A stretch of DNA of 64,000 nucleotides, taken from positions 2,368,001 to 2,432,000 of the forward strand of contig OZ251459.1 of NCBI GenBank assembly GCA_965242525.1, written 5' to 3'. This document shows positions 1-64,000 of this stretch, piece after piece. How positions within the stretch are numbered: position 1 is the stretch's first letter; each line of letters begins with the position of its first letter. The notes beneath the pieces are model-generated. The model saw only the letters and a program-made list of their open reading frames with translations. It was not told the DNA's origin and did no database searches. The stretch is from an uncultured Candidatus Binatia bacterium (GTDB taxonomy: Bacteria > Desulfobacterota > Binatia > UBA9968 > JAJDTQ01). The translations under genes were made by a program, and so were the position numbers.

Positions 1-177
<177 letters not shown>

Positions 178-249
178 CGGCCGCGGCGCGGCCTCACCTG
201 ACGCCGGCGGCGGCCCGGCCGGCAGGGAGACGGGACTTCGGTCCGACCA

Positions 250-1074
250 ATGCTCTACGTGGTAGCCACGCCCATCGGCAACCTGGAGGACGTCACCTTG
301 CGCGCCTTGCGCGTGCTGCGGGAGGCGGACGTGATCGCCGCGGAAGACACCCGGCACACCCGCAAGCTGCTGGCCCGCTACGAGATCCACACCCCCCTCA
401 CCAGCTACCACGAGGGCAACGAGCGCGCCAAGGCTGCGGCCCTGGTGCGGCGGCTGGAGGCCGGCGAGAGCGTGGCGCTGGTGTCGGACGCGGGCACCCC
501 GACCCTCTCGGACCCCGGTTTCCACCTGGTCCGCGCCGCGGCCGGCAAGGGGCTGCCGGTAACGCCGGTGCCCGGGGTCTCCGCGGCCGTGGCCGCGTTG
601 AGCGTGTGCGGGCTGGCCACGGACCGGTTCGCGTTCCAGGGGTTCCTGCCGTCCAGGCGGGGCCAGCGGAGGGAGAAGCTGAGGCGGCTCCGGGACGACG
701 ACAGGACCGCGGTGTATTACGAGGCGCCGCGCCGGATCCGGGATACGCTGTCGGACATGCGCGAGGTCCTGGGGGACCGGGCCGCGCTGGTGGGGCGGGA
801 GCTGACCAAGGTCCACGAGGAACTGCTGCGGGGGACGCTTTCCGAACTGGCGGAAAGACTGGACCGCGACGCCCCGCGCGGGGAGTTCGTCATCGTGGTC
901 GCGGGACGCGGCGAGACGCCAGCGGTGGATGAGGAGACGCTGCGGGCGGAGGCAGGCAGGCTCCTCCGAACCGGGCGCAAGGCCAACGACGTGGCCAAGC
1001 TCCTGGCGCAGACGTTTCCGTTGGCGAAACGCGACGCTTACGAGCTGGTGCTGGAAGTCGCCGGGAGACGGTGA
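250..1074 (+). CDS. rsmI: 16S rRNA (cytidine1402-2'-O)-methyltransferase
   Basis: LYVVATPIGNLEDVT, AAEDTR, LVSDAGTP.LSDPG, YEAPRR, RELTKVHEE and PRGEFVIV motifs. Confidence 0.95.
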   Translation: MLYVVATPIGNLEDVTLRALRVLREADVIAAEDTRHTRKLLARYEIHTPLTSYHEGNERAKAAALVRRLEAGESVALVSDAGTPTLSDPGFHLVRAAAGKGLPVTPVPGVSAAVAALSVCGLATDRFAFQGFLPSRRGQRREKLRRLRDDDRTAVYYEAPRRIRDTLSDMREVLGDRAALVGRELTKVHEELLRGTLSELAERLDRDAPRGEFVIVVAGRGETPAVDEETLRAEAGRLLRTGRKANDVAKLLAQTFPLAKRDAYELVLEVAGRR

Positions 1075-1183
1075 CCGGCCCGTCCGTCCGGCGGTACGAG
1101 CAAGTCTCGAACCGCACCGAGACTCGCCGGCCGAACGCCGCCAGCGCCGTTCCGACACCGATGACCGCGACGACCTCGCCCCG

Positions 1184-1825
1184 TCATTCCGCTCCCGGCG
1201 CCGGGTGGCTTTCCGGTTCCGTGACCTGCTCCGACGAGGGTGTGTCCGGGGGCCGGATCAGGGCCGACTGGAGTATCTGCAACTGGCCTTCCACCGAGAG
1301 AAAGCGGTCGCTCGTCTCCTTGCGAAGGGCTTGGTCCGCACTGCTCAGAGCCAGACGGTCTTCACGCACTTCGGCGCGCAGACCTCGTATCTCGGCGCGC
1401 AGTTGATCGAACTGCCCGTTCATCTCACCAAACCGTCCGTCCATCTCCGTGCGCGCTTGAGCGAACTTCTCGTTCATCTCGGCGCGCAGACCGTTCATCT
1501 CTGTACGCAGTTGAGTGAACTGCCCCTTCATCTCACCGAACCGTCCGTTCGTCTCCGCGCGCTGCTGACCAAACTGCCCGTTCGTCTCCGTGCGCTGCTG
1601 ACCAAACTGCCCGTTCGTCTCCGCGCGCGCTTGAGCGAACTTCTCGTTCATCTCTGTGCGCAGTGCCTGGATCTCCGTGCGCATCTCGATGCGAAGGCTG
1701 TCGATGCGACCGGACAGGTTGAACATGCCGGCGCCGAGCATCAGCCCCATGGTGACGATGGCGATCAGCTCCGGGCTCAAGCGGAAGCCGGAAAACCTTG
1801 CCGAGTCTTTTGCTGCGTCGGCCAT
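1184..1825 (-). CDS. N-terminally membrane-anchored coiled-coil repeat protein
   Basis: Hydrophobic segment (PELIAIVTMGLMLGAGMF) followed by 11-residue repeats (LRTEMNEKFAQ / QRTETNGQFGQ); ATG 1825 chosen as start. Confidence 0.75.
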   Translation of the reverse strand: MADAAKDSARFSGFRLSPELIAIVTMGLMLGAGMFNLSGRIDSLRIEMRTEIQALRTEMNEKFAQARAETNGQFGQQRTETNGQFGQQRAETNGRFGEMKGQFTQLRTEMNGLRAEMNEKFAQARTEMDGRFGEMNGQFDQLRAEIRGLRAEVREDRLALSSADQALRKETSDRFLSVEGQLQILQSALIRPPDTPSSEQVTEPESHPAPGAE

Positions 1826-1991
1826 GGCAGTGGTGAGTTTCCTGTCTTTACTCTGCCTGTACTCTGTCCGTACCCGTACGAGAACGCCCCGATAATAAAC
1901 CAATCGGCCCTTCCGATCAATTCTTTAGCGCCCTCCCGTCCTCTCTTCCGGCCGTGGCCGCGGATTGCCGGAGCGCGCGGTCAGGCGGGGT

Positions 1992-2807
1992 TCACCTGCC
2001 CCAGTCCCGGGAGTACCGGAAGTCCCGGTCGATGGTCCGGTGGGACACCTTGGCGATTACGGGAAGGCGGCGCTTGAACTGGGAGGTCATGATCCGCCGG
2101 GCGATGTCGTCGATGAACTCGGGCGCGAACCCGGCATCCATGAGCTCGGCCCGGCCATAGCGCTGGTCCACCATCAGGTAGAGCAACTCGTCCACTTCGC
2201 GGTAGCTGAACCCCAACTCGGCCTCGTCGGTCTGGCCGGTCCACAGGTCCGCGGAAGGTTCCTTGCGTATGACCGCTTGGGGAACGCCGACGGCCTCGCT
2301 CAGGGCCCACACCTGGGTCTTGTACAGGTCCCCCAGGGGGTTCAAGGCGGACGCCATGTCCCCGTGCAGGGTGCCGTAACCCAGGAGCAACTCGGTCTTG
2401 TTGCTCGTGCCCGCCACCAGCGCGTCCCAGCGCGCGGAGTGGTCGTAGAGGATGGTCATGCGTTCCCGGGCCATCTTGTTGCCCCGGCGTTTGGGGTCCG
2501 CGTCCGGAAACGCGTCGAAATAGGCGTCGATCTGCGGGGTGATCTCCACCGTGTCGCACCGGATGCCGATCTTCTCCGCCACCAGGCGGGCGTGCTCCAG
2601 GCTCTCCGCGCTGGAGCTCCGGTAGGGCATCATGAGGCCCAGCACCTGTCCGGGACCCAGGGCCTCGGCCGCCAGCATGGCGCTCAGGCTCGAGTCCACT
2701 CCGCCGGAAAGACCCACCACCACCCGTTCCAGGCCGACCTTGCGCACCTCGTTGCGGATGAACGCCACCAGGACCCGGCGCATCAGTGACACGTTGGTGG
2801 GGACCAT
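1992..2807 (-). CDS. nadE: NAD+ synthetase (synthetase subunit)
   Basis: [42 protein letters not shown] and PSADLW.GQTDE motifs. Confidence 0.93.
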
Positions 2808-2815
2808 GCGTCCGT

Positions 2816-3661
2816 CTATCCCCCGCGGATGCGCTCCAGCTCCCGGATGGTGAGGTCCACGTCCTCGTCGCGCATCAACGGCGCCCGGGTGCGCTTGCGC
2901 CGGACCACCGCGTGCGACACATCCCCGGCCACGAAGTCCTCCTCGTAGTAGTCCCCCCTGCACACGGTCCGGCCGAATGGGTCGAGGATGCCGGAGCCGC
3001 CCCAGAAGCCCACCCCGTCCTCGAAGCCCGCCCGGTTGGCGTGGACCACGAAGACCCCGTAGGTCTCGGCGTAGCCCCGGGTGACGAGGTCCCAGTAACG
3101 CGCGTTGTCGTCCTGGGCGGCGCCGTCGGCGACCCCGCGCAGGGGGCTCGCGGAGGGACAGAGGATCGTCAGGGCGCCGTCCAGCGCCGCCAGGTAAACC
3201 GTGGAAGGATGCCAGAGGTCCTCGCAGATGAGCAGGGCGAAGCGGCCGTGCCGGGTGTCGAAGGCCCGCAGCCGGTCGCCCCGGGCAAAGTAGCGCTGCT
3301 CGTCGAACATGCCGTAGGTGGGGAGGTACACCTTCCGGTGGACGTGGCGGACGTCGCCGTCCTCCAGATAGACCGCGGCGTTGAAGAACCGGTGGTCCGG
3401 GCTCTCCAGCACCAGCCCGGCCACCAGCGGCACGTCCCGGCTCAACGCCCTGAGCCGTTCCATCTCCGGGCTCGACAGCGTCACCGCGACGTCCGGCACC
3501 ATGTCGCGCAGGAAGTAACCGGTGAGGCTCAGCTCGGGGAACACCACCACGTCCACGCTACGGGCCCGGGCGTCCCGCACCCCGGCCTCGTAGAGGGCGA
3601 GGTTCGCGGCCACGTCGCCCAGCTTCGGGTTGACCTGCGCCATGCCGACTCGGAACGACAT
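2816..3661 (-). CDS. Carbon-nitrogen hydrolase (nitrilase family), probable glutaminase partner of NadE
   Basis: [27 protein letters not shown] and LICEDLW (E-K-C triad); directly upstream of nadE. Confidence 0.88.
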
Positions 3662-3756
3662 GGAATGGGGGCTAACACATTTCCGCGGGGGGAGGAAGCC
3701 GCGGACCGGAGGGAGGGGGGTTCCATTCGAGGGGGGCATCGGTTACATGGAACCCC

Positions 3757-4827
3757 ATGGAGCGGCTGCGGGAGCAAGTGGCGGAGAAGGCCGCGGAGGC
3801 GTTCGGAAGCGGCGCCCGGGTCACCGGGGTGGAGCCGCTGGCGGGAGATGCGTCTTCCCGCCGCTATTTCCGGGCGGGGGTCGAGGTCCCCGGGGGACCG
3901 GAGTCGGTCATCGTAATGGCGTGGAGCGACGTGGGGCTGCCCATCTCGTCGGACGAGCTGGCGGTGTTCGAGGAGCCGCCGGAGGAATTGCCGTTCCTGA
4001 ACGTGCACCGGTTCCTCGAGAGGGTCGGGGTGAGGGTGCCCGCGGTCCACGGCCACTGGGTGGAAGACGGGCTGATGCTGCTGGAGGACCTGGGCGACGT
4101 GAGCCTCTGGGACAAGGTGCGGGAGGCGCCGGAAGCGGAGTCGCTCCGATGGTACCGGAAGGCCATCGACGAGCTGCTGGTGCTGCAAGTGGCCGGCACC
4201 CGGGCCCGGGACCACCACTGCATGGCCTTCGGACAGACGTTCGACCGGCGGCTCTACCTCTGGGAGCTCGAGCATTTCGTCGAGTACGGCCTGGAGCAGG
4301 GACGCCCGGGGAGCCTGCCGCGGGCGGAGCGGCAGGTGCTGGACGAGGAGTTCCGGGACATGGCGGAACGTCTGGACGGGCAACCGCGGGTGCTGAGCCA
4401 CCGGGACTACCATAGCTGGAACCTCATGGTCCACGACGGCGCGGTGGCGGTCATCGACTTCCAGGACGCGCTGCTGGCCCCGCGGACCTACGACCTGGCC
4501 TCGCTCCTGAACGACAGGGAGACCGACCGGGTGGTCACCCCCGGGATGGAGGAAGCCCTGGTCCGCTACCACCTCGAACGCACGGAGGCTCTGGGCGAGC
4601 CCCGGGCGGACCGCGACGAGTTCCGGGAGGCATACCTGCTCTCGGCGTTGCAGCGGGACCTCAAGGTGGTGGGCCGGTTCCGCTATCTGGACCTGGTCAA
4701 GCACAAGCCCGGCTACCGGCGTTACGTCCCGCGGACCCTGGAGCGCATCGGGAGGAACCTCCGGCGGATGCCGGGAACGGAGCGCTTGGCCGCGGTCCTC
4801 GCGGCCCACTTCGAGGAGGTCGCGTGA
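3757..4827 (+). CDS. amgK: Aminoglycoside-phosphotransferase-fold kinase, AmgK-like anomeric MurNAc/GlcNAc kinase
   Basis: LAGDASSRRYFR, LLEDLGD, HRDYHSWNLM and IDFQDA motifs; coupled to a nucleotidyltransferase. Confidence 0.8.
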   Translation: MERLREQVAEKAAEAFGSGARVTGVEPLAGDASSRRYFRAGVEVPGGPESVIVMAWSDVGLPISSDELAVFEEPPEELPFLNVHRFLERVGVRVPAVHGHWVEDGLMLLEDLGDVSLWDKVREAPEAESLRWYRKAIDELLVLQVAGTRARDHHCMAFGQTFDRRLYLWELEHFVEYGLEQGRPGSLPRAERQVLDEEFRDMAERLDGQPRVLSHRDYHSWNLMVHDGAVAVIDFQDALLAPRTYDLASLLNDRETDRVVTPGMEEALVRYHLERTEALGEPRADRDEFREAYLLSALQRDLKVVGRFRYLDLVKHKPGYRRYVPRTLERIGRNLRRMPGTERLAAVLAAHFEEVA

Positions 4828-5564
4828 GGGCGATGCTGTTGGCGGCCGGTCTCGGCACCCGGCTCCGGCCCCTCACCGACACCATGCCCAAGTGTCTCGT
4901 GCGGCTGCACGACCGGCCCATGATCGACTACCCGCTGTTGATGCTGCGCCGCTACGGCGTGCGCGAGATCGTGGTCAACCTCCACCACTTCGCGGACCAG
5001 GTGGAGGAATACCTGGGCGACGGCGCCCGCTTCGGCGTCCATATCGTTTGCTCACGGGAAGAGACGCTGCTCGACACCGGCGGCGGCATCCTGAGGGTCC
5101 GGAGCCTCCTGGACCAGGGCGCCTTCGTGGTGGTGAACGGCGACGTGCTCATCGACCTGCGGCTGGACCGGGTGCTGCGGTTCCACCGGCAGCGAGGGGC
5201 CGCGGCCACCCTGGTGCTGCGAAAGGACCCCGCGGCGGACGCCTACGGGGCCATCTGCACCGACGCGCACGGGAACGTCTGCCGGTTCCTCCACCACGAA
5301 GCCCCCCGCGCCCCGCGGGGGAAGCTGGAGCAGTACATGTTCACGGGAGTCCAGGTGCTGGAGCCGACCGTCTTCCGTTACATGGACGAGGACGAAGCCC
5401 CCTTCGGCATCACCCGGCGCACGTACCCGCGAATGCTGAAGGCGGCCGAGAGGCTGTCGGGTTTTCGCTTCGACGGCGAATGGCAGGACCTGGGAACGCC
5501 CGAGCGGCTGGAGAGCGCGGAGCGGAGACTGCGGAGCGGCGCCTGGAAGCCGCATTTCCTGTAG
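4824..5564 (+). CDS. murU: MurU-like sugar-phosphate nucleotidyltransferase
   Basis: AMLLAAGLGTRLRPLT..PK, LLDTGGG, NGD and WQDLGTPE motifs; overlaps the amgK-like stop (GTGA). Confidence 0.75.
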   Translation: MRAMLLAAGLGTRLRPLTDTMPKCLVRLHDRPMIDYPLLMLRRYGVREIVVNLHHFADQVEEYLGDGARFGVHIVCSREETLLDTGGGILRVRSLLDQGAFVVVNGDVLIDLRLDRVLRFHRQRGAAATLVLRKDPAADAYGAICTDAHGNVCRFLHHEAPRAPRGKLEQYMFTGVQVLEPTVFRYMDEDEAPFGITRRTYPRMLKAAERLSGFRFDGEWQDLGTPERLESAERRLRSGAWKPHFL

Positions 5565-5671
5565 GGCCACGAAATTGCGGGCGGCCCCTATGGAAATTCC
5601 GTGCGTTGTCGATATACAATAGCAGGACAACGGGCTCCATGACGGAGGGAGGAAAGCGAAGGAGAAGCCCG

Positions 5672-6139
5672 ATGGAGTGGATGACGATCCTGCAGGCCGT
5701 GGTCACCGTCGGCTTCGCCGTCCTCGCGCTGGCGGTGACCTTGATGGGGAAGCGCTTCGACGACATGCGCGGGTCCACGGACAACCGCTTCGACGACACG
5801 CGCCATCACACAGACACTCGCTTCGAGGCCGTGGAAAGGCGCTTCGATGACGTGGACCAACGTTTCAACACCGTGGACAAGCGCATCGACGACATGCGCC
5901 ATGACATGGACGAACGCTTCCGCGGCGTGGACAGGCGTTTCGACGACATGGAGAAGCGTTTCGAGGATATGGAGAAACGCTTCGACCAGCGTTTCGAGAA
6001 CATGGACAAGCGCTTTGAAAACATGGACAAGCGTTTCGACGACATGGACAGACGTTTCGACGACATGGCGAAGCGCTTCGACGACATGCGTGGATACCTG
6101 CTGCACGAGCGCGGAGGCGACAGGCCCAGCGCCGCCTGA
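5672..6139 (+). CDS. N-terminally membrane-anchored coiled-coil repeat protein (RFDDMDK-type repeats)
   Basis: TM segment ILQAVVTVGFAVLALAVTLM, then ~15 RF(D/E)xM(D/E)K/R repeats of 7 or 11 residues; AAGGAG upstream. Confidence 0.8.
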   Translation: MEWMTILQAVVTVGFAVLALAVTLMGKRFDDMRGSTDNRFDDTRHHTDTRFEAVERRFDDVDQRFNTVDKRIDDMRHDMDERFRGVDRRFDDMEKRFEDMEKRFDQRFENMDKRFENMDKRFDDMDRRFDDMAKRFDDMRGYLLHERGGDRPSAA

Positions 6140-6167
6140 ACCGGCGCGCGGCGCGCCGAACGAGCGG

Positions 6168-6917
6168 TTACTTCCGGTCCCTCTTGTTGTCCAAGTACTC
6201 GCTCTGGTCCTTGTAGGCTTCGGCGTCGTAGAGCTCCCTGTCGATTCGATGCAGCAGGTCCTCCCCGGCCACGATGATCTTGCGCTTTTCCGAGACGCCC
6301 TTCCGCGCTAGGGAGATGTTGCGCCGCAGTGACCGTCGGACCACGCCCCTGGTGTCCCAGAACTCCGGAGTGAAGTCCCTGTAGCCGTCCTGGGTCGCCC
6401 TGGCCAACAGGGACAACCCGCCCTTGTAGCTCTCGAGGCCCGCTTCGTCGTCGCCCTGCTGCAACTGGGTCAGTCCCATGACCAGCCAGCCGATCTCGTC
6501 CTCCCGGTTCACCGCCAACGCCCGCGTGAGCACGTCGTAGGCGGCCCGGTACCTGCCCGCGTAATAATAGGCCCGCCCGAGTTGCGTCAGGCTGTCACGG
6601 TACTTGGGGTCCCTGCGGACCACGTACTGGAGGTCCGCGATGGCCTTGCGCGAGTTCCCGCCCTTCCGGCTCTTGCGCAATTCGTCCACGGCGTCGTTGT
6701 ACTTGCCGCCGACGCCGAAACCCGCCGGCCTCCAACACCCCGCCGTGCCCAGGTTCAGGGCTACCAACGCGGCCGCGACCGCCATCCACGCAGTCCTCTT
6801 CGGAAACCCTGAACGATTCCGGCTTGAACCGCATCTCCCTGCGGGAAAGCGCGTCCTTCGACTTCGCTTCGCTACGCTCAGGATGAACGGGGATAATTGT
6901 TCCGAGTTTCCCTTCAT
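6168..6917 (-). CDS. TPR-containing lipoprotein whose signal peptide carries an in-frame MITE insertion
   Basis: GAGG RBS before ATG 6917; lipobox-like GTAG-C; TPR-like helices (LTQLGRAYYYAGRYRAAYDVLTRAL). Confidence 0.75.
   Translation of the reverse strand: MKGNSEQLSPFILSVAKRSRRTRFPAGRCGSSRNRSGFPKRTAWMAVAAALVALNLGTAGCWRPAGFGVGGKYNDAVDELRKSRKGGNSRKAIADLQYVVRRDPKYRDSLTQLGRAYYYAGRYRAAYDVLTRALAVNREDEIGWLVMGLTQLQQGDDEAGLESYKGGLSLLARATQDGYRDFTPEFWDTRGVVRRSLRRNISLARKGVSEKRKIIVAGEDLLHRIDRELYDAEAYKDQSEYLDNKRDRK
6802..6911. mobile_element. MITE copy (110 bp) with CTTC target duplication
   Basis: Ends GGAAACCCTGAAC...GTTCCGAGTTTCC; CTTC at 6798-6801 and 6912-6915; contains the REP-like core. Confidence 0.85.
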
Positions 6918-7140
6918 CTTCGATTCCTCGTCTTGCGCATGTCTTCGGGATTCCGAACCCCTCGGAACCCCGCCATCGTACACGTGTAGCGCATACGGCT
7001 ACCCGTAACCGTATAATCGAGAAACCACCCGCGGTCAAACCTGCCGTCGCTGTCCCCGCCCCCTCTCCCGCCCGAAACCCGGTTCCGAGTCGTTGACATG
7101 CAGCGGGCGAAGACGATAAGCACCGTTGTCAACATCGGAA

Positions 7141-7283
7141 GGGAACCCTGAACAATCACCTCCGTTCGTCATGAGCGTAGCGAAGCGAAGTCTCCCGTTC
7201 ATCCTGAGCGTAGCGAAGCGAAGTCGAAGGACGGGCTTTCCCACAGGGAGATGCGATTCGAGCCGGAATCGTTCAGGGTTTCC
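7141..7283. mobile_element. MITE copy with GGAA target duplication
   Basis: Ends GGGAACCCTGAAC...GTTCAGGGTTTCC; GGAA at 7137-7140 and 7284-7287. Confidence 0.8.
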
Positions 7284-7397
7284 GGAAGGGAGCTGCGCCA
7301 TGACAGGGTTCGAAGCCGCGTCCGCCGCCTGCCGGAACGCCGAAGCCTTGCGGTCGCTCGTCAAGGGCATGGAGACCGCGCATGGGGTCCGGGCCGA

Positions 7398-8351
7398 ATG
7401 AACAGATCCGAACTCGACCGCGTTGTCTTGTCTTCGGCGATGGCTTCCAACACCAAGCTGGCTTATGAAAAGGGCTGGGCCTGTTTCGCCGCGTACTGCG
7501 CCAACGAAAACATCGACGACCCCTTGGCGGCCTCTCCCGACTCCGTGGCCCTTTTCCTGGTTCACTGCGCCACACGGCCCCGTTCCACCAACGGCGTCCC
7601 CCTGTCCATGGGCACCGTCGTCCTCTACAACAGCGCCATCACCAAACGCTACGCCGACGCCGGCAAGACCTCGCCCACCCATCACCCCCTCGTCCGGGCG
7701 ACCCTCAAGGGGCTGGCCCGCGCCAGGGGCACGGCCCCCCGGCGAGTCAAGGCTTTGCGCGAGGAGCACATCCGGGCCATGATCGCCCGATGTCCCGACT
7801 CGGTCATCGGGGTCCGTGACGCCGCCCTTCTCGCCCTCGGCTTCGCCGCGGCCTTGCGCCGGTCGGAACTCTGCGGGTTGTCCGTGGACGACGTGACCGT
7901 CCTGCCGCAGGACCGGGACCATCCCCGGCGGATGCTGCTGACCATCCGCCGGTCCAAGACGGACCAGGCCGGCAACGGCCAGACGATCCCCATCCCGGAA
8001 GGCCGGCTGATTCGCCCCATTGCCCGCGTGCAGGATTGGCTGTCCGCGTCCGGCATCACGCGCGGGCCGCTGTTCCGGGCCATGAGACGGGGCGGCTCCG
8101 TGCAGGAGGGACCGCTGCACAATTCGGACGTTCCGCGCCTGGTCAAGCGCTACGCCGCCCTGATCGGCCTGGACCCCGGGGAGGTGTCGGGCCATTCGCT
8201 GCGGGCAGGCTTCGTGACCAGCGCCGCGGCGCACCGCGCCCGCCTCGACAAGATCATGGCCATCACCCGCCACACCAACCCCGCTACGGTCCTGAAGTAC
8301 ATCCGTGACGCCGAAGCCTTCGCCGACCACGCCGGCGACGGGTTCCTGTAA
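7398..8351 (+). CDS. Tyrosine recombinase (Cre-like), candidate invertase for the adjacent porin switch
   Basis: Catalytic set: LRRSEL (R), RRSKTDQ (K), GHSLRAG (HxxR), TRH (H), KYIR (Y); N-terminal NT..AY...W..F core-binding motif. Confidence 0.92.
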   Translation: MNRSELDRVVLSSAMASNTKLAYEKGWACFAAYCANENIDDPLAASPDSVALFLVHCATRPRSTNGVPLSMGTVVLYNSAITKRYADAGKTSPTHHPLVRATLKGLARARGTAPRRVKALREEHIRAMIARCPDSVIGVRDAALLALGFAAALRRSELCGLSVDDVTVLPQDRDHPRRMLLTIRRSKTDQAGNGQTIPIPEGRLIRPIARVQDWLSASGITRGPLFRAMRRGGSVQEGPLHNSDVPRLVKRYAALIGLDPGEVSGHSLRAGFVTSAAAHRARLDKIMAITRHTNPATVLKYIRDAEAFADHAGDGFL

Positions 8352-8375
8352 ACGTTGCCAGCGCCGCCTGCCCAC

Positions 8376-8562
8376 GGAAACCCCGAACAAACATCCCCGT
8401 TCGCCCTGAGCATGGCGAAGCGAAGCATCCCGTTCGTCTGAGCGTAGCGAAGCCCCGTGTCCTGGGGGGAAAAGTGAAGTTCCCCGTGTCCTGAACATGG
8501 CAATGTGAAGTCCCCCCGTTCGTCCTGAGCGTAGCGAAGCGAAGTCGAAGGACGCGCTTTCC
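8376..8562. repeat. Cluster of REP-like core repeats with one MITE end
   Basis: GGAAACCCCGAACAA followed by several CCCGTTCGTCCTGAGCGTAGCGAAGCGAAG variants; abuts the recombination site. Confidence 0.75.
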
Positions 8563-8565
8563 ATA

Positions 8566-8593
8566 GTCCTCGGTTATCTACCTAACTGAGGAC
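8566..8593 (+). other. Putative site-specific recombination site 1 (11-bp arms, 6-bp spacer)
   Basis: GTCCTCGGTTA-TCTACC-TAACTGAGGAC; arms are 10/11 inverted repeats; identity with the porin gene begins exactly at the spacer. Confidence 0.8.
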
Positions 8594-9748
8594 AACAACG
8601 AGGAGGGCTACCAGCAGGGCCAGATCCGGATTCGGCGGTTCCGCCCGTCCATCAACGTGACCTCGCAGCAGGGCTTCTACGAAGTGAGGTGGACCTTCAA
8701 CGGAAACAGCGCAGCCTTCGATGGCGACGGCTACCTCCACTTCGAGAAGATGAACCCCTACCTCCCCACGGTGGGATTCGGGTTCAATCCCAGTATCACG
8801 GGCTTGAACGAGAGCGCCTATCGGGTTGAAGACTCCATCCTCGCTGACACTCTGGCTTTCGCAGGGAGCCAGGACCGGAGCCTCGTGTTCGCATGGAACA
8901 AGCTCCCTGCCATGGGAACCGCGAAGGTCGCTTACCTGAACTTCGCCATCGGCCATGACGAGAAGCCGGTCAGCGCCAAGGATACGTATATGGGCACGAC
9001 CGCCTCGGGTGAAGCCGTCACCGTCACGGGTCCCTCGAGGGGGACGGACGAGTACGCGAGGCACCCGGCCGTCACCGACAACTCCCGTTCGATGCTCGTT
9101 ACCCTCGGACTGAAGCCCCTTGGCGCCGCCAAGGCGATGGGGGGCATCGATATGTCCAGCTTCCAGTACGATTTCGCCTACGAGAACCTGAGGAACAGTT
9201 ACAACGAAGGCGGCTTTGCAGGCGGCCTCTGGACCGTCAACGCCACCAAGAATGTCAAATTGGCCAGCCTTGGAAGCGCTGTAGGTGACCACACCTTCGT
9301 GGGGCACGGCCTCCAATGGAGCCCCCTAAAGCCAGTGTCTCTTGCCACTCATTTCATAGACTGGAAGGCCGACGCCGACGCGGGCGTGGCGGCCGACCTG
9401 CGGGCCACCGAGTGGAGGGTTGCGCTCAACATATGGCTGTGGGGTCCCAAGAGCGGCATGATGGGCGGAAGCAAGAGCGAAGGCGGCATCTCCACCTCTC
9501 CGATGTATTCCGTAGTGGACCTGAAAGACATGGGCACCGCACCCAATGGTGTTGCCAAGCCCATCGGCGAAGTGAAGAACCTGGGGTGGGCGGTCGTGTA
9601 CAATGTCCCCGGCGGCTGGATGCAGATCCACGGTATCTGGGACAGGTACGAGTGCGACCCGCAGATTTGTGACCCCGCGGTGGCGCTGGTATCCGAAAAC
9701 GGCAAGTCCTTCAGCACCTTCACCCTGGTCGCAGAGTACAGGTTCTAG
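8576..9748 (+). other. Silent porin C-terminal cassette B (beta-barrel; no own start or signal peptide)
   Basis: Open frame YLTEDNNEEGYQQGQIRIRRFRPS...LVAEYRF homologous to residues 100-463 of 14078-15469; in-frame TAG at 8564-8566 just upstream. Confidence 0.88.
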
Positions 9749-9766
9749 GGTCATCGTTTCGGCTTG

Positions 9767-9823
9767 AAAAGGAGAGAAGGAAGGGCATCCTTTCGGGGAT
9801 GAGCCTCCTTCTCTCCTTTTTTT
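9767..9823 (+). terminator. Intrinsic terminator after cassette B
   Basis: AAAAGGAGAGAAGGA...TCCTTCTCTCCTTTTTTT stem plus T tract. Confidence 0.8.
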
Positions 9824-9909
9824 CTCTCAGGAGGGTTGCAATGAAGGGAACGATTTTGGCGTTGGCGGTAGCAGGCGTGTTGAGTGGATTTAAGGAAGGA
9901 AGGCATCTT

Positions 9910-10209
9910 ATGACACAAATCACGACAGCGACACACGATACGCTCGGTCGTAGCAAAAGGCGTTTGGTTGTACGGGGTCTTGCGTACATCCTCACCGTCG
10001 TCGCTATTGTCTCCGTTGTCTCCGTACTGTTTCGTTTCGACTCGGTGGAAGCGCAGACAACATGCACAAGGGGGGAGGCCGCCGCCGAAGCAGTGAGGCT
10101 CCAAGGCGGATATGTGATATCGGTCTCTCAAAGAAATGGGGAATTTGTCGTCCAAATGATCGACGGTAACGGCAAGCACAGGGAGATCAAAATCCTGCGG
10201 AAATGCTGA
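9910..10209 (+). CDS. Small exported/membrane protein (possibly PepSY-like)
   Basis: AAGGAAGG upstream; hydrophobic segment ending VEA-Q; low-GC DNA. Confidence 0.5.
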   Translation: MTQITTATHDTLGRSKRRLVVRGLAYILTVVAIVSVVSVLFRFDSVEAQTTCTRGEAAAEAVRLQGGYVISVSQRNGEFVVQMIDGNGKHREIKILRKC

Positions 10210-10970
10210 AGGCTGCAATTCTTCATGGGAGGTGCCGAATGTTTCGCAAGCCGAACGACATTTTTGCTTCCAACAAAGGCTTGGCGGCCACACGCTTGGT
10301 ACGACACTGGAAACTTGTGTTTTGGCGACTACTCTGGTTTATTGCAATTACAGTTTTGTTCGGACACACTTTAGGTTTGCCTTTCAAGCAAACGGAGCCT
10401 TATCTAACACAAGACATCCATCTTCTTGGTCAGATGTTGCGTTTTGAAATAGAAAACAAGATGAACAACGGAGACACAGAGCAACAAAGTGACAACGATG
10501 ACGGAAGGATCAAGAAGAAGAAGGCGGAGATGATTAGCAAGATTTCGCAAAACCTATTGACCGGCTTAAGTGCTACCTGGTACTTTGTTTGTGTTACTCA
10601 TAGCGGAGAATTCTTGGCAGGAGCCCCAGCGTCCGCCAAGCATTGGTGCGATGGAGATACCATAGAGAAGCATTCTTCTGGTAATCTACACAAGAAGTAC
10701 TATGTTGTGCAAGCGCGTAAGTCCGGAGGTATAGAGATACCTACAACGCTCCATTCTGTGAAGGATGGATATGGAAGCGGCTTTCACCTCTGGGTGGTTA
10801 AGAGACTTCAAGCAGAGCAAGTAGATCCGATATATTATTTGATCCAAAATAACTTTGTTCATGTCGTGCTGATACTTGGAATAATAGTGCTTTCCACGTA
10901 TGCTCTAGGGCATTTCATTCGGCAGGAAAGTCGATCCAAGAATGATTCCGGCGGAGAAAGAGTCGACTGA
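10203..10970 (+). CDS. Two-TM protein with extracytoplasmic domain (possible truncated sensor)
   Basis: TM near the N-terminus (LLWFIAITVLFG) and near the C-terminus (FVHVVLILGIIVLSTYALG); AT-rich. Confidence 0.55.
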   Translation: MLKAAILHGRCRMFRKPNDIFASNKGLAATRLVRHWKLVFWRLLWFIAITVLFGHTLGLPFKQTEPYLTQDIHLLGQMLRFEIENKMNNGDTEQQSDNDDGRIKKKKAEMISKISQNLLTGLSATWYFVCVTHSGEFLAGAPASAKHWCDGDTIEKHSSGNLHKKYYVVQARKSGGIEIPTTLHSVKDGYGSGFHLWVVKRLQAEQVDPIYYLIQNNFVHVVLILGIIVLSTYALGHFIRQESRSKNDSGGERVD

Positions 10971-11203
10971 ACCCTGCGATACAGAAGGGTTATGGGCAAG
11001 AGGTGATCGAACCACTCCATTGGAGATACACATCAAGGATACCGAGATGGAAGTAGATGGCGTCACGGAAGCGCTGGCGATTGCGATAGCTGCAGACACG
11101 GTGCCCCAACCCCTGGAGGTGCTGTTTCGCAGGGCCGCGAACTCTTTCCACCGCTGACGCTTCAGGTTCTCGGGGTTCCCGAGCCACGGGTAGCGGGCGC
11201 CTT

Positions 11204-11878
11204 TCAGCCGTTGCGCCCCTTCTCCCGGCAGCTTGCGCTGTTCCTGTCGCCACGCAAGCTACTTCCCGTCGCTCTCAGAAAAGCCCCTGTCCGAGATTCG
11301 TCCTTCAGGAATCGGGTCGCCTCGCCCATGTACAGGCAATTACGCATCTGTTGCCGGGACAGGGGGACCCCGCCGTTCACTCGCTCGAAGATGTCCAGTC
11401 GAGCCTGTTCGGGAACCTTCGCGTCGATGACGTACAGGATCAGGTTGCAGTCCTCGACGCGATTTTGTAGCTTGGGCGTCAGATCTTCGAATTTCTTGCT
11501 GTTCAGTTCGGGCCGGTCCTCAAGTCAAAGCTGGAGTTCGTTGTTCACGAAACGCTGGAAGGTGGTCAGCCTTTGCAGCCCGTCCACGACCACCAGACGT
11601 TCCCGGTCGTCCTCCGCGAGATAGAAGACGGGCAGAGGGATCCGCATCACCACGGACTCGATCAGTCTGCTCTGCTTGTCCGGATCCCAGATGAAGTCAC
11701 GCTGGAAGGCCGGATCCATCACGAAGGCTCCCCGCTCTATCCTGCGCAGAACATCGTGCACAGTGCGGGTCTCGTTCCGTATCAGCAGGGTGTCGATGGG
11801 ATAGTCGCCCCAGGAGGCGGCTTTGTCGTCTCCCAGACCTTCGATCTTCTCAGGCTCGGTGTCGGTGGGTGTCGTCAT
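11204..11878 (-). pseudogene. DUF262 (GmrS/ParB-like) protein with an in-frame nonsense codon
   Basis: FQRDFIW and VVVDGLQRLTT motifs, TGA at 11525-11527, then the same frame continues to IFERVNGGVPLSRQQMRN. Confidence 0.8.
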
Positions 11879-11980
11879 GTTACTTGCCCTGTGTTGACCA
11901 GGCGTAGCGCACATCCCGGCCCACGTACCTGGCCAGACGCGAAAGGGTGGCGGCGCCGGCCGTTACCGGCGCGGCAGATG

Positions 11981-12259
11981 CTACCACTCCCAATACCAGG
12001 CGGAGAGAATGTCGCGGCCCACGTAATCGACCAACCGCCAGAGGACGACGGTGGCGGCCAGACAGAGCGCGGCCACGGGGATGGTGAGCCACCACCACCA
12101 GAAGCCGACCAGGTAGCCCAGGACGGCCAGAATCAGCAACGCTCCGGTCGTCCCTCCCGCAAGTCCCATGACTCCCATAACGACAAGCTGAAGGTCGAGC
12201 TTCCCGGCGTCACTCATACGGGCAAGGCGGCGGTCCAGCCGTGCTTTCAGGCGTGTCAT
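11981..12259 (-). CDS. Small hydrophobic membrane protein
   Basis: GGGAGGGAG RBS; two hydrophobic segments. Confidence 0.55.
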   Translation of the reverse strand: MTRLKARLDRRLARMSDAGKLDLQLVVMGVMGLAGGTTGALLILAVLGYLVGFWWWWLTIPVAALCLAATVVLWRLVDYVGRDILSAWYWEW

Positions 12260-12291
12260 GGCGGTTCTCCCTCCCGTGGCGGCGCCGGCCG

Positions 12292-12804
12292 TTACTGGCG
12301 CGGCGCGGTCCGTTCGATGACGGCCTCCATGCTCTTGACCGCGGCGCGCAAGCTCTCGCCCTGCTGCCGTAGTGCTTCCATTGCTTCGGCGTGGCGCTGG
12401 TCAGCTTCGGCGCGCTGCGCTTCGGCTTGGTGGCGCTGCGCTTCCATCTGCGCCTCGACTTGGCGGCGCTGCGCTTCCGTCTGCGCTTCGATCTGGCGGT
12501 GCTGCGCTTCGGCTTGGCTGCGTTGTGCTTCGGCTTGGCGGTGCTGCGCTTCGATCTGCGCTTCGATCTGGCGGTGCTGCGCTTCGGCTTGGCTGCGCTG
12601 CGCTTCTATCTGCGCTTCGATCTGGCGGGCGCGGTCCCGGTTGGACCTGTCCATGACCCGGATACCCCGGAGGACCACGAAGATCTGACCGAGGCCCACC
12701 AGTCCGGTGACGAGCGGGATGGCGACAGCGGCCCAAAACTGTAGCTGCTGCAAGGCAAGCGCGGCCTGCTGGTAGGCTACCGTTGCGGCTTCGAACTCCG
12801 TCAT
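12292..12804 (-). CDS. Membrane-anchored EAQ-repeat coiled-coil protein (paralog of 25000-25824)
   Basis: MTEFEAAT start, TM segment, EAQRSQA/EAQHRQIEAQI repeats, C-terminus VIERTAPR. Confidence 0.8.
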   Translation of the reverse strand: MTEFEAATVAYQQAALALQQLQFWAAVAIPLVTGLVGLGQIFVVLRGIRVMDRSNRDRARQIEAQIEAQRSQAEAQHRQIEAQIEAQHRQAEAQRSQAEAQHRQIEAQTEAQRRQVEAQMEAQRHQAEAQRAEADQRHAEAMEALRQQGESLRAAVKSMEAVIERTAPRQ

Positions 12805-12877
12805 GGCGTGTCTCCCTTCCTCCCCTCCGGCAGCGGCCGCTACTGGCCCGGCGCTGCATGGCCGTAGCGCAACCTGG

Positions 12878-13015
12878 CAAGCGCGTCCTTCGACTCCGCT
12901 TCGCTACGCTCAGGACGAACGGGGATGGGACGCTTCACTACGCCCGGGACGAACGGGGACAGGAGGATCAGGATGAGGGAATCCATCCTGGACGTCTCGA
13001 TTGTCCAGAGGTTCC
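12878..13015. repeat. Partial MITE / REP-like repeat
   Basis: Core TCCTTCGACTCCGCTTCGCTACGCTCAGGACGAACGGGG and right end CGATTGTCCAGAGGTTCC. Confidence 0.7.
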
Positions 13016-13145
13016 TATCGTCTTCGACCGCCGCCTGTCAACGACCCGGACCGAGGTTCCGTGCGGGAAGGGTTGCCGGGAGTGCGAGGGCAAGGCGATG
13101 TTTCGTTCGGTCGGGATGGGAGCAAAGCGGGGCCACGGCAGCAGC

Positions 13146-13553
13146 TCAACGCCGTCCTTCGATCTCGTTCCGGGCCGCGCTGGACAGGAAGGCCGAGCGG
13201 GTCATGCCGCGGCGCTTCGCTTCGTCGTCGATGGCCTGGAGCAGGCCGTAGTCCAGAGAGACGTTGACACGCCGCGGAGAACCCTTGTCGAGGACGAGAG
13301 GAACGAAGGCCATGTCCGAGCCTTCCCGCCACTCGGCAAGGCTCGGGTCGGCCTTGATCTCCCCGACAGCGCGCGGTTCCGGGACCGCTTCCCCGTCCTC
13401 GATCATGCCCTCGACGTGAAAGGCCAACGCCGCGGCGCCGCGTTGGATCGTCTCCTCCACGGTGTCGCCATCCGATACACACCCGGGAAAGTCGGGGAAG
13501 CTGATGCCGAAACCGGGGCCGTCACCACCGTGGATGAACGCGACGTAGCGCAT
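13146..13553 (-). CDS. hicB: HicB antitoxin
   Basis: FGISFPDFPGCVSDGDTVEE motif; C-terminal RHH RVNVSLD...IDDEAKRRGMTRSAFL. Confidence 0.92.
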   Translation of the reverse strand: MRYVAFIHGGDGPGFGISFPDFPGCVSDGDTVEETIQRGAAALAFHVEGMIEDGEAVPEPRAVGEIKADPSLAEWREGSDMAFVPLVLDKGSPRRVNVSLDYGLLQAIDDEAKRRGMTRSAFLSSAARNEIEGRR

Positions 13554-13565
13554 GGGATCCTCCTT

Positions 13566-13754
13566 TCACTTCCAGCCAGCCTGCCTGTAGATCGAGACAA
13601 CCGTACCTCGTTTGAGGTCCCTGTTCGGGTGGGGCACCGTGACGCGGCTTCTTCTGACAGGATTCTTGAACTGGTAATGACTGCCCCTGGTGGCGACAAG
13701 AAACCATCCATCCCGTTTCAAGAGCCTGATCAACTTGCGACTGTCACGTTCCAT
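13566..13754 (-). CDS. hicA: HicA mRNA interferase toxin
   Basis: LLKRDGW....RGSHYQFK, VTVPHP..DL..GT..SIYRQAGW. Confidence 0.92.
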   Translation of the reverse strand: MERDSRKLIRLLKRDGWFLVATRGSHYQFKNPVRRSRVTVPHPNRDLKRGTVVSIYRQAGWK

Positions 13755-13766
13755 GCCCTGCCATCT

Positions 13767-13786
13767 TTGTGTATTAAAATACACAA
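13767..13786. promoter_or_regulatory. Palindromic operator upstream of hicAB
   Basis: TTGTGTATT-AA-AATACACAA perfect 9-bp inverted repeat 12 bp before the hicA ATG. Confidence 0.7.
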
Positions 13787-14020
13787 TTTCGACAGCTCGG
13801 ACAACCACCCTGAAGACCTCTCCAGGACTCTGTGTGGGTATAGACCGGTAACATGGTTTACACGGCAAGGGGTGTCGGCAAGGAGGGAGAGATAAGCGCG
13901 CCCTTCGACTCCGCTTCGCTACGCTCACTCAGGACGAACGGGGACAGGAGGGTCAGGATGAGGGAATCCATCTCCAAGGGGTGAAGCGGTTGGACGGGGG
14001 CGAGGGGCGGGGGCGGACGT

Positions 14021-14052
14021 AAAAAGGGGCCGTCCCCGGAAGGACAGCCCCT
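14021..14052 (-). terminator. Intrinsic terminator after the intact porin gene
   Basis: Minus strand AGGGGCTGTCC-TTCCG-GGGACGGCCCC-TTTTT. Confidence 0.8.
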
Positions 14053-14077
14053 CTTGTTTCAAGCCGAAACGATGACC

Positions 14078-15469
14078 CTAGAACCTGTACTCTGCGACCA
14101 GGGTGAAGGTGCTGAAGGACTTGCCGTTTTCGGATACATCCTCCACGTTGTCGGCACACACCAACGGGTCGCACTCGTACCGGTCCCAGATACCGTGGAT
14201 CTGCATCCAGCCGCCGGGGACATGGTACACGACCGCCCAACCCAGGTTCTTCACTTCGCCGATGCCCTTGTCAGCGCCCTCGTCGTCCACGCCGGTGTCC
14301 TTGAGGTCGATGACGGAATACATCGGAGAGGTGGAGATGCCGCCTTCGCTCTTGCTTCCGCCCATCATGCCGCTCTTGGGACCCCACAGCCATACGTTGA
14401 GCGCAACCCTCCACTCGGTGGCCTTCAGGTCAGCCGTCACGCCACTGTCGGCGTCGGCCTTCCAGTCGATGAAATGGGCAGCCAACGAGACCGGCTTGAG
14501 GGGACTCCACTGGAGGCCGTGTCCCACGAAGGTGTGGTCGCCCACAGCCTTTCCGAGGTTGGCCAACTCGACCTGCTTGGTGGCGTTGGTGGTCTTGAGC
14601 ACGGCGGCGCCTTCGTTGTAACCGTTGCTCAGGCCCTCGTAGGCGAAGTCGTACTGGAGGCTGCTCATGTCGATGCCGCCCATGCTCTTGGAGGCGCCAA
14701 GTGGCCTCAGGCCGAGGGTGAAGAGCATCGAACGGGAGTTGTCGCTGACGTCTGGATGCTTGCCGTACTCATCCATTTCGTCGTGGCCGATGGCGAAGTT
14801 CAGGAAGGCGACCTTCGCGGCTCCCATGTTGGGGAGCTTGTTCCATGCGAGCACGAGGCTCCGGTCCTGGCCTCCGGCGAAGCCCAGGTTGTCAGCGAGG
14901 ATGGAGTCTTCAACCCGGTAGGCTCCCTCGCTCAAGCCCTTGATGCTGGGGTTGAACCCGAATCCCACCGTGGGGAGGTAGGGGTTCATCTTCTCGAAGT
15001 GGAGGTAGCCATCGCCATCAAAGGCCGCGTCTTGGGAGCCGCCGCCGTTGAAGGTCCACTTCACTTCGTAGAAGCCCTGCTGCGAGGTCACGTTGATGGA
15101 CGGGCGGAACCGCCGAATCCGGATCTGGCCCTGCTGGTAGCCCTCCTCGTCGTTGTCCTCCGTTAGGTAGAATGTCGAGAAGAGCTGCAGCCTCTGGGTG
15201 AAGTTGATGCTCCAGTTGTTGTCCGCGGCAGCGATGGTCAGGCCCTTGCCGGCGCCGTACTTGAAGCTCGGCATCTTCATCTCGGCGGCGAGGGCGCGCT
15301 CTTCGTCAACCGTCTCCTGCCTCTGCTTCAACTCGGCGATCTGGCGCTCCAGGTCGGCGATCTTGGCATCCACCTCGCTGGCCTGTAGCGGGGATGCCGC
15401 AAACGTCATTGCTCCAACCAAAAACAGGGCACTCGCGATGCCAAGCGCCCGCCTCGAGAGTTTTTTCAT
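14078..15469 (-). CDS. Outer-membrane porin (OprO/OprP-like), complete version A
   Basis: AAGGAGGAGG RBS, signal peptide ending LQA-S, periplasmic coiled coil, IRIRRFR motif, amphipathic strands, C-terminal YRF (BAM signature). Confidence 0.85.
   Translation of the reverse strand: MKKLSRRALGIASALFLVGAMTFAASPLQASEVDAKIADLERQIAELKQRQETVDEERALAAEMKMPSFKYGAGKGLTIAAADNNWSINFTQRLQLFSTFYLTEDNDEEGYQQGQIRIRRFRPSINVTSQQGFYEVKWTFNGGGSQDAAFDGDGYLHFEKMNPYLPTVGFGFNPSIKGLSEGAYRVEDSILADNLGFAGGQDRSLVLAWNKLPNMGAAKVAFLNFAIGHDEMDEYGKHPDVSDNSRSMLFTLGLRPLGASKSMGGIDMSSLQYDFAYEGLSNGYNEGAAVLKTTNATKQVELANLGKAVGDHTFVGHGLQWSPLKPVSLAAHFIDWKADADSGVTADLKATEWRVALNVWLWGPKSGMMGGSKSEGGISTSPMYSVIDLKDTGVDDEGADKGIGEVKNLGWAVVYHVPGGWMQIHGIWDRYECDPLVCADNVEDVSENGKSFSTFTLVAEYRF
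15155..15182 (-). other. Putative site-specific recombination site 2, inside the porin gene
   Basis: Minus strand CTTCTCGACAT-TCTACC-TAACGGAGGAC; same spacer and 10/11 right arm as site 1, inverted orientation. Confidence 0.78.
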
Positions 15470-15704
15470 GACCTCCTCCTTCTAACCGAAAGTGTGCCGA
15501 CACGGGAACGTCGGCCCGGAACGAACAAAAATCTTACGGGAAGTTATCTACTAATTCTACGGCCCTCCCGCAACTGACCGAAAGTACACTTTTCCCCGAA
15601 AACACCCTGTCAACGGTTCAGAGGGATAGGCCGAAAGTTGCAAACATCGACAAAAATGGGTAGAGTGTCGCCGAACTTGTGGAAAACATCGGAGGATTCC
15701 AGCC

Positions 15705-16361
15705 ATGGAGTCGATAAGGATCGTGGTCGCCGACGACCATACACTGTTTCGCGCGGGTTTGAAACGGTTGCTGACGCGGGAGAAGGACCTGCTGGTGACC
15801 GGGGAGGCGGGGCGGGCCGAGGATACGGAGCCCGCGGTGGCCAGGGGCAAGGCCGACGTGCTGTTGCTGGACCTCAGGATGCCGGGCGGCGATGCGGTGC
15901 AGACGCTGCTGGACCTGGAGGAGCGGCGCCCCCGGACCCGGACGGTGATCCTCACCGCGTTCGACCACGAGGACGGCATACTCGACACGGCCAAGGCCGG
16001 GGCCCGGGGCTACGTGCTCAAGGGGGTTTCGCCCACGACCCTCTTCCAGGCCATACGGACCGTCCACGAGGGGGGGATCTGGATCGATCCGGGGCTGCCC
16101 CAGGCCGGCGAGTTCTCGGCCATCGCCTCGCGGCGGACCAGGACGGAGCCGTCGAGGAAGGAGCCCGACGGCATCGACACCCTGAGCCGGCGGGAGATGG
16201 AGGTGCTGCGGCTGGTGGCCGAGGGGCTCTCCAACGAAGAGATCGCCGCCAACACCTTCATCAGCGAACGCACCGTCAAGGCCCACCTGGCCAACATCTT
16301 CGGCAAGCTCCAGGTGAACAACCGGGTCAAGGCGGCGCTCGCGTTCCTGAGGAGGGGTTGA
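15705..16361 (+). CDS. NarL/LuxR-family response regulator, divergent from the porin
   Basis: IVVADDH, LLDLRMP and GYVLK receiver motifs; LSRREMEVLRLVAEGLSNEEIA...ISERTVKAHL HTH. Confidence 0.92.
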   Translation: MESIRIVVADDHTLFRAGLKRLLTREKDLLVTGEAGRAEDTEPAVARGKADVLLLDLRMPGGDAVQTLLDLEERRPRTRTVILTAFDHEDGILDTAKAGARGYVLKGVSPTTLFQAIRTVHEGGIWIDPGLPQAGEFSAIASRRTRTEPSRKEPDGIDTLSRREMEVLRLVAEGLSNEEIAANTFISERTVKAHLANIFGKLQVNNRVKAALAFLRRG

Positions 16362-16392
16362 GGGGGCGTCCTTCGACTTCGCTTCGCTACGC

Positions 16393-17733
16393 TCAGGACG
16401 AACGGGGAGGGGTGTTCCCGATCCTCGATTTACCGCGCTCCTCGTCCACCCGTTGGACCAGCGCCAGCCCGACGACGAAGAACACCAGCACCACGGCCAT
16501 GCCCGCGCGCTGGGAGCCGAACAGGCGCGTCAGCTCGCCCAGCAGGAAAGGGCCTACGAAGGCGGTGGCCTTGCCCGAGAAGGCGAACAGCCCGTAGAGC
16601 TCGTTCTTCTTGTCGGGCGGCGCGAAGCGGCCCAGGAGGGAGCGGCTGGCGGCCTGGTTGGGGCCGGCGCACAGGCCGATGAGGAGGCCGGCGCCCCAGA
16701 AGAGCGTCCGCTTGGCGGCGAGGAGGGCCGTCAGGGACGCCAGGATGAAGCCCACCAGGCTGATCTGGATGGTGCGCTTGCCGCCCAGCCGGTCGTCCAC
16801 GAACCCGAGGGCGAAAGCGCCTGCGCCCGCGGCCACGTTGAGGACCAGGCCGAAGACCAGCAACTCCTCGAAGGTGAAGCCGAAGACGCCGGCCGCGTAG
16901 ATGCCGCCGAAGGCGAAGACGGTGTTCAGCCCGTCGGCGTAGAAGAGACGGGCCAGCAACAGCCGGAAGATGTCGGGGTAGCGGCGGACTTGGCGGAAAG
17001 TCGCTGCCAACTGCCGGAAGGAGTCGGACAGGGGCGCCCGCAAGGCGTGTGCGGACGCGGGCCGTTCCCGCACCCAAAGGAAGAACGGCACGCTGAACAC
17101 GGCGAACCAGACGGCCACCAGCAGGTTGGTGGCGCGGATGTGCTGGTAGCCTTCCCTGGCGAGGCCGAACCAGGGGGTCTCCGCGTCCACGAAGCCCACC
17201 AGGGCGATGCCCAGAGCGCTCAGGCCGCCCACGTAGCCCAGGGCCCAGCCGTAGCCCGAGACCCGGCCGATGCGGTCCGGCGGCGCCACGTCGGGCAGGA
17301 AAGCGTTGTAGAACACCCCGCCCAGCTCGAAGGCGACGTTGGCCAAGGTGAACCAGAACAGCGCCTTGGTCACCTGGCCGGGCATGGCGGTGTAGAGAAA
17401 GGCCGCGCCGACCACGGCCATCGCGGTGAAGGAGCCGAGGAAGCGTTTGCGGTGGCCCACCCGGTCGGCCAGGGCGCCCAGGAGCGGCGACAGCAACGCC
17501 ACCGCGACCGCGGTCAAGCTGACGCTCCGGGACCACAGCCACGTGCCCGTGACCTCGTCGGGAGCGATGACCTTGGTGAAGAACGCGGCGTAGATGAAGG
17601 TGACCACGAGGGTCGTGAAGGCGGAGTTGGCGAAGTCGTAGAAGCACCAAGCGACGATGCCGCGGCGGTCGGTGGGGGGGACGGGGTAGCTGGTGGGGGG
17701 GTTGGGAGGGTTGGCGGGGCGGTCGGTGGACAT
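16393..17733 (-). CDS. MFS transporter (UMF1/Atg22-like)
   Basis: AWCFYDFANSAF, FYNAFLP, GRVSGYGWALGY and QAASRSL motifs; ~12 TM; stop codon supplied by a REP-like repeat at 16366-16406. Confidence 0.88.
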   Translation of the reverse strand: MSTDRPANPPNPPTSYPVPPTDRRGIVAWCFYDFANSAFTTLVVTFIYAAFFTKVIAPDEVTGTWLWSRSVSLTAVAVALLSPLLGALADRVGHRKRFLGSFTAMAVVGAAFLYTAMPGQVTKALFWFTLANVAFELGGVFYNAFLPDVAPPDRIGRVSGYGWALGYVGGLSALGIALVGFVDAETPWFGLAREGYQHIRATNLLVAVWFAVFSVPFFLWVRERPASAHALRAPLSDSFRQLAATFRQVRRYPDIFRLLLARLFYADGLNTVFAFGGIYAAGVFGFTFEELLVFGLVLNVAAGAGAFALGFVDDRLGGKRTIQISLVGFILASLTALLAAKRTLFWGAGLLIGLCAGPNQAASRSLLGRFAPPDKKNELYGLFAFSGKATAFVGPFLLGELTRLFGSQRAGMAVVLVFFVVGLALVQRVDEERGKSRIGNTPPRSS

Positions 17734-17895
17734 GGGAACTCCGTGCTCCGTGTGGCGCCGTGGGTCGAGCGGGGCGCCGTGGTCGATCTGGGCGCCGTGG
17801 GTCGAGACGACGTTCGGCCCTGCTCCAAAGCCACCGATGCTACACGCCATTGGCGTCGGATGCCAGCGATGCCCCGGTTTCCCGGTCCGCAATTC

Positions 17896-17924
17896 TTGAC
17901 AGCGCCGCGGGGTCGGAGTAACGT
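17896..17924 (+). promoter_or_regulatory. Sigma70-like promoter, probably leaderless transcript
   Basis: TTGACA-17 bp-TAACGT, 6 bp before ATG 17931; no SD sequence. Confidence 0.5.
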
Positions 17925-17930
17925 GTAAGC

Positions 17931-18281
17931 ATGTCTCCCGAGTTCATCGCCGTCATCGGCGCCGCCATCGCCCTTGCCGCGGTCATCCTTTCCAGCCAAC
18001 GGGCCATGCGAAAGGAAATCAGCGACATGAGGCAGGAAATGGGCGGCATGGGGAAAGAAATGGGCGACATGAGGAAGGAAATGTACCAGGAAATCGGTAA
18101 ACTGCGTCAGGAAGTACGCCAGGAAATCGGCAAGGTGCACCAGGAAATCGGCAAGGTGCACCAGGAAATCGGCGACCTGCGGGAACGAATGGCGCGCCTC
18201 GAAGGGATGTTCGAAGGGTTCACGAGAACCATGCCGGGCCGTCAACCCGAGGCCGCGCCAAGCCCCCAATCTCCGCAGTAG
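17931..18281 (+). CDS. Small membrane-anchored coiled-coil repeat protein
   Basis: MSPEFIAVIGAAIALAAVIL TM segment, then MRKEISD/VHQEIGK repeats and LRERMARLEG. Confidence 0.8.
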   Translation: MSPEFIAVIGAAIALAAVILSSQRAMRKEISDMRQEMGGMGKEMGDMRKEMYQEIGKLRQEVRQEIGKVHQEIGKVHQEIGDLRERMARLEGMFEGFTRTMPGRQPEAAPSPQSPQ

Positions 18282-18318
18282 GCCGTCGCCGCGGCCCCCG
18301 CCGAGGGGGGAGGAACCC

Positions 18319-18789
18319 ATGAGCTTCGTACGGACGATCCGGCGCACCGCGATGGTCGCGGCAGTGGTTGCGGCGTTGGCGGGAGCCGCGGGCACCGCGC
18401 TGGCGGTGGACCCGGTCTTTTCCACCTACCTTGGGGGCGCCATCCGGGGATACGACCCGGTGGCCTACTTCACCGAGGGACGGCCGGTGAAGGGCAAGAG
18501 GGCCCATCGCGCCGAATGGATGGGCGCCACGTGGTCCTTTGCCAGCGAGGAGAACCGCAAGCTGTTCGAGTCGGACCCGGAGAAGTACGCGCCCCGGTAC
18601 GGCGGCTACTGCGCCTGGGCGGTGAGCCGGGGCTACACGGCCTCCATCGACCCGGACGCATGGAGCATCGTGGACGGCGCGCTGTACCTGAACTACAGCC
18701 TGGGCGTCAGGGACCAGTGGTCGCAGGACGTCCCCGGCAACATCGCCAACGGAGACGCCAACTGGCCCGTGCTACTGGGACGGAAGTGA
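18319..18789 (+). CDS. Exported YHS-domain protein
   Basis: Signal peptide; AIRGYDPVAYF, FASEENRKLF..DPEKYAPRYGGYCAWAV, IVDGALYLNY. Confidence 0.85.
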   Translation: MSFVRTIRRTAMVAAVVAALAGAAGTALAVDPVFSTYLGGAIRGYDPVAYFTEGRPVKGKRAHRAEWMGATWSFASEENRKLFESDPEKYAPRYGGYCAWAVSRGYTASIDPDAWSIVDGALYLNYSLGVRDQWSQDVPGNIANGDANWPVLLGRK

Positions 18790-18816
18790 GCCGCGGCGCT
18801 GCGACGGGCAAACGCC

Positions 18817-19770
18817 ATGCGATACGCGAAGCTCGACGCCAAGGACTACGCCCGTGAGAACATGAAGGGGGTCTGGGCCGCGGCCATGAACCCCTTTCGC
18901 GAGGACTTCTCGTTCGACGAGGAGGGGCTGCGCCGGAACATCCGGCACTGGATCGACGATCTGGGCATCGCAGGGCTCTTCATCGCCGGCAAGCAGGGGG
19001 AGTTCTTCTCCATGTCGCTGGAGGAGCGCAAGCGCAACTTCGAGATCGCGATGGAGGAAACGTGCGGCAGGGCCGGCGCCATCCTGTCCTGCTCGGACCA
19101 GAACTTCGACACCGTGGTGGCGCTGGCGCGCCACGCCGAGGCCGTGGGCGCCGACTACATCGTCGTGCACGCGCCCATCCTGCATTTCCTCACCGACCGG
19201 GACGACACGGTGTACAACTACTACAAGGAGCTCTGCGACCGCGTGGGCATCGGCATCGCCATGTGGAGCCACCCGGATTCCGGCTACCTGATGAGCCCGC
19301 AACTGTGCGCGCGGGTGGCGGAGTTGCCCAACGTCGTGGCCATCAAGTACTCGGCGCCGCGGCCCATGTACGCGGAGCTGACCCGGCTCGCCGGAGACCG
19401 GCTGATCGTCAGCACCGCGTCGGAAGCGGAATGGTTCGACAACATCGTGGAGCTAGGCTGGCGTCTCTACCTCTGCTCCTCGCCCCCCTACCTGCTCCAG
19501 ACCCGCAACGACCGGCGCATGCACGAATATACGGAGCTCGCGTTCCGGGGCGAGGTCCATGAGGCCCGCCGGGTCCGGGACAGCCTGAACCCCGTCCGCG
19601 AGGCCCTGGAGACCACCCGCCCCGGGGGCAAGCCCCAGGCGCACCAGAAGTACTGGCAGGAGTTGCTGGGCCAAGTCGGCGGCCCGGCCCGACCGCCCCT
19701 GCTCCAGCTCACCCAAGAGGAACGGGAACGGACCAGGACCGCCTTCGAGACCTGCGGCCTGAAGCTCTGA
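18817..19770 (+). CDS. Dihydrodipicolinate synthase-family aldolase/lyase
   Basis: GLFIAGKQGEFFSMSLEERK motif; PNVVAIKY Schiff-base lysine. Confidence 0.85.
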   Translation: MRYAKLDAKDYARENMKGVWAAAMNPFREDFSFDEEGLRRNIRHWIDDLGIAGLFIAGKQGEFFSMSLEERKRNFEIAMEETCGRAGAILSCSDQNFDTVVALARHAEAVGADYIVVHAPILHFLTDRDDTVYNYYKELCDRVGIGIAMWSHPDSGYLMSPQLCARVAELPNVVAIKYSAPRPMYAELTRLAGDRLIVSTASEAEWFDNIVELGWRLYLCSSPPYLLQTRNDRRMHEYTELAFRGEVHEARRVRDSLNPVREALETTRPGGKPQAHQKYWQELLGQVGGPARPPLLQLTQEERERTRTAFETCGLKL

Positions 19771-20004
19771 CGACCCGGGCCAAGCCATCGACACCTGCCC
19801 GATCCCGAGCAATCCATCCCCGGAAAACCCTGAACAACCACCCCGTTCGTCCTCGGGGATACCCTCATTGCCTTACGCGGAGGAAAGATTGCAACCTATT
19901 GGAATTACAGGAAAAATCACTACCGCGAGAACCGTGGACAGAGGGGCGTCACCGACCCTGAACCCGTTGGGGCGCGCGTTTCCGTCTGCGCGGGGGGTGG
20001 ACAG

Positions 20005-21678
20005 TTGAGCGTCGTCCGGAACATGTCCGGGGGCCAAGCGGTGGCGCGGTGCCTTCGCAACGAAGGGGTCCGCCACGCGTTCTGCGTCCCCGGCGAGAGC
20101 TACATCGCCTTGCTGGACGGGCTGCGGGACGTCCCGGAGGTCACCCTCGTCACCAACCGGCACGAGGGCAGCGCCTGCCTGATGGCCGAAGCCTACGGCA
20201 AGACCACGCGCCGGCCGGGGGTGTGCATGGTCACCCGCGGCCCCGGCGCCGCCAACGCGAGCATCGGGGTGCACTTGGCCAAGTACGACTCGACGCCGCT
20301 GGTCCTGCTCGTCGGCCAGGTGGCCCGGGCGGCCCGGGGCCGGGAGGCCGGGCAGGAGATCGACTACACGCATTTCTTCGGCAGCATCGCCAAGTGGGTC
20401 ATCGAGGTCCACGACCCCCGGGAGGCGCCGCGGATCATGGCCCGGGCGTTCCACGTGGCTCGTTCGGGCCGCCCCGGCCCTGTGGTGGTCTCCCTTCCCA
20501 GGGACGTGCTGGAGGAGGAGGCGGATGTGGCCATGGTGGACCCCTATCCCGCGGCCCGGCCCCATCCGGACCCGGAGTTGATCCGGGCCATGGTGGATCG
20601 CGTCCGCAAGGCCGAGAAGCCGGTGCTGCTGGCGGGTTCCGGCGTCCAGTACGCCGACGCCCGGAACGAGCTCGTGGCCTTCGCCGAGAAGTTCCAGACG
20701 CCGGTGCTGAGCGCGTTCAAGCGCCAGGACGTCTTCCCCAACCGGCACCCCCACTACGTGGGCAACCTGGGGAGCCGCGACAACCACGCCAGGCAGATCG
20801 TGCGCGACGAAGCCGACCTGCTCCTGGTCGTCGGGTGCCGGTTCAACCAGCAGGCGTCCGGCAACTATACGCTGCCCCATCCGGGACTCTCCACCGTCCA
20901 GATCGACGCCGACCCCGCCAACATCGGACAGAACTTCCGTCCGCAGTTGGCCGTGGTTTCGGACCCGGGGCTGGCGTTGGCCGCGGCGCTTGCGTGCGAG
21001 GGGCCGGGCGCCAACGAGGCCCGGGCCGCTTGGATCGCCGGTTACCACGCCCGGCAGCGGCGATACAGCACGCCGCCCGAACGTCCCACCCGCGGCGTTT
21101 CCATGGAGCGGGTCATGGCGGACCTCAAGGCGGAAGCGCCGCCGGACGCCATCCACACGGGAGACGCGGGCAGCTTCGGCGGCTGGGTCCAGCGCTACAT
21201 CGAGTTCGACCACCCGGATTCCTACATCGTCCCGACCCTCGGCAGCATGGGGACCGGGGTGCCGGGCGCGGTCGCCGCCAAGCTGGCGCACCCGGAAAGG
21301 ACCGTCATCGCCCACGTGGGCGACGGCGGCTTCCTCATGACCGGGCAGGAGCTCGCCACCGCGCGGCAGTATGACGTCCGCGTCATCGTGGTCGTCTATG
21401 CCAACGGCTCCTACGGCACCATCCGCATGGACCAGGAGGCCCGGTACCCGGGCCGGAACTACGGCACCGACCTGCTGAACCCCGACTTTGCCGCCCTGGC
21501 GGAGGGCTACGGCGCCCTGGGGGTCCGGGTGGGCCGGGACCACGAGTTCCTGCCCGCGCTGCGGCAGGCCCTGGCCGCCCCGGGGTCCGCCCTCATCGAG
21601 GTGACGACGGACCTGGAATACGTCTCCCCCACCACGACCCTGTCGGAGGCCGCGGCCTCGCGGCGGGTCGCCACGTGA
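20005..21678 (+). CDS. Thiamine pyrophosphate-dependent enzyme (acetolactate synthase-like)
   Basis: VPGESY, RHEGSA..MAEA, TRGPGA.NA and GDGGFLMTGQEL...N motifs. Confidence 0.9.
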   Translation: MSVVRNMSGGQAVARCLRNEGVRHAFCVPGESYIALLDGLRDVPEVTLVTNRHEGSACLMAEAYGKTTRRPGVCMVTRGPGAANASIGVHLAKYDSTPLVLLVGQVARAARGREAGQEIDYTHFFGSIAKWVIEVHDPREAPRIMARAFHVARSGRPGPVVVSLPRDVLEEEADVAMVDPYPAARPHPDPELIRAMVDRVRKAEKPVLLAGSGVQYADARNELVAFAEKFQTPVLSAFKRQDVFPNRHPHYVGNLGSRDNHARQIVRDEADLLLVVGCRFNQQASGNYTLPHPGLSTVQIDADPANIGQNFRPQLAVVSDPGLALAAALACEGPGANEARAAWIAGYHARQRRYSTPPERPTRGVSMERVMADLKAEAPPDAIHTGDAGSFGGWVQRYIEFDHPDSYIVPTLGSMGTGVPGAVAAKLAHPERTVIAHVGDGGFLMTGQELATARQYDVRVIVVVYANGSYGTIRMDQEARYPGRNYGTDLLNPDFAALAEGYGALGVRVGRDHEFLPALRQALAAPGSALIEVTTDLEYVSPTTTLSEAAASRRVAT

Positions 21679-21899
21679 CGCCGCTCCCGTCGTCAAGCCA
21701 CGACCCTGTCGGAGGCTGCGGCCTTGCGGCGGGCCGCCGCGTGAGGCCGCTCCCGTCCGTCAAGCCACGACCCTGTCGGAGGCTGCGGCCTTGCGGCGGG
21801 CCGCCGCGTGACGCTGCTCCCGTCGTCAAGCCACGACCCTGTCGGAGGCTGCGGCCTCGCGGCGGGCCGCCACGTGACGCTGCCCCCGTCCGTCAAGCC
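21632..21899. repeat. Tandem repeat, 4 copies of 66-67 bp
   Basis: Units start at 21632, 21698, 21765 and 21831 (CCACGACCCTGTCGGAGGC...CGTCAAG). Confidence 0.9.
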
Positions 21900-22813
21900 C
21901 CTCGCTCGCGGCGGAGCTCGGCGATGTAGTCCCGCACCCCCGCCTCGAGCTTGTACTCCGGCGCGTACCCCAACTCGGTGCGAGCTCGCGTGATGTCCAT
22001 TCGCGGCCGGGCGGGGGTCAGGGCGCCGCGGCGCAGGCGGATGTCCGGGAAGACCTTCTTCAGCACCGCTTCCACGTCTTCCACTGTGGTGAGGGTGCCG
22101 CTGCCCAGGTTGTACACGTCGTGGGGCAGGGGCGTGGCGCGCACCGCCCGGGCGATGCCGTCGGCGAGGTCCTTGACATAGACGAAGTCCACGCTCTCGT
22201 AGGCGTCGAGCACCACGTCTTCCCCGGCCATGGCGGCCCATATGGCCTGTTGCACCGCCACGCCCGGGCCGCCGGCCACCGCCCGGTAGCCGTACACCCC
22301 GGCGAAGCGCAGCAACGCAAGCTCGAAGGCCTGCCGGGCGGCAAAGGTCCTGAGCACGTGCTCGCAGGCGAGCTTCGACGCGTTATAGACCCGGCCCCGG
22401 CTGTCCAGGGGCGAGTCTTCCCGGAGCAGCTCCTGGGGGTCCTCGCCCCGGTACAGCGCCTGGGTGCTGGCGTGCGCCAGCCGGCGCACGCCGGCGAGCC
22501 GAGCGGCCTCCGCGACGTTGAGGGTGGCCACGAGGTTGACCTGGAAGCCGGAGTAGAGGTTGGGGATGTTGGCCTCGCCCACGGACGCGGCCAAGTGGAG
22601 GACGCAGTCGGGCCGCACCGTCAGGAAAGCGTCCACCAGGGCCGCCAAGTTGCAGACGTCGCCGCGGATCAACGGCAGTTCCCTGCCGACGACGTGGCGG
22701 ATGTAGTCCGGCTTCGCCGCCACGTCGAACAGCGTCACTTCGTCCCCTTGCGAGGTCAACTCCGCAGCCGCATGGGAGCCGATCAGTCCTGCTCCGGTGA
22801 TCAATACACGCAT
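21893..22813 (-). CDS. NAD-dependent epimerase/dehydratase (extended SDR)
   Basis: [14 protein letters not shown] and YNASK motifs. Confidence 0.88.
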
Positions 22814-22859
22814 GATGCCTTCCTTTCGGGAACCCCGGACAATCGAGCCGTGGATGGAG

Positions 22860-23294
22860 GGTGTTCCCTCACGTGACCTTCCTGTCCCCGTTCATCCTGA
22901 CTGTAGCGAAGCGAAGTCGAAGTGCCCCGTTCATCCTGAGCGTAGCAAAGCGTGGCCCTCCGCTCATCCTGACCGTAGCGCAGCGAAGTCCCCTCGTTCG
23001 TCCTGAGCGTAGCGAAGCGAAGTCGAAGGACGCGCTCTTCCTCCGGGACCGTTCAGGGCTTCCTCTCGTTGGTCCGGGGCGCAAGCGGCTTGGCGAGGAT
23101 CTACACCGAACCGGCCGGCAGGTCCATCGAGGGGAGGGAATCGGAGCACCCGGGCGTGCTTTTCAACGATGGCGAACTCTGTTACGGAACGTCCGAGCAA
23201 ATTCCGTCTCCCTGTGGAAAAGCGCGCCCTTCGACTTCGCTACGCTACGCTCAGGACGAGTCAGGACGAACGGGGATAATCGTTCCGGGTTTCC
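22860..23294. repeat. Cluster of REP-like core repeats and MITE ends
   Basis: Several CCCGTTC(A/G)TCCTGAGCGTAGCGAAGCGAAGTC copies; GTTCAGGGCTTCC and GTTCCGGGTTTCC ends. Confidence 0.75.
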
Positions 23295-23362
23295 TTGCCC
23301 GTGACGGGGCGGCGCGTCCGGTCCTTCACGCGGCGCGCCGCGCACGGGCAAGGAGTTTCCTC

Positions 23363-24355
23363 ATGGTCATCGACGTCCATACCCACATGGTGCCGGAAGA
23401 CTTCCCTCCGGCGGGAGGCCGCGCCGCGGGCAGCCGCTGGCCTTGCATGGACCACACCGGGCCGGACACCGCCAACGTCATGATCGCGGGCCGGAACTTC
23501 CGCACGGTGCTGGACCGCTGCTGGTCCGTGCCGCGCCGCCTGCGGGAGATGGCCGCGGCGGATTACGCGGTGGACCGTCAGGTGCTGTCGCCCATGCCGG
23601 AGCTCCTGGCCTACGGGCTGGAGCCGCAGGACGGGCTCGACCTCACGCGTTACCTGAACGAGGTCCTGATGCGCATGGTGGACCAGGCGCCGGACCGTTT
23701 CTACGCCCTCGGCTCGGCGCCGCTCCAGGACGTGGACTTGGCCGCGGCGGAGCTCCGACGGGTCAAGTCGCTGGGTCTCCACGGCGTGGAGTTGCTCAGC
23801 AACGTCAACGGCAAGAGCCTGGGGGAGCCCGAGTTCCTGAGCTTCTTCCAGGCGGCCGAGGAGCTGGACGTGCCCCTGTTCGTGCACGCCCAGCACGCCA
23901 CCTTCATGGACCGCGTGGTGGGGCCGGGGTTCATCGAGAACATCGTGGCGTTCCCCCTCGAAGGCGCGTTGGGCATCGCCGGCATGATCACCGGCGGACT
24001 CATGGAAGCCTGCCCCCGGCTGAAGCTCTGCTTCAGCCACGGCGGCGGCACCTTCACGCAGCTCCTGCCGCGCATGGAGAACGCCTGGCTCAAGAACCCC
24101 CGGTTCCGTGAGTTGATGCCCCGGAAGCCTTCCGAGTACGCCCGCATGTTTTTCTACGACGACGTCTTCTTCGACAACCGCACCGTGCGCTACCTCATCG
24201 ACACCGTGGGCGCCGGGCAGGTGGTCATCGGCTCCGACTATCCCTTCAACTTCCGGGACCAGTCGCCGGAGGACGAGTTCGACGACCTGGGGCTCACCGC
24301 CGAAGAACGGGAGTGGGTGGGGTCGCGGAACTGCCTGCGTTTCCTGGGCCTGTAA
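23363..24355 (+). CDS. Amidohydrolase 2 family decarboxylase (ACMSD-like)
   Basis: IDVHTH, LFVH, FSHGGG and IGSDYPF motifs; AAGGAG RBS. Confidence 0.88.
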   Translation: MVIDVHTHMVPEDFPPAGGRAAGSRWPCMDHTGPDTANVMIAGRNFRTVLDRCWSVPRRLREMAAADYAVDRQVLSPMPELLAYGLEPQDGLDLTRYLNEVLMRMVDQAPDRFYALGSAPLQDVDLAAAELRRVKSLGLHGVELLSNVNGKSLGEPEFLSFFQAAEELDVPLFVHAQHATFMDRVVGPGFIENIVAFPLEGALGIAGMITGGLMEACPRLKLCFSHGGGTFTQLLPRMENAWLKNPRFRELMPRKPSEYARMFFYDDVFFDNRTVRYLIDTVGAGQVVIGSDYPFNFRDQSPEDEFDDLGLTAEEREWVGSRNCLRFLGL

Positions 24356-24419
24356 CACAGGTCGGAAGCTGGCCTGCGAGGGCAGCGGACCGCGGTTCGC
24401 GGAACTCCTGCGGTTCCTG

Positions 24420-24591
24420 GGTTGGTACTCCAGGCCCTGACCCATCCACAAAGTCCCGAACCTCCCACATGGCCCGCAAACGCTCCGTCTGTAGTGACAC
24501 GATCATTCCCCCAGTCTGCACCATCCCGGGCCTGCTCGTGCTCACTTACCGTTGGATTCATCCCTCCCCTCCATGCTCACTTACCGTTGGA
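24420..24591 (-). mobile_element. Probable transposon end remnant with truncated transposase N-terminus
   Basis: MIVSLQTERLRAMWEVRDFVDGS from ATG 24506; 18-bp direct repeat TGCTCACTTACCGTTGGA at 24539-24556 and 24574-24591. Confidence 0.45.
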
Positions 24592-24629
24592 CAATTCTCC
24601 GTCTTGACGAAGGCGGCCCCAGCGGTTAA

Positions 24630-24755
24630 GGAAAAATCGGGAGAGGAAGGCATGAGCGCGTCCTTCGACTCCGCTTCGCTACGCTCAGGATGAACGGGGA
24701 TAGGGGGTCAAGGTGGGGGAATCCATCCTGGATGTCTCGATTGTTCAGAGGTTCC
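24630..24755. mobile_element. MITE copy with TTAA target duplication (left end eroded)
   Basis: TTAA at 24626-24629 and 24756-24759; right end CGATTGTTCAGAGGTTCC. Confidence 0.75.
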
Positions 24756-24999
24756 TTAAGGAAAATCGGGGCCAACCGAACCATGGATAGGGGTGTCCCC
24801 TCACGTGACCCTACTATCCCCGTTCATCCTGAGCGTAGCGAAGCGAAGTCTCCCCATTCATCCTGAGCGTAGCGAAGCGGAGTCGAAGGACGCGCTCGAA
24901 GACGCCACTGTGTTCGACTTTTCGGGGTCGCAGGCCGCCCGCGGGGTGAAGGGCGCCCCCGCCGAAGCCTTGCGCTACCCGTAGGAAGGGAGCCGCGCC

Positions 25000-25824
25000 A
25001 TGACGGAGTTCGAAGCCGCCACCCTCGCACTACAACAGCAGCAGCTTTGGGCCGCTATCGCCATTCCGCTTGTCGCCGCATTGGTGGGCCTCGGTCAGAT
25101 CCTCGTGGTGCTCCACGGAATCCGGGTCATGGACAGGTTCAACCAGGATCGCGCCCGCCAGATCGAAGCGCAGATAGAAGCACAGCGCGGCCAAGCCGAA
25201 GCGCATCGCCGCCAGGTCGAAGCGCAGATGGAAGCACAGCGCCGCCAAGCCGAAGCGCGGATGGAAGCACAGCGCGACCAGGCCGAAGCGCAGCGCGAGC
25301 AGGCCGAAGCGCAACGCCGCCAAGTCGAAGCGCAGACGGAGGCGCAGCGTGAGCAGGCCGAAGCGCAACGCCGCCAGATCGAAGCACAGACGGAGGCGCA
25401 GCGCGAGCAGGCCGAAGCGCAACGCCGCCAAGCCGAAGCGCAGACGGAGGCGCAGCGTGAGCAGGCCGAAGCGCAACGCCGCCAAGTCGAAGCGCAGACG
25501 GAGGCGCAGCGTGAGCAGGCCGAAGCGCAACGCCGCCAAGTCGAAGCGCAGATGGAGGCGCAACGCGAGCAGGCCGAAGCGCAGCGCCGCCAAGCCGAAG
25601 CGCAGATGGAAGCGCAGGAACGCCAAGCCGAAGCGCAACGCCGCCAAGCCGAAGCGCAGCGCGCCGAATCTGACCAGCGCCACGCCGAAGCAATGGCCGC
25701 CCTCCAAGTGCTCATCAAGGGCCAGGACAGGCAGGCCGAAGCCTTGCTTGCCGCGGTCAAGAGCATGGAGCGGCAAGCCGACGCGCTCAAGGTGGTCATC
25801 GAACGGACGGCGCCCAGGGTTTGA
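25000..25824 (+). CDS. Membrane-anchored EAQ-repeat coiled-coil protein (long paralog)
   Basis: MTEFEAAT start, TM segment, many EAQREQA+EAQRRQVEAQT (7+11) units, C-terminus VIERTAPRV. Confidence 0.82.
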   Translation: MTEFEAATLALQQQQLWAAIAIPLVAALVGLGQILVVLHGIRVMDRFNQDRARQIEAQIEAQRGQAEAHRRQVEAQMEAQRRQAEARMEAQRDQAEAQREQAEAQRRQVEAQTEAQREQAEAQRRQIEAQTEAQREQAEAQRRQAEAQTEAQREQAEAQRRQVEAQTEAQREQAEAQRRQVEAQMEAQREQAEAQRRQAEAQMEAQERQAEAQRRQAEAQRAESDQRHAEAMAALQVLIKGQDRQAEALLAAVKSMERQADALKVVIERTAPRV

Positions 25825-25885
25825 CCAGGGTCCCTATCCGGCGCGCGGACTGTTCACGGTGGACTGCTCTTCGGCTGCCTGCAAG

Positions 25886-26266
25886 TCAGGCCAGGGCCAC
25901 GACTTCGACTTCCACCAGCGCCCCTTTGGGCAGGGCCGCCACCGCCACCGTGGTGCGGGCGGGCCTGGTCAACCCCAGGTACCCCTCGTAGATGGCGTTG
26001 ACCGCGGCGAAGTGGCCCATGTCCGTCAGGTAGATGGTGGTCTTGACCGCCTTGCCCCAGGAAGAGCCGGCCGCCTCCAGGACCGCGGTGACGTTGTCGA
26101 GGACCCGGCGCGCCTGCGGCTCGACCCCGCCGGAGACGAGTTCCCCGGACGCGGGCTCCAACCCGATCTGTCCCGCGGTGTACACGAAGCCGTTGGCCTT
26201 GATGGCCTGCTCATAGGGGCCGATGGCCTCCGGCGCCCTGTTGGTATGGACTACTTCCGTCTGCAT
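25886..26266 (-). CDS. ridA: RidA family reactive-intermediate deaminase
   Basis: APEAIGPYEQA, YTAGQIG and PARTTVAVAALPKGALVEVE motifs; AAGGAG RBS. Confidence 0.9.
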   Translation of the reverse strand: MQTEVVHTNRAPEAIGPYEQAIKANGFVYTAGQIGLEPASGELVSGGVEPQARRVLDNVTAVLEAAGSSWGKAVKTTIYLTDMGHFAAVNAIYEGYLGLTRPARTTVAVAALPKGALVEVEVVALA

Positions 26267-26370
26267 GGCGTCTCCTTGTCGTTTGTCGGGATATGCGGGA
26301 TCTACTACGAAACGGGCCAAGAGGTCCATTGCGCGGCGCCGCAAAGCGCGTCGGCCGGGATGCACGAACC

Positions 26371-26562
26371 ATGAGACTGATGACCGCCCACAAGATCCTC
26401 ATCGCCACGTCCGTGGTCTTCTTCGTGTTCTTCAGCGGGTGGGAGTTGACCAACTACCTGGGAGCCGGCGGGGTCGGAGCGCTGGCCCGCAGCGCGCTCT
26501 ACCTCTGCGTGGCCGCGGGTTTCGCGGTCTATTTCCGGTCTCTGAAGAACAAGGTGCTGTAA
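26371..26562 (+). CDS. Small two-TM protein
   Basis: MRLMTAHKILIATSVVFFVFF...; two hydrophobic helices. Confidence 0.6.
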   Translation: MRLMTAHKILIATSVVFFVFFSGWELTNYLGAGGVGALARSALYLCVAAGFAVYFRSLKNKVL

Positions 26563-26563
26563 C

Positions 26564-26830
26564 GTGGCCCCGGACCCCTTCATGGTTCCCGTCACCGAGG
26601 AGGAGATCCGCCGGGAGCGCTCGAAGGCGCGGGAACTGCGCAACAGCCAGTGGTGGAAGAACCGCAAGAGCCGGGGACTGTGCGCCCATTGCGGCGGCCG
26701 TTTCCCTCCCCGGGACCTGACCATGGACCACCTGGTTCCCATCATCCGCGGCGGCAAGAGCACCAGGGGCAACGTCGTCCCCAGTTGCCGGGAGTGCAAC
26801 AGCGCCAAGCGGCACAGCCTGCCCTTCTAA
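26564..26830 (+). CDS. Small HNH endonuclease (McrA-like)
   Basis: CAHC...LTMDHLVP..RGG.ST.GNVV.SCRECN. Confidence 0.85.
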   Translation: MAPDPFMVPVTEEEIRRERSKARELRNSQWWKNRKSRGLCAHCGGRFPPRDLTMDHLVPIIRGGKSTRGNVVPSCRECNSAKRHSLPF

Positions 26831-26833
26831 CCC

Positions 26834-27145
26834 CTATCGACCCGCAAGTTCCCTCGAGTCGTGTCTCCTCCAGTCGGGCACGTAGGCCGCCATCAACGCC
26901 TTGTAGAGCTTGCCGTGGTTGGGCACGCGCAGGTGCAGCAGTTCATGGACGATGACGAAGTCCTGGAAGCCCCGGTCCTGGTCCTCCAGGGCCGCGGCCA
27001 GGGTCACGGTTCCCGACGTCGAACAGGATCCCCACTTCCGCGTCATCGGTTGCACGCGGACCCGCCGGGGGCGGACGCGCAACCGCCGCTTCCAGTACTC
27101 GACGCGGTGGCGAAGGGCCTCGCGCCGGTGGTCACCCATCCGCAT
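26834..27145 (-). CDS. YgjP/M48-like metal-dependent hydrolase associated with type I RM
   Basis: MTRKWGSCS and [13 protein letters not shown] motifs; overlaps the hsdR end. Confidence 0.85.
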
Positions 27146-30083
27146 CCGCGTCCGTTCCCAGGAGGATCGCCAGGATGCGCTCCACGACCCGGCTCCGTTC
27201 GTCCCCGTCCAGTTGCAGCAGCGGTTGGTAGAGGGCGGCGCGCAGCCTCCTCTGCTCGTCGGCGTTGGAGCCTGCGTTGGGGAAACGGGCCAGGAGCGCT
27301 TCCGCCTGTCCCGCCAAGTCCAGGGAGCCGATGCCCGCGGCCTTCAGTTCCGCATGGTCCTTCAGCGCCCAAAGGACCCCGAACGCGCGCGGCGAAAGCC
27401 CGCTGTCCCTTGCGGCTTCCATGGCCGCGTCCTTCTCGCCGGCCAGGGCGGCCAGTTGATCCATTGCCGAAAGCCCGGTGGTCCTGCGCTCTTCCAGGTC
27501 CTTCAGGATGCGCTCCGCGCGCTCCTTCAGGGGCAGCAGCACGGCCTCCAGGTTCGGCCGGTTACCGGTCTCCTGCCGGAGGCCGCGCACGAGGTTGAAC
27601 ACCTTGGCCTCCGTCGAACCCGACTTGCGGCGGAGCGTTTCCAGGGTGTTCAGGTCGAAGGTCACCGTCTTCGCCGCGTACCCGAGGCCTTCCTGTACCG
27701 CCCGGTCCTGCACCAGGAAGCGCGTCTTGTTGGCTAGGTCCACCGCATAGTCCACGCGGTTCGCATAGGCGTTGCGCACCGCGGCGTAGAGGCCGGTGAG
27801 CCGCTGGAAGGTCTCCATATGGTCGCGCAGCTCGGGCGACGGAGACAGGATCTCCCAGAGCGCTTCGATTTCCTTGTAGTCGTCGAAGAACGCCTTGCGC
27901 GGCTCCGGGTGGAGGAAACGGCCATAGACCATCCCTTCAAGGCGTTCGTCCGCGCTGCCGCTCCCGGCGGCGTCGAGGTAATCCGCGTTCGCCCGTTGGA
28001 TCCTCGCCAGGAAGTCTTCCATCAGGACGTCGAGTTCCTCGACCACGCCGCCCACGTCCGAGGAGTCGAAGCGCAGCGCCTTGCGCAGTTCGCGCAGCAC
28101 GCCCACGAAGTCCACCACGAGGCCGATGCGCTTGCGCCGTCCTTCCGCGTCCACGTGCGGGCGGTTCACGCGCGCGATGGCCTGCAGGAGCACGTGGTCG
28201 CGCATGGGCTTGTCGAGGTACAGGCAATAGAGGAGCGGCGCGTCGTAGCCCGTCAGCAGCTTGTCCGTCACGATGAGGATCTTCGGGTTCTCGTCCGCTT
28301 TCTTGAACAGGAGGCGCGCGTCCGCCTCGCGTTCGAGCGAGAGTTGGAGCTCTGCGACCAGCGGGCGGTCCGCCGGGTCCGCGGCGTTTTCGGTATAGAC
28401 CGCCGCGGACCATTCGGGCGGCAGATGCCGGTCGAGGGCGCGTTTGTACTTGGCGCAGGCCTCGCGGTTCACGCCCACGAGGAACGCCTTGTAGCCCAGC
28501 GGCGCCACGTTCTGCCGGAAATGGCCGGCGACGAACCGGGCCGCCTTTTCGATGCGGTGGTCCGCGGCCAGGAAGGTCCGCAGGCCCACCGCACGGTCGA
28601 GCACCCTGTTGAGCTCGTCCGCGTCGGTGACCCCCTCGGCCTCCGCCAGGGCGAAGAACTCCCGGTCCAGCCGCTCCGCCGGCACCGTCATCTCGCCGGG
28701 CGCCATGACGTAGCGGATGGGCAGGGTGGTCTCGTCCTCGATGGACTCGGCGATGGTGTATTTGTCGAGGTAGCCCCGGTGGTCGTCGGCGCCGAATATC
28801 CTGAAGGTGCCTTCCCCGTGCGCGGTCCGGTCGATGGGCGTGCCGGTGAAGCCGATGACGGTGGCGTTGGGCAGGGCCGCCGTCAGATAGACGCCCAGCT
28901 CCCTTGCTACCGAGCGGTGCGCCTCGTCGATGAACACATGGACGTTGCTGCGGGTGTTGGCGTCCTTCTCGATGCCTTCGAACTTGTGGATCATGGAGAG
29001 GATCAGGCCGCGCCTGTCGGTCGCGAGCAGGTCCCGAAGCTCGGCCCGGGAGTCCGCGCGCCACACCGGGATGTCCTGTTGCTGCATCTCGCCCAGCAGC
29101 CGTTCGACCCAGCCCTTGAGTTGTCCTTCCAGTTCCGTCCGGTCCACGACCACCACCACCGTGGGTCTGCGGTCCTGTTCCCCGCGTTCCAGGACTCGAC
29201 GCGCCGCGGTGAGCAGGGTGAAGGTCTTGCCGGAGCCCTGGGTGTGCCAGATGAGGCCGCGCCGCCTCGAAGGCTCGGAGCAGCGCTCGACGATGCGCTC
29301 CACCGCACGGCGTTGGTGCTGCCGCAGCACGGTCTTCCGCGTCTCCCCGTCCTCGACGTAGAACAGGATCCAGTCCCGCAGCGTGCGCAGGAAACCGGCG
29401 GGCTCGAAGAAGGACTGGACGGCGAAGCGGTAGCTCTCCTCCGGACGCTCCTTCCAGCGCGCCATGAAGCGGCGCGAGGCGTTCCATGTGACGCCGTACC
29501 AGTAGTCCAGCAGGTGCGTGACGTTGAAGAGTTGCGCCGACCCCATCAACTCGGGGGTCTCCTTCTCGTAGCGCCGCAACTGCGCGACGCCCTTTTCGAT
29601 GGCGTCCCGGTCCGCGGGGTTCTTGTGTTCGACGATGGCTACCGGCACGCCGTTGACCACGAACATCACGTCCGCGCGGTTGCCCTTTCGGGCAGGGGGC
29701 TTGACCCTCCACTCCCAGGTGACGTGCAGGACGTTGGCGTCCGGCCTCTCGAAGTCCAGGAGCCGGACGGGCCGGTGACGCTCCTCTGCCTCGTCGCGCC
29801 ATTGGCGCTCGCCGCGCAGCCACGCGAGGGTCTCGCGGTTGCCCTCCACGGTGGGCGGCAGCGCCTCGATCCGTTCGAGCGCGGCCCGCGCCGCATCGCC
29901 GCCCAGCCACGGGTTGAACCGATGCAGCGCCGCTTCCACCTCGTCGCGGAACAGCATCCCGGCCTCGCCCCCGCGCTTGCGCAGCGCGGCCCCCGGCGGA
30001 AGCGGCGTCCATCCCACTTCCGCAGCGTGGCGGACCATCGGGAACTGGACGGATACGGCTTCGCTGATTTCGAGTTCGGTCAT
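27132..30083 (-). CDS. hsdR: Type I restriction enzyme R subunit
   Basis: [16 protein letters not shown] nuclease motif; [30 protein letters not shown] and [10 protein letters not shown] helicase motifs. Confidence 0.95.
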
Positions 30084-30150
30084 GGCCGGATCAGGGCGTT
30101 GCAGGCTCTCGAACAGGGGCGTTTCGGCGCGAACGAGTCGGCGCGCCTGC

Positions 30151-30302
30151 TAATAGCGCCCCCTGATAGAGCGCCCCCTGATAGCGCCCCATAAGCGCCC
30201 CCCGAGCGCCTTTATGCGTCTCTATAACTAGTTGAAATATCAACTGTTTTCTTCTTCGCACCTCTCTAAGCGCCCCCCATAAGCGCCCCTATGGCGCCCC
30301 AC
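30151..30302. repeat. Eight AGCGCC(CC) direct repeats flanking an AT-rich palindrome
   Basis: Five copies left and three right of AGTTGA-AATA-TCAACT (30230-30245). Confidence 0.75.
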
Positions 30303-30353
30303 TGACCGTTCGAGTGGCGTTCGGGAACGGCCTCGGTCCTGTCGCCTGGAAGG

Positions 30354-32045
30354 TCAAAGCGAAGATCCCTCGCCGTCCTCCAGGAGAACGTCGATCAGAT
30401 CCGCTCGGCGGAAGGTTGCCGAAAGGCGTTGCAAGGTCCGCTCTCGTGTGCGGAACATCGGTCGAAGTGCGTCTTCGATCCGTTGCTCGGCGCGAGACAC
30501 GTAGCTGTCCGACCTTTGCTCTACGAGGCCGCGCGCCTGGGTGAAATTGCGGTGGTCGAGACGATCGAGGGGAATGCCCATCTCTTCCAGGAGGTAGCGG
30601 CCCATGAGCATGGCGATGAAACGGGAACCGTAGGCCAGGAAGTCGGGCGCGTCTTGCGGAGGCCGCTTGCGGCGATTTTCCGCATGTCTGAGCAACAGCG
30701 ACGCGACGACGGCCTGTGCTCCGTTCAGGTCCTTACAGAAGATCGTGTCGTACAGCGCGCCGAAATGTTCCCGGCCGCTGAATCGCGCCTGGTGGGGCCG
30801 CTGACGCCAGACCGCCAAGACGGCTTCGGCAACGACGGCGCTCGTAAACTCATCGGGCGACGCCGTCCGCTCGTCACGTTTGGCGCGGTACGTATATCCC
30901 AATCCGGCGATGGAGGTGGCAAGGGCCTTTTGGCGGGGTTCGTTTGCCTTCAAGTCCCTCAAATCGACAGGGTTCTGGCTGTTGGTGGCGAAGGTGATGG
31001 CATCGACGACCTCGGTGTCTTCCTGCTGAAGCTCGTATATGCGGACCAGCACCTCCGCCCCTTCGATTTCCGCTCCGACCTCTTCATGTATCCGTTGCAC
31101 GGTGCGGGCCGTCTGTCCGCCGTTCACGATTTGCAGGTCGTTTACCTGGACGGTCCAGTTGTCCCGTTGCAGCGCGTTGTGGCGAAACTGGGAGCAGGTA
31201 ATGGTAATCCCGTTGTTGTAGAAATAGAAATTGGACCGTTGCGCCGGATCGCGCAGGGTCGCTGCTACCGCCTCGTTTACACGGTTGCCGGCTAAGCCCA
31301 GGTAACGGCGGATGTTCCTCTCGAAGAGGTGGTTGTCGTAGTCGTTGGCCAGCCGCGCAAGTTCGCCCACCGACATGCGTCCGATCAATACACGTCGAAA
31401 GTCGAAGGTCTCGACGGCGGCTTGTCCGATGAGCCTCAGTTCGGTGTTGATGGGTTGTCGCGCCTGCAACAGGGCCAGAAGCTCCTCCGGTCCGACGTAC
31501 CGCCATCCGACCTGTCCGTTGAAATCCCTGGCGGCATTGTCGATGCGCTGCTGTGCCTCCGCGGTCCATCGCGTCCCGTTGTTCGCCGCGACCGCGGTAA
31601 CCCGTGGAATTGCGCCTTCCTTGACGAACGAACGGATGTCCTCGACGCGCTGCTCCAGCCGCGGGTTCAACCGCACGGGCAACGTCGGATCGAAAAGGGC
31701 GCCGATGGCGGCGACCATATTGACGATGGCGTTCTCCGGGAACGCGGAATCCCCGCTGAGGGCGGTTCTATATTTCCCCTGGATCAGGATGACGTGAAGC
31801 TCGCCGTCGTCAGGCGGTTCGAAGTAAAGCGCATCGACCCCGAAATCGTTGCCCCCATCGACAATCCCGTCGAACGCTTCCTCGTCAGTGAGGTCGAAAG
31901 CCGTTCTGGCGACAAGGAGCAAAAAGGCCGCCGTGCGTTTCTTCCGTTCGTCGTTCCCCAACCGAAGCTCCCCGGCCAGGACACCCGAATGTTTCTCCAC
32001 GATGCCGGAGACCTGCTGGTCGATGATCTGCGTAGCGAGAGACAT
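30354..32045 (-). CDS. AIPR family protein
   Basis: DGGNDFGVDALY, LFERNIRRYLG, FYFYNNGITI, QIVNGGQT and ATNSQN.V...DL motifs. Confidence 0.9.
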   Translation of the reverse strand: MSLATQIIDQQVSGIVEKHSGVLAGELRLGNDERKKRTAAFLLLVARTAFDLTDEEAFDGIVDGGNDFGVDALYFEPPDDGELHVILIQGKYRTALSGDSAFPENAIVNMVAAIGALFDPTLPVRLNPRLEQRVEDIRSFVKEGAIPRVTAVAANNGTRWTAEAQQRIDNAARDFNGQVGWRYVGPEELLALLQARQPINTELRLIGQAAVETFDFRRVLIGRMSVGELARLANDYDNHLFERNIRRYLGLAGNRVNEAVAATLRDPAQRSNFYFYNNGITITCSQFRHNALQRDNWTVQVNDLQIVNGGQTARTVQRIHEEVGAEIEGAEVLVRIYELQQEDTEVVDAITFATNSQNPVDLRDLKANEPRQKALATSIAGLGYTYRAKRDERTASPDEFTSAVVAEAVLAVWRQRPHQARFSGREHFGALYDTIFCKDLNGAQAVVASLLLRHAENRRKRPPQDAPDFLAYGSRFIAMLMGRYLLEEMGIPLDRLDHRNFTQARGLVEQRSDSYVSRAEQRIEDALRPMFRTRERTLQRLSATFRRADLIDVLLEDGEGSSL

Positions 32046-32133
32046 GGTCCTCTTTCCGATGAGTTATGGAAACTCTGAACGATTACCTCCGTTCGTCCTG
32101 AGCGTAGCGAAGCGAAGTCGAAGGACGCGCTTT

Positions 32134-32407
32134 CGTCATTCCCGCGAAAGCGGGAATCCATCTCCAGAGAGGAAAGGCGGTCAGGAAATGGAATCGGGCA
32201 AGGAAGATTGAGTGGATAGAGAAAAGTAATACGAGATGGAGAGGTTTGTACAACGAAAGCGATGAAAGTGGATTCCCGCTTTCGCGGGAATGACGGAGGG
32301 TGGGCATCTGCGGGAATGACGGGGCAGGCCTCTGCGAAGCAATGACGGCGTGACCCTGGCGGTCCCTTCTCCTTCCTGCCTTACCTACACGAAAGCCGGA
32401 GGATCCC
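32134..32407. repeat. dRS3/RPE-like palindrome pair plus shared right-end sequence (second repeat family)
   Basis: GTCATTCCCGCGAAAGCGGGAATCCA and its inverted copy; GGAATGACGG subrepeats; end CACGAAAGCCGGAGGATCCC. Confidence 0.7.
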
Positions 32408-32419
32408 AATTTGTAATCC

Positions 32420-32983
32420 TCAGAGATCAAGCTCATTGATCCCGATCTCCTCTGTCATTAGCTTGTGCAAGAGTAACTTGAACAGATCGTCCAGGATAGC
32501 ACCCTTCTTTTGATTGAGAGTGATTGTGTCCTGAACCTTCCAGAGCAGGTTCGCTATCTTCGCCTGCTCCTCCGAGTTGAATTCCGGTAGCTCGAAGTTA
32601 CTGATGTGACGCCATGACGTCCGCGGATGCTGTACGCCGGTCGTGCCCGCAACGGCATGTTGGACAAAGCTCGGCATGTGGACGACTCCCACTACGAAGC
32701 GCGGGTCAATGCCTTTCTTCGGACGGAGTACGAGCAACTCCGTAGTGCAGACACCTTTGTCGCTAGCCAGAACGGCTTTGTCAAGATACGGACGTAGCTT
32801 TCCGTACAGCACGTCACCGGGTTGGAAGGCGTGTTTCGCGCTGTGAACTTCCGTGGCGCGCCCTTCCCCCTGTCTGACGAAGCGACCCGAAGCGATATGT
32901 TCGAGTCCGACGTACAGATCGTCGGGGCGATCCGCGGGGTTGACAGGCGTTGCAATAGGATCGCAAAGGTCGGCGAGTTGCAT
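32420..32983 (-). CDS. hsdS: Type I RM specificity subunit, half-size (single TRD)
   Basis: YVGLEHI, GDVLYGKLRPYL.K, GVCTTELLVLRP, HPRTSW, EEQAKIA and LLHKLMT motifs; only 187 aa. Confidence 0.85.
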   Translation of the reverse strand: MQLADLCDPIATPVNPADRPDDLYVGLEHIASGRFVRQGEGRATEVHSAKHAFQPGDVLYGKLRPYLDKAVLASDKGVCTTELLVLRPKKGIDPRFVVGVVHMPSFVQHAVAGTTGVQHPRTSWRHISNFELPEFNSEEQAKIANLLWKVQDTITLNQKKGAILDDLFKLLLHKLMTEEIGINELDL

Positions 32984-32992
32984 ACTCGATCC

Positions 32993-34840
32993 TTACACCA
33001 ACCCACGCAGCGTAGTCAGCGCGGTTGCGAGATCGCGGGAGACTGCGACTTCCGTATTGGTGATTTCGTCAAAACGATCGAGAATGGTCTTTAGGTCCAG
33101 GGCTTCATCGTCCGTTGAGAATCCCACCCACCGACTCGGACTCAAGTTGTAGTCCGCCTCCTCCGCCTGTTCCCGCGTGATCACCGCGATCTCCCCCTCG
33201 ACCGCCTCCCCCCTCACGACCGCCTCCGCCAGCGGCCGCACGTCCTCCTCCGGGATGAAGTTCTTGGGCCGACCCTTGCGCACGCGCCGGCTGGCGTTCA
33301 GCAGCACGATCCGGCCCTTTCGCGCTGCGGGCTTGCGCTTGGACAGCACCACGATCACGCCTGCGGCGCTGGTGTTGTAGAACAGGTTGTCCGGCAGCAG
33401 GATCACGCCGTCGATCAGGTCGCGGTCCACGAACCACTTGCGGATGTTGCGCTCGCGGTCCTCGTGCTTGCTGCCCGAGCCGCGCGTCACCGCGCCCGTG
33501 TCGAGCACCACCGCGGCGCGGCCGCGCTCGTTCAGGCAGGCGAGGGTGTGTTGGAGCCATGCCCAATCGCCCTTGCCGCTGGTGACGCCGCCGCGGGGGC
33601 GGAAGCGGTCGAACGGGTCGTTGGCGAAGAGGTCGGGGCTGAAGGGCTGGTTCCACATGGGGTTGGCCACCACGACGTCGTGCGGGGCGATGCGCCCCGC
33701 GGGGGTCTTGAACTTGGGGTTGATCATGGTGTCGCCGCGCTCGATCTCGACTTCCATGTCGTGGATGATGGCGTTCATGTGGGCGACCGCGTAGCTCTCG
33801 GCCTGCAACTCCTGGCCGTGCAGCTTGAGCGGCACGCGGCTGGTGGGGTCCAGTTCCCGGGCCACGAGTTGGAGCTTGACCAGCAGCCCGGCGGAGCCGC
33901 AGGCGTAGTCGTGGCATTGCTCGCCGGGCCTCGGGCGCATGAGGTGCGCCATCAGGAAGCCGACCTCGGTGGGGGTGAAGAACTCTCCGGCGCTCTGGCC
34001 GGAGCCTTCCGCGAACTTGCGCAGCAGGTATTCGTATGCGCGGCCCAGGAAGTCGGGCTGCACGTCGGCAAGCCCGAGCCGGTAACGCGGGTCGGAGAAG
34101 GTCTCGACCACCGCGGCGAGCTTCGCCGGGTTGACGTCCCGCTCGCCGTTGCGTTCCGCGGCGAAGTCCACCAAGTCGATGACGCCCGAAAGCGAGGGGT
34201 TGTGCCGGGCCACTGCACGGGTTGCTTTGGTCAGGTGTTCCCCGATGTCCCTGGGCCGCGTGCTGCGTCCCTGGCCGTCCCGGGGCCATTCATGGACTGC
34301 ACGACCGCTGATCACTCCCCACCGCGCTTCCGGGGGCAGGTAGAAGCGCAGCACTTCGTGGTCGCTCTCCGCGATCTCCTGCGCGACGTCCGGGTCGCCG
34401 TATTCTTCGGCCAGCCGCTTGACCTCGTCGTCGAACACGTCCGACAGGCGCTTGAGGAACAGGAGCGGCAACAGGTAGTCCTTGAACTTGGCCGCGTCCT
34501 TCTCCCCGCGGATGGAGCAGGCCGCATCCCATAGCATCTGCTCCATGGGCTTGGTGGAAGGATCGGCCGTCCGGCGCCGGCGAGACCGCCGCCGCGTCAC
34601 CCGTGCCGCGGCTTCGGTAGGGGCCGCCGCCTCCGCGCCGTCCACCGCGGCTTCCGCGGCGAGCGCGGCGATGGCGTCCTGGGCGGCCTTCTGCGGCGTG
34701 GTCACGCCCCCTTCCCAGCGATTGACGCTGGCGAAGGAGACGCCGAGCCGCTCCGCAAGCTGTTCCTGTGTGAGGTCGAGTTTGGCGCGGATGGCGCGCA
34801 GGGTGCTCGAAACGGATCCCTTTGCTGTCATATCTGCCAT
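32993..34840 (-). CDS. hsdM: Type I RM methyltransferase with N-terminal XRE HTH
   Basis: [21 protein letters not shown] (HTH); [32 protein letters not shown] and YNLSPSRWV motifs. Confidence 0.92.
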
Positions 34841-34970
34841 GTTTGCATGTATAACACCCATCCGGGCCACTTTTCAACCCGTCCGACATTCTGGACGTCG
34901 GGATAGGTGACTACGGCAGGGGGAGTACGGTATCTAGCCGGTATGCAGTCGGTTGCCAACGGAGAGCATC

Positions 34971-35801
34971 ATGGTTGACGCTGACCTGAGACGCCGCATC
35001 CGTTTGGGTGAGGATTTCGACGAGACCGCCGTGCCTGGGGCGGCATTGTCCGACCTGCACTATTCGCTGACACGGCGTTTCCTGTCCGGAGACGTCGTCG
35101 ATGAGCCTTCGACCTCTGCGCATGAGGATGCCCTCGAAGCGTCCGAAGATACGTTGCGCAAGCTCCACGTGGTTACTGACGACGCGGACGGGAATGCACG
35201 GCTGACCCTCGCCGGCGTGCTCCTCTGCACGCCGGAACCCCAACAGTGGCTCCCTCACGCCTACGTACAGGCCGTCAGCTACGCCGGCGAGCGGACCGAC
35301 GTGGACTACCAGACCGACGCACGAGACATCGGTGGGCCGCTCGACGAGCAGGTTGCGGAAGCGCTGCACTTCGTGCGGCGGAACATGCTGGTGCGAGCAA
35401 CCAAGGTCCTTGCCCGGTCGGAACGCCCCCAGTTCAGCGAGCGGGCCGTGTTCGAGGCCATGGTGAACGCAGTGGCGCACCGCGACTATTCGATGGCCGG
35501 CGCCCGCGTGCGGCTCCACATGTTCGGCGACAGGCTGGAGCTCTACGTACCCGGCGCGCTGGTCAATACGCTTACCCCGGACAGCCTGCACCTGCGGCAG
35601 GCAAACCGGAACGAGCTCGTCGTATCCCTGTTGTCGCGCTGCAAGGCGCCATCCGGCGTCGGGCGCATACGGCTGATGGACCGGCGCGGGGACGGAGTGC
35701 CGATCATTCGTCGGGAATGCCGGGAGTTGTCGGGACTGCTGCCCGATTATACCCTCATCGACGACAGCGAACTGCGGCTGGTGATGTGGGCGGCGGCGTA
35801 G
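34971..35801 (+). pseudogene. AlbA_2 / HATPase_c_4 (RecG C-terminal-like) protein with an internal deletion
   Basis: Start LRRRIRLGED jumps to FDETAVPG; EAMVNAVAHRDYS, DRLEL..PG, RN and RGDGV motifs intact. Confidence 0.65.
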
Positions 35802-35897
35802 GGAGCGGACTCGATTTCCCTCTCCCTATGGGAAAGCGCGTCCTTCGACTTCGCTTCGCTACGCTCAGGACGAACGGGGATATTGTTCGAAGTTTCC

Positions 35898-36148
35898 TGA
35901 AGCAGGTCGTTTGCCTTGCGAACTCCCGGAAGCTATCGGGCCGGTGCATCGCGGGCCGGGAACGGAGCGAAGGACGTGGAGCAGGGAGTTGGGTTCGGCC
36001 GGTGTGTGACCTGTTCCGGTCGCGCGAGGAGGCCGTTGCGCAGGCCGTCGCGCGTCAGGCCGGGCGCATCGGCTTCGTGCGCGAGAGTCCTGGGGAGGAG
36101 CCGGCCGTCCTCCCCGCCGCCCGTCACTCCCCGAACGTGGCGCGGTAG
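35898..36148 (+). pseudogene. Remnant: dual-OB-domain N-terminus joined to a DUF488-like C-terminus
   Basis: KQVVCLANSRKLSGRCIAG...WVRPV then DLFRSREEAVAQAVARQAGRIGF; a MITE end sits at the start codon. Confidence 0.5.
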
Positions 36149-36828
36149 TCCTCCCATGCCTTGGGGCCTGCCCGGTCGAAGACCTTCTCGCGCACTCCGC
36201 CGGCGTATTGGGCGGGGATGAAGTTGATCTTTTCGGTGAACGAAGGCTTCAGGCGAACGCCCTTGGCGCGCAACTCGTCCGCCATGACGAGGTTGTCCAG
36301 GACCGTGCGGATCTCCTCGTGGTCGGTCCACATGGCCTTGTACACCACCCGGCCGTCCTTGCCGACCACATAGACCATGTTGGGGAGGACGCCGTAGAGC
36401 CGGTGCACCGCGCCTTCGATGTCGTCCACCAGCAGCGGGTTCTCGATGCCGTCCTGCTCCCGGCAGTGACGTGCGTATTCCAGTTTTTGCTCGAAGTCCG
36501 CATGCGGGCCGTAGCGCTCCCCGGGATGGGGCTCGCGCACGTAGATGGTGAGGAACTCGAAGCCTCGGTCGCGGTAGTCCCGGTACAGTTCGTTGAGGGG
36601 CGAGACCTCGCCCACGAAGGGCGGTCAGGTGATGCTGCCGAATTCCAGCAGCACGTGCTTCCGATCCCTGAACCCGGAGAGCCGGACCGTTTCCCCTTCG
36701 AGGGTGGGGAGGCTGAAGTCGGGCGCCTCCTCGCCCGCCCGCAGGCGCCCGGCGAAGTCTCCGGCCTTGTTCGAGCTCTCCGACCGGTCGAAGGTATGGT
36801 AGTTGTAAGCGGCCAACGACTGTTCCAT
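36124..36828 (-). CDS. Deiodinase-like thioredoxin-fold selenoprotein (Sec at TGA 36625-36627)
   Basis: APDFSLPTLEG.TVRLS...VLLEFGSIT-U-PPF...FLTIYVREPHP; the two ORFs are in frame across the TGA; AAGGAG RBS. Confidence 0.88.
36598..36613 (-). promoter_or_regulatory. Bacterial SECIS hairpin
   Basis: UGA + 11 nt + GGGCGA-GGUC-UCGCCC; spacing and AGGUCU apex match the E. coli fdhF SECIS. Confidence 0.82.
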
Positions 36829-37009
36829 CCGTTGCTCCTTTCCTCCGAGGCTGACGGGCAGGCCGTCCGACACCGCGGGAATCTACTGCGAAAGGAAACC
36901 CTGAACAACCCTCCCCGTTCCCTGTCCCCGTTCGTCCTGAGCGTAGCGAAGCGAAGTCGAAGGATGAACCGATGTCTCCGCTACGCTCAAGACGAACGGG
37001 GACAGGAGG

Positions 37010-37984
37010 TCAGGACCGGGAATCCTCTTCCAGGGCTTCCATGAGCGCACGCATGTCGTGCGGCGGGGGCGCGGTCCATTCGAGGGGCTCGCCGGTCTCC
37101 GGGTGGCGCAGCCCCAGCCTTTCGGCGTGCAGCGCCTGACGCCGGAAGCCGCGCAGCCGCTCGGCCAGCTTCGGTCCCGGACCCTCGTGGTTGCGACTGC
37201 GGCCGCCGTACACCGGGTCGCCGAGGACCGGGTGTCCGATGTGCGCCATGTGCACCCGGATCTGGTGCGTGCGCCCGGATTCCAGCCGGACCTGCAGGAG
37301 CGTGTGGCTCCGGTACGCCGCCTTCACTCGGTAGTGGCTGGCGGCCTCCTTCCCGCGGGCGCGCACCGACATGCGGGTTCGGTGGACCGGGTGCCGCCCG
37401 ATGGGCGCGGTGACGGAGCCCCCGGCGCGAACCACGCCCCGGACGAGGGCCAGGTATTCCCGCTCGACCTTTCGCGCCTGTAGCTGCCGGACCAGGCGCA
37501 GTCGCACGGCGTCGCTCCTGGCCACCGCCAGCAGCCCCGACGTGTCCTTGTCCAGCCGGTGGACGATACCGGCCCGCGGAACGGCCCGGAGCTCGGGTGC
37601 ATAGTGCATCACCGCGTTGAGCAGGGTCCCCTCCGGGTTGCCCGCTCCGGGATGCACCACCATTCCGGGAGGCTTGTTGACCACCAGCAACGCGGCGTCC
37701 TCGTGGACGATCTCCAGGGGTATGGCCTGGGCCTTCCAGGAGGCGCCGACGGATTCCTTCGGCGGCAGGTCCATCTCGATGACCGCGCCGACCGAGACCT
37801 TGTCCGAGCACTCGGGGACGCGGCCGTCCAGCCGGACGTGCCCCCCGCGGACCCATCGCTGGAGCCGCGAACGCGAGTAGTCCGGCAGCAGCGCCGCCAA
37901 AGCCGCGTCCAGCCGCTTGCCCTGGAGCGTCTGCGGCGCCTCGACGCGGATACCGGATTCTCGCTCTTGGGTATTCGTGTTCAT
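37010..37984 (-). CDS. rluD: 23S rRNA pseudouridine synthase RluD
   Basis: S4 domain RLDAALA..SRSRLQ; VNKPPGMVVHPGAGN, GIVHRLDKDTSG, SGRTHQIRVH and RQALHA motifs. Confidence 0.93.
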   Translation of the reverse strand: MNTNTQERESGIRVEAPQTLQGKRLDAALAALLPDYSRSRLQRWVRGGHVRLDGRVPECSDKVSVGAVIEMDLPPKESVGASWKAQAIPLEIVHEDAALLVVNKPPGMVVHPGAGNPEGTLLNAVMHYAPELRAVPRAGIVHRLDKDTSGLLAVARSDAVRLRLVRQLQARKVEREYLALVRGVVRAGGSVTAPIGRHPVHRTRMSVRARGKEAASHYRVKAAYRSHTLLQVRLESGRTHQIRVHMAHIGHPVLGDPVYGGRSRNHEGPGPKLAERLRGFRRQALHAERLGLRHPETGEPLEWTAPPPHDMRALMEALEEDSRS

Positions 37985-38257
37985 GTGGATGAAGGCCGCC
38001 GGCCAGAGGGCCGCCGATTCCCGCAGGGACCGACGGGACCGACGTCGAAGCTTGTTCCTTTCGCCGGTGGATTGCAACGGAACCGCGCCGGGGCGGTCCT
38101 TCCGCCCGCTGAACCTGCCCGGTTGAGGAGATGGGAAAGCGCGTCCTTCGACTTCGCTTCGCTACGCTCAGGACGAACGGGGGGATCTTCGCTACGCTCA
38201 GGGTGAACTTCCGCTACGCTCGGGACGAACGGAGGTCTTCGTTCCGGGTTTCCTGGA

Positions 38258-38767
38258 GGGCTCTTCGGGAATTCGTGTGGATTGTGACACTCCCCACGCA
38301 CACGATGAAGTCGGCTTTCTTCCCATTCCGACCATGCCGTCTTCGGTTTGGCGTCGCGGACGCCCCACTCCGTCATTCCCGCGAAAGCATGTCCTCGCGG
38401 AAGCGGGGGCGGGAATCCACTTTTCTCGACTTCGGGAACCTCTGAACAATCGAGACATCCAGGATGGATTCCCTCACCCTGACCCTGTCTCCGTTCGTCC
38501 TGAGCGTAGCGAAGCGAAGTCGAAGGACGCGCTCATGCCCCCTGCCCTGATTGATCAGAGGTTCCTTCGTTGTCAAAATGGATGGATTCCCGCCCCCGCT
38601 TCCGCGAGGACATGCTTTCGCGGGAATGACGGAGTAGGCGTCTGTGGGAATGACGGGGGTAGGCGTCTGCCGGAATGACGGCGTAGGCGTCTGCGGAGCA
38701 ACGACGGCGTGACCCCTGTCGCTCCCGTCTCCCTCCTGTCTTACCCATACGAAAGCCGGAAGCGCCT
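38258..38767. mobile_element. Composite element of the second family (imperfect TIRs, dRS3-like pair) with a nested MITE
   Basis: Left end GGCTCTTCGGGAATTCGTGTGG vs right-end reverse complement GGCGCTTCCGGCTTTCGTATGG; internal ~50-bp inverted repeat. Confidence 0.6.
38435..38565. mobile_element. MITE copy with TTCG target duplication
   Basis: GGAACCTCTGAACAATCG...TGATTGATCAGAGGTTCC; TTCG at 38431-38434 and 38566-38569. Confidence 0.85.
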
Positions 38768-38775
38768 CCTTGAGA

Positions 38776-38804
38776 TTGACGGGCGCGGCCGCGGGACTTA
38801 GACT
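38776..38804 (+). promoter_or_regulatory. Sigma70-like promoter, probably leaderless transcript
   Basis: TTGACG-17 bp-TAGACT, 6 bp before ATG 38811; no SD sequence. Confidence 0.5.
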
Positions 38805-38810
38805 TGGCCG

Positions 38811-40181
38811 ATGGACCTGCGAACTTACCTCGAGTCCGTGAGGCGTGCGGCGCCCGACCGGCTGCTGGAGGTCACCGACAAGCACGACATCCGACTGGAG
38901 GTCTGCGCCATGATCGCCGACCTGGAGAAGCGCAAGCAGGACCCGCTGGTGCTCTTTTCCCACATCGACAACCTGAGCGGCGAGCCGTCGGAGTTCCCGC
39001 TGTTGATGAACGTGTTCGCGTCCCGCGCCGCCTGCGCCGCGGCCCTTGGCCTTGCGCCCGAGCAGGCCGGACGGGAGCTGATGATCGAGTTCCAGGCCCG
39101 GGAGGCGCGGCGGGAAACGCCGGTGGTCGTGGGCGCGGACGACGCTCCGGTGAAGCAGGTCAAGATGGACCCCAACCTCCACTTCCTGCCGGTGTTGACG
39201 CACCACGTGGCGGACCGGGGCCCCTACCTCACCATGACGTGGTCCGCCCGGGATCCGGACACGGGCATCTACAATTCCTCTTTCCACCGCTGCTACGTGC
39301 GCGACCCGAACCACGTGGTGATGTTCTTCGAGCGCCGCCACCTCTGGGACTACTACGTGCGCGCGGAACGACGCAACGAGGCGCTGCCGGTGGCCTGCGT
39401 CGTCGGGCACCACCCGGCCTACTACCTGGGCAACTGCATCCTCAACGGCATTGCCGACGACGAGTACGAGAGCATCGGGGGGCTCATGGGAGAGCCGCTA
39501 CGGCTGGTGGCGTCCGAGACCTTCGGCGAGGAGTTGCTGGTGCCCGCGGACGCCGAGATGGTCATCGAAGGCCGCGCGCTGCCGCACCAACGGGACATGG
39601 AAGGGCCGTTCGGCGACTTCACCGGCCTGTACGGGGCCGCGGGCGAAGCCCCCGTGGTGGAGGTCACCGCCATCACCCATCGTCGGGGCGCGTACTGCAT
39701 GGACGTCCTGGCGGGCCATCGAGACCATCGCCTGCTGGGCGCCGTGCCCAAGGAGGGCAGCATCTACCGCAAGGTCCGAGCGGTGGTGCCCACCGTGAGT
39801 TCGGTGTGCCTGCCCATGAGCGGCGCCGGCCGGTTCCACTGCTACATCAGCATCGACAAGCGCTGCGAGGGCGAGGCCAAACTGGCGGCCATGGCCGCGT
39901 TCACCGGGTCGGAATTGCTCAAGCACGTGGTCGTGGTGGACGCGGACATCGACGTGTATGACGAGGAAGAGGTGCTCTGGGCGGTGGCCACCCGGGTGGA
40001 CGCGGCCACCGACGTCTCGATCATCGACCGGGTCAAGGGCAGCCGCCTGGACCCCGTGCATCCGGGCCGGGACTGGGGCTCGAAGCTCATCATCGATGCC
40101 TGCCGGAACGAGGGCATCGAGTTCCCCGAGCGCATCGCTACGGCCGGGTACGGGAAGCGGGCAGGGGAATCCCGCGGGTGA
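38811..40181 (+). CDS. UbiD family (prFMN) decarboxylase
   Basis: MDLRTYLE, DRGPYLT, YNSSFHR, EGPFGDFTG and VVVDADIDV...EVLWAVATR motifs. Confidence 0.9.
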   Translation: MDLRTYLESVRRAAPDRLLEVTDKHDIRLEVCAMIADLEKRKQDPLVLFSHIDNLSGEPSEFPLLMNVFASRAACAAALGLAPEQAGRELMIEFQAREARRETPVVVGADDAPVKQVKMDPNLHFLPVLTHHVADRGPYLTMTWSARDPDTGIYNSSFHRCYVRDPNHVVMFFERRHLWDYYVRAERRNEALPVACVVGHHPAYYLGNCILNGIADDEYESIGGLMGEPLRLVASETFGEELLVPADAEMVIEGRALPHQRDMEGPFGDFTGLYGAAGEAPVVEVTAITHRRGAYCMDVLAGHRDHRLLGAVPKEGSIYRKVRAVVPTVSSVCLPMSGAGRFHCYISIDKRCEGEAKLAAMAAFTGSELLKHVVVVDADIDVYDEEEVLWAVATRVDAATDVSIIDRVKGSRLDPVHPGRDWGSKLIIDACRNEGIEFPERIATAGYGKRAGESRG

Positions 40182-40227
40182 AGGAAACCGACGGACGGCA
40201 GGGGTCCGGCGTTCAGGAGTAGGGTAT

Positions 40228-40695
40228 ATGCCTTGGTGGGGCTGGGTGAGCTTCGGCATCGTCTTGATGGGGTTGGAGTTGACCGCCGTGGACGCCGCCT
40301 TCTACCTCGTTTTCGTCGGAGCCGCGGCGGTCTGCGTGGGGGTCCTGGGGTTTGCGGGAGTGGCCATGCCCGTCTGGGGCCAACTGCTCGCGTTCGCGGC
40401 GCTTGCCGTCGTATCCATGGTGTGGTTCCGGCGCAAGCTCTACGACAAGGTCCGGGGCGGACTGCCGGGCTTCGAGTACGAGGTGGCCGGCACGGTGGTG
40501 TCGGTCCGGGAAGAGGTGCCCCGCGGGGGGCGGACGCGGGTCCGCATGCAGGGGACGCAGTGGGCCGCGGTGAACGTCGGGCCGGCGTCCATCCCCGCGG
40601 GCGCCCGTGCGCGCGTGGTCCGGAGGGACGGCGTGGGCCTGTCCATCGAGGGGCTTGCGGACGACGAGGGGAAACCATCCGAGGAGGAGAAATAA
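40228..40695 (+). CDS. NfeD family membrane protein
   Basis: Three N-terminal TMs, OB-fold GRTRVRMQGTQWAA; upstream of an SPFH gene; AGGAG RBS. Confidence 0.85.
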   Translation: MPWWGWVSFGIVLMGLELTAVDAAFYLVFVGAAAVCVGVLGFAGVAMPVWGQLLAFAALAVVSMVWFRRKLYDKVRGGLPGFEYEVAGTVVSVREEVPRGGRTRVRMQGTQWAAVNVGPASIPAGARARVVRRDGVGLSIEGLADDEGKPSEEEK

Positions 40696-41673
40696 ATGGA
40701 AGCGAACCTGGGGAGCTTGGGGAATATCGGTCTTCTGGTCACCGCGGTGGTCATCGCCGTCGTCGTGCTGGTGGTGCTCATCAAGACCGCGGTGGTGGTG
40801 CCTCAGCAGAACGCCTACGTGGTGGAGAACCTGGGCAAGTACTCGCGCACGCTCAGGCCCGGTTTCAACATCCTGGTGCCGTTCCTGGAGCGGGTCGCAT
40901 ACCGGCACAGCCTCAAGGAGCACGCCCTGGACATCGAGGAGCAGATCTGCATCACCGCAGACAACGTCCAGGTGGGCGTGGACGGAGTCCTCTACCTCCA
41001 GGTGATGGACGCGCAAAGGGCGTCCTACGGCATCGGCGATTTCGTGTTCGCCATCTCGCAGCTCGCGCAGACCACCCTGCGCAGCGAGATCGGCAAGATC
41101 GAGCTGGACAAGACCTTCGAGGAGCGGGGCCACATCAACCAGTCCGTGGTGGCGGAACTCGACCAGGCGTCCGACCCCTGGGGCGTCAAGGTGCTCCGGT
41201 ACGAGATCAAGAACATCAACCCGCCTGCGGACGTGCTTTCCGCCATGGAGAAGCAGATGCGCGCGGAGCGGGAGAAGCGCGCCACGATCCTGCAGTCGGA
41301 AGGCGAACGGGACGCCAAGATCAACGAGGCCGAAGCCGAGAAGCAACGGGTCATCAAGGCTTCGGAGGCGGCCAAGCAGCAGCAGATCAACGAGGCGGAA
41401 GGCGAGGCCGCGGCCATCCTGGCGGTGGCCGGAGCCACCGCCGAAGGCCTGAAGAAGGTAGCGGAGGCGCTGGATTCGGACGGCGGCGACAAGGCCATGC
41501 AGCTCCGGGTGGCGGAGAACTACCTGGAGCGCTTCGGCAACCTGGCCAAGCAGGGCAACACGCTCATCGTCCCCGCGAACCTGAGCGACGTATCGTCCAT
41601 GATCGGCGCCGCCACCACCGTCCTGCGAAGCACCATGGGGAGGAGCGACCGGGAGCCGGGCCAAACCGGGTAA
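40696..41673 (+). CDS. SPFH/stomatin-like (QmcA-like) protein
   Basis: VVENLGKY, ITADNVQV.VDGVLY, LAQTTLRSEIG, WGVKVLRYEIK and QMRAEREKRA motifs. Confidence 0.93.
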   Translation: MEANLGSLGNIGLLVTAVVIAVVVLVVLIKTAVVVPQQNAYVVENLGKYSRTLRPGFNILVPFLERVAYRHSLKEHALDIEEQICITADNVQVGVDGVLYLQVMDAQRASYGIGDFVFAISQLAQTTLRSEIGKIELDKTFEERGHINQSVVAELDQASDPWGVKVLRYEIKNINPPADVLSAMEKQMRAEREKRATILQSEGERDAKINEAEAEKQRVIKASEAAKQQQINEAEGEAAAILAVAGATAEGLKKVAEALDSDGGDKAMQLRVAENYLERFGNLAKQGNTLIVPANLSDVSSMIGAATTVLRSTMGRSDREPGQTG

Positions 41674-41713
41674 CGGCCCGCGCCGGGAACGGCGACGGCA
41701 GGGCGGGCAGCCC

Positions 41714-42052
41714 GTGGAACCCCTTCCGTCCGCAGGCCGCCCGCGCATGGGAGCTTTGGCGACAGACCCGAAAGCGGTGGCGTTGCTCGCAGGGTTGGTA
41801 CGCGCCTTCCGGGCGGGCGACGTGGAGATGCGCTTCGACGAGGCGGACCGTGCAGTCCTGGACACGCTGTCCGCGGAAGGACTGGTGGACCTCTCCAACG
41901 ACGGCTTCCGTCTGACCGGGACCGCAGGCTCCTATGCGGTGCGGTCCCCGGTCCCGCCGGTCACCTCCAAGGGGGTCCTCTACCTGGAGCGCCTCCCCAT
42001 CGACGAGTTCGCGGACCGACCGGGCCTGTTCCGGTTCCTGGGCTGGCTGTAG
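41714..42052 (+). CDS. Hypothetical protein
   Basis: ORF filling the gap with high-GC codon pattern; no motif recognised. Confidence 0.4.
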   Translation: MEPLPSAGRPRMGALATDPKAVALLAGLVRAFRAGDVEMRFDEADRAVLDTLSAEGLVDLSNDGFRLTGTAGSYAVRSPVPPVTSKGVLYLERLPIDEFADRPGLFRFLGWL

Positions 42053-42078
42053 GCTGGCCGTAATACGGCAGGGACGCC

Positions 42079-43792
42079 ATGAAAGAGAGGCGCGCGACCG
42101 ACGAAGCCCCGTTTCGGCCCGCGGCAATGCCGGCGCCGCGGGACGGGGACCGGCCCACGGTCCATGCCGACCGTGTCGGTGAGTGGTATGCCGCGGGGAA
42201 GTCCGACGAGCACAAGAAGGGTCACGGCCTCTACCTGACGCCTGTCCGCGTGGCCGACTTCATGGCCGAGCGGATTCGAGTGACCGGAGCGAGAGGCCGC
42301 ATCCTCGACCCGGCCGCGGGCGCCGGCATCCTGTGTTGCGCCGCGGTGGAAGCGTTGGCCTCCCGGGATCCCGGGCCGGAGGCCATCGAGTTGGTTGCCC
42401 ATGATGTCGATGAGGACCTGGTCCCGCCGTTGCGCGGAGTCCTGGGCCATCTTGCCGACTGGTGCCGCCGCCAACATGGGGTGACCGTGACCGTCCGTGT
42501 CGAACCCGGTGATTTCGTCATGGCGCATGCCGAGGCGTTGCGGCTGTTCGGGGGGGTTCCTGCCCTATCGGTTCGAGGAGCAGGGCTTCGACGCGGTGAT
42601 CTCCAACCCGCCCTATTTCAAGATCGGCAAGGGTGACCCGCGGGCGGCCGCGGCATCCACCGTGGTCCACGGTCAGCCGAACATCTACGCTCTTTTCATG
42701 GCGGTAGGCGCCGCGCTTCTGCGCAGGCAGGGGCGTTTCGTCTCCATCACGCCGCGCAGCTTCGCATCCGGCCCTTACTTCCGACGGTTCCGCACCACTT
42801 TCTTCGACCTGGTCCGGCCGGTGGAGGTCCACGTGTTCGGGTCCCGGCGGGACACTTTCGGCCGGGACGAGGTGTTGCAGGAAAACGTGATCCTGTCGGG
42901 CATCCGTCAGGACTACCGCGGCCGGGACGGCGCCGAAAGGCGGCTGGTCCTTTCGTCGAGCCGGGGGGTCCGCGACATCAGAGAACCCGACCGCCGTGAG
43001 GTTCCGTTGGACTTGGCCCTGGATTCCGCTTCCGCGGACAGGGTGCTCCGGTTGCCGCTCTGCGACGAGGATGAAGAAGCGCTGGCGTTGGTGGATTCGT
43101 GGCCGAGCAGCCTTCGCGCCCTGGGGTTGAACGTCTCCACCGGCCCGGTGGCGCCGTTTCGTGCAACGGAGTTCGTCTGCACGGAGGGCAGGGCGCCGAC
43201 GAGCCACGCGCCGCTCCTGTGGATGAACCATGTGCGCGCCATGAAGGTCACGTGGCCGCTCGCGGGGCACAAGCCCGAATACATCAGGCGGTCCGGCGCC
43301 AAGGCGCTGCTGACCCCCAGCCGGAACTACGTTCTCCTGCGTCGGTTCAGCGCCAAGGAAGAGGCGCGTCGGCTGACCGCGGCTCCGTACATCGCGGCGG
43401 ATTTCGGGGTCCCGGACGTAGGGTTCGAGAACCATCTCAACTACGTCCACCGACCGGGCGGCGCCCTCTCCGAAGACGAATCCTGGGGTTTGGCGGCACT
43501 CTACAACAGCCGTCTTCTGGACACCTGGTTCCGCACGGTCAACGGCAACACTCAAGTGAGCGCCACCGAGTTGCGCGCGATGCCGCTTCCGGCCCACGAG
43601 ACGATCATCGCCCTCGGCCGACGGTCAAGGCGGCTTGCCGACCCCATGAAGGATCTGGATGCGCTCGTCACGGACACGGTGGTCCGTACCGGTCGGGAAG
43701 GGGAAGCGGGGTGCTTTCCGGGTGCTCGGCCGGACTGGCGCGGGTCAGTGCGTTTCCGGATTTCGGAGAACTCCGGAAGCGCTCGAAGGTGA
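42079..43792 (+). pseudogene. BsuBI/PstI-Eco57I-like N6-adenine methyltransferase, frameshifted in a G7 tract
   Basis: Frame A: YLTP and ILDPAAGAGIL; frame B: ISNPPYFK, NIYALF, ITPRSFASG and FENHLN; deleting one G at 42550-42556 joins them. Confidence 0.85.
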
Positions 43793-43803
43793 CCGCAGGC
43801 GCG

Positions 43804-44811
43804 TCACCGGGCGTCGTCGGACCCGTCCTCGTCGGATTCCGGGACCCATCCTTCGCCGAATTCGTCGGATTCCCGGAAGCCTTCCGTGCGCCACTCGTCG
43901 ATGAGTTGCCGGACGGGTATCTTGCGCCGCATGAGGCCCTTCATCAGGTCCTTGTACAGGGGCGCCACGGGGGTCTGGGCGTTGATGGGGCAGACCGTCA
44001 GACAGACCTTGCAGCCCTCGTACTCCTCAAAGAACGGGCGGCACGTGGGAGTGTCCACGTGCCAGCGCACGGCGCCGAACACCTCCTGTTTCCTGGGTAC
44101 GATGGAGTCTCCGGGGCAGAAGTTCGTGCACGCGTTGCAGCGCAGGCAGAAGTCGTCGAAGCCGTAGTCGGCCGGCTTCGCCTCCGCGACCAGGGGCATC
44201 TCCGTGGTGACCGCGCCGAGACGCACGCTCGGACCGAACTTCTTGGTGATGAGGGAGCCGTGGCGGCCGAGCTCGCCGAGGCCGGCCTTCCAGGCCACCG
44301 GAATGAAGAGCAGGTCGCCTTCGTTGGGGTATCCCACCGCGTGGTAGCCGTAGGCGCGGATGTACTGGGCCAGCCGCACGGAAACGTCGGACAACAGGTA
44401 ATAGACCTTGTGCACTTCCATCTGCGCCAACGGGCCCAGCCGCTTCATCTCCACGAAATCCATGTGGATGGCGAAGACCATGGCCACCTTGTGCCCCTCG
44501 GGCGCCCGGGCGCCGCGCACGAAGTCGAACTCGTCGATGGGGGCCACGCCCACGAGGTCGGCCCCCATGTCCAGGGCCGCCTTCTTGAAGGTGCGGGTGA
44601 CCCCCGCCCAGTCGCCGGTCTCCAGGCGGTCGGGGTTCACCGGGCCGTCGTGCAGCTTGCGGCGGTCGTGGTCCTCCCGCATGAACATGAACCGCCGCGT
44701 CTGCGGATGGCGCCTGGCCTTGGTGGTCGCGCCCTTCTTCTTGTCGGGGAACGGCCATTGCTTGACCGCCTGCTCCCGACGCTCCGTGAACAGGATGCCG
44801 CTGGGTTCCAT
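43804..44811 (-). CDS. Reductive dehalogenase / QueG-superfamily 2x[4Fe-4S] protein
   Basis: GADLVGV, AGLGELGRHGSLIT..FGPSVRL..VTT, FCLRCNACTNFCP and C...CKVCLTVCP motifs. Confidence 0.8.
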   Translation of the reverse strand: MEPSGILFTERREQAVKQWPFPDKKKGATTKARRHPQTRRFMFMREDHDRRKLHDGPVNPDRLETGDWAGVTRTFKKAALDMGADLVGVAPIDEFDFVRGARAPEGHKVAMVFAIHMDFVEMKRLGPLAQMEVHKVYYLLSDVSVRLAQYIRAYGYHAVGYPNEGDLLFIPVAWKAGLGELGRHGSLITKKFGPSVRLGAVTTEMPLVAEAKPADYGFDDFCLRCNACTNFCPGDSIVPRKQEVFGAVRWHVDTPTCRPFFEEYEGCKVCLTVCPINAQTPVAPLYKDLMKGLMRRKIPVRQLIDEWRTEGFRESDEFGEGWVPESDEDGSDDAR

Positions 44812-44965
44812 GGATCGTCCCTCCCCCTGCGTTGGCGCAACCGGACCGGCTTCAGACTCGCGACGACACGGATCTTACCAGACCGGCCCCGCGGATTCCA
44901 CGGGATTCATGGTCCGCCAAGTCCACCGTCGAAGACGGGAGGACCTTGTTGGAGCCCGCATGAAA

Positions 44966-45106
44966 GGAACCTCGGAACAATCGGGACAGGGGACATGAGC
45001 GCGTCCTTCGACTTCGCTCCGCTACGCTCAGGACGAACGGAGATAGGGGCGTCAGGATGAGGGAATCGGGAATCCATCCCGGATGTCTCGATTGTTCAGG
45101 GGTTCC
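44966..45106. mobile_element. MITE copy with GAAA target duplication
   Basis: GGAACCTCGGAACAATCG...CGATTGTTCAGGGGTTCC; GAAA at 44962-44965 and 45107-45110. Confidence 0.85.
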
Positions 45107-45240
45107 GAAAGCGGGTCGAGACGGTGGTTGCGTCCTCCTGCGGTCCCTGTCCCGGCGCCGGGCAGTCCGTTGGTACGCGGCCCGCCCTTGTGTTGTCCAG
45201 TCGGCTTCACTACGGTGCGGAATGACCGACATCGACATCG

Positions 45241-45381
45241 GGAACCTCTGAACAATCGGGACAGGGGGCATGAGCGGGTCCTTCGACTTCGCTACGCTAC
45301 GCTCAGGACGAACGGGGACAGGGGCGTCAGGATGCGGGAATCGGGAATCCATCCCGGATGTCTCGATTGTTCAGAGGTTCC
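45241..45381. mobile_element. MITE copy with perfect 18-bp TIR and ATCG target duplication
   Basis: GGAACCTCTGAACAATCG...CGATTGTTCAGAGGTTCC; ATCG on both flanks. Confidence 0.9.
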
Positions 45382-45423
45382 ATCGGTTCGTGCGCGGCCG
45401 CAGCGGCCGGGAGGAGTACTGAG

Positions 45424-47115
45424 ATGCAGACGACAGCGGGACATGCGGTGGCCGAAGTCCTGGCGCAGCTCGGCGTCCGCAAGGTGATGGGCGTCGTGGG
45501 GTCGTGCATGCTGGAGATCCTCGACGGCATGTATGGCCGGGACGACATCGGCTTCCTGTCCACCCGCCACGAGCAGGCCGCGGCCCTCATGGCGGACGGC
45601 TACGCCAGGGTCGCCGGCCGTCCGGGCGTGTGCATCGCCACCAACGGTCCGGGCGCCACCAACCTGTTGACCGGCGTGGCCAACGCCTTCCACGCACAGA
45701 GTCCGGTGCTGGTCATCACCGGCGCGCCCATGATGAAGGACATGTTCCGCGATTCGAGCCAGGAGATCGACCAGCAGGCCCTGTTCCGGCCCGTGGTCAA
45801 ATGGTCGGTGCAGGTGCGCAAGCCCGAGCTGGCCGCGGCCCTGACGCGGGAAGCCTACGAGCGGACCGTGGCGGGAATCCCCGGACCCGTGCACCTGGAC
45901 CTTCCGCGGGACGTGCTGAACGAGAGCGTCGAAGCGCCGGACCTGGGCCGCCTGCTGCGGGGCCAAGTGGCGGCGCCGGCCCCCGACGCCCGGTCCGTGG
46001 CCGCGGCCGCGGGTCTGCTGGAGAAGGCCCGGCGCCCGTTGCTGCTGGCCGGCGGCGGGGTGCTCTGGAGCCGGGCGAGCGACGAGCTCGTGGCCCTGTC
46101 GAAGCGGCTCGACGCGCCGGTGATGTGCTCCACCGGCAGGGACGACGTGGCGCCGCATTCGTATCCGCTGTACCTCGGCGCCATCGGGCGCGGGGCCCTG
46201 CCCGAGGCCCGGGCGCTGTTCGAGGAGGCGGACCTGGTGCTCGCGGTGGGCGCCAGCCTGGGCCACCTGACCACGTTCTGGCGCCCGGACTTCTTCGCCC
46301 CCAGGACGAAACTGGTCCACGCGGCCCAGGACCGGAGCAACATCGGCCGGGTCTATCCGGTGGAGGTGGGCATCCACGCCGAGGCCCGGGCCGTGCTCAC
46401 GGCCCTGTCGAAGGCGGTGAAGCGGAAAGGGGGCGACCGGCCGGGCTGGCTGAGGAAGGCGGCCAGGGTGCGGGCGGCGCAGGAGGCCCATCGGGACCGG
46501 GCGTCCCGTTACGACGGCCGCCCCATCGACCCCCGGCGCGCCCACGCGGCGCTGCGCAAGGTCTTGCCCAGGGACGCCATCATCGCCATCGACGCAGGCG
46601 TGGGTCCCGGTTACGTGTACGAGTACCAGACCTTCGAGCTTCCCGGGAGCCTGCTGGCGCCCCAGGGACTCGCGGCCATCGGCGTCGGCTATCCCGTGGG
46701 GCTCGGGGCCAAGCTCGCCGCGCCCCGGCGTCCGGTGGTCACCGTCAGCGGCGACGGCTCGTTCCTCTACAACGGCGCCGAACTGGAGACGGCCGTGCGC
46801 GAAGGCATCCCCACCACCTGCATCATCCTGAACAACTTCAACTACGCCTCCGAGCGCGCCTACCAGAAGTACTACTACGACGGGCGTTACATCGGCGACG
46901 CCATCGGCAACCCGCCCTTCGACGAGTACGCGCAGGTCTTCGGAGCCGCCGGCCTCAAGGTCACCGATCCCGGGGAACTCGAAGACGCGTTCGCCGAAGC
47001 CCTCCGGCTGGGCCGGACCCAGCCCGTGCTGGTGGACGTCCTGTGCACTCCCGACGTCTTCCCCGAGCCCCGGCGCAAGGAGACCGTGAAGGCGGAACGG
47101 CTGCGGCAGGCGTGA
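45424..47115 (+). CDS. TPP-dependent enzyme (acetolactate synthase / sulfoacetaldehyde acetyltransferase-like)
   Basis: RHEQAAALMADGYAR, NGPGATN and GDGSFLYN.AELETAVR...LNN motifs; GGAGGAG RBS. Confidence 0.88.
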   Translation: MQTTAGHAVAEVLAQLGVRKVMGVVGSCMLEILDGMYGRDDIGFLSTRHEQAAALMADGYARVAGRPGVCIATNGPGATNLLTGVANAFHAQSPVLVITGAPMMKDMFRDSSQEIDQQALFRPVVKWSVQVRKPELAAALTREAYERTVAGIPGPVHLDLPRDVLNESVEAPDLGRLLRGQVAAPAPDARSVAAAAGLLEKARRPLLLAGGGVLWSRASDELVALSKRLDAPVMCSTGRDDVAPHSYPLYLGAIGRGALPEARALFEEADLVLAVGASLGHLTTFWRPDFFAPRTKLVHAAQDRSNIGRVYPVEVGIHAEARAVLTALSKAVKRKGGDRPGWLRKAARVRAAQEAHRDRASRYDGRPIDPRRAHAALRKVLPRDAIIAIDAGVGPGYVYEYQTFELPGSLLAPQGLAAIGVGYPVGLGAKLAAPRRPVVTVSGDGSFLYNGAELETAVREGIPTTCIILNNFNYASERAYQKYYYDGRYIGDAIGNPPFDEYAQVFGAAGLKVTDPGELEDAFAEALRLGRTQPVLVDVLCTPDVFPEPRRKETVKAERLRQA

Positions 47116-47144
47116 TGTGTCCGGCAAGCGAGCGTGAGGAGCGT

Positions 47145-47442
47145 CCGGACAATCGGGACATGGAGGATGGATTCCCTCACCCCGACCCTCCTGTCCCCGT
47201 TCGTCCTGAGCGTAGCGAAGCGAAGTCCCCCGTTCATCCTGAGCGTAGCGAAGCGGAGTCCCCCCGTTCATCCTGAGCGTAGCGAAGCGGAGTCGAAGGA
47301 CGAGATCATGCCCCCTGCCTGACCCGTTCTGCGGATCTGGCAAAGTGGATTCCCGCTTTCGCGGGAATGACGAGGTAGGGCTTTCGCAGGAATTCGCGTG
47401 GGAGGGGAGTGTCGCAACCTACACGAAATCCTGAAGCGCCCC
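47145..47442. repeat. REP-like core cluster plus a partial second-family element
   Basis: Three core copies at 47196-47302; TGGATTCCCGCTTTCGCGGGAATGAC and CACGAAATCCTGAAGCGCCC at 47346-47442. Confidence 0.7.
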
Positions 47443-47481
47443 TGATCGTTCAGGGTCTCCATGAATGATCTGGCGGACTCG

Positions 47482-48300
47482 TCAGTCGGTGATCTCGAAG
47501 CGCAGCAACTCGGCCGGCGTCTTGTAGTAGGCTTCGCGGCAGTCGGCTTCGGACGCGTACCGGCCGGGTTGCATCCGGCGGGCGCGCAGCGAGACCCGGA
47601 GCGGTGATGCGTCGAAGGGGTAGGGCGCCATCTTCACGGAACCGTCGGCGTTGGGCGTGAGGCGCAACTCGACGGCGTCGTCGGGGGCGTAGCCCGCGGG
47701 GATGGGCGCCAGGCGCTCTTCCTCGAACCCGCGTTCGCCGTAACCGTCGCAGCAGAAGTAGAGCGACAGCAGGTCGAAGACCTGGAGCAGACGGTAGTTG
47801 ACCCACAACTCGTCCTCGAAACGCGGGTCGGCGGCAGCGAGGGAACTCTTGTCGCGGCGCTGACGGTCCTCGAGCTCTTCGAGCACGGCCTTGACCCCGG
47901 CGCTGAGTTCCCGCGCCCGCGGCCGGGGGCTCGTCAGCACCTGGTAGCGGCCGAGCCACAAGCCGGTGCGGTGCATGGACACCAGGACGCCGGCGTAGAG
48001 GTCGTGGCCGCGGACCCATTCCACGTTTCGCCGGTAGGCTTGCAGTTCCACGTCCTCGAACGAAGGGATGGTCTCCCGGTGCCCGTACGGCCGGCCCTTC
48101 TCCACGTTCATGCGCGGCGCCCATTCCCATTCCCGGTAGCCGCTGTCATGGTGCGTGGTGGCGAAGACCATGGTGTCGTAGGGCCGGAGCCGCGCGAACC
48201 GACGGTTGCCCCAATGGGCCGCGAACTGCGCCGACAGGTCGGCGTGCTCCTCCTGGGTGCTCACGAAGGTCGAGCCGTCATCGACTTCACGTATGACCAT
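47482..48300 (-). CDS. DUF3891-like protein
   Basis: TQEEHADLSAQFAAHWG, HHDSGY.EWE, LVSMH, LLQVFDLLSLYFC and PYPF motifs. Confidence 0.75.
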   Translation of the reverse strand: MVIREVDDGSTFVSTQEEHADLSAQFAAHWGNRRFARLRPYDTMVFATTHHDSGYREWEWAPRMNVEKGRPYGHRETIPSFEDVELQAYRRNVEWVRGHDLYAGVLVSMHRTGLWLGRYQVLTSPRPRARELSAGVKAVLEELEDRQRRDKSSLAAADPRFEDELWVNYRLLQVFDLLSLYFCCDGYGERGFEEERLAPIPAGYAPDDAVELRLTPNADGSVKMAPYPFDASPLRVSLRARRMQPGRYASEADCREAYYKTPAELLRFEITD

Positions 48301-48362
48301 GGCGTGCCTCCTCTGCCTGTGGACTGCCTTCTTCCCATTTCAGACTGCTTGCGGCGAGTCAA

Positions 48363-48520
48363 GGAACCTTGAACAACCGGGAGGGGCATGAGCGCGTCCT
48401 TCGACTTCGCTACGCTACGCTCAGGACGAACGGGAGGCTACGCTACGCTCAGGACGAACGGGGACAGGAGGGTCAGGGTACGGGAGTCCATCCTGGATGT
48501 CTCGATGGTTCAGAGGTTCC
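48363..48520. mobile_element. MITE copy with TCAA target duplication
   Basis: GGAACCTTGAACAACCG...CGATGGTTCAGAGGTTCC; TCAA at 48359-48362 and 48521-48524. Confidence 0.85.
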
Positions 48521-48584
48521 TCAAGGGGAGTTGCCCTCCCTGCCCGATGGTTCGTGACCCTCGTCCGCCGCGGTCGTCGCGGCC

Positions 48585-48983
48585 TCAATAGATTCCCTTT
48601 GCGCGCTGGAGCGCACGGATGTAGGCGGTGATCTTCTCCACGTCGTCCGGGGAGACACCCGGGACCGGGGGCATGTTGCCGAAACGCCAGTGGTGTTGCC
48701 GCACGCCGTTCCGCACCGCGGCCTGGAACGCCCGGTCCGGGTGATGGTTGGGTTCGTAGAAGACGTGGACGAGCGGGGGGCCGATGCCGGTGCCCCTTGC
48801 TTCCCTGCCGTGGCAGGTCTGGCAATGGACGGCGAAGAGGCGGGCGCCGGCCTTCAACGACGCCGGCATCGGGGCGCCGGCGCCCGGTCCCTCTCCGTCC
48901 CCCGCGGTCCGATACCCCCACCACACCCCGACGCCCAGCGCCGCGGCAAGGAGCACGGCCGCCATCCACACCTGTCGTTTCAT
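48585..48983 (-). CDS. Monoheme cytochrome c
   Basis: N-terminal TM/signal, CQTCHG heme motif, GPPL, distal NMP; GGAGG RBS. Confidence 0.88.
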   Translation of the reverse strand: MKRQVWMAAVLLAAALGVGVWWGYRTAGDGEGPGAGAPMPASLKAGARLFAVHCQTCHGREARGTGIGPPLVHVFYEPNHHPDRAFQAAVRNGVRQHHWRFGNMPPVPGVSPDDVEKITAYIRALQRAKGIY

Positions 48984-49058
48984 CTCGCCTCCTCCGTACC
49001 CGTCCATGCTGGACTGCGCCGCGTTGATGCCTCCGTATCCGTCCGCTCGACCCGGTCG

Positions 49059-49266
49059 AGGAACCCCTGAACCACCGAGACATCCAGGATGGACTCCCTC
49101 ACCCTGACCATCCTGTCCCCGTTCGTCCTGAGCGTAGCGAGCGAAGTCCCCCCGTTCATCCTGAACGTAGCGAAGCGGAGTCCTCCCGTTCGTCCTGAGC
49201 GTAGCGTAGCGAAGTCCCCCCATTCATCCTGAGCGTAGCGAAGCGGAGTCGAAGGACGCGCTTTCC
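49059..49266. repeat. Partial MITE with four tandem REP-like cores
   Basis: GGAACCCCTGAACCACCG left end followed by core repeats. Confidence 0.7.
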
Positions 49267-49534
49267 CGCAGGGAGGGGGAAGTCGAGCCGGAACGGATCA
49301 GACGTTCCTTCATACCACACGCGCCGGCGCCGGTCAGTCACCGGGGCGCCCGGAGTCCGGCCAACGGCTCGCTGGTCCTGCCGGGCAAAAGGTTCGAGGG
49401 CTTGACAGACGCCATGCTCATGGAGCAGAGGGAGTGGTTGCAGCGGCGCGAGGCCGGGCGGACACCATGGACGGGGTGCGCGCCGTCTGCGAGGCGGCCA
49501 ACGCCGGGCGCGGCCCGGACCGGAAGGAGTTTGC

Positions 49535-50680
49535 GTGAGCGAGGCATCGATCATGAGGACGGACGTGGTGGGCAGCCTGCTGCGTCCGGAGAGGCTCAAG
49601 CGCGCCCGGCGCCGTTTCGACGCCGGCGAGACCGGCGCAGGAGAGTTGCGCGCGGTGGAGGACGAGTGCATCCGGGAAGCGGTCCGGATGCAGGAGGCCG
49701 CGGGCCTCGGCGTGGTCACCGACGGGGAGTTCCGCCGGTTGAACTTCCAGGACAGTTTCGGCGCCTGCGTCGAGGGCTTTCGTTCCGTGGCGCCGCGCAT
49801 GGAGATCCTGGAGGACCAGGCCCGGCACGGCAAGGCGCTGCAGCGCTGGGACGTCCGGCGCGACGCCGCGGCCGGCGTGCCCGTGTGGCACCGGCTGCCC
49901 GCGGCCGAGCGGCTGCGTCTCGTCCGCAACCTCCCCCTCGACGAGTACCGCTACGTCAGCACCGTGGCGCAGGCTCCCGCCAAGGTCACGCTCATCGGCC
50001 CCGACCGCATCAGCCAGCGGTTCGACCACGAAGGCTCGCGGGACGTCTACGCCACCCCCGAGGAGTTCCTCGACCATGTGGTGGCCATCGAGAAGGCCAT
50101 GGTGGCGAGCCTGGTGGAGGCGGGCTGCGGCTACGTCCAGATCGACGCGCCCGGGTACACGGCCTACGTGGACGAGCCGTCCCTGGAAGCCATGAGGCAG
50201 CGGGGCGAAGACCCGGACGCGAACCTGGAGCGCTCCATCGCGGCCGACAACCGGCTCCTCGAAGCCTTTGGCGGCGCGGTGTCCGGCATCCATCTCTGCC
50301 GGGGCAACCAGCGCAGCATGTGGCACCGGGAGGGCTCCTACGACGCGGTGGCGGAGCGGCTGTTCTCCGGGCTGAAGCACCGGCGGCTGCTGCTCGAGTA
50401 CGACTCGGAACGCGCGGGCGGGTTCGAACCGCTGCGGTTCGTCCCCAGGGGGACGGTGGTGGTGCTGGGACTGGTCAGCACCAAGACGCCGGAACTGGAG
50501 GGCGTGGACCGCCTCAAGCGGCGCATCGACGACGCGGCCCGGTTCCTGCCGCTGGAGCAGTTGGCCGTCAGCCCCCAGTGCGGGTTTTCTTCCGACGTGG
50601 TGGGCAACCTGTTGACCGAAGACGACCAGAAGCGGAAGCTCCACCGGGTGGCGGAGACGGCGAGGCAGGTATGGGGCTGA
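49535..50680 (+). CDS. Cobalamin-independent methionine synthase II family protein
   Basis: VVGSLLRP, VTDGEFRR, QIDAP, HLCRGN, LEYDSERAG and SPQCGF zinc motifs. Confidence 0.9.
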   Translation: MSEASIMRTDVVGSLLRPERLKRARRRFDAGETGAGELRAVEDECIREAVRMQEAAGLGVVTDGEFRRLNFQDSFGACVEGFRSVAPRMEILEDQARHGKALQRWDVRRDAAAGVPVWHRLPAAERLRLVRNLPLDEYRYVSTVAQAPAKVTLIGPDRISQRFDHEGSRDVYATPEEFLDHVVAIEKAMVASLVEAGCGYVQIDAPGYTAYVDEPSLEAMRQRGEDPDANLERSIAADNRLLEAFGGAVSGIHLCRGNQRSMWHREGSYDAVAERLFSGLKHRRLLLEYDSERAGGFEPLRFVPRGTVVVLGLVSTKTPELEGVDRLKRRIDDAARFLPLEQLAVSPQCGFSSDVVGNLLTEDDQKRKLHRVAETARQVWG

Positions 50681-50702
50681 CCCGCGGGCGGGGGTGGAGG
50701 CC

Positions 50703-51287
50703 ATGAGCGACCCGGCGGCCTTTCCGAGCTTCGTGGACGGCCGTGTGACCGTCAAGGTCGGAGACATCACCCGAGAGGCGGTGGACGCGGTGGTCAACGC
50801 GGCCAACGGCGCGCTCATGGGCGGGGGCGGCGTGGACGGGGCCATCCACCGGGCGGGCGGCCCGGCCATCCTGGAGGAATGCAGGGCCATCCGGGCCGCG
50901 AGGTATCCGGACGGCCTTCCCGCGGGCGAGGCGGTCCTGACCACCGCCGGAAACATGCCCGCGCGCCACGTGATCCACACGGTGGGGCCGGTGTACGGAC
51001 GCGGCGGCCCGGACAAGGCGGAGAAGCTCGCCCGGTGCTACCGCAACTCCCTGGCCCTGGCCGCGGCCCACGGACTGGCCACGGTGGCCTTCCCGGCCAT
51101 CTCCACCGGCGTGTACGGCTATCCCCCGGACGAGGCGGCCGCGGTGTCGTCCGGGGCCATCCGGCAGGCCCTCGGCTCCAGCCCTTCCATCACGGAAGTC
51201 CGGCTGGTGTTCTTTGCGCCCGGCGACGCGGACGAGTTCCTGCGCTGCCACGCCTTCGACGAAGGCCGCGGGGACCCGTCCAGGTAG
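50703..51287 (+). CDS. Macro-domain O-acetyl-ADP-ribose deacetylase (YmdB-like)
   Basis: GDIT...DAVVNAAN..LMGGGGVDGAIH, VIHTVGP and FPAISTGVYGYP motifs. Confidence 0.92.
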   Translation: MSDPAAFPSFVDGRVTVKVGDITREAVDAVVNAANGALMGGGGVDGAIHRAGGPAILEECRAIRAARYPDGLPAGEAVLTTAGNMPARHVIHTVGPVYGRGGPDKAEKLARCYRNSLALAAAHGLATVAFPAISTGVYGYPPDEAAAVSSGAIRQALGSSPSITEVRLVFFAPGDADEFLRCHAFDEGRGDPSR

Positions 51288-51522
51288 GCGGACCGTAGCA
51301 GGAGACAGGGGAAAGCCCCGGGGGTCGGGGCGGTCCGGTGGACCGCGGCATGGGGCCGGCCGGGGCGCGGATCCGGGCCCTCGGGCGGCCTTTCGGAAGG
51401 CAAATCCGGCCCGAAAAGTCAAGCCTGGGGACCGGGATTCATGGGTTGACCCCTCACTTGCGATGTTCTAAAGGTGGCTACTCCGAAACGCACCGGAAGA
51501 GGAACGACAAGAGGAACGACGT

Positions 51523-52818
51523 ATGACGGCAGAGACTTTGACCGTGACGGACAACCGGACGGGCGCCACCTACGAGATCCCGATACGGAACGGCGCCATC
51601 AACGCTTTCCACCTTCGGCAGATCAAGGAGTCGGAAGGCGATTTCGGCCTCATGAGCTATGACCCGGGCTTCCTCAACACCGCCTCGTGCCACAGCCGCA
51701 TCACCTTCATCGACGGTGACGCGGGCATACTGCGCTACCGCGGATACCCCATCGAGCAACTGGCGGAGGAGAGCAGCTACCTGGAGACCACCTACCTCAT
51801 CTTCCACGGGGAACTGCCGACGGTCCCGGAGCTGGAGGAGTGGCGCTGGAGCGTGGCCAACCACATGCTGCTCCACGAGAACATCAAGAAGTTCATCGAC
51901 GGGTTCAAGTACGACGCCCACCCCATGGGCATGCTGGTGAGCTCCATCGCCGCCCTTTCGACCTTCTACCCCGACGCCAAGAAGATGTTCGACCCGGAGT
52001 CCCGGCGCACCCAGATATTCCGCCTGATGGGCAAGATCCCCACGCTGGCGGCCTTCGTCTATCGCCACAGCATGGGACTCCCCTACGCCTACCCGGACAA
52101 CGAGCTCAGCTACACGGGCAACTTCCTCAACATGCTGTTCAAGATGACCGAGCTCCAGTATTCGCCGGACCCGGTGCTGGAGAAGGCCCTGGACGTGCTC
52201 TTCATCCTGCACGCGGACCACGAGCAGAACTGCAGCACCAACGCCATGCGCAGCGTCGGCAGCTCCCAGGCCGACCCGTACTCGGCCCTGGCGGGGGCCG
52301 CGGCCGCGCTCTACGGCCCGCTCCACGGCGGCGCCAACGAGATGGTGTTGCGGATGCTGGAGGGGATCGGCTCCAGGGACAAGGTGCCGGGCTTCATCAA
52401 GGGGGTGAAGGCCGGCGAGGGGCGCCTCATGGGCTTCGGCCACCGGGTTTACAAGAACTACGACCCCCGGGCCAAGGTCATCAAGCGGGTGGCGGACCAG
52501 GTCTTCGAGGTCACCGGCCGCAACCCGTTGCTGGACATCGCCCTGGAGCTCGAACGCATCGCGCTGGAGGACGAGTACTTCATCGAGCGCAAGCTCTATC
52601 CCAACGTGGACTTCTACTCCGGCCTCATCTACCAGTCCATGGGGTTGCCCGTGAGCATGTTCCCGGTGCTGTTCGCCATCGCCCGGACCTCGGGCTGGCT
52701 CGCCCAGTGGGTGGAGATGCTGGAGGACCCCGACCAGAAGCTCGCGCGCCCGCGCCAACTCTACATGGGTTCGGACGTGCGCGACTACGTCCCCATGGAC
52801 CGCCGCCGCGCGGCGTAG
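51523..52818 (+). CDS. gltA: Citrate synthase
   Basis: YDPGFLNTASC, LRYRGYPIEQLA, HADHEQNCST, GPLHGGANE, MGFGHRVYKNYDPRA and PNVDFYSG motifs. Confidence 0.96.
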   Translation: MTAETLTVTDNRTGATYEIPIRNGAINAFHLRQIKESEGDFGLMSYDPGFLNTASCHSRITFIDGDAGILRYRGYPIEQLAEESSYLETTYLIFHGELPTVPELEEWRWSVANHMLLHENIKKFIDGFKYDAHPMGMLVSSIAALSTFYPDAKKMFDPESRRTQIFRLMGKIPTLAAFVYRHSMGLPYAYPDNELSYTGNFLNMLFKMTELQYSPDPVLEKALDVLFILHADHEQNCSTNAMRSVGSSQADPYSALAGAAAALYGPLHGGANEMVLRMLEGIGSRDKVPGFIKGVKAGEGRLMGFGHRVYKNYDPRAKVIKRVADQVFEVTGRNPLLDIALELERIALEDEYFIERKLYPNVDFYSGLIYQSMGLPVSMFPVLFAIARTSGWLAQWVEMLEDPDQKLARPRQLYMGSDVRDYVPMDRRRAA

Positions 52819-53065
52819 GGGAGTCCCCGACCCGATGGCGGATACGACGGCGCCGCGGCCGTGACGGCTCGGAGACCCCGCAAAGCCTCCCCGGAGTCCG
52901 GTCAGCGGTACGGTCCGTATCGCGTCTGGATCGGATGCCTTTCGTCGATCAGGAGTTCTCCCGACTCTTGACCGCTTGGTGGCGGCCGCCATCGGGCAGC
53001 GTGTTCGCCCACGAGACCGGCCGTTTGAAGGCTCGCTGCTTTCCGCCACTCAGGGATGATGTTTG

Positions 53066-56000
53066 ATGGACACTGATTCCAGAGGACGAGACCTGTTCAT
53101 CGTGGACAACAGCGTCTCTGGCTGGACGGGGCTCCGTTACCTGGAAGAATGGGCGAAGATCGCCAGCGCCTTTGACGTCGCCACCGGTTTCTTCGAGATC
53201 GGTGCCCTGCTGGCCCTGGACGGCAAATGGCAGGATCTTGACCGAATTCGGGTGCTGATGGGGGCCGAGATCAGCGCACGCACCCGGCGTATACTCGTTG
53301 ACGGGGTACGCCGCCATGCAGCCGAGAAGCTGGACCGAAGCATCGAAGCCGACAAGCAGGACAATCCTTTCCTGAAGGGCGTTCCCGCGATTCTTGATGC
53401 ACTGCGTGAGCGGCGGATAGAGTGCCGCATCTACGATAAAGGCAAGTTCCATGCCAAGGCCTTCATCACTCACGCAAGGATTGAAGTGGTAGGTTCCCAG
53501 GCGCTGGTGGGCTCCAGCAACTTCACCAAGCCGGGTCTTACCGAGAACATCGAATTGAATGTTCAGGTGCAGAGCGCCCGCGAGGTGGCCCAGCTTCAGG
53601 ACTGGTTCGAAGCGCATTGGTCCGAGGCCAGAGAAGTCACGGATGAGATGATCGAGGTCGTCGAGCGCCACACCCGCCTGTACTCACCGTTTGACGTTTA
53701 CGCGAAGGCATTGCAGGAGTTCTTCCGCGGCCATGAACTCACGGCCACGGAGTGGGACGAAAACAGCTCGAAGATGTTTCCCAGGCTGGACCGTTACCAA
53801 CAGGAGGCGTACTGGGCCTTGATGAAGATCGCCCGGAAGCATGGAGGCGCGTTCCTTTGCGACGGTGTCGGTCTCGGCAAGACCTTCGTCGGTCTGATGC
53901 TTATCGAGCGTCTGGTGCTCCACGAAGGCAAGCGGGTGGTCCTGTTTGCCCCCAAGGCCACCAGGGAGGGTGTCTGGGAACCCCACCTGCGCGAATGGTT
54001 GCCTCATATCGGAGGCGGCCAGGATTTCAGCAACCTGGCTGTCTTCAGCCACACGGATCTCAACCGAAAGGGTGATTTTCCGGAACGGTTCCGGCGGGTT
54101 GCGGAACTCGCGGATTTGGTGGTGATCGATGAGGCGCATCATTTCCGCAATCCTGGCACCCGGGGCGGCGGCGACCGGGAACCCTCCCGTTACTACCGAC
54201 TCTACGACATCCTTGACAACGCCGTGCGACCCAAAACCCTGTTCATGCTCACCGCCACACCCATCAACAATCGTCTGAGCGACTTTCGTCACTTGATCGA
54301 GTTGTTCACCCGCCGGGACCAGTCCTGGTTCGCCCGCACCCTTGGCGTGAACAACCTGAGCGCTCACGTAAACCGCATGGAGAACGTTCTTCGCCAGCGA
54401 TTGGGAGATGTGACCGAGCATGCCGTGGAAGCGCAGGAAATTCTGTCGACAGACGCGCTCTTTCGTGAACTTGTGGTACAGCGCAGCCGGGCCTATGCCC
54501 GGGAGAGTCAGATACAGCAGACCGGCAATGCCGCGGTGTTTCCCGAACGCAAGGCGCCACAGGTGGCTGCCTATTCCATCCGAAAGACCTACGGTCGCCT
54601 GCTGGAACTGTTCGAGAAGGCATTCACCCGTGACAATCCGTTATTCACTCTGCCCATGTACTACCCGCTGCATTGGTACAAGGGTTCGGACCAGGAGATG
54701 GACCTTTTCGAGGAGAACCGCCAGAAGCAGGTGGTAGGCCTGATCCGGACGAACTTCCTCAAGCGCTTCGAAAGTTCGGTGACAGCGTTTGAAGTCTCCT
54801 GCGACCGCCTGCTGAGGAAGCTGTTGGCCTTCGTCGAGGTCCACAGCGAAAGCGACGGTGAAAAACGGCGGCTCGACCGCTGGAAACGGCAAAACGCCGA
54901 TATACTCAACTACGCAGCGCAGCGTCAATTCGAGTTGTGGGGCGACGATGACGATGAATCCGAAGACGACGACATCGTCTCTGCAGAAATGCTGGAGGAC
55001 GTGGTCAAGCTGGATCGAGAGGATTACGAAGTCGAGGAGATGATTTCCGAAACTTTCCTGGACCTCGACCAACTTGCACGGTTTCTGGACGAGGCTCGGA
55101 AATTCGAGTCGAAACACGACGACAAGCTCCAGAAGCTTACTCGACTCCTCCAGTCCAGAGACCTCAAGGGCCAGAAAGTGCTCATCTTCACGGAATTTGC
55201 GGACACTGCCCGTTACCTGATGCGCCAACTCGATGACGCCGGAATCGAGGGCGTGGCCCAGGTGGACAGTGCGTCCAAGACCAACCGCGCCGACGTGATT
55301 CAGCGTTTCTCCCCGTATTACAACGGCTGTTCTTCGGCGACTCTCGCCGTTCAGGGAGGGAAGGAGATTCAGGTCCTCATTTCAACGGACGTCCTGTCGG
55401 AAGGCTTGAACCTTCAGGATGCGTCATACGTGATCAACTACGATATCCACTGGAATCCGGTGCGCCTGATGCAACGCATCGGACGTGTGGACAGGCGCAT
55501 GAACCCGGAAGTCGAGGAACATCTCGTTGCCGATCACCCTCGATTCAAGAATTCCCGCGGCAAAGTGGGCTTCTGGAATTTCCTGCCCCCAGAAGAACTC
55601 AACGCCATCCTGACCCTTTACACCAGGGTGACGCAGAAGACCCTGCTGATATCCAGGACCCTCGGCATCGAAGGCAGGAAGCTGCTGACCCCGGAAGACG
55701 ATTTCGATGCCCTCAGGGAGTTCAATCATGCATACGAGGGCGCGCGTTCGGCAGTGGAAGACATGAATCTCGAATACCAGGCCCTGATACGGGAAGATCC
55801 TGGTCTTGAGTCACGGCGCAACCGTTTACCCGGGGCCACGTTCAGCGGCAAAGCGCCGTCGGACGGAGGCCTTCGGGGCGTATTCTTCTGCTATGCATTA
55901 CCTGGTTTTGACAAGCGGACCGGCGAATTTACCGAGGAAACAGGCCTGACGCGATGGTACTTCCATGATCTCTACCGGGATGCGATTCTTGAAGAATCCG

Positions 56001-56190
56001 GAGACATCATTGCCAGTATCCGCTCCAAGCCCGATACACCCAGACGATGTACGGCCGACGAGAAGACGCTTATCGAGATCCGCTCCAGGGTCGAGAGCAC
56101 ATCAAGAACACCTATCTCAAGCGTGTCGATGCGCCGGTTGGCGCGAAGGCGTCGCTCAAGTGCTGGATGGAGTTGCTTGATGCCAACTGA
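53066..56190 (+). CDS. PLD-nuclease + SNF2 helicase (natural end at 56190; read as fused to the next gene through a 1-bp deletion)
   Basis: FHAKAFI...GSSNFT..GL..NIELN (PLD); DGVGLGKT, IDEAHHFRN, LTATP, SEGLNLQ and QRIGRVDR; the alternative frame from ~56098 gives HIKNTYLKRVDAPVGAKASLKCWMEL..*. Confidence 0.85.
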
Positions 56191-59100
56191 CCACCGCACC
56201 GCGCTTGCCGCCATCCGGCGTTTCGATCAGTTGATCGCTTTTCTACGGGACGAGATGGATTGGCCGATTGCGAGCGGCGATTTCGAGGATCTGACCTTCG
56301 ACTACACTCCGGAGGAGCTCGGCATCAAGGTCCAGCATGCAGCAAAGATTCAGGAGATCAAGCGTCTTCGTCCGCTGGCTCCGAAACAGCCCTGGGGCGT
56401 GTTTTTCGTCAAGTTCGAGCCGAAGCGCCTGCCTGTGGTGGCGTTGCGCAGCATCCTGGGGCGAGTGGTGCTCAAGAAGCGTGCGTCAGTCAATGACGCG
56501 GAGCAGCCAACTTGGGCCATGGAGGATCTGCTATTCATCTCCAACTATGGCGAGGGAGAAGCTCGACAGATCAGCTTCGCGCACTTTGCGGCGCCAGCAG
56601 GCGGCAACAGACTGCCGACCCTCAAGGTGCTGGGCTGGGATGACCGCGCCACGCTTTTGCATCTGGACCACGTTGCGCGGGAGTTGACCCAACGCTTGGC
56701 GTGGCCCGATGACGAGGATGATGCCGATGCTTGGCGCGAACAGTGGCGGACTGCGTTTACCCTGATGCATCGGGAGACCATCAACACTTCGCAGGCACTT
56801 TCTGTACATCTGGCTGGTTTGGCCCGGTCCATCCGGGAGCGAATTCACTTCGTGCTGGAGATTGAGTCCGATAACGGTCGTATCACGGCGCTCATGAAGG
56901 CGTTCCGCATTGCCTTGATCCATGACCTCGATGAGGACGGATTCGCAGACATGGCTGCCCAGACAATCGCCTATGGCCTGCTTTCGGCACGCATCGCAGA
57001 CCGGGAGCGAGCGACTGTTCCTGATTTCACCGGCCAGATGAAGACCAATCCGCTTCTGCGCGATCTGATGGCGACCTTCCTGCATCTCTCTCATGGTGAC
57101 CATGGGACCAGGATCGATTTCGACGAGTTGGGGGTCGCGGATGTCGTCGAGTTGCTGGACCGTGCCAACATGGAAGCAGTGGTACGCGATTTCGGTGACC
57201 GCAATCCTCGCGAAGATCCGGTGATCCACTTCTACGAGAGTTTCCTGACGGAGTACGATAAGCGGAAGAGGTTCAAACGAGGCGTCTTCTACACTCCGCG
57301 CCCTGTGGTCTCCTACATCATCCGCTCTGTCGATGCCCTGCTGTGCGAGGACTTCGGCTTGGCTGACGGTCTCGCGGACACCTCAACTTGGGCAGAGATG
57401 GCCGAACGTGTGGAAGGTCTGATCATCCCGGAAGGCGTTTCGCCTGAACAGGACTTCGTGCAGATCCTCCATCCGGCATCGGGCACGGGCACCTTCCTGG
57501 TCGAGGTCATCGAGTTGATCTACAAGCGTTGCCAGGAAAAGTGGCAGTCGCAGGGTCATGACAAGGGGCGGATCGAAGCACTGTGGAACGAGTACGTCCC
57601 TCGACACCTGCTGCCGCGTCTCCACGGCTATGAACTACAGATGGCGCCCTACACCATCGCGCACCTGAAGATCAGCCTCAAGCTCTATGAGACCGGCTAC
57701 CGCTTTGGAGTAGATGAGCGAGCCCGAGTGTATCTCACCAATGCACTGGAGCCGGCGCAGGATTTCTCCGACCTGCTCGACTTCGCCGTCCCGGCGATAG
57801 CCCACGAAGCGCAGGCGGTGAACGAGGTAAAGGCTGGGCAGCGATTTACGGTGATCCTTGGCAACCCACCGTATTCCGGCCATTCTGCCAACAAAGGAAA
57901 GTGGCTTCGGGGTCTGCTGCATGGCTGCGCGGGCGACAGATCGGTTGAAAGCTACTTTGATGTTGATGGCAATCGCCTGAAGGAGAGGAATCCCAAATGG
58001 TTGAACGACGACTACACGAAGTTTATCCGTCTAGCTCATTGGCAGATCGAACAAACAGGCCAGGGGATCGTTGGTTTCGTCACCAACCACAGCTATCTGG
58101 ACAACCCTACATTTCGTGGTATGCGCGAAAGCCTCAGCGTCACCTTTCCCCGGATATTCCTGCTTGACCTGCACGGTAATACGAAAAAAAGGGAACGCAC
58201 GCCTGATGGTGGCAAAGATGAGAATGTCTTCGACATTCAGCAAGGGGTCGCTATCGGCCTGTTTGCAAGATCTGCGAACGAGGTGGCTACAGTAAACCAC
58301 GCTGACCTATGGGGTGGGCGCGAGCATAGCAAGTTTGTTTGTCTTCTTAATGACCATGTGTTGAGCACTCCATGGCAGACCTTGTCTCCTCAGTCTCCAT
58401 TGCACCTGTTCGTGCCACGGAGCGATAAGTTCCAGGATGAGTATGACTCTGGCTGGAGACTGGATCATGTCTTCCCAGTCCACCAAGTAGGCATGACAAC
58501 GGCACGTGACCGTGTAGTCATTGATTTCGAGGCTATACCTATTCTTGAGCGCGCCCGTCGCTTCCGTGACTCAAAGGAAGCGGATGTCCATCTTTGTGCA
58601 GAACTGGGGATTCCCATGAAGAAGGGATGGAATATAAGTAAGGCAAGAGAGCTTCTTCAGAGGGAGGATGATCTTGAGGACTTGATAAAACCAGTTCTGC
58701 GTCGTCCATTCGATGCGCGGTTGATCCTTTACCATGACTCACTCGTTTGGCGTACCATGAAGAAACTCATGGGTCACATGCTGGCCGGGAAGAATATCGG
58801 AATCATCACAACACGACAATGTAAGGACAATTGGAGTGCAATGGTATCGAACATGATTATTACGCACAAGGCATTGGACGCTTATGACATAAATTCACTG
58901 TTTCCCTTGTATATTTATCCACTAGATCTCGCCACGAAGACCAGCAGTCAGCGGACGCCTAATCTCGACTCGCAATTCACGCAGACCTTCAAGGCCGCCA
59001 TCGGTCTCGACTTGATCACCGATGGTGTCGGTAATCTTACTGGCACCTTTGGTCCTGAGGACATCTTCCACTACATCTATACAGTATGCTACTCTCCGGA

Positions 59101-60106
59101 GTACCGCCGCCGTTACGCTGATTTTCTGAAGTCCGAATTTCCCCGCATACCGTTGCCGGGCAACCGTGCTCTGTTTGCAGAACTCGTTCCGGTCGGAGCA
59201 CGTCTCGTCAAGTTGCACTTGATGGAGGCCGAAATCGGCAGTGCGGTTGCTCGTGTTTCTTTTCCGGTTTCAGGCACTAATCAAGTGGACAAGGTATCTT
59301 ACACAGCCGGGGATGGCCGATCGGGGCGTGTCTGGATCAATCGTGACCAGTACTTCGATGGCGTAGCCCCGGACGATTTCACTTTCACCATTGGCGGCTA
59401 TCGTCCAGCGGAGAACTGGCTGAAAGAGCGCCAAGGCCGCGTGCTTTCTCAAGACGATGTCCTCTACTACCAGAGGGTCATCACTGCCTTGGCCGAAACC
59501 CGAAGCAGGATGACCGAGATCGACGACGTCATCAGTCGGCATGGTGGTTGGCCAGACGCCTTTCAGCCAAGGAAGACGGAAACCTCGAGGGCCAGGATCA
59601 TTCCGTTCCGCCCTCGCAAGATCGAACCAGAACTGTCGAACCGCTTCGTCACCTGTGTGCCACTCATCCCTCTGCAAGTAGCTGCAGGTGGCTTCGGCGA
59701 TCCACAGCATCTTGAAGACGGAGACTTTTATGAATGGGTAGCCGTTGAGCCACGTCACCGTCTGCGAAAAGGCATGTTCGTTGCCCAGGTCGTCGGCAAG
59801 TCCATGGAGCCCTTGATCCCCGAGGGTTCCTGGTGTCTGTTTCAGTCGCCCGTTGAAGGCACGCGCCAGGGCAAGACCGTTCTGGTTCAACTGCGAGATG
59901 CGCTGGATCCCGAAACCGGTCATCGCTATACAGTCAAACGCTACACGAGTGAGAAGATCCAAGCGGACGATGCTTGGCGCCACACTTGCATTACCCTGAA
60001 TCCGGTCAACCCCGACTTTGATCCTATTGTCCTCACCTCGGACGACGAGGGCGACGTCAAGGTTGTCGCAGAGTTGGTCGAGGTTCTGGAAGGCACACAT
60101 GATTGA
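56180..60106 (+). CDS. Type IIG/ISP-like adenine methyltransferase-TRD with C-terminal S24-like domain
   Basis: GGAG RBS before ATG 56180; FYESFL..YD, GVFYTPRPVV, ILHPASGTGTFL, GNPPYSG, YRRRYADFLKSEFPRIP; C-terminal VVGKSMEP...TVKRY. Confidence 0.87.
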   Translation: MPTDHRTALAAIRRFDQLIAFLRDEMDWPIASGDFEDLTFDYTPEELGIKVQHAAKIQEIKRLRPLAPKQPWGVFFVKFEPKRLPVVALRSILGRVVLKKRASVNDAEQPTWAMEDLLFISNYGEGEARQISFAHFAAPAGGNRLPTLKVLGWDDRATLLHLDHVARELTQRLAWPDDEDDADAWREQWRTAFTLMHRETINTSQALSVHLAGLARSIRERIHFVLEIESDNGRITALMKAFRIALIHDLDEDGFADMAAQTIAYGLLSARIADRERATVPDFTGQMKTNPLLRDLMATFLHLSHGDHGTRIDFDELGVADVVELLDRANMEAVVRDFGDRNPREDPVIHFYESFLTEYDKRKRFKRGVFYTPRPVVSYIIRSVDALLCEDFGLADGLADTSTWAEMAERVEGLIIPEGVSPEQDFVQILHPASGTGTFLVEVIELIYKRCQEKWQSQGHDKGRIEALWNEYVPRHLLPRLHGYELQMAPYTIAHLKISLKLYETGYRFGVDERARVYLTNALEPAQDFSDLLDFAVPAIAHEAQAVNEVKAGQRFTVILGNPPYSGHSANKGKWLRGLLHGCAGDRSVESYFDVDGNRLKERNPKWLNDDYTKFIRLAHWQIEQTGQGIVGFVTNHSYLDNPTFRGMRESLSVTFPRIFLLDLHGNTKKRERTPDGGKDENVFDIQQGVAIGLFARSANEVATVNHADLWGGREHSKFVCLLNDHVLSTPWQTLSPQSPLHLFVPRSDKFQDEYDSGWRLDHVFPVHQVGMTTARDRVVIDFEAIPILERARRFRDSKEADVHLCAELGIPMKKGWNISKARELLQREDDLEDLIKPVLRRPFDARLILYHDSLVWRTMKKLMGHMLAGKNIGIITTRQCKDNWSAMVSNMIITHKALDAYDINSLFPLYIYPLDLATKTSSQRTPNLDSQFTQTFKAAIGLDLITDGVGNLTGTFGPEDIFHYIYTVCYSPEYRRRYADFLKSEFPRIPLPGNRALFAELVPVGARLVKLHLMEAEIGSAVARVSFPVSGTNQVDKVSYTAGDGRSGRVWINRDQYFDGVAPDDFTFTIGGYRPAENWLKERQGRVLSQDDVLYYQRVITALAETRSRMTEIDDVISRHGGWPDAFQPRKTETSRARIIPFRPRKIEPELSNRFVTCVPLIPLQVAAGGFGDPQHLEDGDFYEWVAVEPRHRLRKGMFVAQVVGKSMEPLIPEGSWCLFQSPVEGTRQGKTVLVQLRDALDPETGHRYTVKRYTSEKIQADDAWRHTCITLNPVNPDFDPIVLTSDDEGDVKVVAELVEVLEGTHD

Positions 60107-60172
60107 GACGGGACGGACAAACAGCGTAGTGCTGTGGCCATTTCCAGAATTTTGTGCCATGTGAGATCACTC

Positions 60173-62317
60173 ATGGCAAGACTTGATATGGAGATGCAGA
60201 GAGAGATTGAACAGCCTTTTCGTCCCCGGGCAAGACTGCTGCAACTGCTCGGCGACGAACTGATTGGCAGTCCGCGTCTTGCGGTCTTCGAACTGGTCAA
60301 GAACGCTTACGATGCAGACGCTACCGAGGCTGTCGTCCGGCTTGACCTCGCTTCCGAGGATGACCCCAAGATAACCGTGACCGACAATGGCGAAGGCATG
60401 TCGCCAGATATCATACGGTCCGTATGGCTCGTCCCGGGACATGAGTACCGACAACAACAGCGCGAACGCCGTGAGCGTACCCCTGCACACCATCGACTTC
60501 CTCTCGGGGAAAAGGGTCTCGGGCGCTTTGCAGTACACAAGCTGGGAAACCACATCCGTCTGATTACCCGTGCGCAAGGCTCGGACGAATGCGTTGTGGA
60601 GATCGACTGGAATAAACTGATTGCCCAACCATATCTGGACGAGGCGCCTGTCAGGATACGCATGCGACCCGCGGAAATATTTACACAGGAAAGAACGGGA
60701 ACGCGAATCGAAGTCACTGAACTGCGGCCGCCTGCGTGGTCAAGACGCGAGGTGCGACGTCTTCACAACCAGATCACGTCGATCTGTTCTCCGTTCAGGG
60801 AGCCGGGATATTTTCGAGTGACTCTGGAGGTTCCGGGAAGGGAAAGTTGGATCGGGAATCTCCCCGATTTTGCAGCAATAGTGGAGCAGGCGATATGGAA
60901 GTTTACATTTTGGCTGGAAGATGGAAAATTTGATTGGGAGTACGAGTTTCGGCGACTTCCAGGGTTCGGTCTGGATGGTCGCAAGGTTTCGAAGGAGAGT
61001 GACAGACTGCAACTTCCATTGAGATCCGACGGTAACAGGATGGAAAGAAAAGTTATCGCCGACGAAGCAACTACTCGGGGAATCGGTCCAATTCTTGGAG
61101 AATTCCATGTTTTCGATCGTGATCGGGAAGTGCTTCGGCAACTGACGAATACTCGTCTGATGACCGAATATCTGGATGAAAACGGAGGAGTTCGTGTTTA
61201 TCGTGACGGTATTCGAGTTTACAACTACGGGGAACAGGGCGATGATTGGCTGGGTCTCGATTTGCGGCGCGTGAATATTCCGACTCGTCGTATCAGTCGT
61301 AACATTATCCTGGGTGCGATTCATCTCTCTCTGGATTTATCGGATAGACTGCTGGAAAAGACCAGTCGCGAGGGTTTCGTCGAGAACGACGCCTGCAACC
61401 GACTCAGGCAAATCGTGCTGGGGGCACTGGGGGCGCTGGAAGCAGAACGACAGAAGGACAAAGAGCAAATCAGACGGCTGGCAGAGAGCCCAAGGGACCC
61501 CGTGACCTCCCGGATCAAGAAACCGATTCAAGACTTGAGGGAAGCGCTTGCCGAACAGGAAGTGGCCGACAAATTTGAACCCTACGTAGCGAGGATCGAA
61601 CAGTATTACGACAACATGCAGGAGACGCTGCTTGCCGCCGGCATGTCTGGCTTGAATCTTGCGGTGGTGTTCCACGAGGTGGAGAGGGGCGTCCGCGTCC
61701 TGCATCAGGTCATACTCGAAGGCCGGGACATGGCGGGTGCCGCCAGCCAAGCTCAGGAGCTAGTGCATCTTCTCGACGGTTTTGCCACACTGTTGCGTCG
61801 AGACAGCAAGAAACGACACCATGCAAGTCGCCTCGGTCGGGCGGCGCGGCAGTTCAATAGCTTGCGGCTTCGCCACCACCGGGTCAAGTTTACCTGTCCG
61901 CTGCTTGATGGCGAAGGGGATTTTGAAGCGATCTTTTCGTTCAGACTGATGGTGGGAGCCTTGAACAACCTGATCGACAATTCACTTTACTGGCTCAGAG
62001 TCCGATGGCCAGAAGTCCCGAAGGAGGATGAAAGCTTTGAACGCCGTCTTTTCGTGGGCGCGACCCGGGATTTTGACGACGGACCGGCCATTATCGTTGC
62101 AGATAACGGGGAAGGGTTTCAGGGTGATGACCCAGAGCATCTTGCATATCCGTTTTTTACGCGTAAACCGGACGGCATGGGTCTTGGCCTCTACTATGCA
62201 AACCTTACCATGGAGTTACATGGGGGACGCTTGGTGTTCCCGCAACCGGACGAAGTCGACGTCCCTGATGGATATGACGGTGCTATTGTTGCCATGATTT
62301 TCAAGGAAGAAAAGTGA
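60173..62317 (+). CDS. MORC-like GHKL ATPase fused to a histidine kinase
   Basis: ELVKNAYDADA, DNGEGM and GEKGLGRFA (GHKL); VFHEVE H-box, NLIDNS N-box, ADNGEG, PFFTRK, GMGLGLY. Confidence 0.88.
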   Translation: MARLDMEMQREIEQPFRPRARLLQLLGDELIGSPRLAVFELVKNAYDADATEAVVRLDLASEDDPKITVTDNGEGMSPDIIRSVWLVPGHEYRQQQRERRERTPAHHRLPLGEKGLGRFAVHKLGNHIRLITRAQGSDECVVEIDWNKLIAQPYLDEAPVRIRMRPAEIFTQERTGTRIEVTELRPPAWSRREVRRLHNQITSICSPFREPGYFRVTLEVPGRESWIGNLPDFAAIVEQAIWKFTFWLEDGKFDWEYEFRRLPGFGLDGRKVSKESDRLQLPLRSDGNRMERKVIADEATTRGIGPILGEFHVFDRDREVLRQLTNTRLMTEYLDENGGVRVYRDGIRVYNYGEQGDDWLGLDLRRVNIPTRRISRNIILGAIHLSLDLSDRLLEKTSREGFVENDACNRLRQIVLGALGALEAERQKDKEQIRRLAESPRDPVTSRIKKPIQDLREALAEQEVADKFEPYVARIEQYYDNMQETLLAAGMSGLNLAVVFHEVERGVRVLHQVILEGRDMAGAASQAQELVHLLDGFATLLRRDSKKRHHASRLGRAARQFNSLRLRHHRVKFTCPLLDGEGDFEAIFSFRLMVGALNNLIDNSLYWLRVRWPEVPKEDESFERRLFVGATRDFDDGPAIIVADNGEGFQGDDPEHLAYPFFTRKPDGMGLGLYYANLTMELHGGRLVFPQPDEVDVPDGYDGAIVAMIFKEEK

Positions 62318-63615
62318 TGCTTACCTCTCCAAGGGTCATAGTCGTCGATGACGAGATCGACCATCTGCAAGGTTTGGTACGGTGTCTGAATCGCCATGGC
62401 GCGGCGTGTCTCGGAATACACTTTACAGGAGACCCTTCCGGTATCAAGCCGTGCCCGGACGTCCGAATCATCTTCGCCGATCTGCACCTTGCCGGTCCTG
62501 CATCCAATCCAGATGCGTATTTTGCTACAATCGGCGGACTCCTCGAGGAGACGATCCAGCCGTCCGGTCCTTACTTCATCGTGTTATGGACCGTATATCC
62601 AGATCAGGCGTCGGCGCTGTTGAAGTTCCTCGAGGGTCGGCTTCAGGGTGTAACGAAACCCTTTGACATTCTCCCACTGGGAAAAGGCAGATACCTCGAC
62701 GAGAAGGGTCTGGTCAGGGACGAAGAAGCACTGATGGCGGAAATCCAGGCTATCACCGAAAGGCTTCCTCAAGTCGCTGCCCTTTTCAATTGGGAGCGTC
62801 GTGTGCTCGAAGCGACAGGGAAGACTCTGGCGTCGGTGCTTGAACTGGTGTCAGCAGAAGAAGTGGACAGACGGGCATCGGAGGTCGGCAGGATTCTCGC
62901 GAGCCTTGCAAGCGCGGCAGTTGGCCAGCCTCACGTGGAAGAGGATCGCTTTGGGGCCGTCAACGATGCACTCTTGCCAGTTCTCGCCGACCGGATTGCC
63001 AGTCTGCGCAAAACCGACAGCGACAGGGATGTCTGGGAGAAGGCTTTCGATTCTGTCGTTGTTTCACAAAACCTTTCAGTCCAGGTGAAGGCAAGGCTCA
63101 ATCAGTTGATTCACATCGACGTTATGGAACTCGGCCTCGTGAAAGGATCCGATCTTGGGGCCATCGTTCCACTGCCGGAATCATTTCGGAAAGACTTCGA
63201 GGACATATTTGGAATCGGCGAGAAGGAAGCAGCTAAAACGCAGTTTCACTGTAAGGATTTCAATCCGCAGAGTGATCGTTTTCGCTGGATATTGGTGCAA
63301 TCGCAGGCGGCGTGTGACCACGCTCAGACGCAGCCAGGATCGTTACCATACTATCTTGGCCTCGACCTTCCTCATGCCTGTGTCCAGAAGAATCGGACGC
63401 CTCCTGAGCATTTGTGGAGAACTCCCATATTCAAATTCGGTGGTGGAATTCGTGTTCTGCATGTCAGTGCCCGTTTCCCGACGGGAATGTCTCACGTTCA
63501 GGCTCAGAGTACCACACCGATATACCGACTTCGTGAACAGATCTTCAACCATATGATCTACAGACTCCACAGTCATGGTGCTCGTCCGGGCATGATCTCC
63601 TTTCCCGGGCGGTGA
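62314..63615 (+). CDS. Receiver-domain protein with large C-terminal extension
   Basis: VIVVDDE, IFADLHL and IVLWT receiver motifs; C-terminal QAACD.AQ and RLRE; translationally coupled to the kinase. Confidence 0.75.
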   Translation: MMLTSPRVIVVDDEIDHLQGLVRCLNRHGAACLGIHFTGDPSGIKPCPDVRIIFADLHLAGPASNPDAYFATIGGLLEETIQPSGPYFIVLWTVYPDQASALLKFLEGRLQGVTKPFDILPLGKGRYLDEKGLVRDEEALMAEIQAITERLPQVAALFNWERRVLEATGKTLASVLELVSAEEVDRRASEVGRILASLASAAVGQPHVEEDRFGAVNDALLPVLADRIASLRKTDSDRDVWEKAFDSVVVSQNLSVQVKARLNQLIHIDVMELGLVKGSDLGAIVPLPESFRKDFEDIFGIGEKEAAKTQFHCKDFNPQSDRFRWILVQSQAACDHAQTQPGSLPYYLGLDLPHACVQKNRTPPEHLWRTPIFKFGGGIRVLHVSARFPTGMSHVQAQSTTPIYRLREQIFNHMIYRLHSHGARPGMISFPGR

Positions 63616-63662
63616 GTATCCCGCCGGTTACAGCGATCTTGCAGAGTATCTGGAACACATGG

Positions 63663-64000
63663 TCAGACGCTCGATACCAGTGACCGGACTACCGTTTCCA
63701 TGACCGGCGGACATACGCCATTTCCGAGAAGCCGTATCTGGTCGCGGCGTGAACCTGCGGGCAACCTGAAGTCGTCGCTGAACCCCATGGCCCGCTTGAG
63801 TTCGGGCACCTGTAGCATCCGCATCCTCGGCGCGCCACCATCCCAGTGGACGAGTGCAAACCGGTCCACGGTGGTGATCGTGCGGAGGGGACGGTCGAGA
63901 GGCTGCCAGCCCCCGCTTCCGTCATTGCTGTAATAGACGAGCAGGAAACTGGCATATTCGCCAAGGGCGTCGAATCCCCGTTTCGCCCTTTCGAGGGTGG
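63663..64000 (-). CDS. C5 cytosine DNA methyltransferase, C-terminal part (partial)
   Basis: DRPLRTITTVDRFALV...RMLQVPELKRAMGF...LLGNGVCPPVM (motifs IX-X). Confidence 0.85.
   Translation of the reverse strand, partial: TLERAKRGFDALGEYASFLLVYYSNDGSGGWQPLDRPLRTITTVDRFALVHWDGGAPRMRMLQVPELKRAMGFSDDFRLPAGSRRDQIRLLGNGVCPPVMETVVRSLVSSV

Follow-up and report, generated by a model that had tools for sequence, protein, structure and literature searches.

In the Moraxella Q/I pilin and phage Mu G segment inversions a fixed promoter and 5′ gene part serve two invertible 3′ parts, and the recombinase, Piv (IS110-type) or Gin (a serine recombinase), is encoded outside the invertible segment in a two-way switch such as we propose here, the targets being pilin or tail-fibre genes. 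A different kind of site, dif, has an 11-6-11 geometry. More generally, programmed inversions have been described as inverted repeats in two coding sequences with a recombinase nearby, in a survey drawing on RefSeq species whose main text names as known targets SusC-type outer-membrane proteins, pilins, PilV, HsdS and Eco57I-type enzymes (Milman, Yelin and Kishony 2023, PMC9881135). That main text has 0 occurrences of the word 'porin' and leaves the recombinase family and site treated below undefined, and the supplements hold about 11,000 predicted loci. [quoted passage not shown] In the literature searched, outside which lay most subscription papers and all supplements, neither a paper on the system described here nor an inversion switch for the Pseudomonas OprO/OprP porins was found.

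The window, i.e. the whole stretch of 64,000 nucleotides that was analysed, contains the following features of a locus which we consider likely to be a two-way coding-sequence DNA inversion switch for a porin of the OprO/OprP fold:

7398..8351, + strand: Cre-like tyrosine recombinase gene (317 aa; PF00589, E 5.5e-14)
8564..8566, + strand: in-frame TAG directly 5′ of cassette B
8566..8593, + strand: predicted recombination site 1, 11-6-11 with near-symmetric arms, spacer TCTACC at 8577-8582
8577..9748, + strand: headless porin cassette B, 389 codons from the Tyr100 equivalent, with a 27-aa insertion in loop L4
9766..9828, + strand: terminator-like hairpin and U-run of cassette B (-35.6 kcal/mol, z -4.35)
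9823..13754, no strand assigned: cargo of the putative invertible segment, largely different in the related species G023
within 9823..13754: cargo, two low-GC ORFs without assigned function and two small ORFs of repeated genus-wide families
11525-11878, - strand: cargo, GmrSD N-terminal fragment
13146-13553, - strand: cargo, hicB
13566-13754, - strand: cargo, hicA
14016..14055, - strand: terminator-like hairpin and U-run of the expressed porin gene (-26.4 kcal/mol, z -4.28)
14078..15171, - strand: cassette A, the intact porin gene's variable portion with 15 barrel strands and 8 outer loops
15155..15182, - strand: predicted recombination site 2, inside codons 95-104, spacer TCTACC at 15171-15166
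15172..15469, - strand: constant head, residues 1-99 (secondary structure from the model)
15470..15600, - strand: porin ribosome-binding site and presumed promoter region, outside the putative invertible segment

An earlier note on this DNA had described an intact porin gene and a second, startless copy behind an in-frame TAG, with its own terminator and with identity between the copies starting at a TCTACC spacer. ORF calls, frame and coordinates confirm this picture: the complete gene (14078-15469, - strand) encodes 463 aa, cassette B is open from the codon at 8579 to 9748 and is followed by the hairpin with U-tail, and the inverted homology of the two copies begins exactly at 8577/15171 (127 nt, 98%). 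Site 1 reads GTCCTCGGTTA-TCTACC-TAACTGAGGAC and site 2 (15182-15155, minus strand) reads CTTCTCGACAT-TCTACC-TAACGGAGGAC. Inverting 8577-15171 in silico at the common spacer reproduced the predicted in-frame fusion of the 99-aa head to cassette B, with the junction FSTF-YLTEDNNEEG and a length of 489 aa instead of 463 aa, and the distance from the recombinase stop codon to site 1, put at about 215 bp in the earlier note, was measured as 214 bp. The whole genome contains two sites and two porin copies. Scanning for sigma-70 promoters gave no hit at the porin, whose upstream region has motifs common to the single-copy porin genes of the genus. A simple terminator scan reported neither of the two porin-copy hairpins, despite their strong folds. 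A REP-like repeat adjoins site 1.

With respect to the known systems, the locus is probably a gene-altering programmed inversion, a well-known class, and neither an Rci shufflon nor an Xer/dif system. Set beside the description in the main text of PMC9881135, it has inverted repeats in two coding sequences, the tail-to-tail layout and the repeat near the 5′ end, a 5′-truncated second copy from which inversion restores an in-frame gene, and a nearby recombinase, which is however unlinked in G023. The logic of the R64 shufflon, invoked in the earlier note, is retained insofar as a tyrosine recombinase would join one fixed N-terminal part to either of two C-terminal parts at sites that include an asymmetric in-gene one; it does not extend to site, enzyme or segment number, since the geometry is 11-6-11 with a nearly symmetric site 1 rather than 12-7-12, the enzyme ends 16 residues past Tyr301 and so differs from Rci with its extra C-terminal domain, and there is one segment with two sites at a chromosomal locus instead of four segments. 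Compared by gene layout as given in the D. nodosus paper, that species has four linked omp1 genes and the window two cassettes with one head.

The recombinase can be aligned with Cre from residue 30 to residue 306 (best E 3e-5) with a core-binding and a catalytic domain, and its R-K-H-R-H/W-Y set is complete (R154, K187, H266, R269, H292 and Y301, read from the sequence against an XerD alignment), in agreement with the Cre-like identity first assigned to it. Its relatives on plasmids comprise 2163 records, all below 60% identity, of which the 15 listed are annotated as 'integrase' or unannotated; in JGI metagenome contigs 11 loci were found, all distant (25-41% identity), and a pattern search of these contigs for site 1 gave 0 matches.

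The modelled porin (pLDDT 74) is a 16-stranded barrel with an N-terminal periplasmic extension, and its top three Foldseek matches are of the OprO/OprP type (E 4.5e-17 and 2.4e-16 for the OprO/OprP structures, TM 0.59-0.65, 16% identity), so that the earlier OprO/P-like assignment is borne out at the level of the fold. By sequence, no porin family match was obtained in Pfam or NCBIfam at E up to 0.1, nor any match in a PDB sequence search with a 30-sequence profile; according to the model the protein thus has an OprO/OprP-type fold but is not a sequence member of the phosphate-selective porin family. The constant head comprises, in the model, a helical coiled coil, periplasmic strands and barrel strand 1, and its N-terminus appears signal-peptide-like. 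What had been called a swap of the beta-barrel would therefore be one of 15 out of 16 strands and all 8 outer loops, with strand 1 staying in the head. Most of the divergence between cassettes A and B lies in the surface loops, with differences at 41 of 124 outer-loop positions, compared to 15/184 strand positions and 5/56 periplasmic-turn positions. Cassette B is under purifying selection, with a dN/dS of 0.25-0.37 against the other three cassettes (0.37 at a dS of 0.28), and has an intact 389-codon frame.

Relatives of the recombinase adjoin head-to-head porin pairs in 9 genomes, type IIG restriction-modification cassettes in 2 and DUF1302 outer-membrane gene pairs in 2, and appear to run other such switches; the sites at all three layouts are 11-6-11 with a common arm. 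All sites of the family align in this way, with the 11-bp arm consensus TWACCRAGGAS. In a blind test, the best-scoring arm match in each 20-kb locus of two genomes from a different family marked an inverted-repeat boundary of a DUF1302 gene pair lying around the recombinase. Between genomes G136 and G066 orientation is the same, with no flip seen. In the present genome the type IIG gene (C1:1.59 Mb) contains a single TaqI_C region and lacks both a second cassette and a site, and hence no second target was found.

The arm motif also gives the sites of the window their weight. A palindrome by itself is weak evidence for a site, because 205 palindromes of 11-6-11 with at least 10/11 matches occur in chromosome C1; it is rather the position of site 1 and its score with profiles of foreign sites that count. 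With a profile built solely from such sites, 18 of them from head-to-head porin pairs and 4 from type IIG cassettes, site 1 is rank 1 of 4,149,035 genome positions, and it is still first with a profile from only 4 restriction-modification arms (25.2 bits, next best 16.4). Site 2, which has one good and one degenerate arm, ranks 67-81 with three of four foreign profiles and 997 with the promoter-site-only profile. A spacer length of 6 scored best across the genome when the right-arm or the all-arm profile was used, but not with the promoter-only profile. Each of the two sites occurs once in the 4.23-Mb genome with up to 5 mismatches allowed. The CTA Leu codon that both copies keep inside the site is indeed unusual: in long ORFs of high GC3 within the first 1.5 Mb of C1 it makes up 0.9% of the 32,961 Leu codons counted. 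In the single-copy porin of genome G003 the same FYLT is written with CTC, a common codon.

The earlier note had suggested a search of related genomes for the same site at further porin cassettes; G023, a second species, has the same two-cassette layout. Its silent site reads GTCCTCGGTTA-TCTACA-TAACCAAGGAC, i.e. the non-coding left arm of site 1 is identical (11/11) and the DNA further upstream diverges, and both of its sites carry a common spacer of its own. The recombinase of G023 lies 1.9 Mb away from the porin locus, with no inverted repeat of at least 100 bp within about 10 kb of it. Among 27 genus relatives, which as kin are not independent, a close recombinase relative is encoded in 10/10 with inverted porin copies (adjacent in 9) and in 1/14 with single or tandem porins, where it is sited at a restriction-modification cassette. 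Recombinases 94-97% identical to that of the window were found in 5 cases on contigs equal in size to those of headless cassettes, equal size being a proxy for the same contig and three of these contigs measuring merely 5.7-8.4 kb; in the clade of this genome the recombinase is intact and apparently linked to the locus.

On the reading which we prefer, one promoter and one 99-residue head would lie outside a 6.6-kb segment with two tail-to-tail cassettes, and the adjacent Cre-like recombinase would bind the 11-bp arms and exchange strands within the common 6-bp spacer. Flipping the segment would fuse the head to cassette A or B and alter 15 of the 16 barrel strands and, most of all, the outer loops, and homologous exchange between cassettes would add loop mosaics. 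Judging from these sequence features the neighbouring enzyme probably can flip the segment and so swap the exposed surface of the channel, and we infer that it does so, that flipping continues in this strain and that it serves to vary either permeability or a surface receptor involved in recognition by phages or a host.

Comparative support for a phase switch comes, besides G023 and the family motif, from cassettes that are found both joined to a head and headless in related assemblies. For proteins P0002-P0315, whose junctions are known at protein level only, the closest such pair is P0132/P0134 (99.7% over 328 aa), followed by P0153/P0156 (96.7%), P0140/P0011 (96.4%) and P0125/P0143 (93.7%); the near-identical pairs belong to the G023 clade, and the best pair in the clade of this genome reaches 89.8%. 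On contigs of equal size 16 headed/headless pairs were counted, this genome and G023 among them. For this strain, the contigs of runs X1 and X2, at depths of 48 and 284, show a single orientation: an unbroken contig spans site 2 as it is oriented in the window. The flip is absent among the 15 joints listed for these runs, a further 56 lying outside that listing and REP-like repeats dominating the joint table, and assembled contigs drop rare variants. All 15 runs available consist of contigs; four of them were compared with the locus, and gaps in the cover of X5 and X6 were left out of account. In addition, the long-L4 type, which includes B, is headed in 0/29 scored proteins and headless in 9/30, and the short-loop type is headed in 24/29. 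Since the flip is unseen in X1 and X2 and the long-loop type is headed in none of the scored proteins, switching looks strongly orientation-biased or rare, the bias probably being towards the short-loop form.

This bias, together with the failure to see the flip in contigs, would also be expected if cassette B were mainly a silent donor for RecA-dependent gene conversion or homologous inversion, and site and recombinase were vestigial or rarely acting. In line with this alternative the cassettes are loop-by-loop mosaics, headed cassettes are mostly closest to other headed cassettes, and the recombinase is unlinked in G023. Moreover, loop-1 residues move with the cassette in 3 of 4 headed/headless pairs, the exception being P0153, whose loop 1 is unlike that of its silent relatives, as could result from crossing over beyond the site on its downstream side. 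However, a silent donor leaves unexplained why the second copy is truncated precisely at a site of the family type, the top-ranking one of the genome, why two species share a non-coding arm, why both copies retain rare codons containing TA and why the recombinase is intact and apparently linked in this clade, and we therefore regard it as unlikely.

Far less probable still is that host XerC and XerD act on the dif-like sites and that the adjoining recombinase is a bystander. The 11-6-11 spacing does match dif, as the earlier note had pointed out, two other genes with strong scores among the only 3 PF00589 genes of the genome are probably XerC and XerD, and in G023 the Cre-like gene is far from the locus. 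The likeness does not go beyond spacing, though: the dif candidate near the GC-skew maximum, ATGTCTGATAA-TGTATA-TTATGTCAACT, shows no resemblance to the site arms, the enzyme scores 33.6 and 30.7 bits with the XerC and XerD models (cut-offs 329.6 and 335), and four kinds of target share the arm motif, in each case next to a member of the Cre-like family. That cassette B arose as a partial duplicate now in decay or as an artefact of assembly, with the palindrome a by-product of duplication, as the 205 similar palindromes and the REP-like repeat abutting site 1 might suggest, is largely refuted and hardly credible in view of the dS of 0.28, the dN/dS of 0.37 and the intact frame, of contigs from two samples that match portions of cassettes A and B with 0 differences and at comparable depth, and of the recurrence of the layout in G023 and in the 16 headed/headless pairs.

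Beyond the inversion switch itself, it is possible, and tentatively proposed here, that the Cre-like invertases, as a family not described before, constitute a portable switch module of these symbiont-like bacteria with at least four kinds of target that was recruited twice to the porin locus, once to flip a promoter lying between two full genes (the head-to-head pairs) and once for a coding-sequence barrel swap with the site written into codons 95-104. Such a module would use a single arm code with a free 6-bp spacer, loop shuffling would add variation, and phage or host recognition would drive the variation of the porin surface. Two independent origins at this locus are suggested because the window porin clusters with single-copy porins (SH-aLRT 95), its recombinase clusters with restriction-modification-linked copies (support 94-95, with distant rows and long branches), and the recombinase lies on the opposite side of the porin locus compared to the head-to-head genomes.

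Most known cases of programmed inversion in surface proteins come from pathogens and gut bacteria, and the present case would extend them to a porin barrel and to an uncultured lineage of sponge metagenomes, with one locus showing a route from promoter flipping to coding-region swapping. It also brings to light an uncharacterised family of Cre-like recombinases with sites predicted from four target types, which makes activity, directionality and spacer orthogonality directly testable in E. coli, and the A/B pair may serve as a natural loop-swap series for finding out what acts on the porin surface.

The elements described for this locus in an earlier note are all present at their positions in the window, where each of the two 28-bp sites is composed of two 11-bp arms and the 6-bp spacer TCTACC:

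7398-8351, plus strand: tyrosine recombinase gene
8566-8593: site 1, beside cassette B
8577-9748, plus strand: cassette B, a second porin copy lacking the head (the constant residues 1-99)
14078-15469, minus strand: intact porin gene (463 aa) with cassette A
15182-15155, minus strand: site 2, inside the intact gene

Cassette B, which is preceded by an in-frame TAG, is homologous to A from the first base of the spacer (8577/15171) through its stop codon at 9748, and the in-frame 489-aa fusion predicted earlier was reproduced by a computed inversion at TCTACC. Neither the porin, the site nor the recombinase has a third copy anywhere in the genome. Taken alone, the site palindrome is unremarkable, as 205 equally good palindromes occur in the chromosome (C1). 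From the sequence data, the recombinase probably inverts the 6.6-kb segment by crossing over at the TCTACC spacers, so that two porin forms, the short-loop one being favoured, would be made from a single promoter and head.

The segment also carries an intact hicAB pair (13146-13754) and an N-terminal GmrSD fragment (11525-11878); the cargo of the corresponding segment in the related genome G023 is mostly different. A family of REP-like palindromic repeats is spread throughout the window (e.g., 6794-7291, 8376-8562 and 12876-13016), the families listed including 15 copies in one direction and 10 on the opposite strand; it lies on both sides of the recombinase gene and stops a few bases short of site 1. 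Several small ORFs that begin with a hydrophobic stretch and contain coiled-coil repeats of 7, 11 or 18 residues in tandem (1184-1903, 5660-6139, 12292-12804, 17931-18281 and 25000-25824) belong to at least two recurring families, also found in G023.

The protein is not identified as a porin by any of the sequence libraries searched. Its AlphaFold2 model (pLDDT 74, pTM 0.71), based on 30 aligned sequences, has OprO (E 4.5e-17) and OprP (2.4e-16) as its best matches, at a TM of about 0.6 and 16% identity, in agreement with the proposed OprO/P-like nature of the protein. Going by the strand order of the model, the crossover falls where barrel strand 1 ends, which leaves the invertible segment with the other 15 strands and with every one of the eight outer loops. 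With outer loops assigned from this model, A and B differ at 41/124 outer-loop, 15/184 strand and 5/56 periplasmic-turn positions, both insertions in B fall within outer loops, and the outer loops have a mean column entropy of 0.86, versus 0.32 and 0.25 elsewhere (61/63 related cassettes). Judged from this loop variation, the switch may serve to vary a surface receptor (phage or host recognition) or permeability. The four cassettes of the present genome and G023 give, in all six pairwise comparisons, a dN/dS of 0.25-0.37 at a dS of 0.27-0.39, which indicates that cassette B is old and under maintenance. On a 4.06-Mb chromosome that also bears a headless cassette (P0157), one headed porin is broken in two (P0128 and P0126) by an apparent frameshift, either a sequencing error or an off state.

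A porin 83% identical to that of the window is encoded at locus L061. The porin is present in 24 of 27 genus relatives, as a window-type arrangement in one (G023), two full genes head to head in nine, a tandem pair in one and a single gene in 13. A close recombinase relative occurs in 12 of the 27; it adjoins the porin pair in 9/9 head-to-head genomes, the remaining holders being G023 (1.9 Mb from the porin), G018 (porin locus, at a contig end) and G011. A search of related genomes for the same site heading porin cassettes, as had been proposed, was borne out by G023, which has both the layout and, in non-coding DNA, a silent site whose left arm is 11/11 identical to that of the window; its spacer is unlike that of the present genome and has changed in both G023 sites together. 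Candidate sites also accompany other targets:

L022:9570/9885, L023, L024, L025, L029, L030, L031, L032, L082: head-to-head porin pairs of nine genus relatives
L076:9772-15470; L075:1405-10425: type IIG restriction-modification cassettes, Eco57I + TaqI_C gene with adjacent recombinase paralogue
L089:6144-13879; L090:6556-13753: DUF1302-like pairs, recombinase within a 2.7-3 kb segment with family-type sites at both ends

At the head-to-head loci, a repeat starting with TAA-CTCTGA-TTACCAAGGAG precedes both genes (18/18 sites, two with one mismatch), and these identical-spacer sites enclose an intergenic segment of 290-400 bp with the recombinase alongside. The predicted promoter in this segment points toward the recombinase-proximal gene in three genomes and toward the distal gene in six; these pairs are likely promoter-inversion switches seen in both orientations across species. 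The right arm also occurs in some single-copy porin genes, overlapping the ribosome-binding site, and is therefore in part ancestral leader. At L022:7694-7906 and L030:9813-10063, short extra porin fragments lie between recombinase and porin pair in G006, and one porin copy of G027 has an insertion near residue 68. In G010 and G011, a further recombinase copy adjoins an Eco57I/TaqI_C gene whose second TaqI_C cassette is headless, and each type IIG locus has its own spacer (AGCGAT or CGCAAT), common to both its sites. By its start and end blocks the expressed cassette type of G010 is the silent type of G011; the middle block disagrees. The G011 gene is broken by IS elements, and one DUF1302-like copy of L090 appears frameshifted.

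With a profile built from 22 foreign sites (18 head-to-head, four restriction-modification), site 1 ranks first among 4,149,035 positions (24.9 bits versus 16.4 for the next); it is also first with only the four restriction-modification arms, and 27th with the promoter arm alone. Site 2 ranks 67-81, and 997 with the promoter arm. Among 300 genomes of the class only two hits fell outside the genus, and these served as a blind test. Both have the recombinase between a divergent pair of outer-membrane-type genes (DUF1302 in the single intact copy that was scanned), and the top arm per 20-kb locus falls at a repeat boundary, GTCGTCGGTAA-GCCGCA-TTACCACGGAG, the left arm GTCGTCGGTAA matching that of site 1 at 9/11 positions. 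Going by the motif, this enzyme would act on the sites.

As claimed, the recombinase is Cre-like (residues 30-306 align to Cre) and has a full catalytic set; the genome has three PF00589 genes in all, this one included. Its family is large, with 120 relatives among the matches listed (P0163-P0282), all at least 59% identical, some named from Gammaproteobacteria and Poribacteria. In a quick tree of residues 64-230, the window porin clusters with those of G023 (98) and of G013 (95), a single-copy genome, apart from the head-to-head groups; the recombinase clusters with the restriction-modification-linked copies (94-95), with two distant rows inside on a very long branch. Together with the position of the G023 recombinase, next to genes that flank the type IIG island in the present genome, this suggests that the enzyme may have been recruited a second time, from a defence island to the porin locus.

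As to whether the segment switches, the best 120 of 177 homologues plus 16 expanded clusters gave 31 headed and 33 headless cassettes of the porin subgroup, with 16 headed/headless pairs on equally long contigs. The same cassette does occur headed and headless, at identities of 99.7% (P0132/P0134, 328 aa) and, in three further pairs, 93.7-96.7%, all of these pairs coming from G023-clade strains; in five cases, recombinases 94-97% identical to that of the window are on contigs equally long as those of headless cassettes. The long loop-4 type of B is headed in 0/29 and headless in 9/30 scored proteins (five pattern misfits excluded). Five samples with parts of the stretch are labelled as sponge metagenomes (shares 0.24-0.41), and pieces in one (X6) measure 350-720 bases with 5-17 differences. 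In the orientation check proposed earlier, contigs of two samples (X1, X2) span site 2 unbroken in the window orientation, which shows only that this orientation is present. These contigs and the loop-4 counts argue against frequent switching. Related cassettes are mosaics of loop variants, which means that homologous exchange is at work beside any site-specific flip; that B is instead a silent donor for homologous recombination is the main rival, and rather unlikely. Action of Xer recombinases at the sites is a poor fit and very improbable; decay or artefact fits poorly too and is hardly credible. By the membership tests the locus falls outside Xer/dif, whose geometry was noted earlier for the sites.

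On a larger scale, cumulative GC skew flips between about 2.38 and 2.8 Mb, even though dnaA lies at 3.47 Mb and the dif candidate near 1.19 Mb; the regions concerned are the window beyond about 19800 (C1:2.388 Mb) and C1:2.81 Mb. The two are joined in G006 and G018, so that the present genome may have either a scaffolding error or an inverted stretch of about 0.43 Mb. A family of 2-kb paralogues, present more than 30 times and often as tandem or inverted pairs, occupies C1:0.32-0.37, 0.93-0.96 and 1.07-1.29 Mb.

Systems for further comparison are Moraxella pilin, Mu G and the 1995 omp1 model. The porin switch would work like the R64 shufflon, in line with the earlier comparison; the locus falls outside Rci/sfx, the R64 recombinase and site, as these are described in PMC11852207. 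In PMC4196234, site-specific inversion is proposed to switch forms of a major outer-membrane protein at the Dichelobacter nodosus omp1 locus. Sequence criteria for gene-altering programmed inversion are set out in PMC9881135, and the locus, a real observation, agrees with them. No report of such a porin switch was found in the literature searched; supplements may list porin targets. The gain is an uncharacterised family of invertases with a site that is now predictable and testable.
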